Assembly: GCA_947628895.1 (NCBI GenBank)
Contig: CANRBS010000001.1
Span: 5,783-69,782 of the forward strand
Length of the DNA stretch: 64,000 bases
Direction: 5' to 3'
From: an uncultured Bacilli bacterium
Lineage (GTDB): Bacteria; Bacillota_I; Bacilli_A; RF39; UBA660
The position numbers and the translations under genes were made by a program. Below, in pieces: positions 1 through 64,000 of this stretch; positions within the stretch are counted from its first letter, which is position 1, and each line of letters starts with the position of its first letter. The notes beneath the pieces are model-generated. The model saw nothing but the letters and a program-made list of their open reading frames with translations, ran no database searches and was not told the origin of the DNA.

Positions 1-230
1 TTTTTACCATCAACAAAGAATATTAATGTAGGTACACTCATAATTCTATATTTTAAAGCAAGATTTTCAAATTTATCTATATCTACTTTAATAATATCAA
101 TTTTATCTTCTAAGTTTTCTAAAACTGGTCCCATCATTTTACAAGGACCACACCATTCAGCATAAAAGTCTACTAAATGTTTTCCTTCTTTAACAAGTTC
201 ATCTAAATTATCTTTTTCTAAATATGTCAT
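1..230 (-). CDS. trxA: thioredoxin (partial; C-terminus lies outside the window)
   Basis: The reverse-complement translation reads MTYLEKDNLDELVKEGKHLVDFYAEWCGPCKMMGPVLENLEDKIDIIKVDIDKFENLALKYRIMSVPTLIFF and contains the WCGPCK active-site motif. The ATG at 230..228 overlaps the stop codon of the downstream gene. Confidence 0.8.
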   Translation of the reverse strand, partial: MTYLEKDNLDELVKEGKHLVDFYAEWCGPCKMMGPVLENLEDKIDIIKVDIDKFENLALKYRIMSVPTLIFFVDGK

Positions 231-901
231 TCAATTTTTCCTTTCTCTCTAAGTAAATTTAAATTTTCTTCAGTTATTATATCATATTTTAAGAATAACT
301 CAATTGCTTCTTTATTAAAGTTTTTACTATCATCTTTATAAGTTTCACTAAGTTTATATATTTCATCTATAACTACTCTTGTATCTTCTACAGCTTCACT
401 CATAACAGGTGTATTATCTAATATTTTATTAGCAAGAATAGATTCATCAATACCAGTTATTTTCATAAATGGTTGAGAGAATACAAAAAGTAAGATAAAC
501 GCGATTATATAGCTTTCAATAAATCCTACAACTCCTCCTAGTAACTTAGAAACAAAACCAAATACAACTGTAAGCTTTAATACTCCTTCAATAATACCAC
601 TTATTTTTAATAATATTCTAAGTATTAAATATAATACTGAAAATACTATAAAGAATGCTATTAACTCATATAATAATATATTTAAAATTGATACACCTTT
701 AAATATTCCATTGAAATTAAAGAATGGTAAATTTTTATATAAGAATGTTGAAAGTGGCACTCTTAAATGAAATGAAACAATTAATACTACTACTAAGCCT
801 ACAAGTAAAACTGTTTGTTTAATAAATCCTCTTCTAAATCCTGACATAACCCCTAGAATTAAAAATATTACAATAATTGCATCAAGTATACTTATTTTCA
901 T
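227..901 (-). CDS. CvpA-family membrane protein (colicin V production protein-like)
   Basis: The 224-aa protein has several TM helices and an acidic C-terminal tail. It matches CvpA in size and topology. Confidence 0.5.
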   Translation of the reverse strand: MKISILDAIIVIFLILGVMSGFRRGFIKQTVLLVGLVVVLIVSFHLRVPLSTFLYKNLPFFNFNGIFKGVSILNILLYELIAFFIVFSVLYLILRILLKISGIIEGVLKLTVVFGFVSKLLGGVVGFIESYIIAFILLFVFSQPFMKITGIDESILANKILDNTPVMSEAVEDTRVVIDEIYKLSETYKDDSKNFNKEAIELFLKYDIITEENLNLLREKGKIE

Positions 902-2394
902 TATTTTCCTCCTTCTAAATTAAGTATATATGGATAATCCATACTTCCATCTCCACTTATTACTTTTACGGTTTTTGAAATTGTGATTACTGGTCTTACA
1001 ACAGCCTCAGTTGATACTTTACTTTCAATAATTACATTATTATTTACTAAAAAATTATATGCGGCACTTCCATTATAATATGCAGGAGTAAGAGTCCAAT
1101 ATGAATCATTAAAGTTCAAAAAACTATCATCTTTAAATACATCAAATCCAGCATTTATAAGTTCATTTTTAGTAATTAAAGCAATTGGATAATTTAGTAC
1201 TTTACTACCATATTCACTATTTACTGTAAGTCTATCATTTATATTATGGCATTCATAACTAATTTTATCATTATTCATTTCATAATAACCTGTATTGTTA
1301 TTTGCAAATCCAAGAGTACCATAAAGTACTCTATTATATGTAAATTCTTTAGTTTTTCTATTACTACAATAAATTGTATCACTTGTAATATAATCTTTAT
1401 ATTCACTTAAATTCTCTTTAAAATAATTTTCTAAATAAGTTTTAATATCACTTGAAGATGTATTATTATGTTCAAGTTTATAATCAAGACTACTAACTGT
1501 TCCATACATAAAGCCAACATAAGCATTAGAATTAGATTTACTATTAAATACACTACTAAGAGATGAATCTATGCTACATACATCATTTTCATATTTACCA
1601 CTATATATAAGTCTTATTCCTCTATCCATTGTAGTTCTTATTATTTTATAACAATTATTTCCTAAAACTACGGTATTTTTTAAATCTTTACTTCCCCTAT
1701 AAAAATAAATAATTCCACCATTTATACTATTATTTGTATAATAAACACCACTATTATTTATATCATTTAAATCAATATTATTAATTGAATCTATAACACT
1801 ATTTTCAATAAGTTTTCCAAGTGAATCTTTAGTATAAATATCTTCACCAACATTAATATTAGAAGATGGTACTATATTTATATTTGAAGAAAAAGTTTTA
1901 TTCATATTATTACTTTGATCTTTATCAGTTTTAAGAAAAGTAATAATCATTTTATAAGAATGTGTAGATCCTTTTTTTAATTTTATATTGCTAGCTATTA
2001 ATTCATCACTTGTAGGAATTATACTTTCACTTCTACTAGCACCTAAACCATTTTCTTCATAAATAGAATAAACCAAATCATCTGGATTTGCAAAATTATT
2101 TACTACATTTTCAAGTTTTATATCATAATATATATCATAGTCACCTTTATTTTTAACTGTAAATGATTTCGTGATACTATCTCCAGTATAACCATCTACC
2201 ATAGTAACATTACTTGTATCTGTAAATACAACAGCTGCATTCCCATCAAATGTATTTATATTGATTTTATTACTTTCACCAAATACATTAACTGAAAAAT
2301 ATGCATAAGTACAAAATAGCATAAATATTGAGATTAATATAATTCCAATACTTGCAAGTAACATACTTAATTTATAATTATTCATAATTCTCAA
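901..2394 (-). CDS. N-terminally anchored or secreted Asn-rich protein with a TasA/camelysin-type (SipW-cognate-like) N-terminus and a conserved C-terminal RPVITIS motif
   Basis: The N-terminal TM segment is followed by TYAYFSVNVFGESNKININTFDG, which resembles T[FY]A[FY]FSD.E.S.NN.F.AGTLDL. The C-terminus is VRPVITISK. A paralogue lies at 49805..51106. Confidence 0.35.
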   Translation of the reverse strand: MRIMNNYKLSMLLASIGIILISIFMLFCTYAYFSVNVFGESNKININTFDGNAAVVFTDTSNVTMVDGYTGDSITKSFTVKNKGDYDIYYDIKLENVVNNFANPDDLVYSIYEENGLGASRSESIIPTSDELIASNIKLKKGSTHSYKMIITFLKTDKDQSNNMNKTFSSNINIVPSSNINVGEDIYTKDSLGKLIENSVIDSINNIDLNDINNSGVYYTNNSINGGIIYFYRGSKDLKNTVVLGNNCYKIIRTTMDRGIRLIYSGKYENDVCSIDSSLSSVFNSKSNSNAYVGFMYGTVSSLDYKLEHNNTSSSDIKTYLENYFKENLSEYKDYITSDTIYCSNRKTKEFTYNRVLYGTLGFANNNTGYYEMNNDKISYECHNINDRLTVNSEYGSKVLNYPIALITKNELINAGFDVFKDDSFLNFNDSYWTLTPAYYNGSAAYNFLVNNNVIIESKVSTEAVVRPVITISKTVKVISGDGSMDYPYILNLEGGK

Positions 2395-2533
2395 ATCCTT
2401 TATATATTATAAACTATTAGTTTTTTCTTATTCTAAAACCTATCATAATTATATAATTAATAAGTATTTTTTTCAATAAAAATTGAAATAATTACATTAA
2501 TTTGGTAAAATACTCGTGAAGGAGAAAAGAGTT

Positions 2534-3085
2534 ATGTTAAAGGAAAAAGATATACTTGATGAAAGAAAGTCAAAAATATTAAGGAAAAAAAGTGTTGATG
2601 TAACTTTTCCAATGAGCGAAGATGATATTGCTTTAATTAATGAAATGGTTATGTATTTAAGACTTAGCCAAGATGAAGAATATGCAAATAAAAACAATAT
2701 TAGAGCTGGTATGGGACTTTCTGCTGTACAACTTGGAAAATTAAAAAGATTTTTTGTTATTTCATATAAAAAAGATGATGGTACTTTTGAAGAATATAAA
2801 GTTGTTAATCCTAAAATAATATCTAATTCAACTGAATTAATATATGTAGAAGAAGGAGAAGGATGTTTAAGTGTAAATAGATATGTTGAAGGTATAGTTC
2901 CAAGATATGCAAGAGTTACTATTGAATATTATGATGAATTTGGAAATAAAAAAGAAGTTAGAGTTCGTGAAGAAATAGCTGTTGCCTTCCAACATGAAAT
3001 AGATCATTTAAATGGTATTTTGTTTTTAGATAGAATAGATCCAAAAGATCCATACAAAAATAAAGATAATATGAGAAGTATATAA
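2534..3085 (+). CDS. def: peptide deformylase
   Basis: The GMGLSAVQLG, EGCLS and QHEIDHLNG motifs are present. The RBS AAGGAG (2519..2524) lies 9 nt before the ATG at 2534; the ORF track begins at the upstream GTG. Confidence 0.9.
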   Translation: MLKEKDILDERKSKILRKKSVDVTFPMSEDDIALINEMVMYLRLSQDEEYANKNNIRAGMGLSAVQLGKLKRFFVISYKKDDGTFEEYKVVNPKIISNSTELIYVEEGEGCLSVNRYVEGIVPRYARVTIEYYDEFGNKKEVRVREEIAVAFQHEIDHLNGILFLDRIDPKDPYKNKDNMRSI

Positions 3086-3168
3086 AGTGTAAATGAATTA
3101 AAAATAAAAAAGTATTTGTTTACTTTTTTTTTATTTTACTTTATAATTAATATAGGTGAAATAATATT

Positions 3169-4080
3169 ATGGAAAAAGGATATTTAAAAAGGTTAATTTT
3201 TTGGGGTGTTATTTGGATTTTAGTTGTAGCTGCTGCTGCAAGTGGAATGTATATGTATTATAATGGATATGGTGAAAGTGGTAAAATAAGACAAAAATTA
3301 TTGCCAATAGTAAACCAATTTAATAATTTAGATTACATATTACAATTAAAAAATAATAATAATATTGAAGTAAAAGCTAAAATAGATCAAAATAAAATAG
3401 TTATTACTTATACAACAGTTGGAAGTGAATCAAAATTTGACTTTACTTATTCAAAAGAAAATGATATGGAAATACTTACAAATAAATATAATACAAGTGA
3501 TTCAGTTTCAGGTGAAATTATTTCAAGAGGAATGATTGATGCTGTATATATAGTAAATGCAGGTGAAGGAAGTTTATTTGATACATATCAAATTAATGAC
3601 TTTACTAAAACAACTATAGAACAAGGAGTAAATATTAAAACTGGTAACGATATAGAAATACAAATTAATTTAAATACTAATATATTAGAAAACCTACAAA
3701 ATGTTGATATAAATGATAACGATTTAACTGATTATATTTTAGAAAATGACTTAATTAATATGACAGAAGATTTAACAACTAAAAATAGATATGACATAAG
3801 TAAAAAAGCAATAAAAATAATTGTTATTAATGGAGCTGAGAATTATCAAATATATGCTGAAAATACTGATAGTGAAATAAATGATAATTTATATTTTTCA
3901 GTAATGAATATAATAAAATTATTAAATAATGATGTATATAAAACAATTGAAACAAATGAAGATAAATTAATCGCAAATAATAAAACATCAACATATGAAG
4001 TTGTTATAAATGCAGAGGTTGATATTGAAAATACATTCAATGAAGATAGTTCAATATTAGAAGTAATAATAAATAAATAA
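3169..4080 (+). CDS. hypothetical membrane-anchored protein
   Basis: The 303-aa ORF has one N-terminal TM helix (LIFWGVIWILVVAAAASGMY) and an Asn/Asp-rich extracytoplasmic part. An AGGTGA RBS precedes it. Confidence 0.5.
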   Translation: MEKGYLKRLIFWGVIWILVVAAAASGMYMYYNGYGESGKIRQKLLPIVNQFNNLDYILQLKNNNNIEVKAKIDQNKIVITYTTVGSESKFDFTYSKENDMEILTNKYNTSDSVSGEIISRGMIDAVYIVNAGEGSLFDTYQINDFTKTTIEQGVNIKTGNDIEIQINLNTNILENLQNVDINDNDLTDYILENDLINMTEDLTTKNRYDISKKAIKIIVINGAENYQIYAENTDSEINDNLYFSVMNIIKLLNNDVYKTIETNEDKLIANNKTSTYEVVINAEVDIENTFNEDSSILEVIINK

Positions 4081-4108
4081 AAAGCTTTCAAACGAAAGCT
4101 TTTTTAAT
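4081..4108. terminator. bidirectional Rho-independent terminator between convergent genes
   Basis: The hairpin is AAAGCTTTC-AAAC-GAAAGCTTT with a T-run on the plus strand and a U-rich flank on the minus strand. It overlaps the smc stop codon. Confidence 0.6.
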
Positions 4109-7034
4109 TTTCTAATTTTACACTAACTATTTTACTAACTCCACTCTCTTGCATTGTAATACCATATAATTTATCTAAATATTCCATTGTTTTCTTTTTA
4201 TGAGTTATTATTAATAATTGTGTTTTATTTTTATAATTCTCTAAATATTCTCCAAATACAGTTGCATTATTTTCATCAAGAGCTGATTCTACTTCATCAA
4301 GTATTACAAATGGGACTCTTTCTAAATTCATAATTGAGAACAATAAACTAATTGCTGTCATAGTTTTCTCTCCACCAGAAAGTAAACTTAATGGTTTTTG
4401 ATTCTTTCCAGGAGGCACCGCGATAATATCAATACCAGTTTCTAGTATATTATCAGGTTCTGTTAATTCTAAATGAGCAGAACCACCTTTAAATAATGTT
4501 TTAAATACTTTTCCAAATTCTACATTAATATTTTCAAATGTTTCTTTAAATTTATCAATCATCACTGCATCCATATCATTTATAATATTTAGTAAATCTT
4601 TTTCACTATTTTCTAAATCTTCTTTTTGTTTAGTTAAAAAATTTACTCTTTTTGATATTCTTTCAAATTCTTCAATAGAACCTAAATTTACTTCACCTAA
4701 TGATTTAATTTTCTTTCTTAATGTAGATACTTTTTCCCTTGCTATATCTTCATCAATCTCAAGTAAATATTCTTTTTTAGCTCTTTCATAACCTAAACTA
4801 TAATCTTCACTTAATCTAGTAAGTAAACTTTCTAAATTTATATTTAATTTAGTTATATTAATTTCTAATTTATTGATTTCACTATTTAAATTATTATATT
4901 CATTATTTTGTTTTTTAATAGAAGACTCTAAATCTGTAAGTGTACTATTTAAATCTAATTTTTCTTTATTATATATTTCTAAAGTCTTTTCTAATTCTAT
5001 TTTCTTTTGTTCATGTTTATAATACTCATCAATAACTTTATCTAATTCTTTATCAAGTGATTTATCTGATAAATTATTAATTTCATTTTTTACCATTTCA
5101 TATTCACTATTAGTAGTTTCATATAAATGTTGTTTACTTTTAATACTTTCTTCATTTTTAATATTTTCTATATTAAGTTTATAGATATTATCATTTATAA
5201 TTCTTAAATCACTTTCTACTTTTTGATGTTTTTCTTCTAATACTTTTATTTCATCACTAGTATTATCTACTGAAGATTTTAATTTTTCAAGTTCATATTT
5301 ATCAGAAATATATGAGTTATTTGTTTTTAAGCTACCACCAGTCATACTTCCACCAACATGAATAAGTTCGCCATCTAATGATATTACTCTATATCTATGA
5401 TTTATTTTTTTACTTATAATAGTTGCTGTAGATAGATTACTAGATACTATTATATTACCAAGTTGATTCATTATAATATTGTAATATTTTGAGTCATAAC
5501 TAACTAGTTCACTAGCAATACCAATATAACCTGTAATGTTACGAACTATATTTAAAGTTTCTGGATCAATACTTTTTGCTTTTATTACATTAAGTGGGAA
5601 AAAAGTAGCTCTTCCTTTATTATGTCTTTTTAAATAATCAATTGCTTCTTTTGCACATTCTTCATCATCAGTAATTATATTATTTGAAGATGCTCCAAGT
5701 GCTACATCTAACATAGTTACATATTCTTCTTTTGTGTCTATTACATTTCCAAGAATGTTATGTATACCTCTAAGTGTTGGACAGTCAAGTACGGTTCTTA
5801 CACTATAAGGAATTTTATTTAATGAAGAAATATTTGCTTCTAATACATCTATTTTATTTTTAATATCAAATAATTTTTTTCTTTTAATATTTAAATCATA
5901 ATTTATTTTTTCAAGTTCTTTATTTACATCATTATAATCATTAGTATATGAAAGTATTTTGTTTTTTAAATTTTCTTTTGTTTCATTACAAATTTTAATA
6001 TCAGATAATATTTCTGTAAGATTATTTTTAATTAAACCTTCTCTATCTTTTAAATTAATTAAATTTTCTTTAACAATATTACTCTCTTTATCATATTTAT
6101 TTCTCTCAGTCATTAAAGTCTTTTTATTACTTAAATCCATAAGGCTTTCATTTATTTTAAAAATTTCATTACTAGTAGATTTAATTTTCTCATCTATATT
6201 TAATATTTTAACTTTAATTTTTTCTACTTCAGTATTATCTTCTGTATTAGATGAATTAAGTTTTGATAATTCTTCTTCTAATGAAAGTTTCTTTTTAGTA
6301 CTATTTTCAAGTTCATTACTATAAGTAGTAATATCTTTAGCAATTAAAGCTATTTCAACACTTTCAAGCTCATTTAAAGCATTTTTGTATTCTACTGCCT
6401 TATGTGCTTCTTCTTCAAGTGGAATTAAGTTTTCACTATTTTCACTAATAATTAAACTTATTCTATCTATATTTTCATGAGTTTTAGATAATTTTGATAA
6501 TGTTTCTTCTTTTCTTTTCTTATATTTTAATACACCAGCTGCATCTTCAAATATAACTCTTCTATCTTCTGGTTTTTCACTCAATATTTGATCTATTTTA
6601 TTTTGAGGAATAATATTAAATGATTCTTTACTAGACATAGAATCTAAAAATAAATTAGTTATATCTTTTAGTCTACATTTATCATTATTTATATAATACT
6701 CGTTTTCACCTGTTCTATAAACTACTCTTTTAATTGAAACTTCACTATAATCTATATTTAATGTCCTATCAGTATTATCAAACACAATAGCAACACTTGC
6801 AAAGTTAGCAGACGGTCTAGAAGTAGAACCACTAAATATAACATCACTCATATTATTACTTCCACGCAAAGACTTGATACTTTGTTCTCCAAGTACCCAT
6901 TTAATAGCATCAACTATATTACTTTTACCACTTCCATTAGGACCAACAATACCTGTGAATGTAGGATCTAGTTCAATAGTCATTTTATCTGCAAAACTTT
7001 TAAATCCATGAATTTTAATTTCTTTTATATACAT
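4104..7034 (-). CDS. smc: chromosome segregation protein SMC
   Basis: The protein begins MYIKEIKIHGFKSF...GPNGSGKSN with a Walker A motif, has long coiled coils and a hinge, and ends with a signature motif and Walker B (LSGGEKTMTAISLLF...ILDEVESALD). The start was moved to the ATG at 7034, which follows an AGGTGA RBS. Confidence 0.9.
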   Translation of the reverse strand: MYIKEIKIHGFKSFADKMTIELDPTFTGIVGPNGSGKSNIVDAIKWVLGEQSIKSLRGSNNMSDVIFSGSTSRPSANFASVAIVFDNTDRTLNIDYSEVSIKRVVYRTGENEYYINNDKCRLKDITNLFLDSMSSKESFNIIPQNKIDQILSEKPEDRRVIFEDAAGVLKYKKRKEETLSKLSKTHENIDRISLIISENSENLIPLEEEAHKAVEYKNALNELESVEIALIAKDITTYSNELENSTKKKLSLEEELSKLNSSNTEDNTEVEKIKVKILNIDEKIKSTSNEIFKINESLMDLSNKKTLMTERNKYDKESNIVKENLINLKDREGLIKNNLTEILSDIKICNETKENLKNKILSYTNDYNDVNKELEKINYDLNIKRKKLFDIKNKIDVLEANISSLNKIPYSVRTVLDCPTLRGIHNILGNVIDTKEEYVTMLDVALGASSNNIITDDEECAKEAIDYLKRHNKGRATFFPLNVIKAKSIDPETLNIVRNITGYIGIASELVSYDSKYYNIIMNQLGNIIVSSNLSTATIISKKINHRYRVISLDGELIHVGGSMTGGSLKTNNSYISDKYELEKLKSSVDNTSDEIKVLEEKHQKVESDLRIINDNIYKLNIENIKNEESIKSKQHLYETTNSEYEMVKNEINNLSDKSLDKELDKVIDEYYKHEQKKIELEKTLEIYNKEKLDLNSTLTDLESSIKKQNNEYNNLNSEINKLEINITKLNINLESLLTRLSEDYSLGYERAKKEYLLEIDEDIAREKVSTLRKKIKSLGEVNLGSIEEFERISKRVNFLTKQKEDLENSEKDLLNIINDMDAVMIDKFKETFENINVEFGKVFKTLFKGGSAHLELTEPDNILETGIDIIAVPPGKNQKPLSLLSGGEKTMTAISLLFSIMNLERVPFVILDEVESALDENNATVFGEYLENYKNKTQLLIITHKKKTMEYLDKLYGITMQESGVSKIVSVKLEN

Positions 7035-7190
7035 AAACTTCACCTGCTACTATTTAACTATAAATAATTATATCACAAAGAATAAAAATACGAAAGAAAA
7101 AGTCACTTATAAATAAAATGTAACAAATTTTTTTCAAAAAAAAGAAGTGTTTATGTACACTTATGGCTAATTATATAGTAGGAGGTAAAA

Positions 7191-7679
7191 GTGAATAGTC
7201 TTATTAAAAAAATATATATTAGAAACACTATTAAAAGTAGTTCAAAAGTTATTGAAGCAAAATTTATAAAAAAAGATGGAATAAAATATTATGTAGATGG
7301 CAAAAATGTGATATTAGATTATACAAAAAATGAATTAGAAATAGCAAAATGGTTGGTAAGTATATTAGGCGGAACAATATATTTATTACCAAGAATTAAT
7401 TATCCTGAAAATATAAAGACAGCAGATTATTTATGGAATAACGAATTTTGGGATTTGAAAGAAATTAATGGAAAAGGAAAAAATATTTTAGATAATAGAA
7501 TTAAAAATTATCAAAATCAATCAAATAATTTTATTTTAGTAATTAAAAATAATAAATTAAGCATAAAAAATATTGTACTTCAAATTAATAAAATTTATAA
7601 TTCTCCACATAGATTATGGGTAAATAAAATAATAATTATTAAAAATAGCAAATTATTAATGATAATAAAAAGAGATTGA
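7191..7679 (+). CDS. hypothetical protein with a possible PD-(D/E)xK nuclease-like core
   Basis: The 162-aa ORF uses a GTG start after an AGGAGGT RBS. The motif ...TADYLWNNEFWDLKEI (D...(D/E)xK) is present. Its 3' end lies inside the tandem repeat. Confidence 0.4.
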   Translation: MNSLIKKIYIRNTIKSSSKVIEAKFIKKDGIKYYVDGKNVILDYTKNELEIAKWLVSILGGTIYLLPRINYPENIKTADYLWNNEFWDLKEINGKGKNILDNRIKNYQNQSNNFILVIKNNKLSIKNIVLQINKIYNSPHRLWVNKIIIIKNSKLLMIIKRD

Positions 7680-7926
7680 CCCCAACCCAAGTGTGTCAGG
7701 ATAAATCTCATTAACTATAATATACAATAAATTATAAATTATGTCAATAGTAAAGTGATACTTTACTTTTACTTATAAATAAAATAATAATTATTAAAAA
7801 TAACAAATTATTAATGATAATAAAAATGAGATTGACCCCAACCCAAGTGTGTCAGGACCAATCTCATTAACTATAATATACAATAAATTATAAATTATGT
7901 CAATAGTAAAGTGATACTTTACTTTC
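7621..7926. repeat. tandem direct duplication, two units of about 155 bp at about 97% identity
   Basis: Unit 1 is 7621..7775 and unit 2 is 7776..7926. They differ by one 1-nt insertion and three substitutions. Each unit carries the GTAAAGT-GAT-ACTTTAC hairpin and an internal inverted repeat, AATGAGATT...AATCTCATT in unit 2. Confidence 0.85.
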
Positions 7927-8096
7927 TTCATATATATAGCATGACCACACATTTCTATAATTTCTGATTTGATAGATGTTTGTTCAATTAAATCCATAAT
8001 TTTATTAAATAATTCATTATCTTTTATATTATATATATTATCTTCTTTTTTATATTCAAGTCCTCTAATAGATCTTATCTCTATTCTCATAGTCAT
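7794..8096 (-). CDS. hypothetical small protein (the C-terminal third is encoded by the repeat)
   Basis: The 100-aa ORF runs into repeat unit 2. A 27-aa ORF with an AGGAGAG RBS lies immediately upstream (minus strand, about 8112..8195). Confidence 0.25.
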   Translation of the reverse strand: MTMRIEIRSIRGLEYKKEDNIYNIKDNELFNKIMDLIEQTSIKSEIIEMCGHAIYMKKVKYHFTIDIIYNLLYIIVNEIGPDTLGLGSISFLLSLIICYF

Positions 8097-8237
8097 TTCA
8101 TATTCAATTTTCCACTATTATCATTAAATAATCTTTTTTTTCATTAAAATTTGCATAATAATTTTTAATTTTTAAAAAATCATTCATTTTTCTCTCCTAA
8201 ATTATATCATCATATATTTAATATAAATTAGTATATA

Positions 8238-8885
8238 TTATTTAGCTCTTTTCATATATGCAATCTTAGCAGCATTTTGTTCTGCTTCTTTTTTAGAGCC
8301 TCCATGAGCTTTTCCAAAAACTAAGCCATCTATTATAACTTCAACTTCAAAATCTTTTTTATGAGCAGGTCCACTTTCACTCACTAATTTATACTCTACA
8401 CTCTTTTTTACTGTTTGTACACTTTCTTGTAGTAAACTTTTATAATCCATTAAAAAATCTTCTTTTCTAATTATATATGGCACAATTAATTCATTAAATA
8501 TTTTTTTAACTGCATCTAGTCCTTTTTCTAAATAAACAACAGCCATTAATGCCTCAAATACATCAGCTATTATTGTTTTATTAGCTTCCTCTATTCCATT
8601 TCCAAGTAAAATATATTTTTTTAAATTAATTTCTTTAGAATATTCATATAATGCATTTTCACATACATATAAACTTCTAAGTTTACTCATTTTACCTTCT
8701 TCATAATTACTATTATTATATAAATAATCACTACAAACTATTTCTAGTACAGCATCTCCTAAGTACTCAAGCCTTTCATAAGACTTTGTATTATGTTCAT
8801 TAGAATAACTAGAATGTGTAAGAGCAACTTTAAGTAACTCATCATTTTTAATTATAATTCCATATTTTTTAAAAATCTCTTTCAT
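8238..8885 (-). CDS. rnc: ribonuclease III
   Basis: The ERLEYLGDAVLE RNase III signature is present. A C-terminal dsRBD follows (GPAHKKDFEVEV...GGSKKEAEQNAA). Confidence 0.9.
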   Translation of the reverse strand: MKEIFKKYGIIIKNDELLKVALTHSSYSNEHNTKSYERLEYLGDAVLEIVCSDYLYNNSNYEEGKMSKLRSLYVCENALYEYSKEINLKKYILLGNGIEEANKTIIADVFEALMAVVYLEKGLDAVKKIFNELIVPYIIRKEDFLMDYKSLLQESVQTVKKSVEYKLVSESGPAHKKDFEVEVIIDGLVFGKAHGGSKKEAEQNAAKIAYMKRAK

Positions 8886-8965
8886 ATTTATCACTATAGA
8901 AATTATACCACGGATTTAATAACTTATCTATTTATTTTTAAAAAGAAATATTATATAATAAATAT

Positions 8966-9184
8966 ATGAAAAAAATATTAATTGGTTTAATAAACTTATA
9001 TCAAATAACACCATTACATATTCATTCTTGTTGTAGATTTACTCCAACATGTAGTGAATATATGAAAGAATGTATAAATATATATGGTATTAAAGGTATA
9101 TTTAAAGGAATAAAAAGAATATTAAGGTGTCATCCTTTTGGAAAAATTGGATATGACCCAGTAATTAAGGGAGATGAATCATGA
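8966..9184 (+). CDS. yidD: membrane protein insertion efficiency factor YidD
   Basis: The 72-aa protein reads ...[33 protein letters not shown]...RCHPFG, which is the YidD/PF01809 pattern. Confidence 0.8.
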
Positions 9185-10038
9185 AAAAAATATTAATATG
9201 TTTAACTTGCATTTTTTTACTAAGTGCTTGTGAATGGAAAGAAGACTTTAGTGATACATATATTTACACTACTCTATATCCAATTGAATATGCTACTAAT
9301 GTTTTATATAGTGAATATGCTACAATACAAAATGTTTATCCAAATGGTGCTGATATTAACTATAAAATAACTGATAAAAGAAAAGAAACTTTTTCAAAAG
9401 CAGAAACATTTATATATTCTGGTGTAGCAAATGAAGCTAGTCTTGCTAAAGATGTAGTTAATTTAAATAAAAATATTCAATTAATAGATGCTACTAAATA
9501 TATACCTAGTAATTCTAAAATAGCAAGTGTATGGATAGATCCTTCAAATTATTTAAGACTTTGTAATAATATTAAATCTAATTTAATTAATTATACTGAT
9601 AATGTAAATATAAAAAAGAAAGTTGAAGAAAATTATAAAGAATTAAATGAAAAAATAAGTGAACTTGATGTTCAATTATATGATTTAGGTAAAAATGGAA
9701 ATTATAATACAATACTTACTACTAATAGTGCTCTTAACTATTTAACAAAATATAATATAAATGTTATATCACTTGATACAGATAATGAAGCTATTGATAA
9801 AGCATATTCAGATGCTAAAAAGCTAATAACTAGTAAAGATATTCAATATATTTATTATTTAGAAGGTGATAAACTTAATCAAAATCAAGAAAAATTAATT
9901 AGTGATAATTCACTAATTAAAGTTGAATTAAATGATATATTTTCTCTTACTGATAAAGAAAGAGAAGAAAATAAAGATTATTTAATAATAATGAATGAAA
10001 TAATAGAAAATTATAAAAAAGAACTATATAAAAATTAA
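9181..10038 (+). CDS. lipoprotein, a degenerate ZnuA/TroA-like solute-binding fold lacking metal-binding histidines
   Basis: The lipobox is LLSAC. The sequence [15 protein letters not shown]...[10 protein letters not shown]...[13 protein letters not shown] follows the ZnuA/AdcA pattern (VVTTFYP..EF...). The His ligands are replaced by N and Y. The gene overlaps yidD by 4 nt. Confidence 0.45.
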
Positions 10039-10056
10039 TAGAAAACTATTAATTTT

Positions 10057-11238
10057 TTATTTGTCTTTTATTAGTTTTTTAGTAATAATATTATTTATTT
10101 TATCATCATATCTTTTACTTATTATAATTTTATCATAATCATCTGATAAAATACTAAAATATTTAATTAAATTATTATATTCATCTGAAAACATACTTTC
10201 AAGTAAGTCTACATATTCATCATTATAACAAGATAATAAAAACCATTTAATAAATTCTATATTTGCATTTTCAAAAATATTTAACCCATTTTTTAAAATT
10301 ATATTTTCTCTTTTATATTTTATATCTTCACATGCAGATTTTATATCAATATTATTTTTATTACTATGATAAGATACTATTAATGTTAAAGCTTCTATTA
10401 ATGCTTCTTCTAATGCATATTGATATTTTAAAAAATAATTTGCTTTTTTTACATCATTATAATTATGTATATTTTTATTAGTGGCATATAAATTTATAAT
10501 TCCATAAATATCATTAATTGTATTTGATTTAAAATCTTGTAATATTTTAATTGGCATTATATCATATTCATCTAAATAATCTACTATTTTACAATATAAA
10601 TCTGTTGAATAATCAAATTTAATATCACTTATATTATATATTTTATATGAATTATCAATTTTATCATAAGTATATACTTGAATATAATCTTTCTTATTAA
10701 TAACTTTTAAAATAATTATATAATTATCTTTATAGCACTTATCATAATAATTATTTAAAATATTATCACATTCATCATATATTTTTTTATCTTTAGGTTT
10801 TAATGAATAATAATTTTTTAAATTTTCAAGATAAAATATATTATTTGCATTTTTTAAAATTAAATCTCTATTAGAATGAAGAGTTTCATGAATAATAGTT
10901 TCCCCAATATCTTTTATAATATTTTTTTTACTTATTTTATTTGAATTTTTTAAATGATTTTCAATATAATAAGCTAAAATAACTATTCTATTATTATTAG
11001 TTTTTATATAGTTATCTTCATAATAAGCTATATCTCTATTAGAATGTGCATTTAAACTACAATTATAATCTATTATAATATCAGTGTTATATAAATGATT
11101 AAATGCGGTTTTATTTATATTTAATAAATCAAAAAAATGTTTAAGTGAAAAGATTGCATATTCTCTTGCTGAATATACATAACTATATATAACTGCATCA
11201 GTATATTTAGTTTTATTTTCGCCTTCCACTTTTATCAT
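10057..11238 (-). CDS. cytoplasmic HExxH motif protein (putative zinc metallopeptidase-like), paralogue B
   Basis: The 393-aa protein has no signal peptide and contains the IIHETLHSNRD motif. It shares FNHLYN.DI, IIHE.LH.NRD.LLKN, DKKIY.EC and LEE.LIE blocks with 11255..12385. Confidence 0.5.
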   Translation of the reverse strand: MIKVEGENKTKYTDAVIYSYVYSAREYAIFSLKHFFDLLNINKTAFNHLYNTDIIIDYNCSLNAHSNRDIAYYEDNYIKTNNNRIVILAYYIENHLKNSNKISKKNIIKDIGETIIHETLHSNRDLILKNANNIFYLENLKNYYSLKPKDKKIYDECDNILNNYYDKCYKDNYIIILKVINKKDYIQVYTYDKIDNSYKIYNISDIKFDYSTDLYCKIVDYLDEYDIMPIKILQDFKSNTINDIYGIINLYATNKNIHNYNDVKKANYFLKYQYALEEALIEALTLIVSYHSNKNNIDIKSACEDIKYKRENIILKNGLNIFENANIEFIKWFLLSCYNDEYVDLLESMFSDEYNNLIKYFSILSDDYDKIIISKRYDDKINNIITKKLIKDK

Positions 11239-11254
11239 TTTTTTGCCTCATTAA

Positions 11255-12385
11255 TTATTTTAATCTTCTTTTAGCAATTTCGTCAATAATTATTTCATCA
11301 TTTAAAGAAATTTCAAAGTTATTAGAATATATTTTACTAACTAATTTTATAAATTTAGCATAATCATTTAAAAATATATTTTCAAGTTCATTTACTCTTT
11401 CATCTTGATATGATGATAAAAGAAATTTATTTATAAATTCTTCTTTGTATTTATAAAATATTTTAATACAATTTAGAAGTAAAACATTATTACTTTTAGA
11501 AATAATTTGATTGCAAAATCCATCTATATCTAAAAAGTCTTTATCTTTATGATAATCTATAATTGAAGTCATAATTTCAATTAATATTTCTTCTAATTCT
11601 GTTTGATAATTAATAAGCATATTAGCTTTTTTTATTTCATTTGTTTTATTGAATCTTCCATGTGGGGCATATATTCCTGTGATTTCATATACATAATCTT
11701 GATTATTATTATGATTAATAAATTCTTTTATAGGTATTATATTATTAGCTTTTATATAATTTATAATATTATTGTAAGAATTATTCATATTATTATAATT
11801 AATTAAATTAGATATATTATTTAATTTATATATACTAAAATAATTTTCTTCTTTATCATAAATATAAACAAGACTATATTCTTTATAATTTACAATTTTT
11901 AATACTTGTATCTTTTTATTTGAAATAGTATTATTTAAAGCGATTAAGCATTCATTATATATTTTTTTATCTTCTAAACTAAAATCACAATAATCTAAAT
12001 AATCAAGAATATTTAAATAATTAATTTCATTTTTTAATAATACATCTCTATTAGCATGTAATTTTTCATGAATAATAGTATATGCAATATCATCATAAGA
12101 TTCAAAATCATCTATAAATTCAGTATTTAATGAAATACCATTTCTATTTGGATTATATTCACAAGTAGCTTCATAATGTGCTTCTTCATCTTTTTTACAT
12201 TCACAAGTATCATAATTTACTCTAATATCAATATTATATAAATGATTAAATAATGTATAGTCATAACCTAATAATTCTATAAAATGTGCAATTCTTTTAT
12301 TTGCTATAATATTTGATTTTCTTAATTTATATCTAATACTATTAATTTCTTTTTTATCTTTCTTACTTGAAATAACTTTTATCAT
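11255..12385 (-). CDS. cytoplasmic HExxH motif protein (putative zinc metallopeptidase-like), paralogue A
   Basis: The 376-aa protein contains the IIHEKLHANRD motif. It is a tandem paralogue of 10057..11238. Confidence 0.5.
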   Translation of the reverse strand: MIKVISSKKDKKEINSIRYKLRKSNIIANKRIAHFIELLGYDYTLFNHLYNIDIRVNYDTCECKKDEEAHYEATCEYNPNRNGISLNTEFIDDFESYDDIAYTIIHEKLHANRDVLLKNEINYLNILDYLDYCDFSLEDKKIYNECLIALNNTISNKKIQVLKIVNYKEYSLVYIYDKEENYFSIYKLNNISNLINYNNMNNSYNNIINYIKANNIIPIKEFINHNNNQDYVYEITGIYAPHGRFNKTNEIKKANMLINYQTELEEILIEIMTSIIDYHKDKDFLDIDGFCNQIISKSNNVLLLNCIKIFYKYKEEFINKFLLSSYQDERVNELENIFLNDYAKFIKLVSKIYSNNFEISLNDEIIIDEIAKRRLK

Positions 12386-12466
12386 AAAACCCCCTTATAA
12401 ATTATAGTACATTATACCATATCACAAGCAAAATGTCAAAAAAATAGATACTTTTTGTAGTATCTA

Positions 12467-13486
12467 CTATAGGGTATCATAATCAAATAATGTTTTTTGT
12501 TCATTTATTTTAAATTCTCTATATGTTTTTTCTGTTACTATTCTACCTCTTGATGTTCTTTTAACATATCCTTCTTGAAGTAAAAATGGTTCAATTACAT
12601 CTTCTATAGTTGTTGCTTCTTCACCAATAGAGGATGCAATTGATTCAATACCAACAGGTCCTCCATTGAATTTCTTAATTATACTCATTAAGTATTCTAC
12701 ATCTGTACTATCAAGGCCTGATGAATTAATTTTAAGTCTATCTAATGATTTTTTTACTATTTCTAAATTTATTTTATCAATTCCTTCAACTAAAGCAAAA
12801 TCACTAACTCTTTTTAATAATCTATTTGCAATTCTCGGAGTTTTTCTTGATCTAATAGCTATTTCATGTGCAGCATTTTCATCAATTTTAGCTCCAATTA
12901 CTCTTGCAGTTCTCTCAACTATCTCTGTAAGTTCTTCATCTGTATAAAATTCAAGTTTACTAACTATTCCAAATCTATCTCTAAGTGGACTAGATAAGTC
13001 ACCTGCTCTAGTTGTAGCACCAACTAAAGTAAATGGTGGTAAGTCTATTTTAATACTTCTACTTTGTCCTTCACTACCTATTATAATATCAAGTTTAAAG
13101 TCTTCCATAGCACTATATAATATTTCTTCAATATATCTTGGTATTCTATGTATTTCATCTATAAATAATACATCATTAGGTTCAAGAGTAGATAGTATTG
13201 CGGCAAGATCTCCACTTTTTTCAATAGTAGGACCACTAGCTGTTTTAATATTGCTTCCAAGTTCATTTGCTATTATATGAGCAAGAGTTGTTTTTCCAAG
13301 TCCAGGAGGACCATATAATAATACATGATCTAGGTTAGTATTTCTCATCTTAGCAGCAGTAACAAATACTTTAATATTTTCTTTTACATCATTTTGACCA
13401 ATATACTCATCAAATGAATCTGGTCTTATATTCTTTTCAAATGTATCAGTTTCTAGTTCATGATTTGTTACAACTCTTTCATCCAT
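12467..13486 (-). CDS. ruvB: Holliday junction branch migration ATPase RuvB
   Basis: The [14 protein letters not shown] Walker A motif is present. The protein is AAA+ domain throughout and 339 aa long. Confidence 0.95.
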
Positions 13487-14054
13487 AATATTTCTCCTCT
13501 ATATATTTATATATTTGTTCCCAATTATCAACTCTATTAAATTTTTTTTCATCATGATTATAAGCATTAGTAAATAAAAGTACATCTATTCCTTCATTTG
13601 CTACATCAGCACAATGAGATTCTTTATCATCTATAAATAAAGTTACATTATTTTCTTTACATTCATCTTCTTTAGTACCAGTATTTACAAATACTTTATC
13701 ATATTTTATTCCATGTCTATCTAAATAATCTACTGTAAGTTTATATGGATCTTTTAAATATTTATCTTTTCTAAATGAAATAATTATTATTTTATTTCCT
13801 TCATCATGAAGTTTATTAATTATTTCCTGAGCTCCTTCTTTAATCTCTGCATGATCCATTATATATTCAAGTCTATCTTTAAAGAATTTACCTTTCATAT
13901 CTTTTTGCCATCCCATCATTTCAGTAAATTCATAAGCGGTTTCATCTTTAACCCCACTTCCACCTAGTACTTCTCTATCATATCTATCTGCTTCTTTAAT
14001 AATTAATTCATTAGTAGAGCATATAGTATCATCCATATCAATCCCAATTACCAT
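13479..14054 (-). CDS. HAD-superfamily 5'(3')-deoxyribonucleotidase-like hydrolase
   Basis: The HAD DxDxT motif is present in IGIDMDDTI. The protein is 191 aa with an NT5C/YorS-like profile. It sits between ruvA and ruvB. Confidence 0.6.
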
Positions 14055-14061
14055 AATAACC

Positions 14062-14610
14062 TCACTTTAATAATAATTTTAATGCTTCTTTTATTTGTGT
14101 TTCAATAGGCATGCTTGTATCAACTTTAGCAACAATATTTTTAATATCATTACTTTTATATCCAAGTGCTTCTAGTGCAAGTGTTAATTCATCATTTACT
14201 ATTGTATTATTTTCACTCATAACAAGTTTACCTTTTAAATCTAATATGATTTGTCTTGCTAGTTTTTCACCTATTTTAGGTATTTTCTTTAAATATAATA
14301 TATTTTCTCTATCTACAGCATCTACTATTCCATTAATTGATGATGTTGCAAGAATTGTTAAAGCCATTCTAGGGCCAAGTCCTTTAACATCTATTAGTTT
14401 TAAAAATAAATCTCTTTCATCTTCACTTATAAAACCATATAGTGTATTTTCATCTTCTCTTACATGATTATATAAATAAACCATTTCTTCTTCATCTAGT
14501 TTAAATCTATATGGATTTGGTGTATATACTCTATATCCTACACCACTTACATCAACTACAACATAATTTGCAAACTGTTTTGTTATTTTACCTTTTAAAT
14601 ATTCATACAT
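14062..14610 (-). CDS. ruvA: Holliday junction DNA helicase RuvA
   Basis: The N-terminus reads MYEYLKGKI...VVVDVSGVGYRV. A helix-hairpin-helix domain and a C-terminal domain III follow. Confidence 0.9.
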   Translation of the reverse strand: MYEYLKGKITKQFANYVVVDVSGVGYRVYTPNPYRFKLDEEEMVYLYNHVREDENTLYGFISEDERDLFLKLIDVKGLGPRMALTILATSSINGIVDAVDRENILYLKKIPKIGEKLARQIILDLKGKLVMSENNTIVNDELTLALEALGYKSNDIKNIVAKVDTSMPIETQIKEALKLLLK

Positions 14611-14659
14611 AATTTTTACCTCTATATAAAATTATAACACTCATACTTTAATATGTAAA

Positions 14660-15283
14660 TTAATGAGAATTATAAACCATATCTTTATATTTCTTACTAA
14701 TTCTAAATAAAGCATTTTCTACATATTTTTTATCTTTATCTAAAAGATTAGCTACTTCTTTATTATTAAGTCCACTAAGTTTTAATTCAAAAATATTTTT
14801 TTCATTTTTACTTAATTTTGATTTAACTTTTTCAAGTATTTCTTTTGTTTCTTCTTCTTTAAATATTAAATTATCGGGATCATTATTTGTATCATTTAAT
14901 ATTTCATAATAATTATAATTAGTATCATTTACTATTTTATCTAAAGGAAAAGAATTATTTAATATTCTATTTTTCATTCTAAAAGAATTTCTCATAGCAG
15001 ATATTAATGTACTTTTAATACAAGCATTAGCATAAGTATAAAAAGTTACATCTTTTTTTTCATCAAATGTATTAATAGCATGTATAAGTCCAATTAAACC
15101 TTCTTGATAAAGATCAGAGATTTCCATACCAATTACATTATATTCTTTTAAATATTCTTTTAATGTAGCTAATATACAATTCTTATATTTTTCTACTAAA
15201 ATACTTGCAGCTTCTTCATTTTGTTCTGCACATAAATAAACAAGTTCATTATCATTTAATGCTTTATAATCCATATTATTCAC
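14660..15283 (-). CDS. sigH: sigma-70 family sigma factor, SigH-like
   Basis: Region 2 reads DLYQEGLIGLIHAINTFD. A C-terminal region 4 HTH is present. The gene lies immediately downstream of rlmB, as in the B. subtilis yacO-sigH locus. Confidence 0.65.
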   Translation of the reverse strand: MNNMDYKALNDNELVYLCAEQNEEAASILVEKYKNCILATLKEYLKEYNVIGMEISDLYQEGLIGLIHAINTFDEKKDVTFYTYANACIKSTLISAMRNSFRMKNRILNNSFPLDKIVNDTNYNYYEILNDTNNDPDNLIFKEEETKEILEKVKSKLSKNEKNIFELKLSGLNNKEVANLLDKDKKYVENALFRISKKYKDMVYNSH

Positions 15284-15982
15284 CTATTTATACTTCATTA
15301 TTTCATATATTAGTATTCCACTTGCTACACTTGCATTTAAAGAATTTATTTTTCCTTTCATAGGAAGAGATATAATTTCATCACAAGAAGATGATACTAT
15401 TTGTTTAAGACCCCGCCCTTCACTTCCAATTACAAGACAAGTTTTACCATCATACTTAATACTTTGATAATCTTTACCTAAAGCATCAGTTCCATATACC
15501 CAATATCCTAAATCTTTTAATTTACGAATAGTATTTGATAAATTAACTACTTCTACTATTTTTACATAAGATAATGCTCCACTTGATGTTTTATATACAG
15601 TACTATTAACACTAACACTTCTATTTTTTGGAATAATTATATAATCTACTCCTGCACATTCACATGTACGAATAATTGCTCCAAAATTATGTGGATCTTC
15701 TATTGAATCTAACATAACAATAAAATTAGATTTATTATCTTTTTCTATTTCACTAAAATCTAAATAATTAAATTCTTCTATATCTAATGCAATACCTTGA
15801 TTTGTACTATTACCACACATTTTATCAAGTTTATTTTTATCTATATGAAATTTTTTTAAATTTCTTTTATTTATTTTATTTAAAATACTTTCATCTTTAA
15901 AATTATTATCTAAAAATACTTTATAAATTTTAATATTTTTATTTAGTATTTCATTTACTACATTTCTTCCGTATACTAGCAT
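15284..15982 (-). CDS. rlmB: 23S rRNA (guanosine-2'-O)-methyltransferase RlmB (TrmH family)
   Basis: The N-terminus MLVYGRNVVNEIL matches the SpoU/TrmH family, and a C-terminal SPOUT domain follows (GSEGRGL...SLNASVASGILIYE). The start was set at the second ATG, which follows a GGAGGG RBS. Confidence 0.8.
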   Translation of the reverse strand: MLVYGRNVVNEILNKNIKIYKVFLDNNFKDESILNKINKRNLKKFHIDKNKLDKMCGNSTNQGIALDIEEFNYLDFSEIEKDNKSNFIVMLDSIEDPHNFGAIIRTCECAGVDYIIIPKNRSVSVNSTVYKTSSGALSYVKIVEVVNLSNTIRKLKDLGYWVYGTDALGKDYQSIKYDGKTCLVIGSEGRGLKQIVSSSCDEIISLPMKGKINSLNASVASGILIYEIMKYK

Positions 15983-16094
15983 AACACCCTCCATAACTTA
16001 ATAATAATTCTATCAAAACAAATAATAAATTTCAATAATTAAAATCATTCATAATAAAAACTAAATATATCAAAAGATACATTTAGTTTATTAA

Positions 16095-16907
16095 TTAAAA
16101 ATTAATTTCTTTTTCTACTGTATTATATAAATCATCTAATTTTGGCTTTCTCATTTGACTAAATATTATATATAATCCAATTATTATCATTAATATACTT
16201 ACTACTTGTGCTACTTTGATATTATAAAACATTAAACTATCTGTTCTAAACCATTCAATTACTAATCTAATAGCTCCATACCAGAATAAATAAAATCCTG
16301 TTATTTGTCCATTTTTTGTATATTTTCTTCTTCTTATAATTAGCATTATTATAAATCCAATTAAGCATGCAAGTGATTCAAAATAGAACATTGGTAAATG
16401 ATAATTACCATTTATATACATATTATCAATTATAAATTGAGGTATTATTTTCATATTTACAAGTGTATCATATGTTACAGCTGTGCCATAAGCTTCTCCA
16501 TTAAAGAAATTTCCCCATCTACCAATTGCTTGTGCAATTAATACTGCTGGTACAATTATATCTAACATTTTCATTAAATTAACTTTATATTTCTTACAAT
16601 ATCTAACTATAACTAATAAACCTAATATAATAGCACCATGTATTGCAAGACCACCATGCCATATCATAAATATTTCTTTAATATTACTTCCATAATAATC
16701 CCAATTAAATAATACATAATAAATTCTCGCACCAATTATACCAAATATAATAGTCCAAAACATCATGTTAAATACAAATTCTTTTTTAATTTGATATCTT
16801 CTACTTTCAGCCATTATTAATGTATAAGCAATAATAACTGCAGCTAAAATAAGAACACTATACCATCTTACTTCAAAATTTCCTATTGTTACTAAAACTG
16901 GATCCAT
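16095..16907 (-). CDS. lgt: prolipoprotein diacylglyceryl transferase
   Basis: The HGGLAIHG and GRWGNFFNGEAYG signature blocks are present. Confidence 0.9.
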   Translation of the reverse strand: MDPVLVTIGNFEVRWYSVLILAAVIIAYTLIMAESRRYQIKKEFVFNMMFWTIIFGIIGARIYYVLFNWDYYGSNIKEIFMIWHGGLAIHGAIILGLLVIVRYCKKYKVNLMKMLDIIVPAVLIAQAIGRWGNFFNGEAYGTAVTYDTLVNMKIIPQFIIDNMYINGNYHLPMFYFESLACLIGFIIMLIIRRRKYTKNGQITGFYLFWYGAIRLVIEWFRTDSLMFYNIKVAQVVSILMIIIGLYIIFSQMRKPKLDDLYNTVEKEINF

Positions 16908-16910
16908 AAT

Positions 16911-17342
16911 CTACCTTCTTCCTATATTATTTGTTATTATATTATCAAATATAATTCTCATAACACTTATAAATATTGCTATTATAAACATTGAGAATAT
17001 TCCACTAATTTCAAATGCACTTCCCATTAAAACATCACATAATTTTAATATTATCATATTTACAATTGGATATGCTATTCCATAAGTTAATATATTAAGT
17101 GGAAGTGTCCAATATATTAATAATGGTTTTACTGTATAATTTAATATACTTAATATTAATGCTGCTATTATTGAATACATAAAATTCTTAATATATAATT
17201 TTTCAAATATACCTTGAGTTATATATAATACAAGTGCATATACAATAACACCAACTATTATTTGTAATAAATCAATATTAATATCATTGTCATTTTTATT
17301 TTTATTTTTTCTTTCTATTTTATATATTTTTGCTTTTGACAT
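16911..17342 (-). CDS. DUF360/YvlD-like 4-TM membrane protein (phage holin 4_2 superfamily)
   Basis: The 143-aa protein has four TM helices. YvlD-like proteins are commonly encoded near lgt and hprK in Firmicutes. Confidence 0.5.
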   Translation of the reverse strand: MSKAKIYKIERKNKNKNDNDINIDLLQIIVGVIVYALVLYITQGIFEKLYIKNFMYSIIAALILSILNYTVKPLLIYWTLPLNILTYGIAYPIVNMIILKLCDVLMGSAFEISGIFSMFIIAIFISVMRIIFDNIITNNIGRR

Positions 17343-17348
17343 ATATTT

Positions 17349-17807
17349 TTAATTACAAGAACTTAAATAGCTCTCATAATTTCCTCCTTCAGTTTTATAA
17401 ATATAATTTCCTGCATCTCCACAATATAAATATGCATTTCCTGTATCATATATATCATTCTCATTTGCTTTTAAAACTACTATTCCACTGCATGGAACAC
17501 TTTTATAAAAAATTGTATCAAAATATTCTTTCTCTTGTAATGTAGAAATACAAACATATTTTGTTTTATCATCTATTTTTTTAAATTTAGAATTACATTC
17601 TTGCCTATGAGTATCATCAATTGAATGAGTACAATAATCTTGAACAAATAATTTAGCAGCATCTATTGCTTCACCTTCTTGAGCTTGCATTGTATCATCA
17701 ACAGATTCATTAAATATATCAATAACATTTGGTATAACTATAATTACTAATATTGCTATAATTCCAATTACTGCAAGTAATTCTACCATTGTAAAACCTT
17801 TTCTCAT
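17349..17807 (-). CDS. short type IV pilin/pseudopilin (ComGC-like) with a Cys-rich globular domain
   Basis: The prepilin leader is MRKG|FTMVELLAVIGIIAILVIIVIPNV, with F at +1 and E at +5. The mature part contains six Cys. The start was moved to the ATG that follows a GGTGA RBS. Confidence 0.75.
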   Translation of the reverse strand: MRKGFTMVELLAVIGIIAILVIIVIPNVIDIFNESVDDTMQAQEGEAIDAAKLFVQDYCTHSIDDTHRQECNSKFKKIDDKTKYVCISTLQEKEYFDTIFYKSVPCSGIVVLKANENDIYDTGNAYLYCGDAGNYIYKTEGGNYESYLSSCN

Positions 17808-17926
17808 ATCTTTCACCATATTTATTTTATCATTTAATATAAATACATTCAATAATAAAAATTAAAAAATGTAAAATTAGCATATAAAAAGTATTTAATT
17901 TTTAATAAAACTAAATACTAATATTT

Positions 17927-18601
17927 TTATTTTTTTAATTTTTTTATATTATTTTTTATAGATTCTATTTCATTTAATATTTTAATTTTATTTTTATAAC
18001 TATTTCTTAATAATATAAAACATAATATAGAAGAAATAATAAAATTAAAGAAAATAATTATAACCGTATCACTTAAAGGCTCAGTTTTGTTTGAAGGATT
18101 AGCCATTTTTTCAAATACATCATACCTATCTTCACTATTATATAATTTCACTATTTCTTCTTCAATTTGACTATTAAAACTACTAGAATAACCTACAAAT
18201 GTTTTATCACCTATTATTATAAAAGGGATACCAAATTCTTGTGAACTTGTATCATAATTAAAAAATTCTCCAACTTTATTTAAAAGTTTTGCATTATTTT
18301 CATCATACCAAGTTTCAAAAGAAATAAAATTAAAATAATTTGCATATTTTTTTAATATCGTATCATTTATATAATTAATAAAATCACTACAATGAGGACA
18401 ACCTTTTCCTCTAAATAAGTAAATATTAATTTTATCTTCACTTTCTTTATAATTACTTAAATCAGTATTAATACCCTCACTTTTAAATACATCTTCTAGT
18501 GTTTCAGTATTATAATCAGATATATTTATTTCTTCTGCTTTTATATTAATAGTATTAAAAATTAATAATAAATTTAAAATCAATAAAATTATTTTTTTCA
18601 T
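17927..18601 (-). CDS. secreted, membrane-anchored thioredoxin-fold thiol-disulfide oxidoreductase (DsbA/BdbD-like)
   Basis: A signal peptide is followed by GCPHC in a thioredoxin-like fold. A C-terminal TM anchor is present. The RBS is AAAGGAG. Confidence 0.7.
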   Translation of the reverse strand: MKKIILLILNLLLIFNTINIKAEEINISDYNTETLEDVFKSEGINTDLSNYKESEDKINIYLFRGKGCPHCSDFINYINDTILKKYANYFNFISFETWYDENNAKLLNKVGEFFNYDTSSQEFGIPFIIIGDKTFVGYSSSFNSQIEEEIVKLYNSEDRYDVFEKMANPSNKTEPLSDTVIIIFFNFIISSILCFILLRNSYKNKIKILNEIESIKNNIKKLKK

Positions 18602-18660
18602 AACATCTCCTTTCTTGATTACATTTTAACTAAATAAAATATAATATAAAATAAAGAGTT

Positions 18661-18691
18661 GGTTGAAAATAACTCAACCAAAAGTTGAGTT
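18661..18691 (-). terminator. intercistronic hairpin (weak terminator or attenuator) between the pilin-FGE gene and the oxidoreductase gene
   Basis: On the minus strand the hairpin AACTCAAC-TTTTG-GTTGAGTT is followed by AUUUUC. An overlapping alternative hairpin, GGTTGA...TCAACC, is also possible. Confidence 0.4.
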
Positions 18692-18733
18692 ATTAATGAA
18701 TAAAATTAAAATAAATTTATTTTTGAAAGAAAA

Positions 18734-20473
18734 CTAATTTTTAAGAACAATCCTAGAAGTGATGCTATAATATACATCACCGGTACTTCTAGCAAAACGA
18801 AATTGACCTGCTGTTACATTATCACTATGACCACCTCCACGATCAATCCAACTATATGAAGAATCAAGAAAGAATGAATAATCTTTATACCAAGCATTTT
18901 TATAACTTCCATCACTCCAAAATGGTCCCATTTCTCCTGTTGCATCTCCAAGGATCCTATATTTATATGTTAGTTTATCACTTGATGATGAATATTTATC
19001 TAAATATTTTGTATATGTTTCATTTGATACTATATTTTTCATTCCACTAACATTTAAATCACTACCATCTCTATATGAAGCCATATATTCCCAAGATCCG
19101 CCACTCATATCATATACTCCAGTTATATTTCCTGTAGTACTTGCTAATTTTCCAGTATCTGTATTCCATAATGCATTTTCTGTTGTACTAGTAATTGCAT
19201 CTTTAGTATTAGCTGCATATCCTGTTAAAAAATTACTATTGTTATTAATTCTTACTTCATCTTTTATTCCATATTTAGAGTGTGAAAGATATGCAACTGC
19301 TCCCCACTCTGTATTTTTCATCATATGACTATCTAAGCTTCTATTAAAATTGTAAGCATTCATAAATAAATTATATACTGTTGCACCTCTCCATGAATAT
19401 ACATTAGGTTTTATTATTATATTATTAGGTTTTTCTTCATCTACTTCTGAATTTTCTTTTATCCAAGTAGATATATTTTCATCAGTTATTGGTTGTGTTG
19501 TATCACTATTTTGATTATATCCTGTTTCAAATTTTCCTACCCAAAATCCATTTGATGGTATTGATAAAAATGCTGGATGTGTCATTAAATCTCCTACTTT
19601 GCAATCTTTTGTAGCCACACTTGCTCTTGATGAACCACTTTCCATTGGTGTTATACATTCACCACTTACTTCACTTGTTGTTCTTGTTCCAAATTCTATC
19701 TCTATTTCTTTTATTTGACTTTCTGGTTGACTACTTTCTAAGCCTTCATAGTTTCCAATATTGAATATTCTATAACTATATTTTGGTATCCATACAAAAT
19801 ATGCCCTTATATCACTTTCTAATATTGTATCTCCTTCTTTATATTCTTTACTTGGAGTGTCTACTAGTATTACTGCATTTGCCCATTTCTTTGATGTATA
19901 TTTATACCATTCATCATACTCATCCGCATATGTTACTACACCTGTATCTGATAACATTATTGGTATCATTTTATCTCCTAGTACTGGGTCAGCTCCATTT
20001 AATTCACTTTCTACATATTTTGTTTTTGGTTTTTCTCCATCAATCAATTGATTTCCTTTACAATCAGTTATACTTGTCTTGGCTTCTTCTACTTTATACT
20101 TTTTACCTATGTCTTCTCTTTGTATTCCACTTGATGAAGAAGCTATTAATTCATTTGCTTCATCTCTTGCGGATATTTCTACTATCTTCCCTTTATCATT
20201 AAATTTTACTACATATAATATGTTACTTCTTCCATCTAAATTTAATACATTTGTACTACTATCAAAACATCTTATTTCTTTATTTCCAATTGAAGAAGAT
20301 ACATATTTATCTTCAGCACTTCTTATTATATTTTGTACTTCACGGGTAAATGTATTTACTTTTGCATCTCTAAACATTTTAAGTACATTTGGAAGTGCTA
20401 TAATAACTAAAATTGCTAAAATTGCTATTACTGCTAGTAACTCTACTAATGTAAATCCTTTTTTATCTTTCAT
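18734..20473 (-). CDS. modular type IV pilin: prepilin N-terminal domain fused to an FGE/SUMF1-like (C-type-lectin-fold) C-terminal domain
   Basis: The leader is MKDKKG|FTLVELLAVIAILAILVIIALPNV. A D-region disulfide (C...C) is present. The C-terminus reads ...EWGAVAYL...GVYDMSGGSWEY, resembling the FGE motif G.YDMSGNVWEW. The protein is about 80% identical to 58074..59807. Confidence 0.7.
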   Translation of the reverse strand: MKDKKGFTLVELLAVIAILAILVIIALPNVLKMFRDAKVNTFTREVQNIIRSAEDKYVSSSIGNKEIRCFDSSTNVLNLDGRSNILYVVKFNDKGKIVEISARDEANELIASSSSGIQREDIGKKYKVEEAKTSITDCKGNQLIDGEKPKTKYVESELNGADPVLGDKMIPIMLSDTGVVTYADEYDEWYKYTSKKWANAVILVDTPSKEYKEGDTILESDIRAYFVWIPKYSYRIFNIGNYEGLESSQPESQIKEIEIEFGTRTTSEVSGECITPMESGSSRASVATKDCKVGDLMTHPAFLSIPSNGFWVGKFETGYNQNSDTTQPITDENISTWIKENSEVDEEKPNNIIIKPNVYSWRGATVYNLFMNAYNFNRSLDSHMMKNTEWGAVAYLSHSKYGIKDEVRINNNSNFLTGYAANTKDAITSTTENALWNTDTGKLASTTGNITGVYDMSGGSWEYMASYRDGSDLNVSGMKNIVSNETYTKYLDKYSSSSDKLTYKYRILGDATGEMGPFWSDGSYKNAWYKDYSFFLDSSYSWIDRGGGHSDNVTAGQFRFARSTGDVYYSITSRIVLKN

Positions 20474-20505
20474 TTTTGTTACCTCTTCTCTATTTTTACC
20501 CCCTT

Positions 20506-20534
20506 ATTATATCGTATATATATATATATATCAA
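20506..20534 (-). promoter_or_regulatory. sigma-A-type promoter of the pilin-FGE gene with a (TA)8-containing 17-nt spacer
   Basis: On the sense strand the promoter reads TTGATA-(TA)n CGA-TATAAT. It is followed by a conserved leader AATAGAGAAGAGGTAACAAAAATG with a GAGG RBS. Confidence 0.5.
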
Positions 20535-20582
20535 GAGGCACCTTACTAATTTTACAAACTATTATTGCTTTTAGTTATATAA

Positions 20583-20613
20583 ATTAAAAAAAGATTACTA
20601 CACTTGTAATCTT
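20583..20613 (-). terminator. Rho-independent terminator of the XRE regulator gene
   Basis: The hairpin AAGATTAC-N7-GTAATCTT is followed by a U-run on the minus strand. It overlaps the stop codon. Confidence 0.6.
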
Positions 20614-21292
20614 AATTTTGATTTATATCAATTGGAATTTTATATGATATTGTTTTTAAATTATCGCTCTTTAAACTTATTTCTAAATACATTTTAGTGT
20701 TTACAAATAATGAATTTTCATTATTATAATTATCTAATTTTAATTTTAAATTTTTTAAATAATTATTAAGTGTTTTATTATTACCTTTTTCACATTCACC
20801 TAATTTTATTTTTTTGCCATTAACTTCACCATATAATATACAATCTAAATTTTTATATATTGTATTATCATCTTTACCATTATATTTAACTTCAGTTATT
20901 ATTAATGATGCTTTTCTTTCACTCCTTGCAACACTTCCTACTATTTTAAAATCATTATTACTAGATTTTATTTCATTTAATGAAAATATTAAATTTTTAT
21001 TTTTAACCATTATAAAACTCATTATTAAAAAAGCAAATACTATTAATGTTACATTTAATATAGTTAACATATCAATTTTAACATTCTTTTTTGCATTAAT
21101 AATTTCATCAATATCAACATTAAATTTATTACTTATTTCTTTTAAGATTAACATATCAGGTAAATTTTTACCATTTTCCCATTTACTAACAGCTTGAAAT
21201 GTAACACCTAATATATCTGCAAATTCTCGTTGTGATAAATTATTTTTAAGTCTTATATTTTTTATAAATTTACCTATTTTCTCTTGATTCAT
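20612..21292 (-). CDS. membrane-anchored XRE-family HTH transcriptional regulator with an extracytoplasmic C-terminal domain
   Basis: The N-terminal HTH_3 domain reads LSQREFADILGVTFQAVSKWENG. One TM helix follows (LTILNVTLIVFAFLIMSFIMV), then a 130-aa outside domain. Confidence 0.7.
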   Translation of the reverse strand: MNQEKIGKFIKNIRLKNNLSQREFADILGVTFQAVSKWENGKNLPDMLILKEISNKFNVDIDEIINAKKNVKIDMLTILNVTLIVFAFLIMSFIMVKNKNLIFSLNEIKSSNNDFKIVGSVARSERKASLIITEVKYNGKDDNTIYKNLDCILYGEVNGKKIKLGECEKGNNKTLNNYLKNLKLKLDNYNNENSLFVNTKMYLEISLKSDNLKTISYKIPIDINQN

Positions 21293-21367
21293 AAATTCTT
21301 TTTCCTTTTTCTATATTATACAATAAATTAATATTTTTTAACATATAAAAAGTAGATAAAATAAAAT

Positions 21368-21856
21368 CTACTTATCAATTGTACCAAATTTATCAAATGG
21401 CCATATTCTAAATTTAACTTTTCCAACAAAGTCTTCTTTTTTAAAATTACCGATCATTCTACTATCTTTAGAAAGTGGTCTATTATCACCAAGCACAAAA
21501 TATTCATTACTACCAGTAGTAGCTTTAAAATCTTCAGTATCTCTAAATTTTATATTAGATGAAACTATTTCTCCATTAATATATAAAACATTATCTTTAT
21601 ATTCAATTGTTTCATTTGGAAGACCAATTACTCTTTTAATAATTTTATCTTTTTCTGTTTTTAAAACTACTATATCAAATCTTTTAATATCATCAATTTT
21701 ATATGCTAATTTATTTATAAATACTACTTGTCCATCAGCAAGAGTACTATCCATACTACCACCATCAACAATAGCTGGTGTCACAATAAATGAACGAATA
21801 AGTACAACAACTAATATAATAAATACATAATCTTTAATAGCATGCCAAAATCTCAT
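21368..21856 (-). CDS. lepB: signal peptidase I (SipS/LepB type)
   Basis: An N-terminal TM helix is present. The catalytic Ser lies in GGSMDSTL and the catalytic Lys in KRVIGLP. The GDNRPLSKDSR box is present. Confidence 0.85.
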   Translation of the reverse strand: MRFWHAIKDYVFIILVVVLIRSFIVTPAIVDGGSMDSTLADGQVVFINKLAYKIDDIKRFDIVVLKTEKDKIIKRVIGLPNETIEYKDNVLYINGEIVSSNIKFRDTEDFKATTGSNEYFVLGDNRPLSKDSRMIGNFKKEDFVGKVKFRIWPFDKFGTIDK

Positions 21857-21901
21857 ATTATCACCCTTTCTATTTTTTAATAAAAAATTAGGCTTTAAAA
21901 C

Positions 21902-22240
21902 CTAATTTCTTTCTTTTAATTTGAATGTTCCTGTTAAATCTTTTAAGAAGTTAAGTTTAGCTCTTCTAGCTTTTCCTTTTTTAACAACTGTAATTTTATC
22001 AATTAAAGGACTATTAACTGGAAAAACTCTATTAATTCCTACATTTCCACTTTTCTTTCTAACTGTAAAAGTTTCACTAACACTTCCACCTTTACGAGCA
22101 GTTACAATTCCTTCAAAAGCTTGAATTCTCTCTCTCTTTCCTTCTTTAATTTTTACATCAACTCTAACTGTATCTCCAACTTGAAATTCTGGAACATTAG
22201 GATTAATGTGTTTCTTATTGATCTTATCAATCAAATTCAT
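21902..22240 (-). CDS. rplS: 50S ribosomal protein L19
   Basis: The sequence PEFQVGDTVRVDVKIKEGKRERIQAFEGIV...VRRAKL is characteristic of L19. Confidence 0.9.
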   Translation of the reverse strand: MNLIDKINKKHINPNVPEFQVGDTVRVDVKIKEGKRERIQAFEGIVTARKGGSVSETFTVRKKSGNVGINRVFPVNSPLIDKITVVKKGKARRAKLNFLKDLTGTFKLKERN

Positions 22241-22416
22241 CGTATATTCCTCCTTTTGCTTTATTCAATCATACATAATATGCAGCGGATTTGAGCAATA
22301 TGATAATATCATAAAATATTTAATTTATCAAGTGTTTTATTGAAATTTCATATATTTATTAATTGACATATAAAGACATAAATGTTATAATACAAAGCCA
22401 TGTTTTAGGAGGGGTT

Positions 22417-23649
22417 ATGAAAAAAAGAATTCTTGATTCAAGAGAAATTAGAGAAATTTTAAATATTGATGCTTCAGATAAATCTGATGAAGAAAAAGCA
22501 AAATTATTAAATGATTTATGTAATATAAATGATATAGAAAATACTATTGAATATAATAAATTTAAAAAAATTGAAGGTAAAAATACAATAAAAGCATATG
22601 AAATATATAAATCATTTGTTGATAAAGGTTTATTATTTAAATATGAAGCAAAATATAATTGTGATTTTAATGAAATGAAAAAAAGATTAGATAAATTAAT
22701 TATTATAAATGATGCTTTATTAGATGAAACTAAAAGTGATTATCAAAAAGCATATGTATTTTTATCTTGTTATAATAATATAAGATCATTTAAAGAATCT
22801 TACGGATTATTTATTAATAGAGGATTATTATATTGTAAAACTCCTGATGAAAGATTGAATTATGCTAGTGATGTTTTATTAAATTTTAAAAATATTTTAA
22901 ATTCTATTATTAGTTTAGATGAAAGAGGAATTATTAAAGCTGTAAAATATGTTATAAAATGTGAAAATTATAATAAATATTATAACTATGCTAAATTTGT
23001 TATAGAAAGTTATATTAATTCTAATACTAGTCATAAGAAAAAAGAATTTTTAAATAGTTTAGGAATTAATGAAGACATACTTAATTATTGTATTAAAATA
23101 ATAGAAGAATTAGATTTAGACTTGTATAATAAATATTTAGCTAAAAAAGAAGAAAATTATAAAAAAACAATTCTTAGAAATGAAAAAATATTACTTAATT
23201 TAGAAGAAGGAATTGAAACTGGATATATGCCTAATGGTGAAAAGTTTGATATATTATTATTTATTAAAAAAGTACCATTTAAAAATCATCCATATTTTTA
23301 TGATCATATGAAAAAATTTATTCTTCGTTTTATACCTAGTTGTTATAGTACAATTATTAATTATATTTATCAAAATAAATTACAAGATTTAAATCATATT
23401 GAATTAATAGATGAAAATGAGTTATATAATACAAAAGAAATAGTAAGAAATCATGTAATGACTAGAGAAGAAAAAGAAATAATAATTAATTATTTAAAAT
23501 TAAGAAGAATACCAATTATTCCAAAAACTTATACAATAGCAAGAAATATGTATTTTAATAATGAATTAGATTATTCAAATATTAATAGTGATACTATTAA
23601 AGAAAAAAAAGAATTAAATTTTACTTTAATTCCAACAATAAAACAATAA
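22417..23649 (+). CDS. hypothetical cytoplasmic protein
   Basis: The ORF encodes 410 aa from the ATG that follows a GGAGGGG RBS. No motif is recognisable. Confidence 0.5.
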   Translation: MKKRILDSREIREILNIDASDKSDEEKAKLLNDLCNINDIENTIEYNKFKKIEGKNTIKAYEIYKSFVDKGLLFKYEAKYNCDFNEMKKRLDKLIIINDALLDETKSDYQKAYVFLSCYNNIRSFKESYGLFINRGLLYCKTPDERLNYASDVLLNFKNILNSIISLDERGIIKAVKYVIKCENYNKYYNYAKFVIESYINSNTSHKKKEFLNSLGINEDILNYCIKIIEELDLDLYNKYLAKKEENYKKTILRNEKILLNLEEGIETGYMPNGEKFDILLFIKKVPFKNHPYFYDHMKKFILRFIPSCYSTIINYIYQNKLQDLNHIELIDENELYNTKEIVRNHVMTREEKEIIINYLKLRRIPIIPKTYTIARNMYFNNELDYSNINSDTIKEKKELNFTLIPTIKQ

Positions 23650-23672
23650 AAAGACTTTATGTCTTTTTTTAT
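23649..23672. terminator. bidirectional terminator hairpin
   Basis: The hairpin AAAAGAC-TTTAT-GTCTTTT is followed by a T-run. It lies between convergent genes. Confidence 0.5.
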
Positions 23673-24895
23673 TGTTTTTGTAATTCTCTATTTCTCTTTT
23701 CACGATTATTTTCTATATTAATTCTTTGTACTACTGCAAATGAACAAATAACTGTTATGCAAAAACTACCACCATAACTTAAGAATGGAAGTGGAACTCC
23801 AGTTAATGGAATAATTCCAAGAACTCCACCTAAATTAACAAATATATGTAACATAAAGTATATTCCAATTCCATAACAAATAATTGAATTTTGAAGTGAA
23901 TATGAATTTACTGCTACTTTAAAGACTAAAAATATAAGTACCATATATCCAATTATTATAAGTACTCCAGTAATTACACCAAGTTCTTCTACTACTATTG
24001 GGAAGATAAAATCTGTGTGGCTTGCTGGTAAATATAAATATTTTTGTACTGACTCTCCTATTCCACTTCCAAATATTCCACCATTATCCATTGCTATATA
24101 TCCATTACAAACTTGATAACCAGAGATTTCCTCATATCTATCACATGGATTTTTATAAATAAATCTATTTAATCTATAATCACTTGTTAATATACTTTCT
24201 GGTATTATTAAATATGCAAATTTTAATACAACGACTGCTAAAACTAAAAGAGTACAAGCTATTATTTTAAGTTTATTAAATAATTTATCTTTAGTAGGTA
24301 CACACATAAATACAAGAGCATATAAAGCAGCCATTATAGCAGCACTACCAAAGTCTCCTCCTAAAAATATAAGTCCAGCAGAGACAACACATAAAATAAT
24401 TGGTACAAAGAAAGAGTACTTTATATGTACTTTACTATTAGCCCAACTACCATAGAATGCCCCCATATACATAATTAAAAATACTTTTAAAAACTCTGCA
24501 GGTTGAAATCTTCCACCAAATAAAGATAATGTAACTTCATTTACATCACTACTAAAAAGTGAATTTTTTAAGTATACTATTAATAAAGCTCCCATAAATA
24601 CAAGAGATAATACTAGTGATAGACCTTTATAATATTTAGTTGGAAATTTAATTACAAAAATTGATGCAAAAAGTGCTATTGCTATAAATAAAAGTTGTCT
24701 TTCAAAAAAATAATATGCATCTTCTCCATAAGTTAATACTGCTGATATACTAGATGCATCTAATATTAAAAAAGCCCCGCCAATAGCAAAAATCAAAGTC
24801 AATAATAAAATTGGCTTATTTAAATCTTTTAATAAACTAACTTTTCTCTTTTTACTATTTTTCATACTATATAAATTATATAAAAAATAAATCAA
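23669..24895 (-). CDS. SEDS-family peptidoglycan glycosyltransferase (FtsW/RodA)
   Basis: The protein has 10 TM helices. The C-terminal blocks read ...LPASHTDFIFPIVVEELG... and PLTGVPLPFLSYGGS. Confidence 0.85.
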   Translation of the reverse strand: MIYFLYNLYSMKNSKKRKVSLLKDLNKPILLLTLIFAIGGAFLILDASSISAVLTYGEDAYYFFERQLLFIAIALFASIFVIKFPTKYYKGLSLVLSLVFMGALLIVYLKNSLFSSDVNEVTLSLFGGRFQPAEFLKVFLIMYMGAFYGSWANSKVHIKYSFFVPIILCVVSAGLIFLGGDFGSAAIMAALYALVFMCVPTKDKLFNKLKIIACTLLVLAVVVLKFAYLIIPESILTSDYRLNRFIYKNPCDRYEEISGYQVCNGYIAMDNGGIFGSGIGESVQKYLYLPASHTDFIFPIVVEELGVITGVLIIIGYMVLIFLVFKVAVNSYSLQNSIICYGIGIYFMLHIFVNLGGVLGIIPLTGVPLPFLSYGGSFCITVICSFAVVQRINIENNREKRNRELQKQ

Positions 24896-24983
24896 AATGT
24901 AAATTATTTATGTTTTTGTTGTGTCAATAAAACACCTTATTCCATAAAATAATATAGATAAAATTATAAGGAGGTAATATATT

Positions 24984-25199
24984 ATGTATTATTATGGATA
25001 TAATGGTGGATATGCTGGTGGAAATAGTATGTACTATAATACTTATCCAGGTTATAATAATGGTGGATATGGTTATGGTGCTGCATTTGTATTAGTATTA
25101 TTCATTTTATTAGTTATAATATTTGGTGTAGGATTTGTAAATAATGGTAATGGATTTGGTAATGGTAACAATGGTTGTGGCTGTGGCTGTAATAACTAA
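24984..25199 (+). CDS. YjcZ-like small Gly/Tyr/Asn-rich membrane protein
   Basis: Gly-, Tyr- and Asn-rich ends flank one TM helix (AAFVLVLFILLVIIFGVGF). The tail ends in CGCGCNN. A strong RBS (TAAGGAGGT) precedes it. Confidence 0.55.
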   Translation: MYYYGYNGGYAGGNSMYYNTYPGYNNGGYGYGAAFVLVLFILLVIIFGVGFVNNGNGFGNGNNGCGCGCNN

Positions 25200-25210
25200 T
25201 AAATAAAAAG

Positions 25211-25242
25211 AAAATAGAAGTCAAAACTTCTATTTTTATTTT
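25211..25242. terminator. bidirectional Rho-independent terminator
   Basis: An 11-bp stem (AAAATAGAAGT-CAAA-ACTTCTATTTT) is followed by T-runs. Confidence 0.7.
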
Positions 25243-25718
25243 AATTTTTTATATAAAACATGTTTATATTTAATACCATCATCTTCATTTTCTTTTAATA
25301 CAATTTTTTCATAATTATTTTTATCAAACTCTGGAAAATAAACACTAGCGGTTGAACATTCTGCATCTATTTCTGTTAAATAAAGATTATCTGCTATATC
25401 TATAAATAATTTATATATGCTTCCTCCTCCAATTACAAATAATTCTTCATTAGAATCTTTATAATCTTCAAGTAATTCTTCTAAATTATTATATACTTTT
25501 ACTTCACTATTAAAGTTATTACTACTTGATATTACAACATGTTTTCTATTTGGTAACATTTTAGGAAGAGAATAAAATGTTTTTCTTCCCATAATTATTG
25601 TTTTACCATTTGTAACTTCTCTAAAAAATTTTAAATCATTAGGAAGTCTCCATATTAAATTATTATCTTTTCCAAGTTCTCTATTTTTTCCAATTGCTGC
25701 AATTATTGAATAACTCAT
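25236..25718 (-). CDS. folA: dihydrofolate reductase
   Basis: The N-terminus IIAAIGKNRELGKDNNLIWRLPNDLKFFREVT..GKTIIMGRKT matches DHFR. Confidence 0.9.
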   Translation of the reverse strand: MSYSIIAAIGKNRELGKDNNLIWRLPNDLKFFREVTNGKTIIMGRKTFYSLPKMLPNRKHVVISSSNNFNSEVKVYNNLEELLEDYKDSNEELFVIGGGSIYKLFIDIADNLYLTEIDAECSTASVYFPEFDKNNYEKIVLKENEDDGIKYKHVLYKKLK

Positions 25719-25725
25719 ATTTCAC

Positions 25726-26628
25726 CTATTGACTAATTGGAAAACTAATCTTACCATGATGTTGGTAATTTAATACTTTAACATCTTTTAAATCTTTGCT
25801 ATTATCAAAGTCATAAAAATCTTTTACTTCTGGATTTAACCATAATTCTGGTGCTGGTAAATCTTCTAATTCTTCACCTCTTCTAATTTGTTCTTTAATT
25901 CCTTCAATTTGATTTACATAAATATGAGCATCTTTAATAGACCAATTTAATGTTCCAGGTTTTAGATTGCAAACTTGAGCTAGCATATATAATAAAACTG
26001 AATACTGTGTTACATTAAATGGAAGTCCTAGTGGTACATCACAACTTCTTTGATGAACCCAAGCATTTAGGTGTCCATTTGTTACATCCCATTCACTTGA
26101 CCATACACAAGATGGTAAAACAGCTGTATCTAAATGAGCATTTTGCCATAAACTAATAATTGCTCTTCTATCAGTTGGATTATTTTTAAGTGTATCAATT
26201 AATTTATCCATTTGTTTATATTCTTTTACAATCCATCCATATGCAGTACCTATTGTATGAGCCCATTCTTTTCCAAAATCTTTTTCAATATTAGTTTTAA
26301 CTAAATGGCCTTTACCATCTGGCATCATTTGAGTAGCTCTCCATTTTCCATCTTCATCTATTTCCCATTCATCCCAAATATGAACATTTCTATCTTGTAA
26401 CCATCTTACATCATTACTTTGAACTTGATAAATCCATAACATTTCTAAAATAGCTTGTCTATAAAATAATTGTTTAGTTGTTAAGAATGGAAACTCTTCT
26501 TCTAAATTAAATTCAAAATGATATGAAGGTATTTTTATAGTATTAGTACCTGTTCTATTTTCTACTTCTTCTCCTTCTTCTAATATTTTTTTACATAATT
26601 TTAAATATTCTTTATCAAACTTTGACAT
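25726..26628 (-). CDS. thyA: thymidylate synthase (ThyA, long form)
   Basis: The conserved regions ...LPSCVWSSEW...HQRSCDVPLGLPFNVTQY... are present. The catalytic Cys is retained in a variant LPSCV box where LPPCH is the norm. Confidence 0.9.
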   Translation of the reverse strand: MSKFDKEYLKLCKKILEEGEEVENRTGTNTIKIPSYHFEFNLEEEFPFLTTKQLFYRQAILEMLWIYQVQSNDVRWLQDRNVHIWDEWEIDEDGKWRATQMMPDGKGHLVKTNIEKDFGKEWAHTIGTAYGWIVKEYKQMDKLIDTLKNNPTDRRAIISLWQNAHLDTAVLPSCVWSSEWDVTNGHLNAWVHQRSCDVPLGLPFNVTQYSVLLYMLAQVCNLKPGTLNWSIKDAHIYVNQIEGIKEQIRRGEELEDLPAPELWLNPEVKDFYDFDNSKDLKDVKVLNYQHHGKISFPISQ

Positions 26629-26641
26629 AATATTACCTCCT

Positions 26642-27382
26642 TTAAAATCGTGTCATTCTTTTAATATAAGAATTATCTATATAAGATTCATTTAATTTTG
26701 AATCTATATATTCATTAATTTCATTACTTATTTCATCAATTGATTTAATATCTTCAATAGTTTTAAATTCTTTATTTTTTAAACAATTAATTGAATACCA
26801 ATCATATTTTTTAGCAAGATATAAATAAGTACTTTCTGCATTTTTCATATGCTCATCATTACTTTCATTTCCATCAGATGCTCTATCTTTTCTTAAATAT
26901 TTAGTAGCTAATAGTGGCATATATAAAAATATAACAATATCTGGTTTTGGAAGTTCACATAAATCATATTCTACCGTATGAATAAAGTTTATTATTTTTT
27001 CTCTTTGCTCTTTTGTTTTTGCTTTTCCTGCTTGATGTCCCATATTTGAAGTTACATATCTATCAAATATAATTACATCATTTTTATATATTTCATCTTC
27101 TATATATTTAAGTAAATTATATCTCCTATCAGCTGCATAATATAAACAACTAACAAGAGGGTCCACATTAGCTGATGTTTCTTCAAAAACTGAAGGTGAA
27201 ATTTCACTTTTTCCTAAATACGAACCACCTACTATTTTACCGGTAGCAGACTCATAAATTGGAAAAGAATAACTTTTTACTTTTAAACCTTTTTTCTCAA
27301 GTTTTTCTTTTAATAATTTGCTTTGTGTTTCTTTTCCAGAACCATCAGTTCCTTCAATAACTATGATTTTTGCCCTATTCAT
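26642..27382 (-). CDS. tmk: thymidylate kinase-like (dTMP kinase) with a C-terminal extension
   Basis: The P-loop is IVIEGTDGSGKETQ. The FP.Y...TGK and YAADRR...DRYVTSNMGHQ blocks are present. The protein is 246 aa. Confidence 0.75.
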   Translation of the reverse strand: MNRAKIIVIEGTDGSGKETQSKLLKEKLEKKGLKVKSYSFPIYESATGKIVGGSYLGKSEISPSVFEETSANVDPLVSCLYYAADRRYNLLKYIEDEIYKNDVIIFDRYVTSNMGHQAGKAKTKEQREKIINFIHTVEYDLCELPKPDIVIFLYMPLLATKYLRKDRASDGNESNDEHMKNAESTYLYLAKKYDWYSINCLKNKEFKTIEDIKSIDEISNEINEYIDSKLNESYIDNSYIKRMTRF

Positions 27383-27533
27383 TTTACCTCCAAAAAAAAT
27401 TAACATGAGGAAAAAACATGTTAATATAGTAAGTCATTAACATTAATATTACCTCTACTACAAATTATAACATAATGTTTTTCAAATTCAATAAAAATTA
27501 TATTTTTTTTACATTTTTCATGATAAAATATAA

Positions 27534-28481
27534 ATGGATGTGAAAAGTATGGAAAAACAAAAAACAATAGTATTTAAAGTAAGCGATAATATCAAAGAAA
27601 AAATGATTGAATACTATGATTTATTAAGAAGAGATAAAAAGCCTCCTTACTCTATTTTTCAAGCTGAAGAAGGTGGAACAATAATTACTTTATATGAAAG
27701 CGGTAAAGTAATGTTTCAAGGAATTTCTGCTGATATTGATGCTAATATGTGGAAAGATTTAGAAAGTCACTTTAACAATAGAAATATAGATGAAGAATTA
27801 AAGGCAAAAGAACAAAAAGATGATGATAAAACATACTATTATTATGATGCCATTGGTAGTGATGAAGTTGGAACTGGAGATTATTTTGGACCTATTATAG
27901 TAACTGCTACACTTGTTAATAAAGAAACAAGAAAATTACTTGAAGATTTAAAAATTATGGATTCTAAAAAAATGACTGATGATAAAATCAGAAGATGTGC
28001 TCCAATTATTATGAAAAAGCTTCCATATGTTACATTTACTCTTTCTAATACTAAATATAATGAACTTTCAAATAAAGGTTTTAATATGAATAAAATAAAA
28101 GCTATACTTCATAATAGAGTTTTATTTGAATTATCTAATAAAGGTATTCCTTATCATAAAATAATAATTGATCAGTTTACTAGTCCAAGAAGTTATTTTA
28201 GTTATTTAAAACAAGAAAATATTACAGATAAAGTTACTAAAATAACATTCTTAACTAAAGGTGAAAGTAAACATTTAAGTGTAGCTGCTGCTAGTGTTAT
28301 AAGTAGATATTTATTTTTAGAAAATATGGATAAATTATCAGAAAAATATGGTGTTACTATTTTAAAAGGTGCATCTGATAGTGTAAATGAAGTAGCTAAA
28401 AAAATAGTTTCTAAATATGGGAAAAATGAACTTAATAAAATAGCTAAATTAAATTTTAAAAATACTGAAAAAATTATTTAA
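27534..28481 (+). CDS. rnhC: ribonuclease HIII
   Basis: An N-terminal TBP-like domain is followed by GSDEVGTGDYFGPIIV, the RNase HII/HIII catalytic motif. Confidence 0.85.
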   Translation: MDVKSMEKQKTIVFKVSDNIKEKMIEYYDLLRRDKKPPYSIFQAEEGGTIITLYESGKVMFQGISADIDANMWKDLESHFNNRNIDEELKAKEQKDDDKTYYYYDAIGSDEVGTGDYFGPIIVTATLVNKETRKLLEDLKIMDSKKMTDDKIRRCAPIIMKKLPYVTFTLSNTKYNELSNKGFNMNKIKAILHNRVLFELSNKGIPYHKIIIDQFTSPRSYFSYLKQENITDKVTKITFLTKGESKHLSVAAASVISRYLFLENMDKLSEKYGVTILKGASDSVNEVAKKIVSKYGKNELNKIAKLNFKNTEKII

Positions 28482-28496
28482 ATTCAGTATTTTTTA
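28461..28496 (+). terminator. Rho-independent terminator of rnhC
   Basis: The hairpin AATACTGAA-N12-ATTCAGTAT is followed by TTTTT. It overlaps the stop codon. Confidence 0.65.
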
Positions 28497-28753
28497 ATTT
28501 TGAGAATATTTTTATACTTAATTATTTAATTATTCATATACAATAATTATATTTTAGACAAATAAAAATAAGTCAAAATTAAATTTTATCAATTTGACTT
28601 ACTTTTCTTATTAGTGTAATTTGTTAAGTAGAGATTTAAGTATTGTTTTTTAAATATATCAGTTTTGATATTAACTCCTACCTACTTTAAATTTTTATAG
28701 CTTTTAAAAAGTCATATTTTATATTCGTTTATTTTTTTAAACTTAAATCTCTA

Positions 28754-29476
28754 TTAATGTAAATTTAACATCTTAATAGATTTTAATATATTATCATCAA
28801 CTTCTTCTAATTGTTTTTCATATTTATCATTTGAAGATACATTTATACCTTCATATCTAATAGCATATTTACTAGATAAACTTTCTATATAATCACAAAT
28901 TATTCCTTGTTTTATTATTATTGAATAAATTAGATCATTTATTTCTTTTAAACATAAAATTTCATCTATTCTTTCAAGTTTTTTAATTGCAATTCTAATT
29001 AATTTTAATAATGATTTTAGATTATATATTTCATCTATACTTTCTTTTATTTTATCTTCATATTCTTGATATAATTTATATCCTTCATCTTGAAGAAATA
29101 GTAATTTTAATTTATATAATTTAACACTTAATTTTAAAATTTTTAAATTAAATACATTAATATGTCTAGAAAATGATGCTGTTTTATAATTCTTTTTAGT
29201 AGCATTAAAACTAGCTTTAATTATTTCTATTTCTTCTTTTCTTGCTTTAATAGCATAATCAATTGAAGAAGAATTATCAAACATTTCTTTTATCATATTT
29301 TTTAATTCATCTGGTATTTCATTTAATTCATCATTTTCAGATGTATCAAGAGTATTAGTAAATATTTTTATAAATAATTCATCTAAATCTTGAGATAATT
29401 TTTCTTCATCTTGATCTTTATTATTTCTTAATATTTCAATTAAATATTTCTTTAATTCATCACTACTAATATTCAT
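28754..29476 (-). CDS. hypothetical acidic coiled-coil protein downstream of mutS
   Basis: The 240-aa protein has no recognisable motif. It occupies the position usually taken by mutL. Confidence 0.45.
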   Translation of the reverse strand: MNISSDELKKYLIEILRNNKDQDEEKLSQDLDELFIKIFTNTLDTSENDELNEIPDELKNMIKEMFDNSSSIDYAIKARKEEIEIIKASFNATKKNYKTASFSRHINVFNLKILKLSVKLYKLKLLFLQDEGYKLYQEYEDKIKESIDEIYNLKSLLKLIRIAIKKLERIDEILCLKEINDLIYSIIIKQGIICDYIESLSSKYAIRYEGINVSSNDKYEKQLEEVDDNILKSIKMLNLH

Positions 29477-29485
29477 AAAACCCTC

Positions 29486-32017
29486 CTATAAAAGTGATTT
29501 CTTTTTTATTTGATCTAATATATTAATAGCTTCTATTGGAGTTACTTCAAGTGGATTAATTGTATCAATATATTCTCTTAATTCATCTTTTGTATCTTCA
29601 TCAAATATAAGTTCTAATTGTTGAGCTTTTCTTTCTACTTTATTATTTTGATTTTCAAACTCTTCTAAAAGTTCATTTGCTCTTTTTATTACTGTATTTG
29701 GAAGATTTGCAAGTTTAGCAACATTTATTCCATAACTTTTATCAACAGCTCCATCTAATACTTTATGTAAGAATGTAATATCTCCACCTTCTTCAGCAAT
29801 AGTGACATGAACATTTTTAACACCAGATAATTTATTTTCCATAGCTATAAGTTCATGATAATGAGTTGAAAATAATGTTTTACATTTAATATTAGTAGCA
29901 ATATATTCAATTATAGCTCCAGCTAGTGACATACCATCATAAGTACTAGTACCCCGTCCTAACTCATCAAATAATATTAAACTATTATGAGTTGCATTTT
30001 TAAGGGCATAAGCACTTTCTTTCATTTCTACCATAAATGTAGACTCTCCACCTACTAAATCATCACTAGCTCCAATTCTTGTAAATATTTTATCAAATAT
30101 TGGAATATTACATTTCTTAGCAGGTACAAATGAACCAATTTGATTTAATATAGCAATAATACCCATTTCCCTCATATATGTAGATTTACCACTCATATTA
30201 GGTCCTGTAATAATTAATACATTAGTATTTTTATTAAGTATTACATCATTATCAATATATTCTTTTTCAATAACACTTTCTACTACTGGATGTCTTCCAC
30301 CTATTATTTCAACTATATTATTATCATTAATAGTAGGTTTTATAAAATTATTTTCTTCAGCAATAGTTGCAAATGACTGCATAACATCTAAATATGCAAT
30401 CTTACCAGATACTACTTGTAAATTAGATATGTATTTTTTTATTTCTTCTTTTATTTCACAAAATACTTCATATTCTAAATTATTAAGTTTATCTTCAGCA
30501 TTTAATATCATGTTTTCTTTTTCTTTTAAAAGTGGTGTTATGTATCTTTCACAATTAGATAATGTTTGTTTTCTTTCATATTGAAATTCATCTTTAACAT
30601 ACATTATTTGTCCTTTAGGTACTTCTATAAAATAACCAAACACTTTATTAAATCCAACTTTTAACCCTTTAATATTAGTTCTTTGTCTTTCTTCACTTTC
30701 AAAGTTAGATATAAAATCTTTACCATTAGTTTTAATACTTCTTAATTCATCAATTTCAGCATTAAAGCCTTCTTTAATTAAATTACCTTCTTTTAGAGTA
30801 ACTGGTGAATTTTCTTTAATAGATCTTTCAATTAAATCACATAACTTATCAAAAGTTTCAAGAGGCTCTAAATTAAGTTCTGCTAATATATTATTAATAT
30901 CAGGAAATACGGTTAAACTATTTTTAAGTTGTAACATATCTCTTGCATTTAATGTAGAACATGCAACTTTACCAGTTAGTCTTTCTAAATCATATATTTC
31001 ATAAAGATAACTCTTAAGTTCACTTTTAAGCATAAATTCTTTAATTAATTTTTCTACTAAATCATGTCTTTTAGTAATTTCCTTTTTATCAATAGATGGA
31101 CTTATTATATAACTTTTTAATAGTCTACTTCCCATAGCTGTTTTAGTCTTATCCATAAAACCAAGTAGACTATTTTGTCTATCTTTATTTCTCATGGTTT
31201 CAGTAAGTTCTAGGTTTCTTATACATTCTTTATTAAGTTCAAGAAACATTTTTTTATCAACTATTTCTAAATGTTGTAAATGACTTAAGTCTTGTTTCAT
31301 TGCATTGACTAAATAATTTAAAACAATAGAAGTAGTCTTAATTATTTTTTCATCTTCTATTCCATCAAATACATTATTTTTATCAAATACTTTATCTTCA
31401 TTATAATATGAAATATATATATTATAGTTTGTTTTAAATTTATATATTAATTTTTCATTAAAATTATCTTCAACTACAATTTCTTTTATATTTAAATTAA
31501 CAATTTGACTTATTAAATTTTCATCATCATGATTAATATATGTAGCATATACTTTTCCACTTAATAAATCAGCATATGATAAAACATAAGCATAAGTATA
31601 ATCTTTAATACCTGCTATAAAATTAAAGTCTTTTTCATTTACTATATCTGTATTTGTAATAGTACCAGCACTTACTATTTGTGTTACTTCTCTTTTAACT
31701 ATTCCTTTTGCTAATTTAGGATCCTCCATTTGTTCACAAATAGCTACTTTATATCCTTTTTCTATTAGTTTTTCTAAGTAAATATTAACTGCATGATATG
31801 GTACACCACACATTGGAATTTTTTCTTTAAGACCAGCTTGCTTTCCAGTTAATGTAAGTTCTAATTCATGAGATGCAGTAATAGCATCTTCAAAAAACAT
31901 TTCATAGAAATCACCTAATCTATAAAATAATATTATTCCTTCATATTCACTTTTAGTCTTTAGATATTCTCTCATCATCGGACTAACATTATTTAAATTT
32001 ACATCTTTTCTTTCCAT
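29486..32017 (-). CDS. mutS: DNA mismatch repair protein MutS
   Basis: The N-terminus reads TPMMREYLKTKSEYEGIILFYRLGDFYEMFFEDA. The Walker A motif is GPNMSGKST. The protein is 843 aa. Confidence 0.95.
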   Translation of the reverse strand: MERKDVNLNNVSPMMREYLKTKSEYEGIILFYRLGDFYEMFFEDAITASHELELTLTGKQAGLKEKIPMCGVPYHAVNIYLEKLIEKGYKVAICEQMEDPKLAKGIVKREVTQIVSAGTITNTDIVNEKDFNFIAGIKDYTYAYVLSYADLLSGKVYATYINHDDENLISQIVNLNIKEIVVEDNFNEKLIYKFKTNYNIYISYYNEDKVFDKNNVFDGIEDEKIIKTTSIVLNYLVNAMKQDLSHLQHLEIVDKKMFLELNKECIRNLELTETMRNKDRQNSLLGFMDKTKTAMGSRLLKSYIISPSIDKKEITKRHDLVEKLIKEFMLKSELKSYLYEIYDLERLTGKVACSTLNARDMLQLKNSLTVFPDINNILAELNLEPLETFDKLCDLIERSIKENSPVTLKEGNLIKEGFNAEIDELRSIKTNGKDFISNFESEERQRTNIKGLKVGFNKVFGYFIEVPKGQIMYVKDEFQYERKQTLSNCERYITPLLKEKENMILNAEDKLNNLEYEVFCEIKEEIKKYISNLQVVSGKIAYLDVMQSFATIAEENNFIKPTINDNNIVEIIGGRHPVVESVIEKEYIDNDVILNKNTNVLIITGPNMSGKSTYMREMGIIAILNQIGSFVPAKKCNIPIFDKIFTRIGASDDLVGGESTFMVEMKESAYALKNATHNSLILFDELGRGTSTYDGMSLAGAIIEYIATNIKCKTLFSTHYHELIAMENKLSGVKNVHVTIAEEGGDITFLHKVLDGAVDKSYGINVAKLANLPNTVIKRANELLEEFENQNNKVERKAQQLELIFDEDTKDELREYIDTINPLEVTPIEAINILDQIKKKSLL

Positions 32018-32111
32018 AATTTTTATTATATAACATTTAAAAAAATATTAAAAGATAAAATTCTATAAAAATTTTTTTAAAAAATTAAAAAACTTATGAG
32101 TTTTTCATAAG

Positions 32112-33365
32112 TTATTTATCTTCTCCTGTTACAACTTTCATTGCTTTTTTCATAAGTAAATCATATTTGAATAATTCTTTTGATCCAATTTCTTTTTCAA
32201 AATCTTCTCTTGACATTCCATATTCTTTACTAGTTTCATTTAATCCATTTTCAAGTTCTTCATCACTAACTTCTAATTTTTCTTTTTGTACAATAGCATC
32301 CATCATTAATCTATAACCAATTCTTCTATTTGCTTCTGGTTTTAAAGTATTTTTGAATGCGGCCATATTAGAATTAGTATATTTTAAATAATCGTCAATA
32401 TTTAATCCTTGATATTGTAATTTTTCACTGAATTCTCTTGTTAATCTATTAACTTCATCTTCAGTCATTTCTTCTGGAATTTCAAATTTAGAGTTTTCAA
32501 CTACTTTATCTAAACATTTAAATAAGTAATCATCTTCTAGTTGTCTTTCTTTTTCATGAGTTAAGTTTTCTTTAATATATTTCTTTAAATCATCTAAACT
32601 TTCTACTCCACCAACATTTAAGTCTTCGAAGAATTCTTTATTAAATTCTGGGAATACTTTTTCTTTTACGGCTTTTACGACAACTTTAAATACAACTCTT
32701 TTACCTCTAAGTTCATCTGAATGATAATTTTCTGGGAATGTAACTTTTACATCCTTTTTATCACCTTTCTTAAGACCAACTAATGCTTCTTCAAATCCTG
32801 GAATAAATGTATGAGATCCTATTTCTAAACTATAATCTTCACCTTTTCCACCTTTAAATGCTTTATCATCTAAGAATCCTTCAAAATCAATTACAGCAAT
32901 CATACCTTCTTTGATTTTAGTTTTATCATCTAAAGTTTTCATTTCAGCAAATTGTTCTTTTAAATGTCCAAGTTCATGTTCAATTTCTTCATCACTAACT
33001 TCAACGGTTTCTTTTTTAATTCCTAAATTTTTATATTTACCAAGTTCAACATCTGGAGTTGAAACTAATGTAAATTCTATTTCTACTTTGTCTTTTGAAA
33101 TATCTTTAATATCAATTTGTGGTGTAGCAGCTGGTGTAATAGTTTCTTTATCACTTAATAGTTTTGCATATAGAATATCTACAGCCTCGTCAATAGCATC
33201 CATAAATAATGCTTCTACTCCTACTTTTTTAACATAGATGTCATATGGTACTTGACCTTTTCTAAACCCATCCATTTTGATTTCTTTTTTCTTTTTGTCA
33301 TAAGCATCATGTAAACAATCTTTCCATTCTTTTCCTTCTAATTTTAATGTATAACTTTTTTTCAT
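32112..33365 (-). CDS. tig: trigger factor
   Basis: The protein is 417 aa. An FKBP-type PPIase core (GFRKGQVP...) and the usual domain order are present. Confidence 0.9.
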   Translation of the reverse strand: MKKSYTLKLEGKEWKDCLHDAYDKKKKEIKMDGFRKGQVPYDIYVKKVGVEALFMDAIDEAVDILYAKLLSDKETITPAATPQIDIKDISKDKVEIEFTLVSTPDVELGKYKNLGIKKETVEVSDEEIEHELGHLKEQFAEMKTLDDKTKIKEGMIAVIDFEGFLDDKAFKGGKGEDYSLEIGSHTFIPGFEEALVGLKKGDKKDVKVTFPENYHSDELRGKRVVFKVVVKAVKEKVFPEFNKEFFEDLNVGGVESLDDLKKYIKENLTHEKERQLEDDYLFKCLDKVVENSKFEIPEEMTEDEVNRLTREFSEKLQYQGLNIDDYLKYTNSNMAAFKNTLKPEANRRIGYRLMMDAIVQKEKLEVSDEELENGLNETSKEYGMSREDFEKEIGSKELFKYDLLMKKAMKVVTGEDK

Positions 33366-33413
33366 ATTTCCTCCCTTGTTATAAATTAATCGTTATCAAA
33401 AAAGGATATTTTA

Positions 33414-33884
33414 TTATCCTATTGCTACTATTTTAACTGAATAAACACCATCTGGTGATGCTACTTCTACTGTATCTCCAACTTTTTTACCCATAATTGC
33501 TGCTGCAATTGGACTTTCATTAGAGATTTTATTGTTAAATGGATCAGCTTCTTGACTACCAACTATTTTATAACTTTCAGTATCATCATCATCTTCATAC
33601 TTAAGTTCTACTTGGCATCCAATTCCAACTCTTCCATCATTATCACTTTTATCTATTACAGTTGCATGTTCAAGTGCATACTCTACTTCTAAAATTCTTT
33701 TTTCTAAGTTAGCTTGATCTTCTCTTGCTTGCTCGTATTCACTATTTTCAGACAAGTCACCAAGAGCTCTAGCTTCTTTTAGGGTTTGTGTAACTTCTTC
33801 TCTTTTAGTTGTTTTTAAATAATGAAGTTCATTTTCAAGTTCTAAATACCCTTCACTTGTTAAAAATATTTCTTTCTTTTTCAT
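33414..33884 (-). CDS. greA: transcription elongation factor GreA
   Basis: The sequence ...EARALGDLSENSEYEQAREDQ... matches GreA. The protein is 156 aa. Confidence 0.9.
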   Translation of the reverse strand: MKKKEIFLTSEGYLELENELHYLKTTKREEVTQTLKEARALGDLSENSEYEQAREDQANLEKRILEVEYALEHATVIDKSDNDGRVGIGCQVELKYEDDDDTESYKIVGSQEADPFNNKISNESPIAAAIMGKKVGDTVEVASPDGVYSVKIVAIG

Positions 33885-33943
33885 GTGCTTTAAGCCACCT
33901 CTTTCTCATTACCAAAAAATGATACTACTAAATCACTATTTTG

Positions 33944-35119
33944 TCAAGATATTTGTACTCTTAAGATATCATTTTCACATACCTTAAATGGTATTTTCAC
34001 TTTAACAATTTCCTGTGCATGACAGGCAGAATCAACACTTTCATTATCACTATTTATAATATATTCAATTTTAAATTTTTGTACCATAGTATTAGGTCCA
34101 AAAACTTCAATAATATCGCCTACGGTAAATTTATTCCTCTGTTCAACTACTGCTTCTTGAGTTTCTTCATTATAAGATAAAACTAGTCCTAAAAAGTCTT
34201 TATTACTTACTTCTTCTCTTCCTGTGAAATATTGACCATCAACACCTGGATTTCCATTATAAAATTGACTTATATTTTCGCGGTTTGAAACTCTATTTAA
34301 TACTTTTTTATAATAAGCAATATCATCAAGAGTTAGTGTATTATTTATTTTTTTATCCATTATAGTTCTATATGCATTTGCTACTGTTGCTATATAATAT
34401 AGGCTTTTCATTCTACCTTCTATTTTATATGATTCTATTTTTAAATCCATCATATCACTTATATAATCTATCATATTTAAGTCTTTAGAAGAAATCGTAT
34501 AATCATGATTAGTATTATTATCAAATGTAAATCTACATACTTGTGAACATCCACCTCTATTAGAGTCTCTAAGTGTTACATAATTTGACATAACACATCT
34601 TCCACTATAGCTTGTGCACATAGCTCCATGTATAAATACCTCTACTTCAGTATCTATATTATCTTTTATATTTTTAATATCTTCTCTTGAACATTCACGA
34701 GCTAGAACTACTCTATAAGCACCTAAACTTTTATAAAATTTAACTGCGGCTAAATTAGTAATTGATTTTTGAGTAGATATAAAAAATGGTGTTTTTAATT
34801 TTAATCTTTTAATTGCTTCTATTACAGCAAAATCACTTACTATAAATGAATCTATATTAATACTATCTAATTCTTTTAAATAATTATCTAAATTTTCTAA
34901 ATCAACATTATGAAAAATCATGTTTACTGTAACGAATACTTTTTTATTTAATCTATGAGCAAATTCTACGGCTTCTTTTATTTCATCTAAACTAAAATTA
35001 TTAGCATTTGCTCTTAAGCTATAATTATATCCACCAATATATACAGCATCAGCTCCATACATACATGCAAATTTAAGTCTATTTAAATCCCCAGCAGGTA
35101 ATAATAATTCATATTTCAT
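33944..35119 (-). CDS. peptidase U32 family protein (YrrO/TrhP-like)
   Basis: The U32 signature region reads ...GADAVYIGG...E.GRMK. Synteny with yrrM-yrrN-yrrO supports the call. Confidence 0.75.
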   Translation of the reverse strand: MKYELLLPAGDLNRLKFACMYGADAVYIGGYNYSLRANANNFSLDEIKEAVEFAHRLNKKVFVTVNMIFHNVDLENLDNYLKELDSINIDSFIVSDFAVIEAIKRLKLKTPFFISTQKSITNLAAVKFYKSLGAYRVVLARECSREDIKNIKDNIDTEVEVFIHGAMCTSYSGRCVMSNYVTLRDSNRGGCSQVCRFTFDNNTNHDYTISSKDLNMIDYISDMMDLKIESYKIEGRMKSLYYIATVANAYRTIMDKKINNTLTLDDIAYYKKVLNRVSNRENISQFYNGNPGVDGQYFTGREEVSNKDFLGLVLSYNEETQEAVVEQRNKFTVGDIIEVFGPNTMVQKFKIEYIINSDNESVDSACHAQEIVKVKIPFKVCENDILRVQIS

Positions 35120-35925
35120 TATAAATCACCTACCTTATATTTAATATCATGCTCTAAGAAATAATAGTCACTATCTATTAAGTTACATAGATTTTCATCA
35201 TTTAAACTATCTAATATTATTTTTTTAGATATATCATTTATATCAGTAAAATCTATTATTAAATTTAAATTAGATAATTCATTTAAATATTTAGCCGCAC
35301 AAAATATTCTATTATATCTTACTATACTTCCATCATTTTCTTCTTTTACTTCAAGTGTTTTTTTACTAACTATTTCTTTAATATCATATTTATTATTATC
35401 ATTATCTATATTAAAATACTTATTAAAGTTAGATACTAAATGTCTTCTTGAATACATAAGTATATTTTTAGCCGTATAAAAATAGTATAAATTACTCTTA
35501 GTGTTATTTTTAATATCTTTTATTTCATCAATCATTAAATCATTATTAATAACTACATTTTTAATATCTAAATCATATAAAAAATTAACAGCTTTATAAT
35601 TAGATAAAATATGATTTTCATATAAAACTAATCTATCTTTATCTATTATATTTAAAAGTCCTATATCTTCTATAATAAACTTAATATTTTTATTAAATTT
35701 TTCATATATTTTTTTAAACTCATAAATATTTAAATGTAAAAATTTATTCATAATTACATATATTTCATAATTAGAAGATAAATTATTTATTTCATCTATA
35801 TCAAAATATACGGCATATCCAATTGAATAATCTTTTAAAGGCAAAATAAAAGTATTTAAATTAAAATTTTCGTATAATTTAAAATCTTTATCATTTGGAA
35901 TAATTAAATATTTTTTCTCTTGCAT
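35119..35925 (-). CDS. peptidase U32-family partner protein (YrrN-like)
   Basis: The call rests on its position upstream of the U32 gene and downstream of the O-methyltransferase gene. The protein is 268 aa. Confidence 0.5.
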   Translation of the reverse strand: MQEKKYLIIPNDKDFKLYENFNLNTFILPLKDYSIGYAVYFDIDEINNLSSNYEIYVIMNKFLHLNIYEFKKIYEKFNKNIKFIIEDIGLLNIIDKDRLVLYENHILSNYKAVNFLYDLDIKNVVINNDLMIDEIKDIKNNTKSNLYYFYTAKNILMYSRRHLVSNFNKYFNIDNDNNKYDIKEIVSKKTLEVKEENDGSIVRYNRIFCAAKYLNELSNLNLIIDFTDINDISKKIILDSLNDENLCNLIDSDYYFLEHDIKYKVGDL

Positions 35926-36497
35926 ACTCCTAATCTATCTCCTACTTCTATATATGTTACGACAAATTCTTGATTATTATTTAAAAAATCAATAAATTTT
36001 TCTATTTTTCTTACCATTTGTCTTAAATTTCTACTTTTAATTTCACTACTTTTACCAACATATCCATGAAAAGATAAATTATCTATTATGATAATACCAT
36101 TTGAATTTAAGTTTTCTTTAAATTTATTAAAGAATTTTAGATTTTGTGATTTAGCTGCATCAATAATAACTAAATCAAATTTATCTTTTATATTAATGTT
36201 TTCAGCGGCATCATGAATTAATTTAATATTTGAAAGATTTGATAATTTAACATTATTTGCGGCTAATAAATATCTATTATCATCTCTTTCAATACTAGTT
36301 ATATTTTTAACTCTATTATTATTTGCAAAGCATATTGTAGAGTAAGCAATAGCTGTACCTATTTCTAATATGCTTTCTATATTATTTTCATTTATTATGT
36401 TTATTATTGTATTAATAGTATCTTCACTCATAATTGGAACATTATTTTCATTTCCATAAGTTTTTATATCATTAATTAGCTCTCGTATTCTATCCAT
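35904..36497 (-). CDS. SAM-dependent O-methyltransferase (YrrM/TrmR-like)
   Basis: The SAM motif ILEIGTAIAYSTI is present. The protein is 197 aa, and the gene order is conserved. Confidence 0.7.
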   Translation of the reverse strand: MDRIRELINDIKTYGNENNVPIMSEDTINTIINIINENNIESILEIGTAIAYSTICFANNNRVKNITSIERDDNRYLLAANNVKLSNLSNIKLIHDAAENINIKDKFDLVIIDAAKSQNLKFFNKFKENLNSNGIIIIDNLSFHGYVGKSSEIKSRNLRQMVRKIEKFIDFLNNNQEFVVTYIEVGDRLGVCKRKNI

Positions 36498-37588
36498 AAT
36501 CCTTCTCTTTTTAATTTATTTACTGTACTTGTATGTTCACTATCAGTTTTATTAAAATATGTTTTACCATTTTTATCTGCTACAAAATAATAATAGTTGT
36601 GTTTTGTTGGCTCAATTGCTGCAATGATTGAATTAATACTTGGATTACATATTGGCCCTATTGGAAGTTTTCCTGCCATACATGAACTTCTTGTATTATA
36701 ATCATTACAATCATTTAATTCACTTTTCTTTAAGTCTCTTAAATAATTATCTATTTTTTCTGCATAATATGTAGTTACATCACTACCAAGTGACCAATTA
36801 TTTTTAAGTCTATTATAAAATACTCCGGCTACTCCTTTTCTATCATCTGCATTACCTGCTTCTAATTCAATAATAGATGCAAGAGTTAGCATTTCATGTA
36901 TACTATAATCACTTTTTTCTACGGCATCTTTATAATCTGCTAGTTTATTTTCCATATTATCAAGCATTTTTCTAAATATATCATCTATATCAGCAGTAGA
37001 ATAAAAGTCATATGTATCTGGAAATAAATATCCTTCTAAACTATAATATATACCTTTCTTTTTAATATCATCTGTTAAAAACCAATAATCATTAATTAAT
37101 TCATCTAAATAACTTTCATCTTTTAATTTATTTAATATATCTTCTTCAGTAATATCAAAATTATCAGTTATTGTTTTGATAATGTATCTCATATTTTTAC
37201 CTTCTACAAAAGTTACTCTTTTAGTTGAAGCTAAAGTTACACTACCTTTTTCTAATTGTTTTATTAATTCTTCTACGGTATAATTTTTCTTAAGTATATA
37301 GTCTCCATGTTCTAAATTACCGACTTCATGTAATTTTAGATATACTTTATATGCAAGCTCATTTCTAATAAGTCCTTTTTCTTTTAACATACTAGATATT
37401 GTACTATAAGTTTGTCCTTCACTTATATTTATAGTTACTTCTTCACTACTTTTAGAAGGTGAAGTTAGCATATAAAAATAAGTACCAATAACACTTCCTA
37501 TCATTAATAGTATTACTAATATCACTACTACAATAAATATTATAAACTTTTTAACATTAAACACCTTTTTTTCCATTTTTACCTCCAA
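36476..37588 (-). CDS. mltG: endolytic murein transglycosylase MltG (YceG-like)
   Basis: An N-terminal TM helix is followed by a YceG-like domain. The gene follows ruvX and yrzB as in Bacillus. Confidence 0.75.
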   Translation of the reverse strand: MEVKMEKKVFNVKKFIIFIVVVILVILLMIGSVIGTYFYMLTSPSKSSEEVTINISEGQTYSTISSMLKEKGLIRNELAYKVYLKLHEVGNLEHGDYILKKNYTVEELIKQLEKGSVTLASTKRVTFVEGKNMRYIIKTITDNFDITEEDILNKLKDESYLDELINDYWFLTDDIKKKGIYYSLEGYLFPDTYDFYSTADIDDIFRKMLDNMENKLADYKDAVEKSDYSIHEMLTLASIIELEAGNADDRKGVAGVFYNRLKNNWSLGSDVTTYYAEKIDNYLRDLKKSELNDCNDYNTRSSCMAGKLPIGPICNPSINSIIAAIEPTKHNYYYFVADKNGKTYFNKTDSEHTSTVNKLKREGLWIEYES

Positions 37589-37593
37589 TAGTA

Positions 37594-37854
37594 CTATTTA
37601 GTTTCTAATGATTCTAATATTTTTTTTATAAAATCTATTTCATCTTTATTTTTAACTTCTTTTAATTTAGTCATATTACCTTTTTCACTTATAACATAAC
37701 TACTAGCATATGCGGTAATATCACCATCTTTAGTCTTTTTATCATCTGTATATATAACGAAATTTATATCATTATCACACTCAATATTTAGAAGAATTCT
37801 ATATTCTTTTTTATTTCCCTTTTTATCTTTAAGAGTTAAATAATTATCTTTCAT
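37594..37854 (-). CDS. DUF1292 (YrzB-like) small protein
   Basis: The 86-aa protein lies between ruvX and mltG. It shares the NKDEIDFI block with 46097..46360. Confidence 0.45.
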   Translation of the reverse strand: MKDNYLTLKDKKGNKKEYRILLNIECDNDINFVIYTDDKKTKDGDITAYASSYVISEKGNMTKLKEVKNKDEIDFIKKILESLETK

Positions 37855-38266
37855 GTGTCCTCCTATCTAAATATGCTTGTAATATAATAGTTGCTGCTAC
37901 TTTATCAATTACTTTTTTTCTATTTTTTCTATTAGTATTATTACTTATTAATAATTTTTCTGCTTCTACAGTAGATAGTCTTTCATCTTGAAGAATTACG
38001 GCTTTATTTTTATATCTTTCTTCTAACATTTTTTTAAATTCTAAAGTTTCAATACTTCTTGTAGATAAACTACCATCTAAATTTAAAGGATTTCCAAGTA
38101 CAAATGCATCTATTTTTCTATTATAAACAACTAAATCTAATTGATTAAATAAATCTTCATAGTTAGTATATCTAATTATATCTAGACTTGTTGCTATAGT
38201 AGATGTTTTATCACTAAGAGCAAGGCCTAGTGTTTTACTTCCTAAATCAAGACCTAAATATACCAT
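37844..38266 (-). CDS. ruvX: Holliday junction resolvase-like protein RuvX/YqgF
   Basis: The N-terminus MVYLGLDLGSKTLGLALSD matches the YqgF/RuvX family. Confidence 0.85.
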   Translation of the reverse strand: MVYLGLDLGSKTLGLALSDKTSTIATSLDIIRYTNYEDLFNQLDLVVYNRKIDAFVLGNPLNLDGSLSTRSIETLEFKKMLEERYKNKAVILQDERLSTVEAEKLLISNNTNRKNRKKVIDKVAATIILQAYLDRRTHER

Positions 38267-38520
38267 TAGTCAATAAAACTTACTAGCATTACTTCTAGTA
38301 TATCTTCCCTTTTAAATTTAAGAATTCTATTTCTACATTCTTTATAATTTGATATATAACCAGGATCCCCACTAATTAAATAAGCTACAATTTGTTTATG
38401 AGGGTCATATCCTCTTTCTTTTAAATCTTCACTTATACTTAATAATGTACCTTTTATATTTTCATCTATTATTGATTTAGTATCTACTATAGTTGTCTCA
38501 TCATTTGACATACTCTTCAC
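38266..38520 (-). CDS. ireB: IreB/YrzL family protein (UPF0297)
   Basis: The GYDPHKQIVAYLISGDPGYI block matches the UPF0297 pattern. Confidence 0.75.
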   Translation of the reverse strand: MKSMSNDETTIVDTKSIIDENIKGTLLSISEDLKERGYDPHKQIVAYLISGDPGYISNYKECRNRILKFKREDILEVMLVSFID

Positions 38521-38612
38521 TTCCTTATAAATATTTTATCAAAAAATTGATAATATAACAATAAGATTAAACTAAAATGACTATTAACTTTTTTGCTAAT
38601 AGTCACTATTAA

Positions 38613-39422
38613 TTAATTTTCTTTTCTATATATACTTTCTTCTTTTACATAACCTTCACATATTCTATATGGAGCTTTTGCACCTCTTATGATTTCTTCA
38701 ATTCTTGACTTTTTATCACATACATTAGTTTTTATATTATCAGCACTACTAGTATCATAAATATCACCTGAAACATAGATAGTGTCTCCTACTTTATATT
38801 TATAATTATCTAAATGATTAAGTCCTTTATCCCTTATAATTTTAGGATAATCATAAAAAGCAACATCTCCATCTACTCTTCCATCTATTCCACTAATTTC
38901 ATCATATGATGTATTTTGCCACATTCCAGCGGTAATATCAACATCAAATTTATCTGCCCAATATGCTACCCATTTATCATAAGGATCAAGCTCTCTTGAA
39001 TCTAAATTACTTCTAAATCTATTTAAACTTGAATAAATACCAACATAATACCCATTCTTTTCCATTTCATCACAATAATATTTAACTATTTCAATTAATT
39101 TATCTTTTCTAAGTGCCATTTGTTTTCTACTTTCTACATCTAGAAAAACTGGATACTCTAACTTTTTATCTTTAATAAGTCTTAGTGTATGATTAACTTC
39201 ACTTCTAGCATCATCTAATGTAGTAGCATCACTAAATAAATATACTCCATATGGTATTTTTAACTCTTCACATAATCTTGCATTTCTTTCAAAATAAACA
39301 TCATCTTGACTATATAAATTATTACCAAAACCACATCTTATAATAGCAAAATCTATATAAGGTTTAACTTTTTCCCAATCAATTCTTCCTTGATATGCTG
39401 AAACATCTATACCTCTTTTCAT
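38613..39422 (-). CDS. GH25 muramidase (lysozyme) with a C-terminal SH3-like domain, no signal peptide
   Basis: The protein starts MKRGIDVSAYQGRIDW, with the GH25 catalytic D and Q at the very N-terminus, as in phage endolysins. The C-terminal 70 aa are SH3_5-like. Confidence 0.75.
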   Translation of the reverse strand: MKRGIDVSAYQGRIDWEKVKPYIDFAIIRCGFGNNLYSQDDVYFERNARLCEELKIPYGVYLFSDATTLDDARSEVNHTLRLIKDKKLEYPVFLDVESRKQMALRKDKLIEIVKYYCDEMEKNGYYVGIYSSLNRFRSNLDSRELDPYDKWVAYWADKFDVDITAGMWQNTSYDEISGIDGRVDGDVAFYDYPKIIRDKGLNHLDNYKYKVGDTIYVSGDIYDTSSADNIKTNVCDKKSRIEEIIRGAKAPYRICEGYVKEESIYRKEN

Positions 39423-39588
39423 TAAATCATCTCCAATATTAATATTTTAGATAAAATTATTTATCTATTATAAGATACTTAAAAATATTAATAAATTGTA
39501 GAGAATTTATCATAAATAAAATAATTAAATATTTTTCTTTAATTTACTTATTAAATTATACATGATACAATTTTATTAGAGGTGAATT

Positions 39589-41457
39589 ATGATATATTAC
39601 TCAAAATCTTATGGAATAGATGATTGTATAAATAGACAAATAGATATATCAATATCTCTTAGTAAAGAGTTTAGTGATAAAACTATTTATATGTTAAATG
39701 ATGATACAAATTTTAAAGACTTATTTAAAAATACAAATATTAAAGTAATAAATGATTATAAAAAATTAAAAGAAAATGATATAGTTGTTTTAAACTATTA
39801 TGGTGAAAGTAAAAATACTTATGATTATTTAAACAAAAATAAAATCATTTATTATGAATCATGTTCATTTGATATATCTAATACTAGTAAAACTATATTA
39901 GAAAAATATAATCAAAAATTTAATATTATTATAGTTGGAGATAAAAACTCAAAAGAAGTAATTAATTATAATACTTGGTGTAATAAAAAAGCATTAATTA
40001 TTGATAACATTAGTGATTTTAAGTTAATAAATAAAAATAATTATTTTATATTTTATTCTTTATATACATCAGTTGAATTATTAAATGAATTACAAAAATA
40101 TTTAAATGAAAATAAAATTGATTATGAAATAGATAATTCTATTTATGAAAGACAAAATAATATAGAAAAAGATACTATTAATTTATCTGAATATGTAGAT
40201 AAATTAATTATATTAGGAAGTAGTAATTATACTAATAAATTAGTACAAAAATGTTCTTTAAATACTAAAGTATATTTATATAAAGATATAAATGAATTTT
40301 ATAAAGGTATTAAAGCTGAAAAATTCACTAATGAAGAAAAAATAGGATTTTCTATGGAAGAAAATATTTCTAGAAATATTATGTATGATTGTGCTCATTT
40401 ATTAGAATTTTATATTTATTATAAAGATAGAATTAAAGATATAGAAGAAGAAATAAATAATTTTAATGAATTTATCAAATCAAAAGATAATAAAATTATA
40501 ACTGAGGCTATTCAAAAATTTATTAATATGAATAGTGGTGGTAAATATTTAAGAGCAATACTTATTGATCTTGGATATAAGTTAAATAAAGATAGTGATT
40601 ATGCACTTAAACTCGCTTCTTCTTATGAAGCATTTCAAACTTCTATATTAATACATGATGATATTATTGATAACTCTTGTTTTAGAAGAGGAAAAGAAAC
40701 TATTTCATATAGCTATAAAAAAGAATTTGAGTGTTTTAACTCTAATGATAATATTCATAATAATTTAGCTCTTTGTATTGGTGACTTAGGATTTTACTTC
40801 GTAAATGAATATATACTAAATAATTATAAAGATAATAAAAACTTTAATAAATTATTTTCTTATTATAATAATATTGTTATTAATACTATTAAAGGTGAAA
40901 TACTTGATGTTTATTTACCTTTTGTTGAAGAGTATGATAAAAAACGGGTATTAAAAGAAGAAGATATAATGGAAATATATAAATTGAAAACGGCACACTA
41001 CTCTATAGTCGGTCCATTTGTTATGGGAATGATACTATCTAACTCAAGAGATGATGAAATTAAAGAAATGGAAAATATTTTAGAGAATGTTGGTATTGCT
41101 TTTCAAATAAAAGATGATATTTTAGGTATTTATAGTAGTAATGAAATACTTGGAAAACCAGTATTTAGTGATATTGAAGAATTTAAACAAACAATACTTT
41201 ATTCTTATATTAAAATTAATAAAAAAGAATATTTAAATGAATTACTAAAATATTATGGTAAAAAAGAATTAACAGAAGATACTGCGGTAAAAGTACAAAA
41301 AATCATTGAAGAATCTGGTTCACTAAAATATGCTAATGATAAAATGAATGATATGTTTACTTTAGCTAAAAGAGAAATTAATTTTCTTCAAATTAATAAA
41401 GAAATAAAAGATATACTACTAGGTTTAATAGTATATTTAGAATTAAGGGAAAAATAA
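39589..41457 (+). CDS. trans-polyprenyl diphosphate synthase (IspA/GGPPS-like) with a 300-aa N-terminal extension of unknown function
   Basis: The C-terminal half carries both Asp-rich motifs (ILIHDDIIDN and FQIKDDILG). The N-terminal half has an IILGSSNYTNKL block weakly reminiscent of the IspH/LytB VVGSxNSSNS box. Confidence 0.7.
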   Translation: MIYYSKSYGIDDCINRQIDISISLSKEFSDKTIYMLNDDTNFKDLFKNTNIKVINDYKKLKENDIVVLNYYGESKNTYDYLNKNKIIYYESCSFDISNTSKTILEKYNQKFNIIIVGDKNSKEVINYNTWCNKKALIIDNISDFKLINKNNYFIFYSLYTSVELLNELQKYLNENKIDYEIDNSIYERQNNIEKDTINLSEYVDKLIILGSSNYTNKLVQKCSLNTKVYLYKDINEFYKGIKAEKFTNEEKIGFSMEENISRNIMYDCAHLLEFYIYYKDRIKDIEEEINNFNEFIKSKDNKIITEAIQKFINMNSGGKYLRAILIDLGYKLNKDSDYALKLASSYEAFQTSILIHDDIIDNSCFRRGKETISYSYKKEFECFNSNDNIHNNLALCIGDLGFYFVNEYILNNYKDNKNFNKLFSYYNNIVINTIKGEILDVYLPFVEEYDKKRVLKEEDIMEIYKLKTAHYSIVGPFVMGMILSNSRDDEIKEMENILENVGIAFQIKDDILGIYSSNEILGKPVFSDIEEFKQTILYSYIKINKKEYLNELLKYYGKKELTEDTAVKVQKIIEESGSLKYANDKMNDMFTLAKREINFLQINKEIKDILLGLIVYLELREK

Positions 41458-41492
41458 AAACATTTGATTTTCATTTTTCAAATGTTTTTTTA
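41456..41492. terminator. bidirectional terminator hairpin
   Basis: The hairpin AAAACATTTGA-N9-TCAAATGTTTT has T-runs on both sides. Confidence 0.5.
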
Positions 41493-41493
41493 A

Positions 41494-42480
41494 TTATCTT
41501 GAAAGCCCCATCTTTTCTTTCATAAATTCATACTTTTCATGTGCAAGACTTCTTGATTTTTTAATACCTTCATCAAGTATTTCATCTAATTCTTTACTAT
41601 TTATAATTTCATTATATTTAGTTTGTATTTTTTCTATAAAATTAGCTACTACATCAGCAACATAAGATTTAAATTCACCATAACCTTTTCCTTTAAATCT
41701 ATTTTCTAATTCTTCTATAGTAGTATTATCTAAAATAGCCGCTATATTTAATAAGTTAGAAATTCCTGGTTGAATCTCTTTATCATAATGAATATTATTT
41801 AAGCTATCTGTTGTAGCTTTTTTTATTTTAGATTTAACGGCATCTACAGTATCAAATAAACTAATTACTCCACCTGGATTTTCTTCTGATTTACTCATTT
41901 TCTTTAATGGATTTTTTAAATCATTTATTTTTTGTCCATTTAAGTTTATGAATGGCTCTGGTAATTTAAAAGTTTCACCATATTTATTATTAAATCTTTC
42001 TGCTATATTTCTTGCAAGTTCTACATGTTGTTTTTGATCTATTCCAACTGGTACTAAATCAGCATCACAATATAAAATATCAGCAGCCATTAATATTGGA
42101 TATGTAAGAAGACCAACTGAAAAATTAGCGGTTTGTTTACTTTTTTCTTTAAATTGTATCATTCTAGATGCTTCTCCATAAGTTGTACTACATTCAAGTA
42201 AATATGAAATATCACCTAAATATTCATTTTCTGATTGAATATAAATAGTATTCTTTTTAGGATCTATTCCACAAGCAATATACATAGCTATAAATTTGCG
42301 AATTCTTTGTTTTAATTCATTTGGATCTTGATATGTAGTTAAAGCATGTAAATCAGCAACAAATACAAAAGATTCATATTCATCTTGTAATTTAACCATT
42401 TGACTAATTGATCCAATATAATTACCAAGTGTTAAGTCACCTGTTGGTTTTAAACCAGTTAATATTCTTTTCATAAACAC
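41494..42480 (-). CDS. trpS: tryptophanyl-tRNA synthetase
   Basis: The sequence GLKPTGDLTLGNYIG carries the HIGH-class motif. The KMSKS motif is present. Confidence 0.9.
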   Translation of the reverse strand: MFMKRILTGLKPTGDLTLGNYIGSISQMVKLQDEYESFVFVADLHALTTYQDPNELKQRIRKFIAMYIACGIDPKKNTIYIQSENEYLGDISYLLECSTTYGEASRMIQFKEKSKQTANFSVGLLTYPILMAADILYCDADLVPVGIDQKQHVELARNIAERFNNKYGETFKLPEPFINLNGQKINDLKNPLKKMSKSEENPGGVISLFDTVDAVKSKIKKATTDSLNNIHYDKEIQPGISNLLNIAAILDNTTIEELENRFKGKGYGEFKSYVADVVANFIEKIQTKYNEIINSKELDEILDEGIKKSRSLAHEKYEFMKEKMGLSR

Positions 42481-42520
42481 TCCTTTAAATATTAATATAA
42501 GTATATCACAAATTAATAAT

Positions 42521-43225
42521 TTATTTTACGGTACCTTTTGTAATATTTCTATTTTGATAGTCTAGAAGAGCTTTATCAAATTCTTCTTCATCAAAATCTG
42601 GAAAACAAGTAGTCGTAAAATATATTTCAGCATAACTAATACTATATAACATAAAATTACTAATTCTAATTTCTCCACTAGTTCTAATTAATAAATCTAC
42701 TGGTGGTAAATCATTATATAAATAATGGTAATAGTTTTCAGTATCAAGTGAATTTATATCTAACTTACCTTCTTCTACAAGATCCACTATTTTCTTAGTA
42801 GTATCAACTATTTCTGCTTGTCCACCATAATTTAAACATACATTAAATACGGTTTTTTTACAATTACTAGTCTCGTTTTCTATTTCTTTCATTACATTAT
42901 AAACTTCATCACTAAGTGGCTCTTTTCTACCTGAAAATACTACTTTTATATCATTTTTAATAAAGAAATTTTGATCGCTTTTAAATGCTGTTACAAATAA
43001 ATTCATTAAATAATCTACTTCTTCTTTACTTCTTTTAAAGTTTTCAGTAGAAAATGCAAATACGGATAAATATTTAACACCCTTATCTAATATATGAAGT
43101 GCTGTTTTTTTAAGTGTTTTATATCCAGCATAATGTCCTTCACTTCTTTTAAGTCCTCTTCTTGTAGCCCATCTTCCATTTCCATCCATTATAATAGCTA
43201 CATGAGTTGGAATATCATTTTTCAT
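42521..43225 (-). CDS. uppS: undecaprenyl diphosphate synthase
   Basis: The motif HVAIIMDGNGRWA is present. Confidence 0.9.
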   Translation of the reverse strand: MKNDIPTHVAIIMDGNGRWATRRGLKRSEGHYAGYKTLKKTALHILDKGVKYLSVFAFSTENFKRSKEEVDYLMNLFVTAFKSDQNFFIKNDIKVVFSGRKEPLSDEVYNVMKEIENETSNCKKTVFNVCLNYGGQAEIVDTTKKIVDLVEEGKLDINSLDTENYYHYLYNDLPPVDLLIRTSGEIRISNFMLYSISYAEIYFTTTCFPDFDEEEFDKALLDYQNRNITKGTVK

Positions 43226-43357
43226 AAGTACTCTCCTTCAAATTCACTATTATTATACAAGAAATATTTAATTATTTACACTATTTTTATTTTTTTTTAC
43301 ACTTTTTAATTAAAATATAGTATAATTTATTAGATTTAAGAAAAAGGTGGTGTAAAA

Positions 43358-44692
43358 ATGTTAGAAAAAATAGAAGATTTAATTGAAGAAAAGAAATATT
43401 CAAAAATAAAAGAATTATTAATTGAAATGAATGAGCATGATATTGCTGATATTTTAGAAAATTTATCTAAAAAGGAAGCAATTAAAATATTTAGATTATT
43501 AAAAAAAGAAGTAGCAGCAGTCGTATTTTCTAATTTAGAAACAGATACACAAACAAGCATCATTACATCACTAAGTGATATGGAAGCAGTTGATATTATT
43601 AATGATATGTCAGCAGATGATGCTACTGATTTAATTGATGAAATGCCCGCGAATGTTGTAAATAAATTACTAAATAAAGTCGATAGTGATACTAGAAGAA
43701 ATATAAATCAATTACTTAAGTATCCTGATAATTCTGCTGGTAGTATTATGACTGTAGAATATCTTGATTTTAAAGAATATATAACTATAAGAGATGCTAT
43801 TAAAAAGATAAGACGTGAATATGATGAGAAAGAAACAATTAATATATGTTTTGTTACTGATAAAAGAAGAAAATTAATTGGTAGTGTTAAATTAAAAGAT
43901 TTAGTTATTAATAATGAAGATATGAGTATAAAAGATATAATGGATAATGATATCATTTCAGTAAATACTCTTATGGATCAAGAAGAAGTTGCTAAAATAA
44001 TAAAAGATTATGATTTAACAAGTGTTCCTGTAGTTGATAGTGAAAATAAATTAGTTGGAATTATTACTATTGATGATGTAATTGATATTATTGAAGAAGA
44101 AACCACAGAAGATATTGAAAAAATGGCCGCTATTGTACCAACTGAAAAATCATATCTAAAATTATCTATATTTGATATTTATAAAAGTAGAATTCCATGG
44201 TTACTTCTTTTAATGATTTCAGCTACGGTTACAGGTAAAATAATAAGTCATTATGAAACTTCACTTGCAAGTATGGTAATTCTTACATCATTTATTCCAA
44301 TGATTATGGATACTGGTGGTAATGCTGGTGGTCAAGCAAGTGCTACTATTATAAGAGGACTATCATTAAATGATATTGAATTTAAAGATATTTTTAAAGT
44401 TATATTTAAAGAATTAAGAGTATCTTTAATTGTAGGTGTAACTCTTGCTATTGCAAACTTTATTAAATTATTAGTTATTGATAAAGTTAGTACTACTATC
44501 GCGGTTGTAGTCTGTTTAACTTTAATTCTTACTGTATGTGTTGCTAAAATCATTGGTTGTACTCTTCCAATAATAGCTAAAAAGATTGGATTTGATCCAG
44601 CTGTTATGGCAAGCCCATTTATTACTACTATTGTTGATGCAATATCTTTATTTATATATTTTAAAACTGCAGTTGGTATACTTGGCATATAA
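43358..44692 (+). CDS. mgtE: magnesium transporter MgtE
   Basis: An N-terminal MgtE_N domain is followed by two CBS domains and then 5 TM helices. Confidence 0.9.
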   Translation: MLEKIEDLIEEKKYSKIKELLIEMNEHDIADILENLSKKEAIKIFRLLKKEVAAVVFSNLETDTQTSIITSLSDMEAVDIINDMSADDATDLIDEMPANVVNKLLNKVDSDTRRNINQLLKYPDNSAGSIMTVEYLDFKEYITIRDAIKKIRREYDEKETINICFVTDKRRKLIGSVKLKDLVINNEDMSIKDIMDNDIISVNTLMDQEEVAKIIKDYDLTSVPVVDSENKLVGIITIDDVIDIIEEETTEDIEKMAAIVPTEKSYLKLSIFDIYKSRIPWLLLLMISATVTGKIISHYETSLASMVILTSFIPMIMDTGGNAGGQASATIIRGLSLNDIEFKDIFKVIFKELRVSLIVGVTLAIANFIKLLVIDKVSTTIAVVVCLTLILTVCVAKIIGCTLPIIAKKIGFDPAVMASPFITTIVDAISLFIYFKTAVGILGI

Positions 44693-44720
44693 AAAAGGCA
44701 AATTCAATTGAATTTGTCTT

Positions 44721-46094
44721 TTATCTTGAATACATACTATAATTTGTTCCGATTTCAGCATTTATCTTTTCATTTATTACAGAAACTTTTCTATGTATTT
44801 GATTAGGCAAAGAGCAAGCTCCTCTTTTAACTCTTAATAGACCAAGCCTACTATTTAAATAAATAGTTTTAACTTTACTGTTTGTTTGACTTTTTCTATT
44901 TTCAAAATCTCGCTTATCATATTCAACATCTAACATTTTATCAGCATATTCATTATCTTTTTGTTGTTTATTAATATATTTCTGTTGTTTTTTAGTAACT
45001 TTATCTATATATTTTGCATTATTTTTATTAATAATAGCTGTTTGTTTGTTATACATATATCCTTGTTTTTCTTGTAATTTTTGAATTTGTTTTTCCAAGC
45101 GATCTATTCTTTTATTTATTGTACCTTTAAAGTTACTATAGCTTGCCTGAGTTAGTTGTGATTTTTTTTCTTCTAAAGTTTTATATTTTTGTTGCAATTG
45201 TAAATCTATTTTATCCATTTTTCTTTGATTAGATTTAATTCTAACATCATCAAAACTATCTAAATCTATATCTTTCATATTTTTTTCATATTCATCTTTA
45301 TTTTTTTCTATTTCACTTACAGTATCACCAATATATGACTGTTCTTTTAATCCATTAAGTTTATTTGATACAACTTTATAGTCTTTTAGAATAGATTTAT
45401 ATGTTTCTAAACTTTCATTAAGTTGATTATGAATATTCTTTTTTTCAAAAGCATCTAGTACATCTTTTGAAAAATATAGTCTATTAAATAAACTAGGACT
45501 TAATGGAGAATTAAAATCTGTTATATTAATATTATTTTTCTTAAAAATATCTAACCATTCATTTTTAGTAATATTATCTGGTAGTTTACCTTCTTTTATA
45601 TAATAATTAAGAGAGTTTTCTACAGAAGCAGGTTGTATAGGTGGAGTTTGTTTTACTGCTTGTGTAGGAGTTGATGGTTGTACAGAACTATTTTGTGTTG
45701 AAACTGCTGTTTGAGTTATTCCAGAATTAGTTTGCATTTGAGATGCATTTTGAGTATTTTTTTGTATCTCTTCTCTTTTTCTTCTTTCTTCTTCTTTTTT
45801 TATTACTTCCTTTTTTATTTTTTGTGTTACATATATTTTTTCATATAATTCATTAAGAGAAATCATAAATTTTAAATAAGAAGATATATCTCTTTTATCA
45901 ATATTATCTAAAGTTATTATATCAATTGTCTTATTTTTTAAATTTTTCAAAGTACTAGAATTTTTAAAATTATTATAATCTTTTTTATTTAATTTATTTA
46001 TATTATTTAGTACATTTGTATATATTTCTAATTCTTTAGATATAATATCTGTTTTTTTCTTAAGTTCACTTATAGTTATTATTGTATTATTCAT
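44721..46094 (-). CDS. hypothetical coiled-coil protein with a Q/T/S/P-rich linker
   Basis: The 457-aa protein has no enzymatic motif. It is translationally coupled to the upstream DUF1292 gene. Confidence 0.45.
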   Translation of the reverse strand: MNNTIITISELKKKTDIISKELEIYTNVLNNINKLNKKDYNNFKNSSTLKNLKNKTIDIITLDNIDKRDISSYLKFMISLNELYEKIYVTQKIKKEVIKKEEERRKREEIQKNTQNASQMQTNSGITQTAVSTQNSSVQPSTPTQAVKQTPPIQPASVENSLNYYIKEGKLPDNITKNEWLDIFKKNNINITDFNSPLSPSLFNRLYFSKDVLDAFEKKNIHNQLNESLETYKSILKDYKVVSNKLNGLKEQSYIGDTVSEIEKNKDEYEKNMKDIDLDSFDDVRIKSNQRKMDKIDLQLQQKYKTLEEKKSQLTQASYSNFKGTINKRIDRLEKQIQKLQEKQGYMYNKQTAIINKNNAKYIDKVTKKQQKYINKQQKDNEYADKMLDVEYDKRDFENRKSQTNSKVKTIYLNSRLGLLRVKRGACSLPNQIHRKVSVINEKINAEIGTNYSMYSR

Positions 46095-46096
46095 AA

Positions 46097-46360
46097 CTAC
46101 TCAACCTCTAATTCACTTACGACTCTATCAATTTCAGAATTAATATAATCAATTTCATCTTTATTTTTTATTTCTTCGAAAGTATAACTATTTTCACTTT
46201 CATTCAAAATTGAAGCAAAAACAGTTTCATTATCATTATTAACTGTATAAATAATAAATGTTTTACCATATACTTTTGATTCAATAATATCAAGTACATT
46301 AACTGTAGCTTTAACATTATTATCTATATAAACTTCTAATTTATTATTAAATTCTTCCAT
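46097..46360 (-). CDS. DUF1292-like small protein (second copy)
   Basis: The 87-aa protein contains ...TFIIYTVNNDNETVFASIL...EEIKNKDEIDYI. It is paralogous to 37594..37854. Confidence 0.4.
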   Translation of the reverse strand: MEEFNNKLEVYIDNNVKATVNVLDIIESKVYGKTFIIYTVNNDNETVFASILNESENSYTFEEIKNKDEIDYINSEIDRVVSELEVE

Positions 46361-46428
46361 AAATTCCTCCTAATTATACTATAGATATTTTATCAAATTA
46401 ATAATAAAATGTCTATAAATTTATTATC

Positions 46429-47607
46429 CTAGATAGACCTTTTATTATTAATCTTTTCTAAATATAATTGTATTAAAGTTTGAATTAAAGTTACAATAAA
46501 TGCACCTAAAAATAACACTTTAAATGAACCAAGTAAAAGAATACCTGCAAGAAAAGTTCCAATACCTTCCCCTACACTAGATATAAAGTATCTTATATTT
46601 TCAAATAAGAATTGACTATCATTATCTACGGTTCTTTGGTATACTCCAGTTACTTTATCTTCTAATATTCTAGAAGTTACATGAGCAAGTACTATAGCTA
46701 TTATAAAACCAATATTGTTATTTAATAAAACCGCAAGTAAATATCCTATACTTCTAGTACCAAACTTAATAATTGTACTTATATACCCTGATAATTTATT
46801 GCTAAATTTATTAAATATAGATGAAAGTATACTACCAAGTAAATTTGAAATAATTATAAATATAGATGCAATTGTTACATTAAGATTAACATAACTTGTT
46901 AAAAGTAATATTACTAAATCAAATACTATTCCATAAGAAATATTAATAATTAATTGATTTAATAAAAATATATTATTTATTTTAGATGTAAATATTTTTT
47001 TAAATGAACTTTTTAAAGTTAATTTTTCTTGTGTTTTTTCTATATCCCTCATAAATAATAAAAGTATACAAGAAATTATTGTTGAAATTAAAGAGATTAT
47101 TAAACAACCATTATAATCAAAAACATATTTACCAAAGCTAATTCCAATCAATAAACCACAAATAATAATTCCAGCATCTTTTGAAAAATATTCTACTACT
47201 GTTTTCTTTTTATAAATTTTATCACTTTTATTTACATTTGAAAGTAATGGAAAAAAAGATATTGTAAATATAACTTCACACATAATAGTAAGTAACATAC
47301 TCGTTTTAATTATAAATTCATTTTTTATACTTAATAGTAAAATAAATGAAATTATTCTAATAATCATTGATAATACAATTACATTTTTAACTTTAATTTT
47401 AGATGAAAATAAACTAATAATAAAAGCTATTATAGAACTACAAATTAATGCAACTGATAAAATTCTACTTATACTTTGTACATTAAAATTTATACTCTCA
47501 AGCCACATACTTCTATAATTAGTCCATATACCAATAGAAAAAGACATTAATGCAAATACTATCAATAATATATTTTCAATACTAAAAAATTTATTTTGTT
47601 CTTTCAT
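46429..47607 (-). CDS. MFS-type 12-TM transporter
   Basis: The 392-aa protein has 12 predicted TM helices. Confidence 0.55.
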   Translation of the reverse strand: MKEQNKFFSIENILLIVFALMSFSIGIWTNYRSMWLESINFNVQSISRILSVALICSSIIAFIISLFSSKIKVKNVIVLSMIIRIISFILLLSIKNEFIIKTSMLLTIMCEVIFTISFFPLLSNVNKSDKIYKKKTVVEYFSKDAGIIICGLLIGISFGKYVFDYNGCLIISLISTIISCILLLFMRDIEKTQEKLTLKSSFKKIFTSKINNIFLLNQLIINISYGIVFDLVILLLTSYVNLNVTIASIFIIISNLLGSILSSIFNKFSNKLSGYISTIIKFGTRSIGYLLAVLLNNNIGFIIAIVLAHVTSRILEDKVTGVYQRTVDNDSQFLFENIRYFISSVGEGIGTFLAGILLLGSFKVLFLGAFIVTLIQTLIQLYLEKINNKRSI

Positions 47608-47752
47608 ATCCGCACTTCCCTATAATTAGATTATAATAATAAATTTGTATTAAATCAAATAAAATTGATTGACAAATTATTACATATTTGATAATATGTC
47701 TTTTAGACCGTTAATTTTATTGCTAATATACACTTAATTTATAGGAGGAATA

Positions 47753-49798
47753 ATGAATTTAAGTGAAGAAGAATTAAAAAAAGAAAAAAAGCATCTAGAA
47801 TTAACAATCAATCTTTTGAGAAATCAAATTTCTACTCTAGCTCAAGACTTATACGATAATGAAGAAAAACAACAAGAATTCAAAAAATTTATTTGGGATA
47901 CAAGAAGTGAACTAGACCCTACTGAAATGAAAACTATTATGTCAAATAATAACAAGGAGATTGAAGATCTTGAAGTAAAAGCAAAATATTATATGAAACT
48001 TTATAAGATTCAAAACTCACCTTATTTTGCTAAAATAGTTTTTGAAAGTGATGAAGGTAAAGATGACATTTATATTGGGCTTACATATCTTACTGAAAAT
48101 AATGAAAATATTATTTATGACTGGAGAGCACCAATATCAAGTGTATTTTATGATTATGAACCAGGGGAAGTTTCATATGAAGCTCCTGGTGGAATAATTA
48201 AAGGATACTTACATAATAAAAGACAATTTACTATTGAAGATGGGAAAATTAAAAGAGTATTTGATTCTAAACTTAATGTTCAAGATGAAATGTTACAAGA
48301 AGTACTTGCAAATAAAACTGATGAATATATGAAAAATATAGTTAATACAATTCAAACAGAACAAAATGCAATTATTAGAAATGTTAAAGATAAAAATTTA
48401 ATAGTTCAAGGAATTGCTGGTTCTGGTAAAACATCAGTAGCACTTCATAGAATTGCATTTCTACTATATAAAATTAAAAATTTAACAAGTGATAAAGTTT
48501 TGATATTTGCACCAAACCAAGTATTTAGTGAATACATATCAAATGTACTTCCAGAACTTGGAGAAGAAAATACAAAAGAAACAACATTTAGTGATTTTTT
48601 AGAAACATATATCACTGAATATAAATCAATTGAATCATTTACATCATTTATAGAAAGATATTATAAATATGAAGAAGCTTATATTGATTTAATTAAATTT
48701 AAACAATCAAATGAAATAATTACCGTAATGGAAGAATACATTAAAAATTATGTAAATAAAGCGAACTTTACAAATGAAATATTTAATAGAGACTTATATA
48801 TTGAAAAAAGTAAATTAAATTATTATTTAAAAGAAAGATACTCTTCTCTTCCACTATTTGAAAGATTAGAAGAAATATCATTAAAAATATCTGAAATGGA
48901 ATTTAGAGGTAATAAGTCAAAAGCAAAGCAAATTAAAAAATGGTTAAAAGAAATATTAAATATTTCAACAGATCCAAAAGAAATATATAAAAATTTCTAT
49001 AAAAGTAGTGAATTTAAAACTGCATATCAAAAAGAAATACCTGATTCTTATTTAAATAAATTAAATGATAAAAATATATCATTTGAAGATGCTTGTTTAT
49101 TTGTATATATGAAAAGCTTACTTATGTTTTTAGGAAATGATTATACAATAGAACAAACAATTATAGATGAAGCACAAGATTATAATGTACTTCAATATAT
49201 TCTTCTTAAGAAAATACTTAAGAAAAGTAAATTTACAATCCTTGGAGATATTAATCAAACAATAAATCCTTATTATCAATATAAATCACTTGAAGATTTA
49301 AAAATGGTATTTAATGATTCAGTAAATTATATTGAACTTAATAAAACATATAGATCTAGTCCAGAAATAATTGAACATACAAATAAAATATTAGGTTTGA
49401 ATTTAGTATCCGCAATTAGAAGAGACACACACATACCTGTAATATTTAGAAATGAAGATAATTTAAAAGAACAACTTACAAATGATATAAATACTTTAAT
49501 GAAAGATAATAAAAGTATTGCTATAATTACTAAAAATGATTCTGAAGCTACTAATATTTATAAATTACTAGTTTATGATTTTAAAGACTTAGTACTTATT
49601 AGAAATAACTCAAAAAAATTCTCAAGAAAACTTGTTGTAATACCATCTTATATGGCTAAAGGATTAGAATTTGATGCTAGTATCATTTATACAGATAAAA
49701 ATAATAAATATACTTATGATGAAAGATATTTATATTATGTAGCTTGTACTAGAAGTCAACATCATTTAATAATTTATAATCAAGAAAATAAAGAATAA
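47753..49798 (+). CDS. helD: UvrD-like helicase IV (HelD-like, RNA polymerase-associated)
   Basis: An N-terminal coiled-coil domain is followed by VQGIAGSGKTSVALHRIAFLLY (UvrD Walker A). The protein is 681 aa. Confidence 0.7.
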   Translation: MNLSEEELKKEKKHLELTINLLRNQISTLAQDLYDNEEKQQEFKKFIWDTRSELDPTEMKTIMSNNNKEIEDLEVKAKYYMKLYKIQNSPYFAKIVFESDEGKDDIYIGLTYLTENNENIIYDWRAPISSVFYDYEPGEVSYEAPGGIIKGYLHNKRQFTIEDGKIKRVFDSKLNVQDEMLQEVLANKTDEYMKNIVNTIQTEQNAIIRNVKDKNLIVQGIAGSGKTSVALHRIAFLLYKIKNLTSDKVLIFAPNQVFSEYISNVLPELGEENTKETTFSDFLETYITEYKSIESFTSFIERYYKYEEAYIDLIKFKQSNEIITVMEEYIKNYVNKANFTNEIFNRDLYIEKSKLNYYLKERYSSLPLFERLEEISLKISEMEFRGNKSKAKQIKKWLKEILNISTDPKEIYKNFYKSSEFKTAYQKEIPDSYLNKLNDKNISFEDACLFVYMKSLLMFLGNDYTIEQTIIDEAQDYNVLQYILLKKILKKSKFTILGDINQTINPYYQYKSLEDLKMVFNDSVNYIELNKTYRSSPEIIEHTNKILGLNLVSAIRRDTHIPVIFRNEDNLKEQLTNDINTLMKDNKSIAIITKNDSEATNIYKLLVYDFKDLVLIRNNSKKFSRKLVVIPSYMAKGLEFDASIIYTDKNNKYTYDERYLYYVACTRSQHHLIIYNQENKE

Positions 49799-49804
49799 CA
49801 GCCG

Positions 49805-51106
49805 TTATTCTTTATTTAATTTCCAATATTCATCAAAATATATATTTACATTATTACTTATAGTAATTACTGGTCTTATATATAAACTACTTTTATATGT
49901 ATTATTATAAATATCATGTAGTTTTGAATTATTAATTTCATTATTATTTATACTAAGTATTCCAAATATAGCACTTTCATCTGTTGCATCAATATGTCTT
50001 GTAGATAAATAATATGGACTATAATATTTATTATTTTTTTCTATAAATAATTCATAATAAATGTCATTTATAAAATTATTTTTAGTAATTTTATTTATAT
50101 TATTTGTTTCATGTAATGTTATAGAATTTACTATTTTAAAATTTGAAGTTATATAATTATTACCTTCACTATTAAGAAGTACACCATTTGTATGAATATT
50201 ATTTATAATACTATTTTTTTCATCTTCATATATAGTTGGAATATATATACTATCCATATTATATGTTTTAATATTATCATTATATTCTATTAGTTTAGTA
50301 GTAGTATATTTATGAATATCATCTAAATTTAAATTTCTAGCATTAGTACTATATTTTGTAGAATACAATGAATTACAAATATCATTTAAAATATATACAG
50401 CATTATTATATCCATTAGATCCTCCAAGTAACATATTATTTGATAGTAAAATTGCTTCTTCAGCAATTAAATCAATAGTTCCATCATTATTAATATTTAA
50501 GATTCTATAATTTGTTTTTATTGCTGATAATTCTAAATCACTGTTATTTTGTGTAAATTCTTTTTGTAAATTATATTTTTTATTTTCATCTATTTTATAT
50601 TCAAAATAATCACCAACAGATATTTTATCTTTAATTTCTTTATAATTAAGTGGTGTTTTTATATCATCTAATGTATTATTAATATAACCACCTACAACTA
50701 AAAATTTACAATTTATTGAATCACTTGAATTATTAGATATAAATAATTTTATTTTAATTTTACTATTTCCATCTATCGTACCATCCGTATTATTTTCATA
50801 AATATATAAATTCAAATTAGTATTTTCTAAATAAAATAATTTATAAAATGTATTAATTTTATTTAATGATTCTATTTCTAATTCAATTAAACTATTTCCA
50901 GGTGAAACTGTTATTTCATTAGTATTAGTATTATTTATTTTAATACTATAATTTAATTTATCTATATGCATTTCTACAGCTCTGTGGTTATTTGAATTAT
51001 ATATAAAATTAGAATATGATATTCCAAATGAAAAACATACTACAATAAGTAATATTACTAAAACTACTACATTCTTTTTTAAAAATTTAATATATTTTTC
51101 TTTCAT
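49805..51106 (-). CDS. N-terminally anchored Asn-rich surface protein, paralogue of 901..2394 (C-terminal RPVITIS motif)
   Basis: An N-terminal TM helix is followed by SYSNFIYNSNN. The C-terminus reads YIRPVITISNN. The protein is 433 aa. Confidence 0.35.
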   Translation of the reverse strand: MKEKYIKFLKKNVVVLVILLIVVCFSFGISYSNFIYNSNNHRAVEMHIDKLNYSIKINNTNTNEITVSPGNSLIELEIESLNKINTFYKLFYLENTNLNLYIYENNTDGTIDGNSKIKIKLFISNNSSDSINCKFLVVGGYINNTLDDIKTPLNYKEIKDKISVGDYFEYKIDENKKYNLQKEFTQNNSDLELSAIKTNYRILNINNDGTIDLIAEEAILLSNNMLLGGSNGYNNAVYILNDICNSLYSTKYSTNARNLNLDDIHKYTTTKLIEYNDNIKTYNMDSIYIPTIYEDEKNSIINNIHTNGVLLNSEGNNYITSNFKIVNSITLHETNNINKITKNNFINDIYYELFIEKNNKYYSPYYLSTRHIDATDESAIFGILSINNNEINNSKLHDIYNNTYKSSLYIRPVITISNNVNIYFDEYWKLNKE

Positions 51107-51208
51107 ATTTTTTATCCTATTCTTAAATTAATTATAATAGAAAAGATACTATAGTGTCAAGGAACAAAAAAGTATATAATTTTTATTACATACTTCCAAT
51201 ATAATATT

Positions 51209-51592
51209 TTATTCAAAATATTTTTCTAATACAGCAATTACTCTTACTATTTCATCTTGATATTCTCTAAAATGTTCATTTAAAAATTTATAATTATAAA
51301 GTTTTGCATTTATTTCTTGATCTTTAGAAAGTTCATATAATTTATTTAGTCCATAATAGTTGCAATCTTTTTTAAGTAAACTTGTTTCTTTTAAATAATC
51401 ATCTAAATTATTTGTAGCTTTATCTTCAATTATTTTATTAAATCTTTTTTTTAAATTAGAATAAAATTCTTTTAACATACTCTCATATGTTTTCTCATCT
51501 CCAATAATATCTATTCCAGATACTGCATCTATTCCATTAACATCTAAAAATTCAATTGTATGATAATTTGTTTTTTCTACTTCTTCTTGCAT
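51209..51592 (-). CDS. hypothetical protein
   Basis: The ORF encodes 127 aa with no recognisable motif. Confidence 0.35.
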   Translation of the reverse strand: MQEEVEKTNYHTIEFLDVNGIDAVSGIDIIGDEKTYESMLKEFYSNLKKRFNKIIEDKATNNLDDYLKETSLLKKDCNYYGLNKLYELSKDQEINAKLYNYKFLNEHFREYQDEIVRVIAVLEKYFE

Positions 51593-51671
51593 TTAATGCA
51601 CCTCTTTATCCTAATAATAATTTATCATAAATAGAAGTTTTTTTCAATTAAAAAAAGTGCCCTTTAAGACA

Positions 51672-53825
51672 CTAATTTTGAAATTGTGAATTATAAAGTT
51701 CTGCATAAAATCCATTTTGTTTTAATAATTCTTCGTGACTTCCTTGTTCTACTATATTTCCATCTTTCATAACTAATATTAAGTCTGCATTTTTAATAGT
51801 TGATAGTCTATGTGCAATTATAAATGCCGTTCTTTTTTCAGTTAATTTATCCATCGCGGTTTGAACTAATTCCTCAGTTCTTGTATCAACTGATGATGTT
51901 GCTTCATCTAAAATTAAGAATGGAGCATTTTCAATCATACCTCTTGCAATAGTTAAAAGTTGTTTTTGACCTGCTGATATTGACTCATTATCTTCAATTT
52001 TATAATCAAGTCCATTTGGAAGTGTTTTAACAAAGTGATCAATTCCAACTACTTTCAAAGCTTCCCATACTTTAGAATCTTTTACTCTATTTTTATTAAA
52101 TTTAATGTTTTCTCTAATAGTTCCATTAAATAGCCAAGTATCTTGAAGTACCATTATAAATAATTCATGTATGTTTTCTCTTGTTAATTCATTTATAGAT
52201 ACTCCATCTATTTTAATATCTCCACTATTTATTTCATAGAATTTCATAAGTAAGTTAACTATAGTTGTTTTACCTGCTCCAGTAGGACCTACTATTGCTA
52301 TTTTTTGTCCAGGTTTTACTTTACAATTAAAGTCTTTAATAATTATTTTATCATCATTATATCCAAATTTAACATGTTCAAATTCTATACTTCCTTTAAC
52401 GGTATTTTTATCAAGTTTTTTAGTGAGACCTTCTTCACTAGACATTTCAGGAGATTCAATAAATTCAAATACTCTTTCACTAGCAGCAGTAGCTGATTGT
52501 AAATTAGTAAGACTTTGTGCTATTTGTGATAAGGGTCCTGTAAACAATCTTACATACATTATGAATGCAACTATAACACCATATGATATTTTATTATTTA
52601 TAACAAGTATAGCACCAACTATACATACACATACATATCCAAAGTTACCAATAAATCCCATCATAGGTTGCATAAGGCCAGATAAAAATTGACTCATTTT
52701 ATTACAGTTATAAACACTATCATTATATTCTTCAAATTTTTCTCTTGCTTCCCTGCTTCCATTATAAACTTTAACTACATTATGTGATGAATATATTTCT
52801 TCTATATGTCCATTTAATTTACCAAGTTCTACTTGTCTTTTAATAAAATATTTTTGTGATCTTTTAATTATTTTACTCATAAATGCAAATCCAATTAATG
52901 ATGATAACATACCAGTAATAGCCATTATATAATTAGTTTTAAACATCATAATTATAGAACCTATAAATAATGATAAACTAGATACAAGAGTTCCTAAACT
53001 ATTATGAAGTGACATGTTAATAGTATCAACATCATTAGTTACTCTTGATAAAATATCACCAAAACTATGATCATCAAAGTATTTTAATGCAAGTTTATTT
53101 ATTTTATTAATAATTTTAGTTCTTAATGATTTTGCAAATCTATTAGATGTAAGAAGCATTAAATAATTTTGTGTGTAATTAAATAATGCACTTAATAAAT
53201 ACATAACAACAAGTATTTTAGCAATATTTTTAATTTTACTTATATTCATACTTGGTTTTAATAAATTATAAATATCTTCATTTAATAATTCAAAATCTTT
53301 ATAAGCGGTTTCTACATCATTATTATTTAATTTGTATACCGCGTTAAATAATACTAGTTTATCTTCACTACTAAATTCTATATTATCAATAATAGAATTA
53401 TTAAAGAATAATTTTTTTGTATTATCACTAAGTGAACTTATTAAATTAAATATTTCTTCTTTATTAGAATCATTTATTTTAGAGATAAATTCTTGATATT
53501 TAACTTTCTCTTCTTCACTTAATGTATTTAACTTATCTTTACTTAAAACAATATTATTTTGAATATCATTTTGAATACTACCAATAAATATATTTAAATT
53601 ATCTCTATTAATACTTAAACCAGTAGATATTTCATCAGTTAAATCACTTAATTTATCAGGACCTATTATTGATAAAATACTACTACAAGATGCTAGGAGT
53701 AATGCAAATACTATAAATAATGTATAAGGACGTAAATATTTCATTAATTTTTTTAATGATAATTTTAAATTCTTTGGTTTTTCAGGAATTCTATCTCTTC
53801 TTCCAACTCTTCTTCTTTCTTTCAT
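51672..53825 (-). CDS. ABC multidrug exporter, fused permease/ATPase, BmrD/YheH-like with a long extracytoplasmic loop between TM1 and TM2
   Basis: The protein is 717 aa. Walker A reads GPTGAGKTT, the signature motif is LSAGQKQLL, and Walker B is ILDEATS. A 150-aa insertion follows TM1. Confidence 0.85.
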   Translation of the reverse strand: MKERRRVGRRDRIPEKPKNLKLSLKKLMKYLRPYTLFIVFALLLASCSSILSIIGPDKLSDLTDEISTGLSINRDNLNIFIGSIQNDIQNNIVLSKDKLNTLSEEEKVKYQEFISKINDSNKEEIFNLISSLSDNTKKLFFNNSIIDNIEFSSEDKLVLFNAVYKLNNNDVETAYKDFELLNEDIYNLLKPSMNISKIKNIAKILVVMYLLSALFNYTQNYLMLLTSNRFAKSLRTKIINKINKLALKYFDDHSFGDILSRVTNDVDTINMSLHNSLGTLVSSLSLFIGSIIMMFKTNYIMAITGMLSSLIGFAFMSKIIKRSQKYFIKRQVELGKLNGHIEEIYSSHNVVKVYNGSREAREKFEEYNDSVYNCNKMSQFLSGLMQPMMGFIGNFGYVCVCIVGAILVINNKISYGVIVAFIMYVRLFTGPLSQIAQSLTNLQSATAASERVFEFIESPEMSSEEGLTKKLDKNTVKGSIEFEHVKFGYNDDKIIIKDFNCKVKPGQKIAIVGPTGAGKTTIVNLLMKFYEINSGDIKIDGVSINELTRENIHELFIMVLQDTWLFNGTIRENIKFNKNRVKDSKVWEALKVVGIDHFVKTLPNGLDYKIEDNESISAGQKQLLTIARGMIENAPFLILDEATSSVDTRTEELVQTAMDKLTEKRTAFIIAHRLSTIKNADLILVMKDGNIVEQGSHEELLKQNGFYAELYNSQFQN

Positions 53826-55573
53826 TGCAATTCCTCCATAGATAATTGTGAATAAGCAATTTCTTTATATACTTTACATTTTTTAAGTAGTTCACTATGA
53901 GTACCAAATCCTACACATTTACCTTTATCAAGTACTAATATTTTATCTGCATTTTTAATAGTACCAATTCTTTGAGCTACGATTATACTAGTAGCATCTT
54001 TTGTATATTTTTTTAATTCTTTTCTTAATTTATAATCAGTTTTATAGTCAAGTGCACTAAATGAATCATCAAAAATATATATTTCTGGGTCTCTTGCTAT
54101 TGCTCTTGCAATTGACAATCTTTGTTTTTGACCACCTGAGATATTACTTCCACCTTCTGCTATATCACTATCATATTGATTACTCATTTTTTCTACAAAA
54201 TCTTTAGCTTGTGCTACTTTAATTGCTTCTTTTATTTTTTTATCAGTAAATTTATATTTTTCTTTTTCACCATAAGCTACATTATATTTAACACTACCTC
54301 TAAACATAATAGCTTTTTGTGAAATATAACCTATTTTATTATATAAATATGGTAAATCATAATTTCTAACATCAACATTATCAACAAGAACACTACCCTC
54401 TGTTACATCATAAAATCTTGTAATTAAATTTATAAGTGTACTCTTACCACTACCAGTAGATCCGATAATAGCAAGTGTTTCTCCTTTATTTACTTTGAAA
54501 GATATATTTTTCAAAATATTTTCTTTAGCATCAGGATATTTAAATGATACGGATTTAAATTCAACACTACCTTTTTCTTTAGTATCTTTTACTACTCCAT
54601 TAATAATTTTATTTTCTGTTTTTAATACTTCATTAATCCTTGATGCTGATATTGCAGCTCTTGGATACATTACAAATATCATAGTAAGCATTAAGAATGA
54701 AATAATAACTTGTGTTGCATATGAACTAAATATAACCATATTACTAAATAAATCTATTCTTAAAGATAATAATGAATTATTAATTAATGAAGCACCAACA
54801 AAATATATAGCAAGAGCAACCCCATTCATAATTAAATACATCATTGGTGACATTATACCCATAACTTTTTGATTAAATATTTGAGTATATGTAAGTCTAT
54901 CATTACCTTGTTCAAATTTCTTTTCTTGATATTTTTCTGCATTAAAAGCCCTTATTACTCTAAGACCTTTTAAATTTTCCCTTGTAAGCTCATTTATATT
55001 ATCAATTAATTTTTGTACTATTTTAAATCTAGGTAATACTACTATCATTACACTAATTACAGTTATTAATAGTATTACAACTGCACTACCTGTAATTACT
55101 GACCATTCATAATTCTTATTTACTATTTTCATAAGAGCCCATACAGCAGTAAGAGGTGCTTTTATCATCATTTGAAGTCCCATAGTAAGCATCATTTCAA
55201 CATTAGTAATATCATTAGTTGTTCTAGTAATTAAACTACTAACACTAAATTTCTTTATTTCTTCCATATTAAATGAATCTACTTTATTAAATAATTTACT
55301 TCTTAATGTTTTAGAAAATAAAGAACAACTACTTGCTATTATATATCCAACTAAAATAGATGTAATTAAACTACCAAATGCACAAAGAACCATATACACG
55401 CCTTGTACTAAAATATCATGAATACTCTTACTTGTTTGTATTAAAGTGGTTATCTTACTCATATAATCAGGTATTTTAAGTTCTAAATATACTTGAGTTG
55501 CAATTAGTAAAAATGCTATAAAAATATAAAATACTTGTTTTGGTTTAAAATATTTAATTAATCTTATCATCAT
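53822..55573 (-). CDS. ABC multidrug exporter, fused permease/ATPase, BmrC/YheI-like
   Basis: The protein is 583 aa. Walker A reads GSTGSGKST, the signature motif is LSGGQKQRL, and Walker B is IFDDSFSALD. Confidence 0.85.
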   Translation of the reverse strand: MMIRLIKYFKPKQVFYIFIAFLLIATQVYLELKIPDYMSKITTLIQTSKSIHDILVQGVYMVLCAFGSLITSILVGYIIASSCSLFSKTLRSKLFNKVDSFNMEEIKKFSVSSLITRTTNDITNVEMMLTMGLQMMIKAPLTAVWALMKIVNKNYEWSVITGSAVVILLITVISVMIVVLPRFKIVQKLIDNINELTRENLKGLRVIRAFNAEKYQEKKFEQGNDRLTYTQIFNQKVMGIMSPMMYLIMNGVALAIYFVGASLINNSLLSLRIDLFSNMVIFSSYATQVIISFLMLTMIFVMYPRAAISASRINEVLKTENKIINGVVKDTKEKGSVEFKSVSFKYPDAKENILKNISFKVNKGETLAIIGSTGSGKSTLINLITRFYDVTEGSVLVDNVDVRNYDLPYLYNKIGYISQKAIMFRGSVKYNVAYGEKEKYKFTDKKIKEAIKVAQAKDFVEKMSNQYDSDIAEGGSNISGGQKQRLSIARAIARDPEIYIFDDSFSALDYKTDYKLRKELKKYTKDATSIIVAQRIGTIKNADKILVLDKGKCVGFGTHSELLKKCKVYKEIAYSQLSMEELQ

Positions 55574-56000
55574 ATTCTCCTTTCAAATTATTATTTATTT
55601 TATCTAATACTTTATAAAATACATTTAATTCATTATCAGTAATATCATTTTTTAATAATTTATCAAATTCATTAACACTATTTTGAAGTTCTAAATATAA
55701 TTCTTTAGCCCTATCAGTTAAGACTATCTTTTTACTTCTTCCATCTTTATCTATTCTTTTAATTAAATTATTTTTCTCCATAGTATCTAATATACCTGAT
55801 AATGTAGATTTTCTTAATTTAAAATGCTCTAAATCTTTTTGACAAATTATTTCATTATCATTTTCATATAAATGTTTAATAATCATAATTTGTGAAGGAG
55901 ATAATAATATATCAAATTTATTTTTTTGATAATTAATTAATTTTCTAAATATTAAGTTATCTATTTTTTTAATTTCTAATCCAATTAATTTATCTTTCAT
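55554..56000 (-). CDS. MarR-family transcriptional regulator
   Basis: A winged HTH is present (LSPSQIMIIKHL...KRIDKDGRSKKIVLT). The stop codon overlaps the ABC gene start. Confidence 0.8.
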   Translation of the reverse strand: MKDKLIGLEIKKIDNLIFRKLINYQKNKFDILLSPSQIMIIKHLYENDNEIICQKDLEHFKLRKSTLSGILDTMEKNNLIKRIDKDGRSKKIVLTDRAKELYLELQNSVNEFDKLLKNDITDNELNVFYKVLDKINNNLKGEYDDKIN

Positions 56001-56112
56001 AAATAAAATCTCCTTTTAATTGTTAGGGCACTAACAATAATTATACTCACTCTATATTATATGTCAATAGATAAAAATGTTTTAAAAGAAAAAAAGTTCA
56101 AAATGAACTTTT

Positions 56113-57879
56113 CTAATTTAATAATGTTATTTTTGCATAACCATTTCCAGTATGTCCAACTTCTGTTCCACCATCTGGTTTTGGCATACTCTCATTTCCA
56201 GCAATCATTTGTGTCTCTGTAAATACTTTTCCACTATAATGGTTTGGAGAGTCTAAATGCTTTATATTATTTTCTGTTGAAGTTGCTGTTATTGCTTTAC
56301 ATCCTGGGTGACCTGATATAAATGAAGATCCACCTGAACCTGATGATTTTGATCTAACATTTTGTGATTTACCACCATAATATCCGCCTCCGCCTCCACC
56401 GACACCATCTCCTGCAGCATAACCAACACCATCCATTCCTTTTCCTAAAGCATACCCACTTGTTTGACTTCCACCTAAAAGTGTATCATATAATGTTCTT
56501 GCAGAAAGTCCTCCTCCTTCGCCAACATCAAATTCCCAAGACCTTCCACCACCGCCAGCTGCAACCATTATTCTTGATTTTAAACTTTCAAAATTATCCC
56601 ATTTACCACTAGTTAGTCTTACATCAGTAGCTCCTCCGCCTCCACCAGAAGTCTCATCGTCACTACCATCAGTAGTTCCAAGACCTCCACCATTATATCC
56701 TCCTAGTGAATTTTCTCTTAAAACTGCATCTACTCCTTTACCTCCAACATAAATATATAACTCTTCATCTTTATTTAAAGTTATTTTTCCAGTTGTATAT
56801 GCTCCATTTCCGCCTTCTTTACCTCTCTTACCACTCATTAATGAGGCACCACCTTGTCCACCCCATAATTCAATTTTATATACTCCTGTTTTTGGTACTA
56901 CAAATGTCTCATAATTTCCAGTAAATGTATAATTTACTTTTGACCATATTGCATATAATGTTACTCTACCATTTTTATCACTTGTTAAATTTTTTACTAT
57001 TTCATTATTTTCATATGTTATTACTTTTGAAGTTTTATCTAATGACCAACCTACAAATTGATAACCATCTCTTGTAAAATTATTTGCAGTTAATTTTTCT
57101 TCTTTATCATATGTATGTGTTGATGAAGTTGTTTGTCCAGTTCCTTCATTTGCATTATATTCTACTGTATATGTATGAGCTTCATACTTACTTTCTAACA
57201 CAGTTGTACTATTTAATTTTGATAAATTTTCTTCTACTATATTTCCAACTTCATCAATTACTTTATCTTCAGTATTTGGTATATAATATCCTAAAAAATC
57301 ATATCCTTCTTTTTCTACTACTTTATCTAATTTTGTTATTTGAGTTGTTTTATCTTCTTTATATAATTTTCCATCATTTAAATATCCATAATTTGGAGTT
57401 GAGCCATCAAATGAGATTATTGGATATTTTGTTTCACTTCCTTGAAATATCAAACTTCCATCACAATCAAATATTATTGTTTCTTGACCTCTTTGATTTA
57501 CTTTATATGTTTTTCCTATATCTTCTTTTTTTATTCCATTTTCATTTGTAGCTATTAATTCATAAGTATTATCTACAATTTTTATTTCTGTTATTTTACC
57601 TTTATTTGATAATCTTATTAAATATACCATATCACTTCTTCCATCTAAATCTAATTTATTTTTATTACTATCAAAGCAGGTTACTCTTTTACTCCCTAAT
57701 GATAAAGATACAAACTTATTTTCTGCCTCTCTTATCATATTTTGTACTTCACTTGTAAATGTTTTTTCTGTTGAACCTTTAAATAATTTTAATACATTTG
57801 GTACTGCTATGATTACAAGTATCGCGAGTATTGCTATTACTGCTAGTAACTCTATTAATGTAAATCCTTTTTTCTTCAT
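56113..57879 (-). CDS. modular type IV pilin: prepilin domain, then a Listeria/Bacteroides flg_new repeat, then a Gly-rich C-terminal domain
   Basis: The leader is MKKKG|FTLIELLAVIAILAILVIIAVPNV. The flg_new repeat reads YTVEYNANEGTGQ...DGYQFVGWS...VTLYAIWS. The C-terminal Gly-rich domain reads VYKIELWGGQGG...LYIYVGGKG. Confidence 0.7.
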   Translation of the reverse strand: MKKKGFTLIELLAVIAILAILVIIAVPNVLKLFKGSTEKTFTSEVQNMIREAENKFVSLSLGSKRVTCFDSNKNKLDLDGRSDMVYLIRLSNKGKITEIKIVDNTYELIATNENGIKKEDIGKTYKVNQRGQETIIFDCDGSLIFQGSETKYPIISFDGSTPNYGYLNDGKLYKEDKTTQITKLDKVVEKEGYDFLGYYIPNTEDKVIDEVGNIVEENLSKLNSTTVLESKYEAHTYTVEYNANEGTGQTTSSTHTYDKEEKLTANNFTRDGYQFVGWSLDKTSKVITYENNEIVKNLTSDKNGRVTLYAIWSKVNYTFTGNYETFVVPKTGVYKIELWGGQGGASLMSGKRGKEGGNGAYTTGKITLNKDEELYIYVGGKGVDAVLRENSLGGYNGGGLGTTDGSDDETSGGGGGATDVRLTSGKWDNFESLKSRIMVAAGGGGRSWEFDVGEGGGLSARTLYDTLLGGSQTSGYALGKGMDGVGYAAGDGVGGGGGGYYGGKSQNVRSKSSGSGGSSFISGHPGCKAITATSTENNIKHLDSPNHYSGKVFTETQMIAGNESMPKPDGGTEVGHTGNGYAKITLLN

Positions 57880-57910
57880 TTTATTACCTCTTCTCTATTC
57901 TATATATTTT

Positions 57911-57940
57911 ATTATATCTTATATTCTTAAGTATTATCAA
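57911..57940 (-). promoter_or_regulatory. sigma-A-type promoter of the pilin/flg_new gene
   Basis: The sense strand reads CCCCTTGATA, an 18-nt spacer, then TATAAT. The conserved leader ATAGAGAAGAGGTAATAAAATG follows. Confidence 0.4.
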
Positions 57941-58043
57941 GGGGTTGATCACTATTTTTACATTATACATTTTTATTATTACTAAATAGAAAATTTATAT
58001 GTAGTGTATTAAAAGTATTTATAAAAATATATACTTTTAATAA

Positions 58044-58074
58044 ATATAAAAAAAGAAGTAAACCAGTTACTTCT
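58044..58074 (-). terminator. Rho-independent terminator of the pilin-FGE paralogue
   Basis: The hairpin AGAAGTAA-ACCAG-TTACTTCT is followed by UUUUUU on the minus strand. It overlaps the stop codon. Confidence 0.6.
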
Positions 58075-59807
58075 TAATTGGTTGGTGTAAGAACAAGACG
58101 AGAACCATTACTAGGATATGCTACACCCCTATTCCTGTCAAAGTTGAATTGACCAGTAATATATGTATTATTGTAACCACCACCACGATTAAACCAAGGC
58201 TGAGTAGAATGAACAAAATTTGAAAAGTCAGTATACCAAGTACTTTGATTATAACTACCACTACTCCAAAATGGTCCAAGCTCTCCTGTTGCATCTCCGA
58301 GGATTCTATATTTATATAACAATCTATCACTTGATTCTAAATATTTTTCTAAATATTTTGTGTATGTTTCATTTAATACTATATTTTCCATTCCACTAGC
58401 ACTTAAATCACTACCATCTCTATATGAGGCCATATATTCCCAATATCCACCACCTATATCATATATTCCACTTATATTTCCTGTTGTACTTGCTAAATGT
58501 CCTATTGATGTATTCCATTTTGAATTTTCAGTTGCACTTCCTTCTGCGTCTTTTTCATTTGCTGCATAGCCTGTTAAATAATTACTATTATTATTTATTC
58601 TTACTCCATCTTGTATTCCATATTTTGAATATGAAAGATATGCAACAGCTCCCCACTCAGTATTTTTCATCATGTGACTATCTAAGTTTCTTTTAAAATT
58701 GTAGGCACTTTGAAAAAATGTTGCAATTGTTTGATCTCTCCATGAATATACATTAGGTTTTACTATTATATTTGATGGCTTTTCTTCATCTACTTGCGCA
58801 TTTTCAGTTGTCCAAGTAGATATATCAGTATCAGTTATAGGTAAACTTGGATCTTCATTTTGATTATATCCTGTTTCAAATTTTCCTACCCAGAATCCAT
58901 TACTTGGTATACTTAAGAATGCTGGATGTGTCATTAAATCTCCTATATCACACTCCCCAGTTTCTCCACTTTCCATTGGACTTGCACATTCTTTTTTTAT
59001 TTCATCATTTACTGTTGTTCTTGTTCCAAATTCTATCTCTATTTGTTGAACACTACTTTTTTCTGGTTCACTACTTTCTAATCCTTCATAATTTCCTAAA
59101 TTGAATATTCTATAACTATATTTTGGTATCCATACAAAATATGCACGTATATCTGATTCTGCTATTACTTCCCCTTCAGTATATTTTTTACTTGGCTTGT
59201 CTACTAATATTACTGCATTTGCCCATTTCTTTTCAGTATATTTATACCACTCATCATACTCATGTGCATATGTTACTACTCCTGCATCTGATAATATTAC
59301 TGGTATCATTCCACTTCCTAGTACTGGATCAGACCCATTTAATTCACTTTCTTTGTATACTATTTTTTCTCCACTAGTTAACTCATTTCCATTACAATCT
59401 AATATTTGTGTTTTTGCTTCATTTACTTTATACTTTTTTCCTATGTCTTCCCTTTGTATTCCATTTGTATTATTTGCTATTAATTCATTTGCTTCATCTC
59501 TTGCCCTTACTTCTATTACTTTTCCTTTATCGTTAAATTTAACTATATATAATATATTACTTCTTCCATCTAAATTTAATGCATTTGTACTACTATCAAA
59601 ACATCTTACTTCTTTATTTCCAATTGAAGCAGAAATATATTTACTCTCAGCACTCTTCATTATATTTTGTACTTCACTTGTAAATGTATTAACTTTGGCA
59701 TCCCTAAACATTTTTAAAACATTTGGAAGTGCTATAATAACTAGTATTGCTAATATTGCAATTACTGCTAAAAGTTCTACTAATGTAAAAGCATTTTTAT
59801 TTTTCAT
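58074..59807 (-). CDS. modular type IV pilin with an FGE/SUMF1-like C-terminal domain (paralogue of 18734..20473)
   Basis: The leader is MKNKNA|FTLVELLAVIAILA, with Ala rather than Gly at position -1. The protein is about 80% identical to the 579-aa paralogue across the pilin domain, the central IRAYFVWIPKYSYRIF block and the C-terminal domain. Confidence 0.7.
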   Translation of the reverse strand: MKNKNAFTLVELLAVIAILAILVIIALPNVLKMFRDAKVNTFTSEVQNIMKSAESKYISASIGNKEVRCFDSSTNALNLDGRSNILYIVKFNDKGKVIEVRARDEANELIANNTNGIQREDIGKKYKVNEAKTQILDCNGNELTSGEKIVYKESELNGSDPVLGSGMIPVILSDAGVVTYAHEYDEWYKYTEKKWANAVILVDKPSKKYTEGEVIAESDIRAYFVWIPKYSYRIFNLGNYEGLESSEPEKSSVQQIEIEFGTRTTVNDEIKKECASPMESGETGECDIGDLMTHPAFLSIPSNGFWVGKFETGYNQNEDPSLPITDTDISTWTTENAQVDEEKPSNIIVKPNVYSWRDQTIATFFQSAYNFKRNLDSHMMKNTEWGAVAYLSYSKYGIQDGVRINNNSNYLTGYAANEKDAEGSATENSKWNTSIGHLASTTGNISGIYDIGGGYWEYMASYRDGSDLSASGMENIVLNETYTKYLEKYLESSDRLLYKYRILGDATGELGPFWSSGSYNQSTWYTDFSNFVHSTQPWFNRGGGYNNTYITGQFNFDRNRGVAYPSNGSRLVLTPTN

Positions 59808-59839
59808 TTGGTTTACCTCTTCTCTATTTTTACTCCCTT

Positions 59840-59866
59840 ATTATATCGTATATATATATATATCAA
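59840..59866 (-). promoter_or_regulatory. sigma-A-type promoter of the pilin-FGE paralogue with a (TA)7-containing 15-nt spacer
   Basis: The architecture matches 20506..20534 but has one TA unit fewer. The spacer is therefore 15 nt rather than 17. Confidence 0.45.
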
Positions 59867-60082
59867 GAGGCACTTCAATATTTTTACATTTAAAAATCTA
59901 CATTATGTATAACATATATGTAGACTATTTTAATCAAAATGTAGGAGGAAAGACTTGCTAACCTTTCATCTCTTTTGACCATTAAGGTGTGTGGACGCAA
60001 GATATATTTTTCCACCTCTCCTACAAAAAATATTATATCAATTTTTCTTATTTTGTCAATTTTAATTATAAATTTATTCATT

Positions 60083-60106
60083 AAAAAAGACTTCTTACGA
60101 AGCCTT
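60083..60106 (-). terminator. Rho-independent terminator of tuf
   Basis: On the minus strand the hairpin GGCUUC-GUAA-GAAGUC is followed by UUUUUU. Confidence 0.55.
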
Positions 60107-60118
60107 AATTAATTTTTA

Positions 60119-61288
60119 TTATTCTATAATTTCAGAAACTACACCAGCACCAACTGTTCTACCACCTTCACGAATTGAGAAATTAGTTCCATTTTCTATC
60201 GCGATAGGAGTGATTAATTCAACAGTCATATCTACATTATCACCTGGCATAACCATTTCAGTTCCTTCTGGTAATGTAATTACTCCTGTAACATCAGTTG
60301 TTCTAAAATAGAATTGTGGTCTGTAGTTACTAAAGAATGGTGTATGACGACCACCTTCTTCTTTAGATAATACATAAACACTAGCTTTAAATTTCTTATG
60401 TGGTGTAACACTTCCTGGTTTGCAAAGAACTTGTCCTCTTTCAACATCTTCTCTGTTGATACCACGAAGTAAAACTCCAGCATTATCTCCAGCTTCAGCA
60501 TAATCTAAAGATTTTCTGAACATTTCAATACCAGTAACTACTGTTTTTCTAGTATCTCTAATACCAACGATTTCAACTTCATCGTTAAGATTTAATCTAC
60601 CTCTTTCAACACGACCTGTAACAACAGTTCCACGACCTGTGATAGTAAATACATCTTCAATGCTCATTAAGAATGGTTTGTCATTATCTCTAACTGGAGT
60701 ATCAATCCATGAATCAACTGCAGCCATAAGATCTTTAATTGGTTGTACCCATTTTTCATCTCCTTCAAGAGCTTTAAGAGCACTACCACGAATAACTGGA
60801 GTATTTTCTCCATCAAAACCATATTCAGTTAATAATTCTCTAACTTCCATTTCTACTAAATCAAGAAGTTCAGCATCATCAACCATATCACATTTGTTGA
60901 TAAATACAACCATTTTTGGTACACCAACTTGACGTGATAATAAGATGTGTTCACGAGTTTGAGGCATTGGTCCATCTGTAGCACTAACTACTAAGATTGC
61001 TCCATCCATTTGAGCAGCACCTGTAATCATGTTTTTAACATAATCAGCGTGTCCTGGGCAGTCTACGTGAGCATAGTGACGTTTTTCAGTAGTATACTCA
61101 ACATGAGCAGTATTAATAGTAATACCTCTTTCTCTTTCTTCTGGAGCTTTATCAATTTGGTCATAAGCCATGAATTCTCCAAAATATTTAGTAATTGCAG
61201 CTGTTAATGTTGTTTTACCATGGTCAACGTGTCCAATAGTACCAATATTAACATGTTCTTTTGAACGATCGAATTTTTGTTTTGCCAT
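60119..61288 (-). CDS. tuf: elongation factor Tu
   Basis: The N-terminus reads [32 protein letters not shown]. The protein is 389 aa. Its GC content is well above the surrounding average, as expected for this conserved gene. Confidence 0.97.
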
Positions 61289-61388
61289 TTTCTATTTTTC
61301 CTCCTTTTTTTACATATAAATATATTTTATCTAATACTTGAAATAAATTCAAGTATAAAATAACTAATTGGCAATTATAATGTACAGC

Positions 61389-63464
61389 TTATGCTTGTAC
61401 ACCATTTTTCTTAATAATATCTTCAGCTATACTCTTTGGTACTTCTTCATAATGATCAAATATCATTTGATAAGTTCCACGTCCTTGAGTATTACTTCTA
61501 AGAACAGTCATATAACCGAACATTTCTGATAGAGGTACCATAGCTTTAATTGAAATATCTCTACCAATACTTTCATTTCCAAGAGGTCTTCCTCTTCTAC
61601 TTGTTAAATCTCCCATAACTGTACCCATAAATTCTTCTGGAACTCTAACTTCTACATTCATAATAGGTTCTAAAATACATGGATTACATTTATTTTTAGC
61701 TTCTTTTAAAGCCATTGAAGCAGCAATTTTAAATGCCATTTCGTTTGAGTCTACATCATGATAAGATCCATCAAATAATGTACACTTAACATCAATCATT
61801 GGGTATCCTGCTAGTACTCCACCAGCAAGTGCTTCTTGAAGTCCTTTATCTACTACTGGTATATATTCTCTTGGAACTACACCACCAACAACTTCATCAA
61901 CAAATTCATAACCTTTATCTTTATTTGGTTCAAATTTAACCCAAACATGTCCGTATTGTCCACGGCCACCTGATTGTTTAATATATTTACCTTCGCATTC
62001 AGCAGATGATTTTAATGTTTCTCTATAAGCAACTTGTGGTTTACCAACATTTGCTTCAACATTAAATTCTCTTTTCATTCTATCTACTAATACATCTAAG
62101 TGAAGTTCACCCATACCAGCAATTATTGTTTGACCAGTTTCATGATCAGTTTTAGCTCTAAATGATGGGTCTTCTTTAGCAAGTTTTTGAAGTGCTAAAC
62201 TCATTTTTTCTTGATCTGCTTTTGATTTTGGTTCAATTGCAAGTTCAATAACTGGTTCTGGGAATACCATTTTTTCTAAAATAACTTGACTCTTTTCATC
62301 ACAAAGAGTATCTCCTGTTGTAGTATCTTTAAGACCTACAGCAGCTGCTATTTCACCAGCATATACTTCACTAATTTCTTTTCTTTGATTAGCATGCATT
62401 TGAAGAATTCTACCGATTCTTTCTTTTTCTCCATTAGTTGAGTTCATTACATAACTTCCACTCTTTAATACACCAGAGTAAACTCTAAAGAATGTTAAGT
62501 TTCCAACAAATGGGTCATTCATAACTTTAAATGCTAAAGCTGAGAATGGTTCACTATCACTTGCAGTTCTTTCTATTTCTTTATCGTTTAAATCTACTCC
62601 TTTAACAGGTGGAATATCTGTTGGAGCTGGTAAATAATCAATTACAGCATCAAGAAGTGTTCTTGTACCTTTATCTCCAAGTGCATCTGCACATAATACA
62701 GGATAGAATTTACCATCAATAGTAGATTTTCTAATAGCAGATTTTAATAAATCAACTGAAATTTCATTACCTTCAAGGTATGCTTCCATTAATTCATCAC
62801 TATAATCAGCTACTGCTTCTATTAATTTATTTCTATATTCTTCTACCTTATCTTGCATATCACTAGGAATATCTATTTCTTCTAATTCTTGTTTTTCAGT
62901 TCCATCATACTTATATGCTTTCATTGTAACTAAATCAACATATCCAGTAAAATGATCTTCTGCTCCGATTGGTAACATAATTGGTTCAGCATTAGTTGCT
63001 AATCTATTATGAATTGAATCCATTGAATAATAGAAGTCAGCTCCTATTTTTTCCATTTTATTAGCACAAATCATTCTTGGAACTTTATAATCATTTGCTT
63101 GTCTCCAAACTTGTTCAGTTTGAGTTTCAACTCCAGCTTGAGCATCAATAAGTGCAATAGCACCATCTAATACTCTTAAACTACGAGCAACTTCAATAGT
63201 GAAGTCTACATGTCCCGGAGTATCTATTATATTAAGTCTATAACCTTTCCAGTGAACAGTTGTTGCAGCACTAGTAATAGTTATACCTCTTTCTTTTTCT
63301 TGATCCATCCAGTCCATTTGTGATTCACCATCGTGTGTTTCACCAATTTTATGGATGTTTCCACCTAGGAATAAGATTCTTTCAGTTGTTGTTGTTTTAC
63401 CAGCATCAATATGAGCCATTATTCCTATATTACGAGTTTTATCTATTGAGACATCACGTGCCAT
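61389..63464 (-). CDS. fusA: elongation factor G
   Basis: The N-terminus [20 protein letters not shown] matches EF-G. The protein is 691 aa. Confidence 0.97.
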
Positions 63465-63479
63465 TTTATATCTCCCTTC

Positions 63480-63947
63480 TTACCATCTATAGTGTGCATA
63501 AGCTTTATTTGCTTCTGCCATCTTATGTGTATCTTCACGTTTCTTAACTGCTCCACCTGTATTATTTGAAGCATCTATTATTTCAGCAGCTAATTTTTCT
63601 GCCATACCTTTTCCTGGTCTATTTTTAGCATATTGAATTAACCATCTTAAAGTTAAAGCATTAGCTCTATCTTCTCTTACTTCCATTGGTACAGAATAGT
63701 TACTTCCACCAATTCTTCTACTCTTTATTTCTAAAGCTGGTTTAATATTTTCAAATGCTTGATTTAATACTTCAATTGGATCATTTCCAGTCTTTTCTTT
63801 TACTATATCAAGAGCATTATATAATATTCTTTGAGCAGTTCCTTTTTTACCATCTAACATAATTCCATTGATTAATTTAGTAATCATTTTAGAATTATAT
63901 ATTGGATCTTCTAAAACATTTCTTTTTATTGCTTGTCTTTTACGCAT
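63480..63947 (-). CDS. rpsG: 30S ribosomal protein S7
   Basis: The N-terminus [27 protein letters not shown] matches S7. The protein is 155 aa. Confidence 0.95.
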
Positions 63948-64000
63948 GTTCTATTCTCCTTTCTATAAGTTTTATTTATTTACTAGTTTTTAGGTTTTTT

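Follow-up and report, generated by a model that had tools for sequence, protein, structure and literature searches.

A modular prepilin from an uncultured gut bacterium combining an Flg_new repeat region with an ALK/LTK-type glycine-rich domain

What is the role of a prepilin that ends in a glycine-rich domain of the type found in the animal receptors ALK and LTK? The question is raised by a gene of an uncultured gut bacterium with very AT-rich DNA, which lies at 56113..57879 on the minus strand of the 64-kb stretch of DNA analysed here (64,000 nucleotides, hereafter the window). A modular pilin has been defined as an N-terminal IPR012902 signature with at least one domain that is not pilus-specific, joined to a complete pilin module (PMC8179133). 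The 56113..57879 product has this composition, with N_methyl, Flg_new and PF12810 in one ORF. Modular pilins, including the pilin-PF12810 architecture, are already described in the literature (PMC8179133), and the type IV pilins PilB (with a vWA module) and PilC (with a lectin module) of Streptococcus sanguinis belong to this class (PMC8179133; PMC9934059).

The ORF list gives a gene for 588 amino acids, and its translation runs from an ATG to the stop codon at 56113..56115 with no internal stop. The sequence-only reading from which we started had not given the strand, and the peptides that it quoted are all found in the translation (YTVEYNANEGTGQ, RDGYQFVGWS, VTLYAIWS, VYKIELWGGQGG, GAYTTGKITL, LYIYVGGKG, GGGGGATDV, GGGGRSWEF and the CFDS...LDGRS block). 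An alternative genetic code was dismissed, as the long housekeeping ORFs are intact with table 11. An identical protein is encoded on a 73.6-kb contig at NCBI (entry P0001), and on clustering the product forms a singleton cluster. The gene is an orphan, with tuf/fusA and a MarR-ABC operon as neighbours. An SD-like GAGG was read upstream of it at ~57887-57890, and a consensus scan located a promoter-like TTGATA-18-TATAAT (57911..57940, minus strand; 11 of 12 positions), which is only suggestive since such sites are no more numerous in this AT-rich region than in shuffled sequence. Directly 3' of the stop codon of the upstream pilin gene we spotted by eye a hairpin, GAAGTAA-ctggt-TTACTTC, followed by a T-run (58048..58073, minus strand); its G-C pairs are too few for the terminator scan, which passed over it. 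The hairpin and the T-run suggest that the 56113..57879 gene forms its own transcription unit.

The product begins with a class III signal peptide. The basic leader MKKKG (residues 1-5; 57865..57879, minus strand) ends in Gly-1 at a predicted prepilin-peptidase cleavage site and is followed by the hydrophobic alpha-1N segment FTLIELLAVIAILAILVIIAVP (57799..57864, minus strand), which spans positions +1 to +22 of the mature protein and includes E+5 and P+22. Both the Pfam N_methyl model (residues 2-25; 30.5 bits, cut-off 21.2) and TIGR02532 (30.4 bits, cut-off 16.3) recognise this region. In the AF2 model residues 8-60 are helical, and residues 1-148 (57436..57879, minus strand) form a separate folded pilin module, in which the extended alpha-1 helix packs on an antiparallel beta-sheet head containing the pair Cys68/Cys139. 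The alignments of the head family show next to no variation at the positions linked with processing and assembly: among its 151 members F+1 and E+5 are present in all, P+22 in 150 and G-1 in 147. The class III proteins that we fetched, comprising GRD homologues and paralogous pilins, retain E+5 in 42 of 42 cases and G-1 in 40 of 42.

The same head is found elsewhere in the window with other passengers. A paralogous modular pilin of 577 amino acids, with Ala at -1, is encoded directly upstream at 58074..59807 (minus strand), and a second one of 579 amino acids, 73% identical to the first, at 18734..20473 (minus strand). Homology of the N-terminal region to these two FGE pilins had been noticed beforehand and is borne out, at 57-58% identity between the heads. 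BLASTP against the 58074 protein aligned residues 3-162 alone (53.75% identity, E 1.5e-41) and nothing beyond, which puts a sharp module boundary at about residue 160. The FGE-sulfatase Pfam signal of the FGE paralogue is itself sub-threshold (E 0.07). Outside the window, a full HMM scan with the head profile collected 1,124 protein clusters at E<=1e-10, and F+1 and E+5 were kept in every one inspected. Among 120 head relatives scanned for domains all carried N_methyl, with passengers that include DUF285, LRR_5 (BspA-LRR), DUF6273, LRR_8, Dockerin, PT-HINT, Flg_new, Laminin_G_3 and others. The earlier proposal that one pilin scaffold displays different modules, with the suggestion that relatives be searched for further passengers, is in this way extended: the carrier is reused with other passengers in the same genome and across more than 1,000 related clusters. 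When the globular part of the head (residues 27-145) served as query in a word-indexed search, two short fragments came back and nothing more, and a metagenome scan with the head alignment gave no matches.

Between the head and the glycine-rich domain there are probably two Flg_new-type repeats, one more than had been recognised. The canonical one, of the Listeria-Bacteroides type, comprises residues 237-313 (56941..57171, minus strand) and scores above the cut-offs of PF09479 (residues 237-310; 42.1 bits against 27, E 9.2e-11) and TIGR02543 (35 bits against 20.95), which substantiates the repeat that had been read by eye. AF2 confidence over these residues is low owing to a shallow alignment. 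The probable first repeat, residues ~150-236 (57172..57432, minus strand), is degenerate: taken alone it reaches 14.7 bits with Flg_new (E 0.033, below the cut-off), and internal BLAST aligns it to the second repeat at E 8e-4. It gains support from two orthologues, L008 (a second relative, in a rabbit-gut MAG) and P0002, in which a deletion in repeat register has left one hybrid repeat that starts as the first-repeat segment and finishes with the ...ITLYAHW part of repeat 2. With probably two copies in our protein and in the orthologue P0024 and one in L008 and P0002, copy number varies among orthologues; this fits a spacer role and disfavours a specific binding role. The B-repeat of internalin B is the same Listeria-Bacteroides repeat (Flg_new, PF09479 / TIGR02543). 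Repeats of this family share with ours a length of ~70 residues, the signature ...GY.F.GW... with ...TLYA.W, and their occurrence in extracellular proteins of Firmicutes and Bacteroidota; the position between a pilin and a GRD is what differs here.

The C-terminal glycine-rich domain (GRD; residues 314-588, Pfam envelope 330-587; 56116..56940, minus strand) had been likened to PF12810 and to its relatives in ALK and LTK, and Pfam, AF2 and Foldseek all agree with this assignment. PF12810 (ALK_LTK_GRD) matches residues 330-587 at E 1.4e-52; the score is 179.5 bits (cut-off 24.5), and the alignment takes in profile positions 6-243 of 243. A single-sequence phmmer search of the PDB with the product did not reach ALK; a profile of bacterial GRD homologues reached ALK/LTK chains at E ~1e-11. 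The predicted structure, which the sequence-only reading had recommended as a check, has a pLDDT of ~97 over the GRD, and its top 21 Foldseek matches in the PDB are all ALK/LTK (E 1.9e-10 to 2.2e-6, probability 1.0). These are its sole significant PDB neighbours, with TM-scores of 0.32-0.45 and ~20% identity. In the GRD of ALK/LTK, polyglycine-II helices are arranged in a hexagonal lattice that rests on a TNF-like beta-sandwich, a fold that to our knowledge has been solved from metazoan receptors only. In the alignment of bacterial GRDs the glycine runs and the core are conserved and the runs alternate with predicted strands; the loops at residues 345-358, 446-470, 485-495 and 525-575 are variable and carry indels. 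The TG domain that binds ligand in these metazoan receptor tyrosine kinases (TNF-like plus GlyR; PDB 7LRZ, 7LS0, 7NWZ, 7NX1, 7MZY) belongs to the same PF12810 family, and its glycine runs, interleaved with beta-strands, line up with those of the bacterial domain; unlike the receptors, the 56113..57879 product has no EGF-like module, transmembrane segment or kinase. Our search of the literature returned nothing relevant on PF12810 or on a bacterial role of an ALK-type domain. Binding of ALKAL/Augmentor defines the metazoan receptors and not the Pfam family PF12810. Since we know of no ALKAL/Augmentor ligands in bacteria, the ligand of the bacterial GRD must be a different one.

A second group of relatives is found in phages. 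The GRD matches three PHROG families at ~1e-33, and in Clostridioides difficile phages its homologues are encoded at the end of the tail-fibre module, between the tail-fibre/XkdX and the holin-endolysin genes. These 'Glycine rich family' proteins (e.g. YP_009195791.1 of phiCD505, and those of phiCD119, phiMMP03 and phiCDHM19) are 36-41% identical over the first half of the GRD in tblastn. By context they too are extracellular and structural; they differ in having no pilin N-terminus, and the matches cover 41-49% of the GRD. The phage tail-module homologues, the PHROG matches and the variable loops lend support, by analogy, to a putative binding role of the GRD.

The fusion of pilin and GRD is not peculiar to this gene. 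The orthologue P0024 (596 amino acids) has the same three-domain architecture, with 39% identity over 99% of the query, and was recovered in separate assemblies of three samples, on three contigs. Among the best 120 GRD matches, 38 start with a class III signal peptide, so that about one third of the closest GRD homologues have the pilin-GRD architecture, and relatives contain tandem arrays of 8-9 pilin-GRD genes. Dataset S1 of the modular-pilin catalogue of 2021 (Raynaud et al., PMC8179133) lists IPR012902-PF12810 for two proteins and IPR012902-PF12810x3 for one, with the same prepilin N-terminus fused to ALK_LTK_GRD; that list does not include the triple architecture in which an Flg_new repeat (IPR013378) lies in between. 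The fusion is far commoner than these three proteins, as the 38 matches and the arrays show. A paper on a TANB77 pilin (PMC11680825) concerns another pilus cluster with small pilins and was set aside.

The machinery for building a filament was sought in the same loci. The window contains no PilB/PilC/PilD-type gene (T2SSE, T2SSF, peptidase), none lies less than 10 kb from the orthologues, and a motif search gave no A24-like prepilin peptidase ORF in the window or the fetched loci; as the machinery is neither in the window nor near the orthologues, its presence in the host genome is assumed, not seen. In 1 Mb of loci a strict PROSITE-type T2SSE pattern had no match. Relaxing the motif to Walker-A/GE[ILVM]RD revealed a T2SSE ATPase (Pfam E 9e-120) in two loci, L082 and L085, divergent from a pilin-like gene that is followed by a 603-aa pilin-GRD gene. 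A further locus (L007) has a T2SSF gene at a distance of 8.6 kb from a pilin-GRD gene, which adjoins a second modular pilin. The window also encodes a short prepilin of 152 amino acids (17349..17807, minus strand; MRKG/FTMVELL, N_methyl E 5.9e-6), which may act as structural pilin in the same system. Its identical copies on other contigs (P0287) are always followed by holin_4_2-like and lgt genes, and a search with this prepilin for machinery-linked relatives gave just three matches, all in the lgt context.

On this evidence we propose that the 56113..57879 product is probably a modular minor type IV pilin that presents a binding module on a filament. In this mechanism the precursor would be inserted into the membrane, where a prepilin peptidase would cut after Gly5 and methylate Phe+1. 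Through its alpha-1 helix, with E+5 and P+22, the subunit would then be packed into a type IV filament, most likely at the tip or otherwise as a low-abundance component; the ATPase driving assembly would be of the PilB/ComGA type, with its gene at another place in the genome. The Flg_new repeats would act as a stalk holding the GRD off the cell as a binding (adhesin) module, whose variable loops may recognise a putative gut ligand from a rigid polyglycine/beta-sandwich core. As we know of no function for any PF12810 protein of bacteria, the label 'adhesin' rests on analogy and context. The only two modular pilins studied experimentally that we know of are those of S. sanguinis with the vWA and lectin modules. 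Like our protein, PilB and PilC start with a class III signal peptide and carry a bulky non-pilus module, attached C-terminally through a linker to a pilin module of small size; they also come from a monoderm host and are proposed to display a binding module on the filament. The passengers differ, being vWA or a ConA-like lectin in S. sanguinis and Flg_new with an ALK-type GRD here; furthermore, the S. sanguinis genes lie in a pil locus and encode experimentally proven subunits and adhesins, whereas the 56113..57879 gene is an orphan known from sequence alone. Further observations weigh against this proposal: filament machinery is missing from the window and from the neighbourhood of the orthologues; three large modular pilins in 64 kb here, and the arrays of 8-9 genes in relatives, exceed what is usual for minor pilins of the tip; and the modelled GRD reaches TM-scores of just 0.42-0.45 with ALK/LTK, at ~20% identity.

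In a different reading, the protein is anchored at the surface through its pilin part and never polymerises. The class III peptide and the head would serve small-genome gut Firmicutes as a general device for export and membrane anchoring, and passengers such as the GRD, FGE-like, DUF285, LRR and dockerin modules would be exposed as single molecules or short stubs and not on a long filament. The head family is indeed very large, its passengers resemble a general surface proteome, there are many paralogues per locus, some GRD proteins (L009, L025, L088) have degenerate pilin-like N-termini, and filament machinery is missing from the window and from beside the orthologues. A mere anchor would, however, have no need of the invariant E+5 and P+22 nor of a conserved folded head with a Cys pair; a prepilin peptidase would still be required, and in L082 and L085 the T2SSE ATPase adjoins the pilin-GRD locus. 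We regard this anchoring role as rather unlikely.

Polymerisation could also take place in a competence (Com) pseudopilus or short filament, Com pili being the commonest type IV filament of monoderm Firmicutes, to which the host belongs, with the protein as a minor pilin whose GRD captures a substrate of uptake or secretion, e.g. DNA or a polymer, and plays no part in adhesion to a host or particle. The N-terminus does fit the NCBIfam ComGE, ComGC and ComGD models best, but at 33.4 bits against 49, 30.8 against 75 and 23.8 against 70, respectively, and over the generic N-terminal helix alone. The gene lies outside any comG-like operon, and no relative of the GRD is known to bind nucleic acid, those known being the domain of a cytokine receptor and proteins of phage tail modules; this assignment is improbable. 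Finally, the ORF could be a pseudogene in decay, or a chimera in which a frameshift or misassembly has fused a pilin gene to a glycine-rich gene unrelated to it; neither has anything positive in its favour beyond the metagenome-assembled source and the singleton cluster. The uninterrupted frame and the recurrence of the architecture in P0024, on three independently assembled contigs, rule out the fusion artefact by frameshift that had been named at the outset as a danger to the reading; moreover, L008 and L009 combine pilin-like N-termini with a GRD (L009 also with Flg_new), and the class III signal peptides at the start of 38 of the best 120 GRD matches speak the same way. An artefact of any of these kinds is exceedingly improbable.

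Modular pilins account for the way in which a simple type IV filament acquires further functions, and the 56113..57879 product adds a well-supported member whose graft corresponds, in bacteria, to the glycine-rich domain of ALK/LTK. Current biological views are not overturned by this gene. A bolder interpretation, which we hold to be unlikely, is that the head represents a large undescribed carrier family of more than 1,100 clusters, a general display device of small-genome gut Firmicutes, and that within it the pilin-GRD genes, expanded into arrays of 8-9 paralogues and sharing a domain with phage tail-module proteins, constitute a variable adhesin repertoire. If true, receptor recognition on a type IV filament would become the first functional context for the bacterial domains that are ancestral or related to that of ALK/LTK. 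Because pilin-GRD proteins are frequent, occur in tandem arrays and can have a pilus ATPase as neighbour, they are a reasonable entry point to the role of the GRD outside animals. In annotation, such 'hypothetical proteins' can receive names, and the pilin-GRD proteins offer a route to studying how gut bacteria that are uncultured and have small genomes fasten themselves to what surrounds them.

The gene at 56113..57879 on the minus strand encodes a protein of 588 amino acids with no interruption in frame, and its translation contains all the peptide strings cited in the sequence-only reading. That reading had assigned a Flg_new repeat and a glycine-rich domain to it, and both now score above the Pfam gathering thresholds. 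NCBI also has an identical protein on a 73.6-kb contig. The protein is formed by an N_methyl prepilin motif at residues 2-25 (30.5 bits, cut-off 21.2), a Flg_new repeat at residues 237-310 (42.1 bits, cut-off 27) and an ALK_LTK_GRD glycine-rich domain (GRD, PF12810) at residues 330-587, which covers the full profile (179.5 bits, cut-off 24.5, E 1.4e-52); the generic prepilin motif and the List_Bact_rpt repeat are also recognised by NCBIfam. The gene comes after an upstream pilin gene closed by a hairpin and a T-run. It probably has a promoter of its own (candidate TTGATA-18-TATAAT at 57911-57940), but the case is weak, since promoter-like sites in this AT-rich region are not enriched over shuffled DNA.

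The kinship of the glycine-rich domain with ALK and LTK, anticipated from the sequence, is borne out by Pfam, by the predicted structure and by profile searches. An AlphaFold2 model of the C-terminal domain, built from an alignment of 79 homologues, reaches a pLDDT of ~97, and in a Foldseek search of the PDB its best 21 matches are the glycine-rich/TG domains of ALK and LTK, with no others significant (E 1.9e-10 to 2.2e-6, probability 1.0, TM-scores 0.32-0.45, identity ~20%). From sequence only, a profile of the bacterial homologues detects ALK and LTK chains at E ~1e-11, with the GGGATxxR, AAGGGG, GGGGGY.GG and G.S.IS motifs aligned. In the 2021 ALK/LTK structures this domain is reportedly a TNF-like β-sandwich joined to polyglycine-II helices arranged in a lattice, and is said to be the cytokine-binding module of the receptors. 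Residues 150-313 were modelled poorly in both of two runs because few sequences cover this region.

Residues 150-236 match Flg_new at 14.7 bits (E 0.033) and the canonical repeat of the same protein at E 8e-4. Both segments are present in the orthologue P0024, while the rabbit-gut orthologue (locus L008) and a further one, P0002, have lost the stretch between the middle of the first segment and the corresponding position in the second, which leaves a single complete hybrid repeat that ends in ITLYAHW. Such an in-register deletion is the outcome that would be expected of unequal recombination between two homologous repeats, and for this reason the order is probably pilin, two Flg_new-type repeats and GRD. 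The variation in copy number between orthologues suggests that the repeats act as a spacer.

The N-terminal pilin head is shared with two large paralogous prepilins at 58074..59807 (-) and 18734..20473 (-), which are 73% identical to each other; their heads are 57-58% identical to that of the target, and BLASTP similarity ends at residue 162, so that the module boundary is sharp. The proposal that one scaffold displays different passengers thus holds in the window, and it also holds far beyond it. An HMM of the three heads, searched against 1.84 billion representative proteins, gave 19,467 matches at E<=1e-3, of which 1,124 reach E<=1e-10 and 15 reach E<=1e-30. Among the best 150, protein length runs from 96 to 904 amino acids, and the alignment spans the whole head in most. 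N_methyl was found in all 120 members scanned with Pfam. The majority have no recognised passenger domain; the remainder carry DUF285 (17 of 120), BspA-type LRR_5 (6), DUF6273 (5), LRR_8 (4), Dockerin (3), PT-HINT and Flg_new (2 each) or, in single members, Laminin_G_3, FG-GAP, EF-hand and others. Gly-1 (147/151), Phe+1 and Glu+5 (both 151/151) and Pro+22 (150/151) are conserved in the family, and most heads contain at least two cysteines.

Several observations concern the other pilins of the window. The 58074..59807 protein has Ala in place of Gly at -1 (MKNKNA|FTLVELL), so that the prepilin peptidase may cleave it less well or differently. Its FGE-sulfatase signal in Pfam (E 0.07, 13.2 bits) stays under the cut-off of 23.3, which leaves the 'FGE' label tentative. 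A gene at 17927..18601 (-), flanked by that of a short prepilin (17349..17807, -) and that of the large 18734..20473 pilin, encodes 224 amino acids; the product has a signal peptide, a membrane helix at the C-terminus and a thioredoxin-like CPHC motif, and matches Thioredoxin_2 below threshold (E 0.004). Since the pilin heads have a conserved cysteine pair, C68/C139, it is possibly a thiol-disulfide oxidoreductase dedicated to them. The order short prepilin, Phage_holin_4_2-like membrane protein (143 amino acids) and lgt (16095..17807, -) is kept in the related species with P0024 (L002 7382..9079) and in four other contigs with an identical short pilin (L172-L175), and no filament machinery lies beside this block in any of them or in the window. 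Two further proteins of 497 and 433 amino acids (901..2394 and 49805..51106, both -) have an N-terminal membrane helix and alike C-terminal ends (...RPVITIS...), the former with weak DUF6273 and camelysin-type N-terminal matches. A homologue in the rabbit-gut MAG (L009 5300..6469) is directly upstream of a gene for a protein with a pilin-like N-terminus, Flg_new and GRD.

Among the target's 120 best GRD homologues, 38 start with a class III signal peptide. The share is lower in a broader set of 80 metagenomic loci, where 17 of 103 GRD ORFs do so and the others are stand-alone proteins of ~280-310 amino acids, proteins with a signal peptide or membrane anchor, or giant surface proteins of 3,000-4,700 amino acids. 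Tandem arrays occur on two contigs, with nine consecutive pilin-GRD paralogues in L004 (3849..17709) and at least eight in L006 (1..14637), each gene with its own class III signal peptide and both arrays flanked by the same radical-SAM, GH31 and tRNA-synthetase genes; they resemble a variable surface repertoire. Around the target's own orthologues the genes are of the housekeeping type (in the order AAA ATPase, ATP-grasp, alr, pilin-GRD gene, polA) with no pilus genes nearby, and the 64-kb window likewise has no gene for T2SSE, T2SSF or peptidase A24. The sole direct adjacency of a GRD pilin to filament machinery was found in L082 (664..4654) and L085, in which a T2SSE ATPase gene (Pfam E 9e-120) diverges from one for a 231-amino acid pilin-like protein, the latter followed at once by a 603-amino acid pilin-GRD gene with a Pro/Ser/Thr-rich linker. 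In L007 the pilin-GRD gene adjoins a second modular pilin (N_methyl and Bact_surface_Ig-like), with a T2SSF gene 8.6 kb downstream.

The contigs of these relatives are all low in G+C (23-33%), and the window is very AT-rich (G+C ~23%). Its housekeeping genes, among them tuf, fusA, rpsG, mutS, smc, ftsW and lgt, are the set of a cell-wall-bearing Firmicute; its EF-Tu belongs to a 90%-identity cluster labelled by NCBI as a 'Mollicutes bacterium' MAG, and the MAG with the closest genome match to the target, labelled 'uncultured Bacilli bacterium', comes from sample Lapin-021, probably rabbit gut. As the rabbit-gut relative encodes SpoIVA (L009 13160..14656), this 'Bacilli/Mollicutes-labelled' lineage, with its small genome and ~25% G+C, probably forms spores, has a cell wall and is no true mollicute. 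The window also holds tandem paralogues of 393 and 376 amino acids (10057..11238 and 11255..12385, both -) with an HExxH-like motif (IHETLH/IHEKLH), possibly an undescribed metalloprotease pair; a Pfam scan of the former gave no match.

A literature search for bacterial PF12810 found no paper on the topic. The GRD matches phrog_5811, phrog_1589 and phrog_7388 at ~1e-33, all three annotated without function, and at least 95 viral contigs have a match. In C. difficile phages a homologous 'glycine rich family protein' closes the tail-fibre module, its gene lying between the tail fibre/XkdX and holin-endolysin genes (phiCD505, NC_028764.1 25734..27299, and 19 other phage records); these proteins share the first half of the domain at 36-41% identity. 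Glycine runs and core strands hardly vary among the 79 homologues, and variation and indels cluster in loops 345-358, 446-470, 485-495 and 525-575, the pattern expected of a rigid scaffold presenting variable recognition loops. Both the tail context and the loop variability point to a binding role.

We consider it fairly probable that the target is a modular minor pilin. In this mechanism the prepilin would be cleaved after Gly5, its α-1 helix would pack it into a type IV filament built by machinery encoded elsewhere in the genome, the Flg_new repeats would form a stalk and the GRD a distal binding module; processing, polymerisation, filament position and binding are what we infer beyond the observed architecture, homologies, scaffold reuse, conserved assembly-related residues and T2SSE linkage in relatives. 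The main rival, that the head serves for export and anchoring only, would fit the lack of machinery nearby and the many paralogues, but is rather doubtful given that E+5 and P+22 are invariant and the head is folded. Two other readings are less likely still than an anchor: a role in a Com pseudopilus is improbable, with the specific NCBIfam models for ComGC, ComGD and ComGE scoring far under their cut-offs on the target, and an artefactual ORF hardly credible.

The modular pilin favoured here does not represent a new class, because Raynaud et al. 2021 (PMC8179133) had already defined such pilins and catalogued 1,219 proteins in 264 architectures. Their Dataset S1 includes IPR012902-PF12810 (2 proteins), the same with three PF12810 copies (1 protein), IPR012902-IPR005532 (FGE-sulfatase, 8 proteins), several that contain IPR013378 (Flg_new) and one PilY1 with PF12810. 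That Dataset S1 has no entry joining exactly N_methyl, Flg_new and GRD, an architecture that recurs in P0024, in a gene of L006 and in L009. A pilus specialist would find no surprise in the present findings; what they add to the catalogue is how often the fusion occurs, its arrangement in tandem arrays, its position beside T2SSE, the connection with a phage tail module and the size of the head family.

What the first reader, a model, noticed from the sequence alone, without database searches (positions are those of the whole stretch)
58074..59807. Second pilin-FGE paralogue 38 kb away with Ala at the prepilin -1 position
The 577-aa protein is about 80% identical to 18734..20473. It shares the pilin domain, the IRAYFVWIPKYSYRIFN block, the ...LMTHPAFLSIPSNGFWVGKFETGYNQN... 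block and the C-terminal FGE-like domain. Divergence is concentrated in the inter-domain linker. Its leader is MKNKNA|FTLVE, so the near-invariant Gly at -1 is Ala. Prepilin peptidases tolerate this substitution poorly. This suggests either a functional variant or an alternative or silent copy, as with antigenic-variation cassettes.
Basis: seen in the sequence. Interest (0 to 1): 0.6.

Follow-up and report, generated by a model that had tools for sequence, protein, structure and literature searches.

The report
Variable pilin adhesin gene, harmless Ala leader

Summary
Window 58074..59807 (-) encodes a 577-aa protein with leader MKNKNA|FTLVE. It is a paralogue of 18734..20473 (-), at 73% amino-acid and 81% nucleotide identity.

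The interpretation built on the alanine does not hold. Replacing Gly-1 with Ala has no effect on pilin processing or assembly in Streptococcus sanguinis, and pneumococcal ComGC is naturally cleaved after Ala. Among 173 related pilin leaders, 169 have Gly and 4 have Ala, and no other residue occurs.

The copy is not a silent cassette. It has its own promoter, ribosome-binding site and terminator, and its signal peptide is under strong purifying selection (dN/dS 0.08).

The protein is a modular type IV pilin: a pilin module, a neck, and a formylglycine-generating-enzyme (FGE)-type C-type-lectin head without the catalytic cysteines. The nearest folds are variable proteins of diversity-generating retroelements (DGRs) and phage tail fibres. 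Related metagenome-assembled genomes (MAGs) carry at least 9 and at least 17 copies, which vary most in the last ~65 residues.

The new lead is a (TA)n tract in the -35/-10 promoter spacer of most copies. This copy has n=7 (15-nt spacer) and its paralogue n=8 (17 nt). I infer slippage-driven phase variation; it is not shown.

The parts
58074..59807 (-). Complete gene for a 577-aa modular type IV pilin (copy A, Ala at -1)
   Evidence: ORF list. PF07963 scores 28.8 bits against a cut-off of 21.2. TIGR02532 scores 23.4 bits against 16.3.
59790..59807 (-). Six-residue leader peptide MKNKNA. The Ala-1 codon GCT lies at 59790..59792.
   Evidence: Read directly from the sequence. The paralogue has GGA (Gly) at this codon.
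59373..59789 (-). Mature pilin module, residues 7-145. It has a hydrophobic alpha1N helix with Glu5 and Pro22, and a small beta-sheet head with the conserved Cys69-Cys138 pair.
   Evidence: AlphaFold2 gives helix 9-62 plus four strands, with 10-residue block means of pLDDT 74-87 over residues 11-140. A profile of the family hits solved pilins. The module is 53% identical to that of the adjacent gene 56113..57879.
58938..59372 (-). Beta-rich neck and linker region, residues 146-290. It includes the IRAYFVWIPKYSYRIFN block, a variable acidic linker (241-255) and the conserved Cys274-Cys286 pair.
   Evidence: AlphaFold2 model of residues 146-577 has mean pLDDT 93.7. dN/dS is 0.81 for residues 241-290. 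Entropy is and Cys conservation.
58077..58937 (-). FGE-type C-type-lectin-fold head, residues 291-577. It has no Cys, so it lacks the FGE catalytic Cys pair.
   Evidence: Foldseek top hits are TaqVP 5vf4 (E 8.5e-8), Mtd, PvdO, EgtB and FGE 6muj. In the viral library the top hits are phage tail fibres and a protein with a sulfatase-modifying-factor domain. The start of the head at residue 291 is my estimate from the model and the Pfam match.
58077..58277 (-). Hypervariable C-terminal segment, residues 511-577. I infer that it is the ligand-binding surface.
   Evidence: Entropy is 1.0-1.84 bits here against 0-0.36 over residues 1-135 of the pilin module. Residues 521-560 are 40% identical between the two window copies. 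Its position matches the variable region of Mtd and TvpA (PMC5758913).
59840..59866 (-). Promoter of copy A: TTGATA (59861..59866), a 15-nt spacer, then TATAAT (59840..59845)
   Evidence: Read from the sequence and parsed. The same architecture is found upstream of the paralogue and of copies in other MAGs.
59849..59862 (-). (TA)7 tract that overlaps the last two bases of the -35 hexamer and fills most of the spacer
   Evidence: This is one of only two (TA)>=6 tracts in the 64-kb window. About 0.08 tracts of (TA)>=7 are expected by chance.
59813..59827 (-). Shared 5'-UTR and ribosome-binding element ATAGAGAAGAGGTAA
   Evidence: Exact copies occur only upstream of the three large pilin genes.
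58046..58075 (-). AT-rich terminator hairpin followed by a T-run, starting at the stop codon
   Evidence: Folding gives -7.5 kcal/mol, z = -3.0.
18734..20473 (-). Paralogue (copy B, Gly at -1), 579 aa
20506..20534 (-). Promoter of copy B: TTGATA, a 17-nt spacer holding most of the (TA)8 tract (20515..20530), then TATAAT
56113..57879 (-). Third modular pilin. It has the same pilin module but a different cargo (Listeria-Bacteroides repeat plus ALK/LTK glycine-rich domain). Its promoter is TTGATA-18-TATAAT with no TA tract.

Best explanation
The gene encodes an intact, functional modular type IV pilin.

How it is most likely processed and displayed:
- Its class III signal peptide (MKNKNA|FTLVE...) inserts it into the membrane.
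- The organism's prepilin peptidase cleaves it after Ala-1. Alanine is the one residue other than glycine that these enzymes accept. This step is inferred from experiments in other species.
- The alpha1N helix with Glu5 lets the subunit enter a type IV filament. Because the cargo is about 430 residues, it is probably a low-abundance or tip subunit, as proposed for S. sanguinis PilB. This is inferred.
- The filament presents a beta-rich neck and an FGE-type C-type-lectin head. The head lacks the FGE catalytic cysteines, so I infer that it is a binding module rather than an enzyme.

The family:
- The gene is one member of a multigene family in low-GC uncultured gut Bacilli. The window holds 2 copies, and two related rabbit-gut MAGs hold at least 9 and at least 17.
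- The copies keep the pilin module nearly constant and diversify the last ~65 residues of the lectin fold. This is where DGR variable proteins place their ligand-contacting residues.
- Where the flanks were examined (the copies in and near the window), each copy is its own transcription unit.

The promoter repeat:
- Most copies examined (20 of the 26) have a (TA)n tract in the -35/-10 spacer. The other six have a short (TA)4-5 tract but no recognisable -35.
- Spacer length follows n and ranges from 13 to 19 nt. This copy has 15 nt and its paralogue the optimal 17 nt.
- I infer that slipped-strand changes in n raise or lower transcription of individual copies, so a population displays changing sets of adhesin heads.
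- On the assembled sequence, this copy is therefore predicted to be weakly expressed because of its promoter, not because of its alanine.
For: Intact gene and signals:
- The ORF is complete.
- PF07963 and TIGR02532 both score above their cut-offs despite the Ala.
- The gene has a promoter, ribosome-binding site and terminator.
- The first 45 codons have dN/dS 0.08 at dS 0.72, against 0.42 for the whole gene.

Alanine is tolerated:
- PMC6497953 shows G-1A without effect and G-1S abolishing processing.
- PMC3694846 shows ComGC cleaved after Ala15 and methylated.
- PMC3244431 states that cleavage occurs at glycine or alanine.
- Natural leaders are 169 Gly and 4 Ala, with nothing else.
- Tandem pilins in L033 mix Ala and Gly leaders.
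- P0001 and P0007, which both have Ala, are not sisters in a neighbour-joining tree.

Modularity:
- The pilin module is 53% identical to that of the adjacent gene, which carries a different cargo.
- The same cargo occurs on non-pilin N-termini in other Bacilli.
- The cargo family is large: 3460 representatives at E<=1e-3 and 555 at E<=1e-30.

Fold:
- The AlphaFold2 model has mean pLDDT 93.7 and pTM 0.94.
- Foldseek hits are TaqVP, Mtd, PvdO, EgtB and FGE, plus phage tail fibres.
- There is no conserved Cys after residue 286.

Family size and variability:
- 29 loci were found in 4 MAGs, 17 of them in a single MAG.
- Entropy peaks at residues 511-577.

(TA)n tracts:
- The only two (TA)>=6 tracts in 64 kb lie in the two promoters, where 0.08 tracts of (TA)>=7 are expected.
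- n is 7 and 8 in the window, 7, 8 and 7 in one MAG, 6-9 across 13 promoters of another, and 7 in a further copy from an ENA metagenome (L041).
- The flanks of the tract are nearly invariant among copies.
- A precedent exists: a (TA)9-11 tract between -35 and -10 controls H. influenzae hif fimbriae (PMC2651432).
Against: - No prepilin peptidase, assembly ATPase or platform gene lies in the window. Signature-motif scans of the 370 kb held from this window and from related MAG and metagenome contigs also found none. That the organism assembles type IV filaments is therefore assumed.
- No cleavage, expression or read-level data are available.
- Differences in n are seen between paralogues, not between cells or samples at one locus. 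The one locus seen in three samples has a short, invariant (TA)4 tract.
- Most copies sit at a 15-nt spacer. This could be a working spacing for this organism's sigma factor rather than an off state.
- Foldseek TM-scores are modest (0.36-0.50). The query includes a neck domain that the hits lack.
Confidence: 0.7

Rival explanations
1. Ala at -1 blocks or slows cleavage, so this copy is unprocessed, non-assembling or silent, comparable to an antigenic-variation cassette.
For: Gly is much the commoner residue at -1, at 169 of 173 leaders. One review states that bacterial leaders invariably end in Gly (PMC4471445). The copy also has a sub-optimal 15-nt promoter spacer.
Against: G-1A has no effect in S. 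sanguinis, and the same paper reports a similar result in P. aeruginosa. ComGC is cleaved after Ala. Ala recurs in four relatives, including classical short pilins seen in several samples. The gene has a full promoter, ribosome-binding site, start codon and terminator. Purifying selection on the signal peptide is strong, with dN/dS 0.08. The ORF has no frameshift or internal stop.
Confidence: 0.07
2. The protein is not a filament subunit. The class III signal peptide serves only as a membrane anchor or export tag that places the lectin head on the cell surface, as in the archaeal bindosome.
For: No type IV pilus machinery was found in the window or in 370 kb held from this window and related contigs. 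The same cargo is carried by plain transmembrane or TasA-like N-termini in other Bacilli. The bindosome precedent is described in PMC4471445.
Against: Glu5, Pro22 and a complete pilin head domain with a conserved disulfide pair are retained under strong constraint. A simple anchor would not need these. Short classical pilins with a closely similar alpha1N helix exist in the window and in relatives.
Confidence: 0.15
3. The (TA)n tract is only an AT-rich promoter spacer that happens to slip. It has no regulatory role, and all copies are expressed constitutively.
For: The genome is 24% GC. Most copies share n = 7. No within-locus variation was observed.
Against: Tracts of this length occur nowhere else in 64 kb. 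The tract keeps the same position across MAGs whose flanking promoter sequence differs. n varies while the flanks do not. The adjacent pilin gene with a different cargo has no tract. Sigma-70-type promoters are sensitive to spacer length, as shown for hif.
Confidence: 0.3
4. A diversity-generating retroelement elsewhere in the genome produces the C-terminal hypervariability.
For: The best structural matches are DGR variable proteins. The variability sits where a DGR variable region would.
Against: No template-repeat copy of the 3' end exists in the window. No reverse transcriptase motif was found in the 370 kb held. Divergence at synonymous sites is also high in this segment (dS about 1.0 for residues 521-560), which fits old paralogue divergence better than recent targeted mutagenesis.
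Confidence: 0.05
5. The head is an enzyme of the FGE or sulfoxide-synthase type rather than a binding module.
For: There are weak Pfam FGE-sulfatase hits. FGE, EgtB and OvoA appear among the fold matches.
Against: No Cys lies after residue 286, so the FGE catalytic pair is absent. All Pfam scores are below the gathering threshold. The top fold matches are non-enzymatic binding proteins. TvpA, which has this fold, has no FGE activity.
Confidence: 0.04

Closest known systems
Modular type IV pilins: S. sanguinis PilB (vWA module) and PilC (lectin module); Raynaud et al. 2021, PMC8179133
   Same: [quoted passage not shown] The architecture IPR012902-IPR005532 (pilin plus sulfatase-modifying-factor domain) is already listed for 8 proteins in that paper's Dataset S1.
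   Different: Here the cargo is a 430-residue neck plus an FGE-type lectin head. The gene is scattered among housekeeping genes, not in a pil locus. It is present in many paralogous copies per genome, most of them with a repeat-containing promoter.
DGR variable proteins with an FGE-type C-type-lectin fold (T. denticola TvpA, T. aquaticus TaqVP 5vf4, Bordetella phage Mtd)
   Same: These are the best fold matches. They are non-catalytic, and their variability is concentrated at the C-terminal end of the fold.
   Different: No reverse transcriptase or template repeat was found. Diversity here comes from many diverged gene copies, not from mutagenic retrohoming. These proteins are displayed on a pilin rather than on a lipoprotein or phage fibre.
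H. influenzae hifA/hifB fimbrial phase variation through (TA)9-11 in the promoter spacer (PMC2651432)
   Same: The same repeat unit lies in the same place, between -35 and -10, upstream of a pilus gene. Spacer length changes in 2-nt steps.
   Different: hif encodes chaperone-usher fimbriae at one bidirectional locus in a proteobacterium. Here there are many unidirectional promoters for type IV pilin paralogues in Bacilli, and switching has not been demonstrated.
Mycoplasma hyorhinis vlp multigene family, with a poly(A) tract in each promoter spacer (cited from my own knowledge)
   Same: A family of variable surface-protein genes in a low-GC member of the Bacilli lineage. Each gene has its own promoter and a simple repeat between -35 and -10, which gives combinatorial on/off expression.
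   Different: The Vlp proteins are lipoproteins with repetitive C-termini, not pilins with folded lectin heads. The repeat is mononucleotide.
Streptococcus pneumoniae ComGC
   Same: It is a natural type IV pilin of a member of Bacilli with Ala at -1. It has been shown to be cleaved after Ala15 and N-methylated (PMC3694846).
   Different: ComGC is a small major pilin of the competence pilus with a 15-residue leader and no cargo.
Neisseria pilE/pilS antigenic variation (cited from my own knowledge)
   Same: There are several pilin-related copies per genome, with variable C-terminal parts.
   Different: pilS cassettes lack a promoter and the conserved N-terminal coding region, and act as recombination donors. 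The copy here is complete and independently transcribable.

Membership tests
Type IV pilin (class III signal peptide protein) | A short hydrophilic leader ending in Gly (or Ala), followed by about 21 hydrophobic residues with Glu at +5 | tested here: met
   The sequence is MKNKNA|FTLVELLAVIAILAILVIIALPN. PF07963 scores 28.8 bits against 21.2 and TIGR02532 scores 23.4 against 16.3.
Type IV pilin (class III signal peptide protein) | Pilin fold: a long N-terminal helix packed on a small antiparallel beta-sheet | tested here: met
   AlphaFold2 gives helix 9-62 and four strands between residues 69 and 112, with 10-residue block means of pLDDT 74-87 over residues 11-140. A family profile matches solved pilins such as PilE1 8pfb, but only over the N-terminal ~60 residues.
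Type IV pilin (class III signal peptide protein) | Cleavage and N-methylation by a dedicated prepilin peptidase | not testable with these tools
   This needs biochemistry. The expectation of cleavage rests on G-1A and ComGC data from other Bacilli.
Type IV pilin (class III signal peptide protein) | A cognate machinery (prepilin peptidase, assembly ATPase, platform protein) in the same genome | tested here: inconclusive
   None was found in the 64-kb window or by motif scan of the 370 kb held, the window included. The rest of the genome was not available.
Modular pilin (sense of Raynaud et al. 2021) | A pilin module joined to an extra module that also occurs outside type IV pilus proteins | tested here: met
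   The cargo occurs on non-pilin N-termini and in 3460 cluster representatives. The adjacent gene has the same pilin module with a different cargo.
Formylglycine-generating enzyme (FGE/SUMF1) family | A Pfam PF03781 match above the gathering score | tested here: not met
   This copy has no hit. The paralogue scores 21.4 bits against a cut-off of 23.3. The best E-value among 64 relatives is 1.2e-5.
Formylglycine-generating enzyme (FGE/SUMF1) family | The catalytic, copper-binding Cys pair near the C-terminus | tested here: not met
   Cys occurs only at positions 69, 138, 274 and 286. None is conserved in the head.
Formylglycine-generating enzyme (FGE/SUMF1) family | [quoted passage not shown] | tested here: met
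   Foldseek hits are TaqVP, PvdO, EgtB and FGE 6muj, plus a viral protein with a sulfatase-modifying-factor domain.
DGR variable protein | A C-terminal variable region paired with a nearby template repeat and a reverse transcriptase | tested here: not met
   No second copy of the 3' end exists apart from the paralogue. No reverse transcriptase motif was found in the 370 kb held. The whole genome was not examined.
Silent pilin cassette (pilS-like) | A partial copy lacking a promoter, a start codon and the conserved N-terminal coding region | tested here: not met
   The copy is full-length and has a promoter, ribosome-binding site, ATG and terminator.
Promoter-spacer simple-repeat phase-variable gene | A simple-sequence repeat located between the -35 and -10 hexamers | tested here: met
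   The promoter reads TTGA(TA)7CGA-TATAAT, with coordinates 59840..59866.
Promoter-spacer simple-repeat phase-variable gene | Repeat number varies while the flanks are conserved | tested here: met
   n ranges from 6 to 9 across 19 promoters with a recognisable -35 in the window and related assemblies, with near-identical flanks. This is variation between paralogues only.
Promoter-spacer simple-repeat phase-variable gene | Reversible length changes within a population that alter expression | not testable with these tools
   This needs sequencing reads, transcriptomes or reporter assays.

The most novel reading that the evidence does not exclude
Uncultured low-GC gut Bacilli may run a combinatorial surface-variation system built on type IV pili. 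It would consist of up to 17 or more scattered, monocistronic modular-pilin genes. Each would carry a lectin-fold head that is hypervariable at the site DGR variable proteins use for ligand contact. Most would be switched independently by (TA)n slippage in the promoter spacer. This would be a type IV pilus counterpart of the Mycoplasma vlp system, reaching DGR-like head diversity through gene-family expansion.
Probability: 0.4. Interest if true: 0.65.

Novelty: new member of a known kind. Interest (0 to 1): 0.35.

Why it matters
The flagged alanine does not matter. It is a known, tolerated variant and should not be used to call pilin genes defective.

The family around it is of moderate interest for three reasons:
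- Modular pilins can be expanded into large paralogous adhesin repertoires in uncultured gut bacteria.
- The FGE-type lectin fold is reused here as a variable binding head without a diversity-generating retroelement.
- It gives a concrete, testable candidate for repeat-driven phase variation of type IV pilus adhesins in a host-associated lineage that has no cultured members.

There is also a practical point. These repeated promoters coincide with contig ends in the MAGs, so copy numbers of the family are probably underestimated.

Tried and rejected
- **Shallow alignment for structure prediction.** The first AlphaFold2 run used 28 close sequences. It gave a usable pilin module but a meaningless cargo (mean pLDDT 46). 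I repeated it on residues 146-577 with 64 more diverse sequences.
- **Source contigs.** Exact look-ups of P0001, P0006 and P0007 found no record. Cluster look-ups gave no names or accessions. I therefore could not tell whether P0007, the other MKNKNA copy, comes from the same genome, and I could not read its promoter.
- **Promoter scans of JGI metagenomes.** Two scans found nothing relevant. The first gave zero hits, and the second gave six chance hits with no pilin gene downstream.
- **Type IV pilus machinery.** A search for signature motifs in the 370 kb held found only an ABC transporter.
- **DGR components.** The search found one ORF with YIDD and LPQGS motifs, which looks like a RelA/SpoT-type protein (my reading of its N-terminal sequence). 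There was no template repeat.
- **Sequence search against solved structures.** A family profile recovered only pilin N-termini, plus sub-significant hits to 5vf4 and PvdO.
- **Sequencing error at the -1 codon.** I rejected this because Ala recurs in other contigs and samples.
- **Link between the skipping-rope RNA and the pilin gene.** I rejected this because the paralogue has no such RNA, and the RNA has its own promoter and terminator.
Full report
**1. The observation**

The ORF at 58074..59807 on the minus strand encodes 577 residues beginning MKNKNAFTLVELLAVIAILAILVIIALPN. The ORF at 18734..20473 (-) encodes 579 residues beginning MKDKKGFTLVE. BLASTP aligns them end to end at 73% identity with 12 gaps.

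At nucleotide level they are 80.7% identical over 1823 nt. That stretch runs about 80 nt upstream of the start codon and stops at the stop codon. The -1 codon is GCT in one copy and GGA in the other. The core observation therefore stands. The figure of about 80% fits the DNA rather than the protein.

**2. Is the alanine unusual or damaging?**

Experiments say it is not damaging:
- In S. sanguinis, a member of Bacilli, PilE1 G-1A "had no effect on processing or assembly into filaments", whereas G-1S abolished both. The authors note a similar result in P. aeruginosa (PMC6497953).
- Pneumococcal ComGC is cleaved after Ala15 and N-methylated (PMC3694846).
- Imam et al. describe cleavage "at a glycine or alanine" (PMC3244431).

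Natural relatives agree. Among the 240 relatives retrieved, 173 have a recognisable leader. Of these, 169 end in Gly and 4 in Ala, and no other residue occurs. This matches the experimental tolerance.
- One Ala-1 protein, P0141, was found on five contigs from different samples.
- P0141 heads a tandem set of four short pilins whose alpha1N helices are nearly identical to the helix here. Two of the four have Ala and two have Gly.
- P0007 has the identical MKNKNA leader. It is not the closest relative of this copy in a neighbour-joining tree.

A sequencing error is therefore unlikely, and the substitution is a recurrent, tolerated polymorphism of this lineage.

**3. Is it a silent or decaying copy?**

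It is not.
- The ORF is uninterrupted.
- Upstream lie TTGATA, 15 nt, TATAAT, and a 15-nt ribosome-binding element. That element is found, letter for letter, only before the three large pilin genes of the window.
- A terminator hairpin follows the stop codon (z = -3.0). Another terminator separates the gene from the upstream small RNA.
- Nei-Gojobori estimates give dN/dS 0.42 for the whole gene but 0.08 for codons 1-45, where dS is 0.72. The signal peptide is thus the most strongly conserved part of both copies.

**4. What the protein is**

- PF07963 and TIGR02532 pass their cut-offs.
- AlphaFold2 models residues 9-145 as a pilin: a long helix and a four-stranded sheet, with block-mean pLDDT 74-87.
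- The adjacent gene 56113..57879 has the same pilin module (53% identity over residues 4-164). It carries a different cargo, a Listeria-Bacteroides repeat plus an ALK/LTK glycine-rich domain.
- The 430-residue cargo of our protein also occurs behind plain transmembrane or TasA-like N-termini in other Bacilli. It has 3460 cluster representatives at E<=1e-3, some with up to eight tandem copies.

The protein is therefore a modular pilin in the sense of Raynaud et al. Their Dataset S1 already lists the architecture pilin plus sulfatase-modifying-factor domain for 8 proteins.

**5. The cargo fold**

Pfam FGE-sulfatase is below threshold in the paralogue and absent in this copy. It is weak in 29 of 64 relatives.

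With a deeper alignment, AlphaFold2 gives mean pLDDT 93.7 and pTM 0.94. Foldseek against the PDB ranks the hits as follows:
- TaqVP (5vf4, E 8.5e-8) and Mtd first. Both are DGR variable proteins.
- PvdO, EgtB and FGE after them.

Against viral models, the top hits are phage tail fibres and a protein with a sulfatase-modifying-factor domain.

The protein has Cys only at 69, 138, 274 and 286. None is conserved in the head, so the FGE catalytic pair is missing. TvpA, which has the same fold subclass, has no FGE activity and is thought to bind ligands (PMC5758913). I conclude that the head is an FGE-type C-type-lectin binding module. The fold is shown. The binding function is inferred.

**6. Where the copies differ**

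The linker (residues 241-290) is 66% identical with dN/dS 0.81. The most divergent part is residues 521-560, at 40% identity. Among 13 close relatives, column entropy is 0-0.36 bits over residues 1-135 of the pilin module and 1.0-1.84 bits over residues 511-577.

In Mtd the final ~45 residues of the lectin fold form the variable, ligand-contacting surface, and TvpA likewise exposes its variable residues there. I found no template repeat and no reverse transcriptase. The diversity appears to come from diverged gene copies.

**7. Family and host**

A scan of species-representative genomes found 29 loci, all in four uncultured Bacilli MAGs from rabbit gut. Seventeen lie in one MAG and nine in another. 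Many are cut by contig ends.
- The window is 23.7% GC.
- Both window copies sit among housekeeping genes. This one lies just downstream of tuf and the other near lepB and lgt.
- No prepilin peptidase, assembly ATPase or platform gene is in the window.
- Motif scans of the 370 kb held, window included, found none either.

The existence of a filament machinery is therefore assumed.

**8. The promoter repeat**

Copy A reads TTGA(TA)7CGA-TATAAT, with a 15-nt spacer. Copy B reads TTGA(TA)8CGA-TATAAT, with a 17-nt spacer. These are the only (TA)>=6 tracts in 64 kb, where 0.08 tracts of (TA)>=7 are expected.

The same arrangement recurs in other assemblies:

| Source | Promoter form | n observed | Spacer (nt) |
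|---|---|---|---|
| Window copy A | TTGA(TA)nCGA-TATAAT | 7 | 15 |
| Window copy B | same | 8 | 17 |
| Lapin-021 bin67 (3 copies) | same | 7, 8, 7 | 15, 17, 15 |
| Lapin-027 bin88 (13 promoters) | CTTGACTTYCA(TA)nAT | 6 (x4), 7 (x7), 8 (x1), 9 (x1) | 13, 15, 17, 19 |
| L041, ENA metagenome contig (ERZ27249358) | TTGA(TA)nCGA-TATAAT | 7 | 15 |

- In Lapin-027 bin88 the flanks are nearly invariant, and only one of 13 promoters has the 17-nt optimum.
- Seven other pilin promoters examined do not fit this pattern. Six have the -35 replaced by a different sequence and a shorter (TA)4-5 tract (section 10). One, in L009, has an interrupted tract and no TATAAT.
- The neighbouring pilin gene with a different cargo has an 18-nt spacer and no tract.

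The arrangement matches the (TA)9-11 spacer switch of H. influenzae hif (PMC2651432). From my own knowledge, it also resembles the poly(A) spacer switches of the Mycoplasma hyorhinis vlp family.

What is shown is the position of the tract, its rarity elsewhere in the window, and length variation among paralogues. What is inferred is that the length changes within populations and controls expression. On the assembled sequence, copy A is predicted to be the weaker promoter.

**9. Verdict**

The flagged feature is ordinary: an intact pilin gene with a tolerated Ala-1. The gene is a new member of a known kind, the modular type IV pilins. The multicopy, hypervariable-head family and its repeat-bearing promoters are the part worth following up. 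I could not test processing, filament assembly or switching.

**10. Side observations**

- A skipping-rope RNA (Rfam RF02924, 53.4 bits) lies at 59940..60025 (-). It has a perfect TTGACA-16-TATAAT promoter preceded by TG and its own terminator.
- A membrane-anchored thioredoxin-like protein with a CPHC motif (17927..18601) and a short pilin (17349..17852) lie downstream of copy B.
- Six family copies in other genomes have the -35 replaced by a roughly 45-nt sequence that could form a hairpin and is flanked by TA tracts. Four of the contigs involved start within about 115 nt upstream of the gene.

Noticed in passing
window 59849..59862 and 20515..20530 (both minus-strand promoters); also L001-L029 and L041: A (TA)n tract sits exactly in the -35/-10 spacer of most pilin-lectin paralogues examined. 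n ranges from 6 to 9, giving spacers of 13-19 nt. These are the only (TA)>=6 tracts in the window. The arrangement suggests repeat-driven phase variation, as in H. influenzae hif.
   Followed up: partly
window 59940..60025 (-), promoter 60032..60059, terminator about 59893..59925: A skipping-rope RNA (Rfam RF02924, 53.4 bits against a gathering score of 36.7) lies between tuf and the pilin gene. It has a perfect TG-extended TTGACA-16-TATAAT promoter and its own terminator hairpin. The paralogue has no such RNA upstream.
   Followed up: partly
window 56113..57879 (-): A third modular pilin of 588 aa lies next door. Its pilin module is 53% identical to this one, but the cargo is a Listeria-Bacteroides repeat plus an ALK/LTK glycine-rich domain (E 1.4e-52). 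It shares the identical 15-nt ribosome-binding element. Its promoter has an 18-nt spacer and no TA tract.
   Followed up: partly
window 17349..17852 (-) and 17927..18601 (-): Just downstream of copy B lie two genes. One is a short classical pilin (leader ...MRKG|FTMVE). The other is a secreted, C-terminally anchored thioredoxin-like protein with a CPHC motif like that of DsbA. It could form the two conserved disulfides of these pilins.
   Followed up: no
L005:1-115, L011:1560-1689, L030:1-100, L042:1-101, L043:1-97: In six family copies (the L030 locus was seen in three samples, L030-L032) the -35 is replaced by about 45 nt (TATATATGG..TTTTTGGGNNCACACCA). This sequence could form a hairpin and is flanked by TA tracts, with only (TA)4-5 before the -10. 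Four of the contigs involved start within about 115 nt upstream of the gene, which suggests assembly breaks at a repeated or heterogeneous element.
   Followed up: no
L033:5206-7189 (also L034): A tandem cluster of four short pilin paralogues (140-150 aa) occurs in a Tenericutes-labelled MAG. Two have MKKNA|FTLVE leaders and two have ...NG|FTLVE leaders, with otherwise near-identical N-termini.
   Followed up: yes
proteins P0241, P0260, P0382, P0387: The same 430-residue cargo module occurs in 5 to 8 matched stretches in giant proteins of 2338-4516 aa. No family name was found for it in Pfam or NCBIfam.
   Followed up: no
L030:11506-11821 and L022:101-3226: Relatives encode further modular pilins. 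One has a DUF285 cargo. Another is a 1041-aa pilin with Listeria-Bacteroides repeats and the lectin head. This lineage appears to graft many cargoes onto one pilin module.
   Followed up: no
window 7191..7679 (+): A 162-aa ORF has a CdiA C-terminal toxin domain (PF18451, E 6.4e-15). It stands alone among housekeeping genes.
   Followed up: no
window 39589..41457 (+): A single 622-aa ORF combines a LytB/IspH domain with a polyprenyl synthetase domain. This appears to be a fusion of two isoprenoid-pathway enzymes.
   Followed up: no
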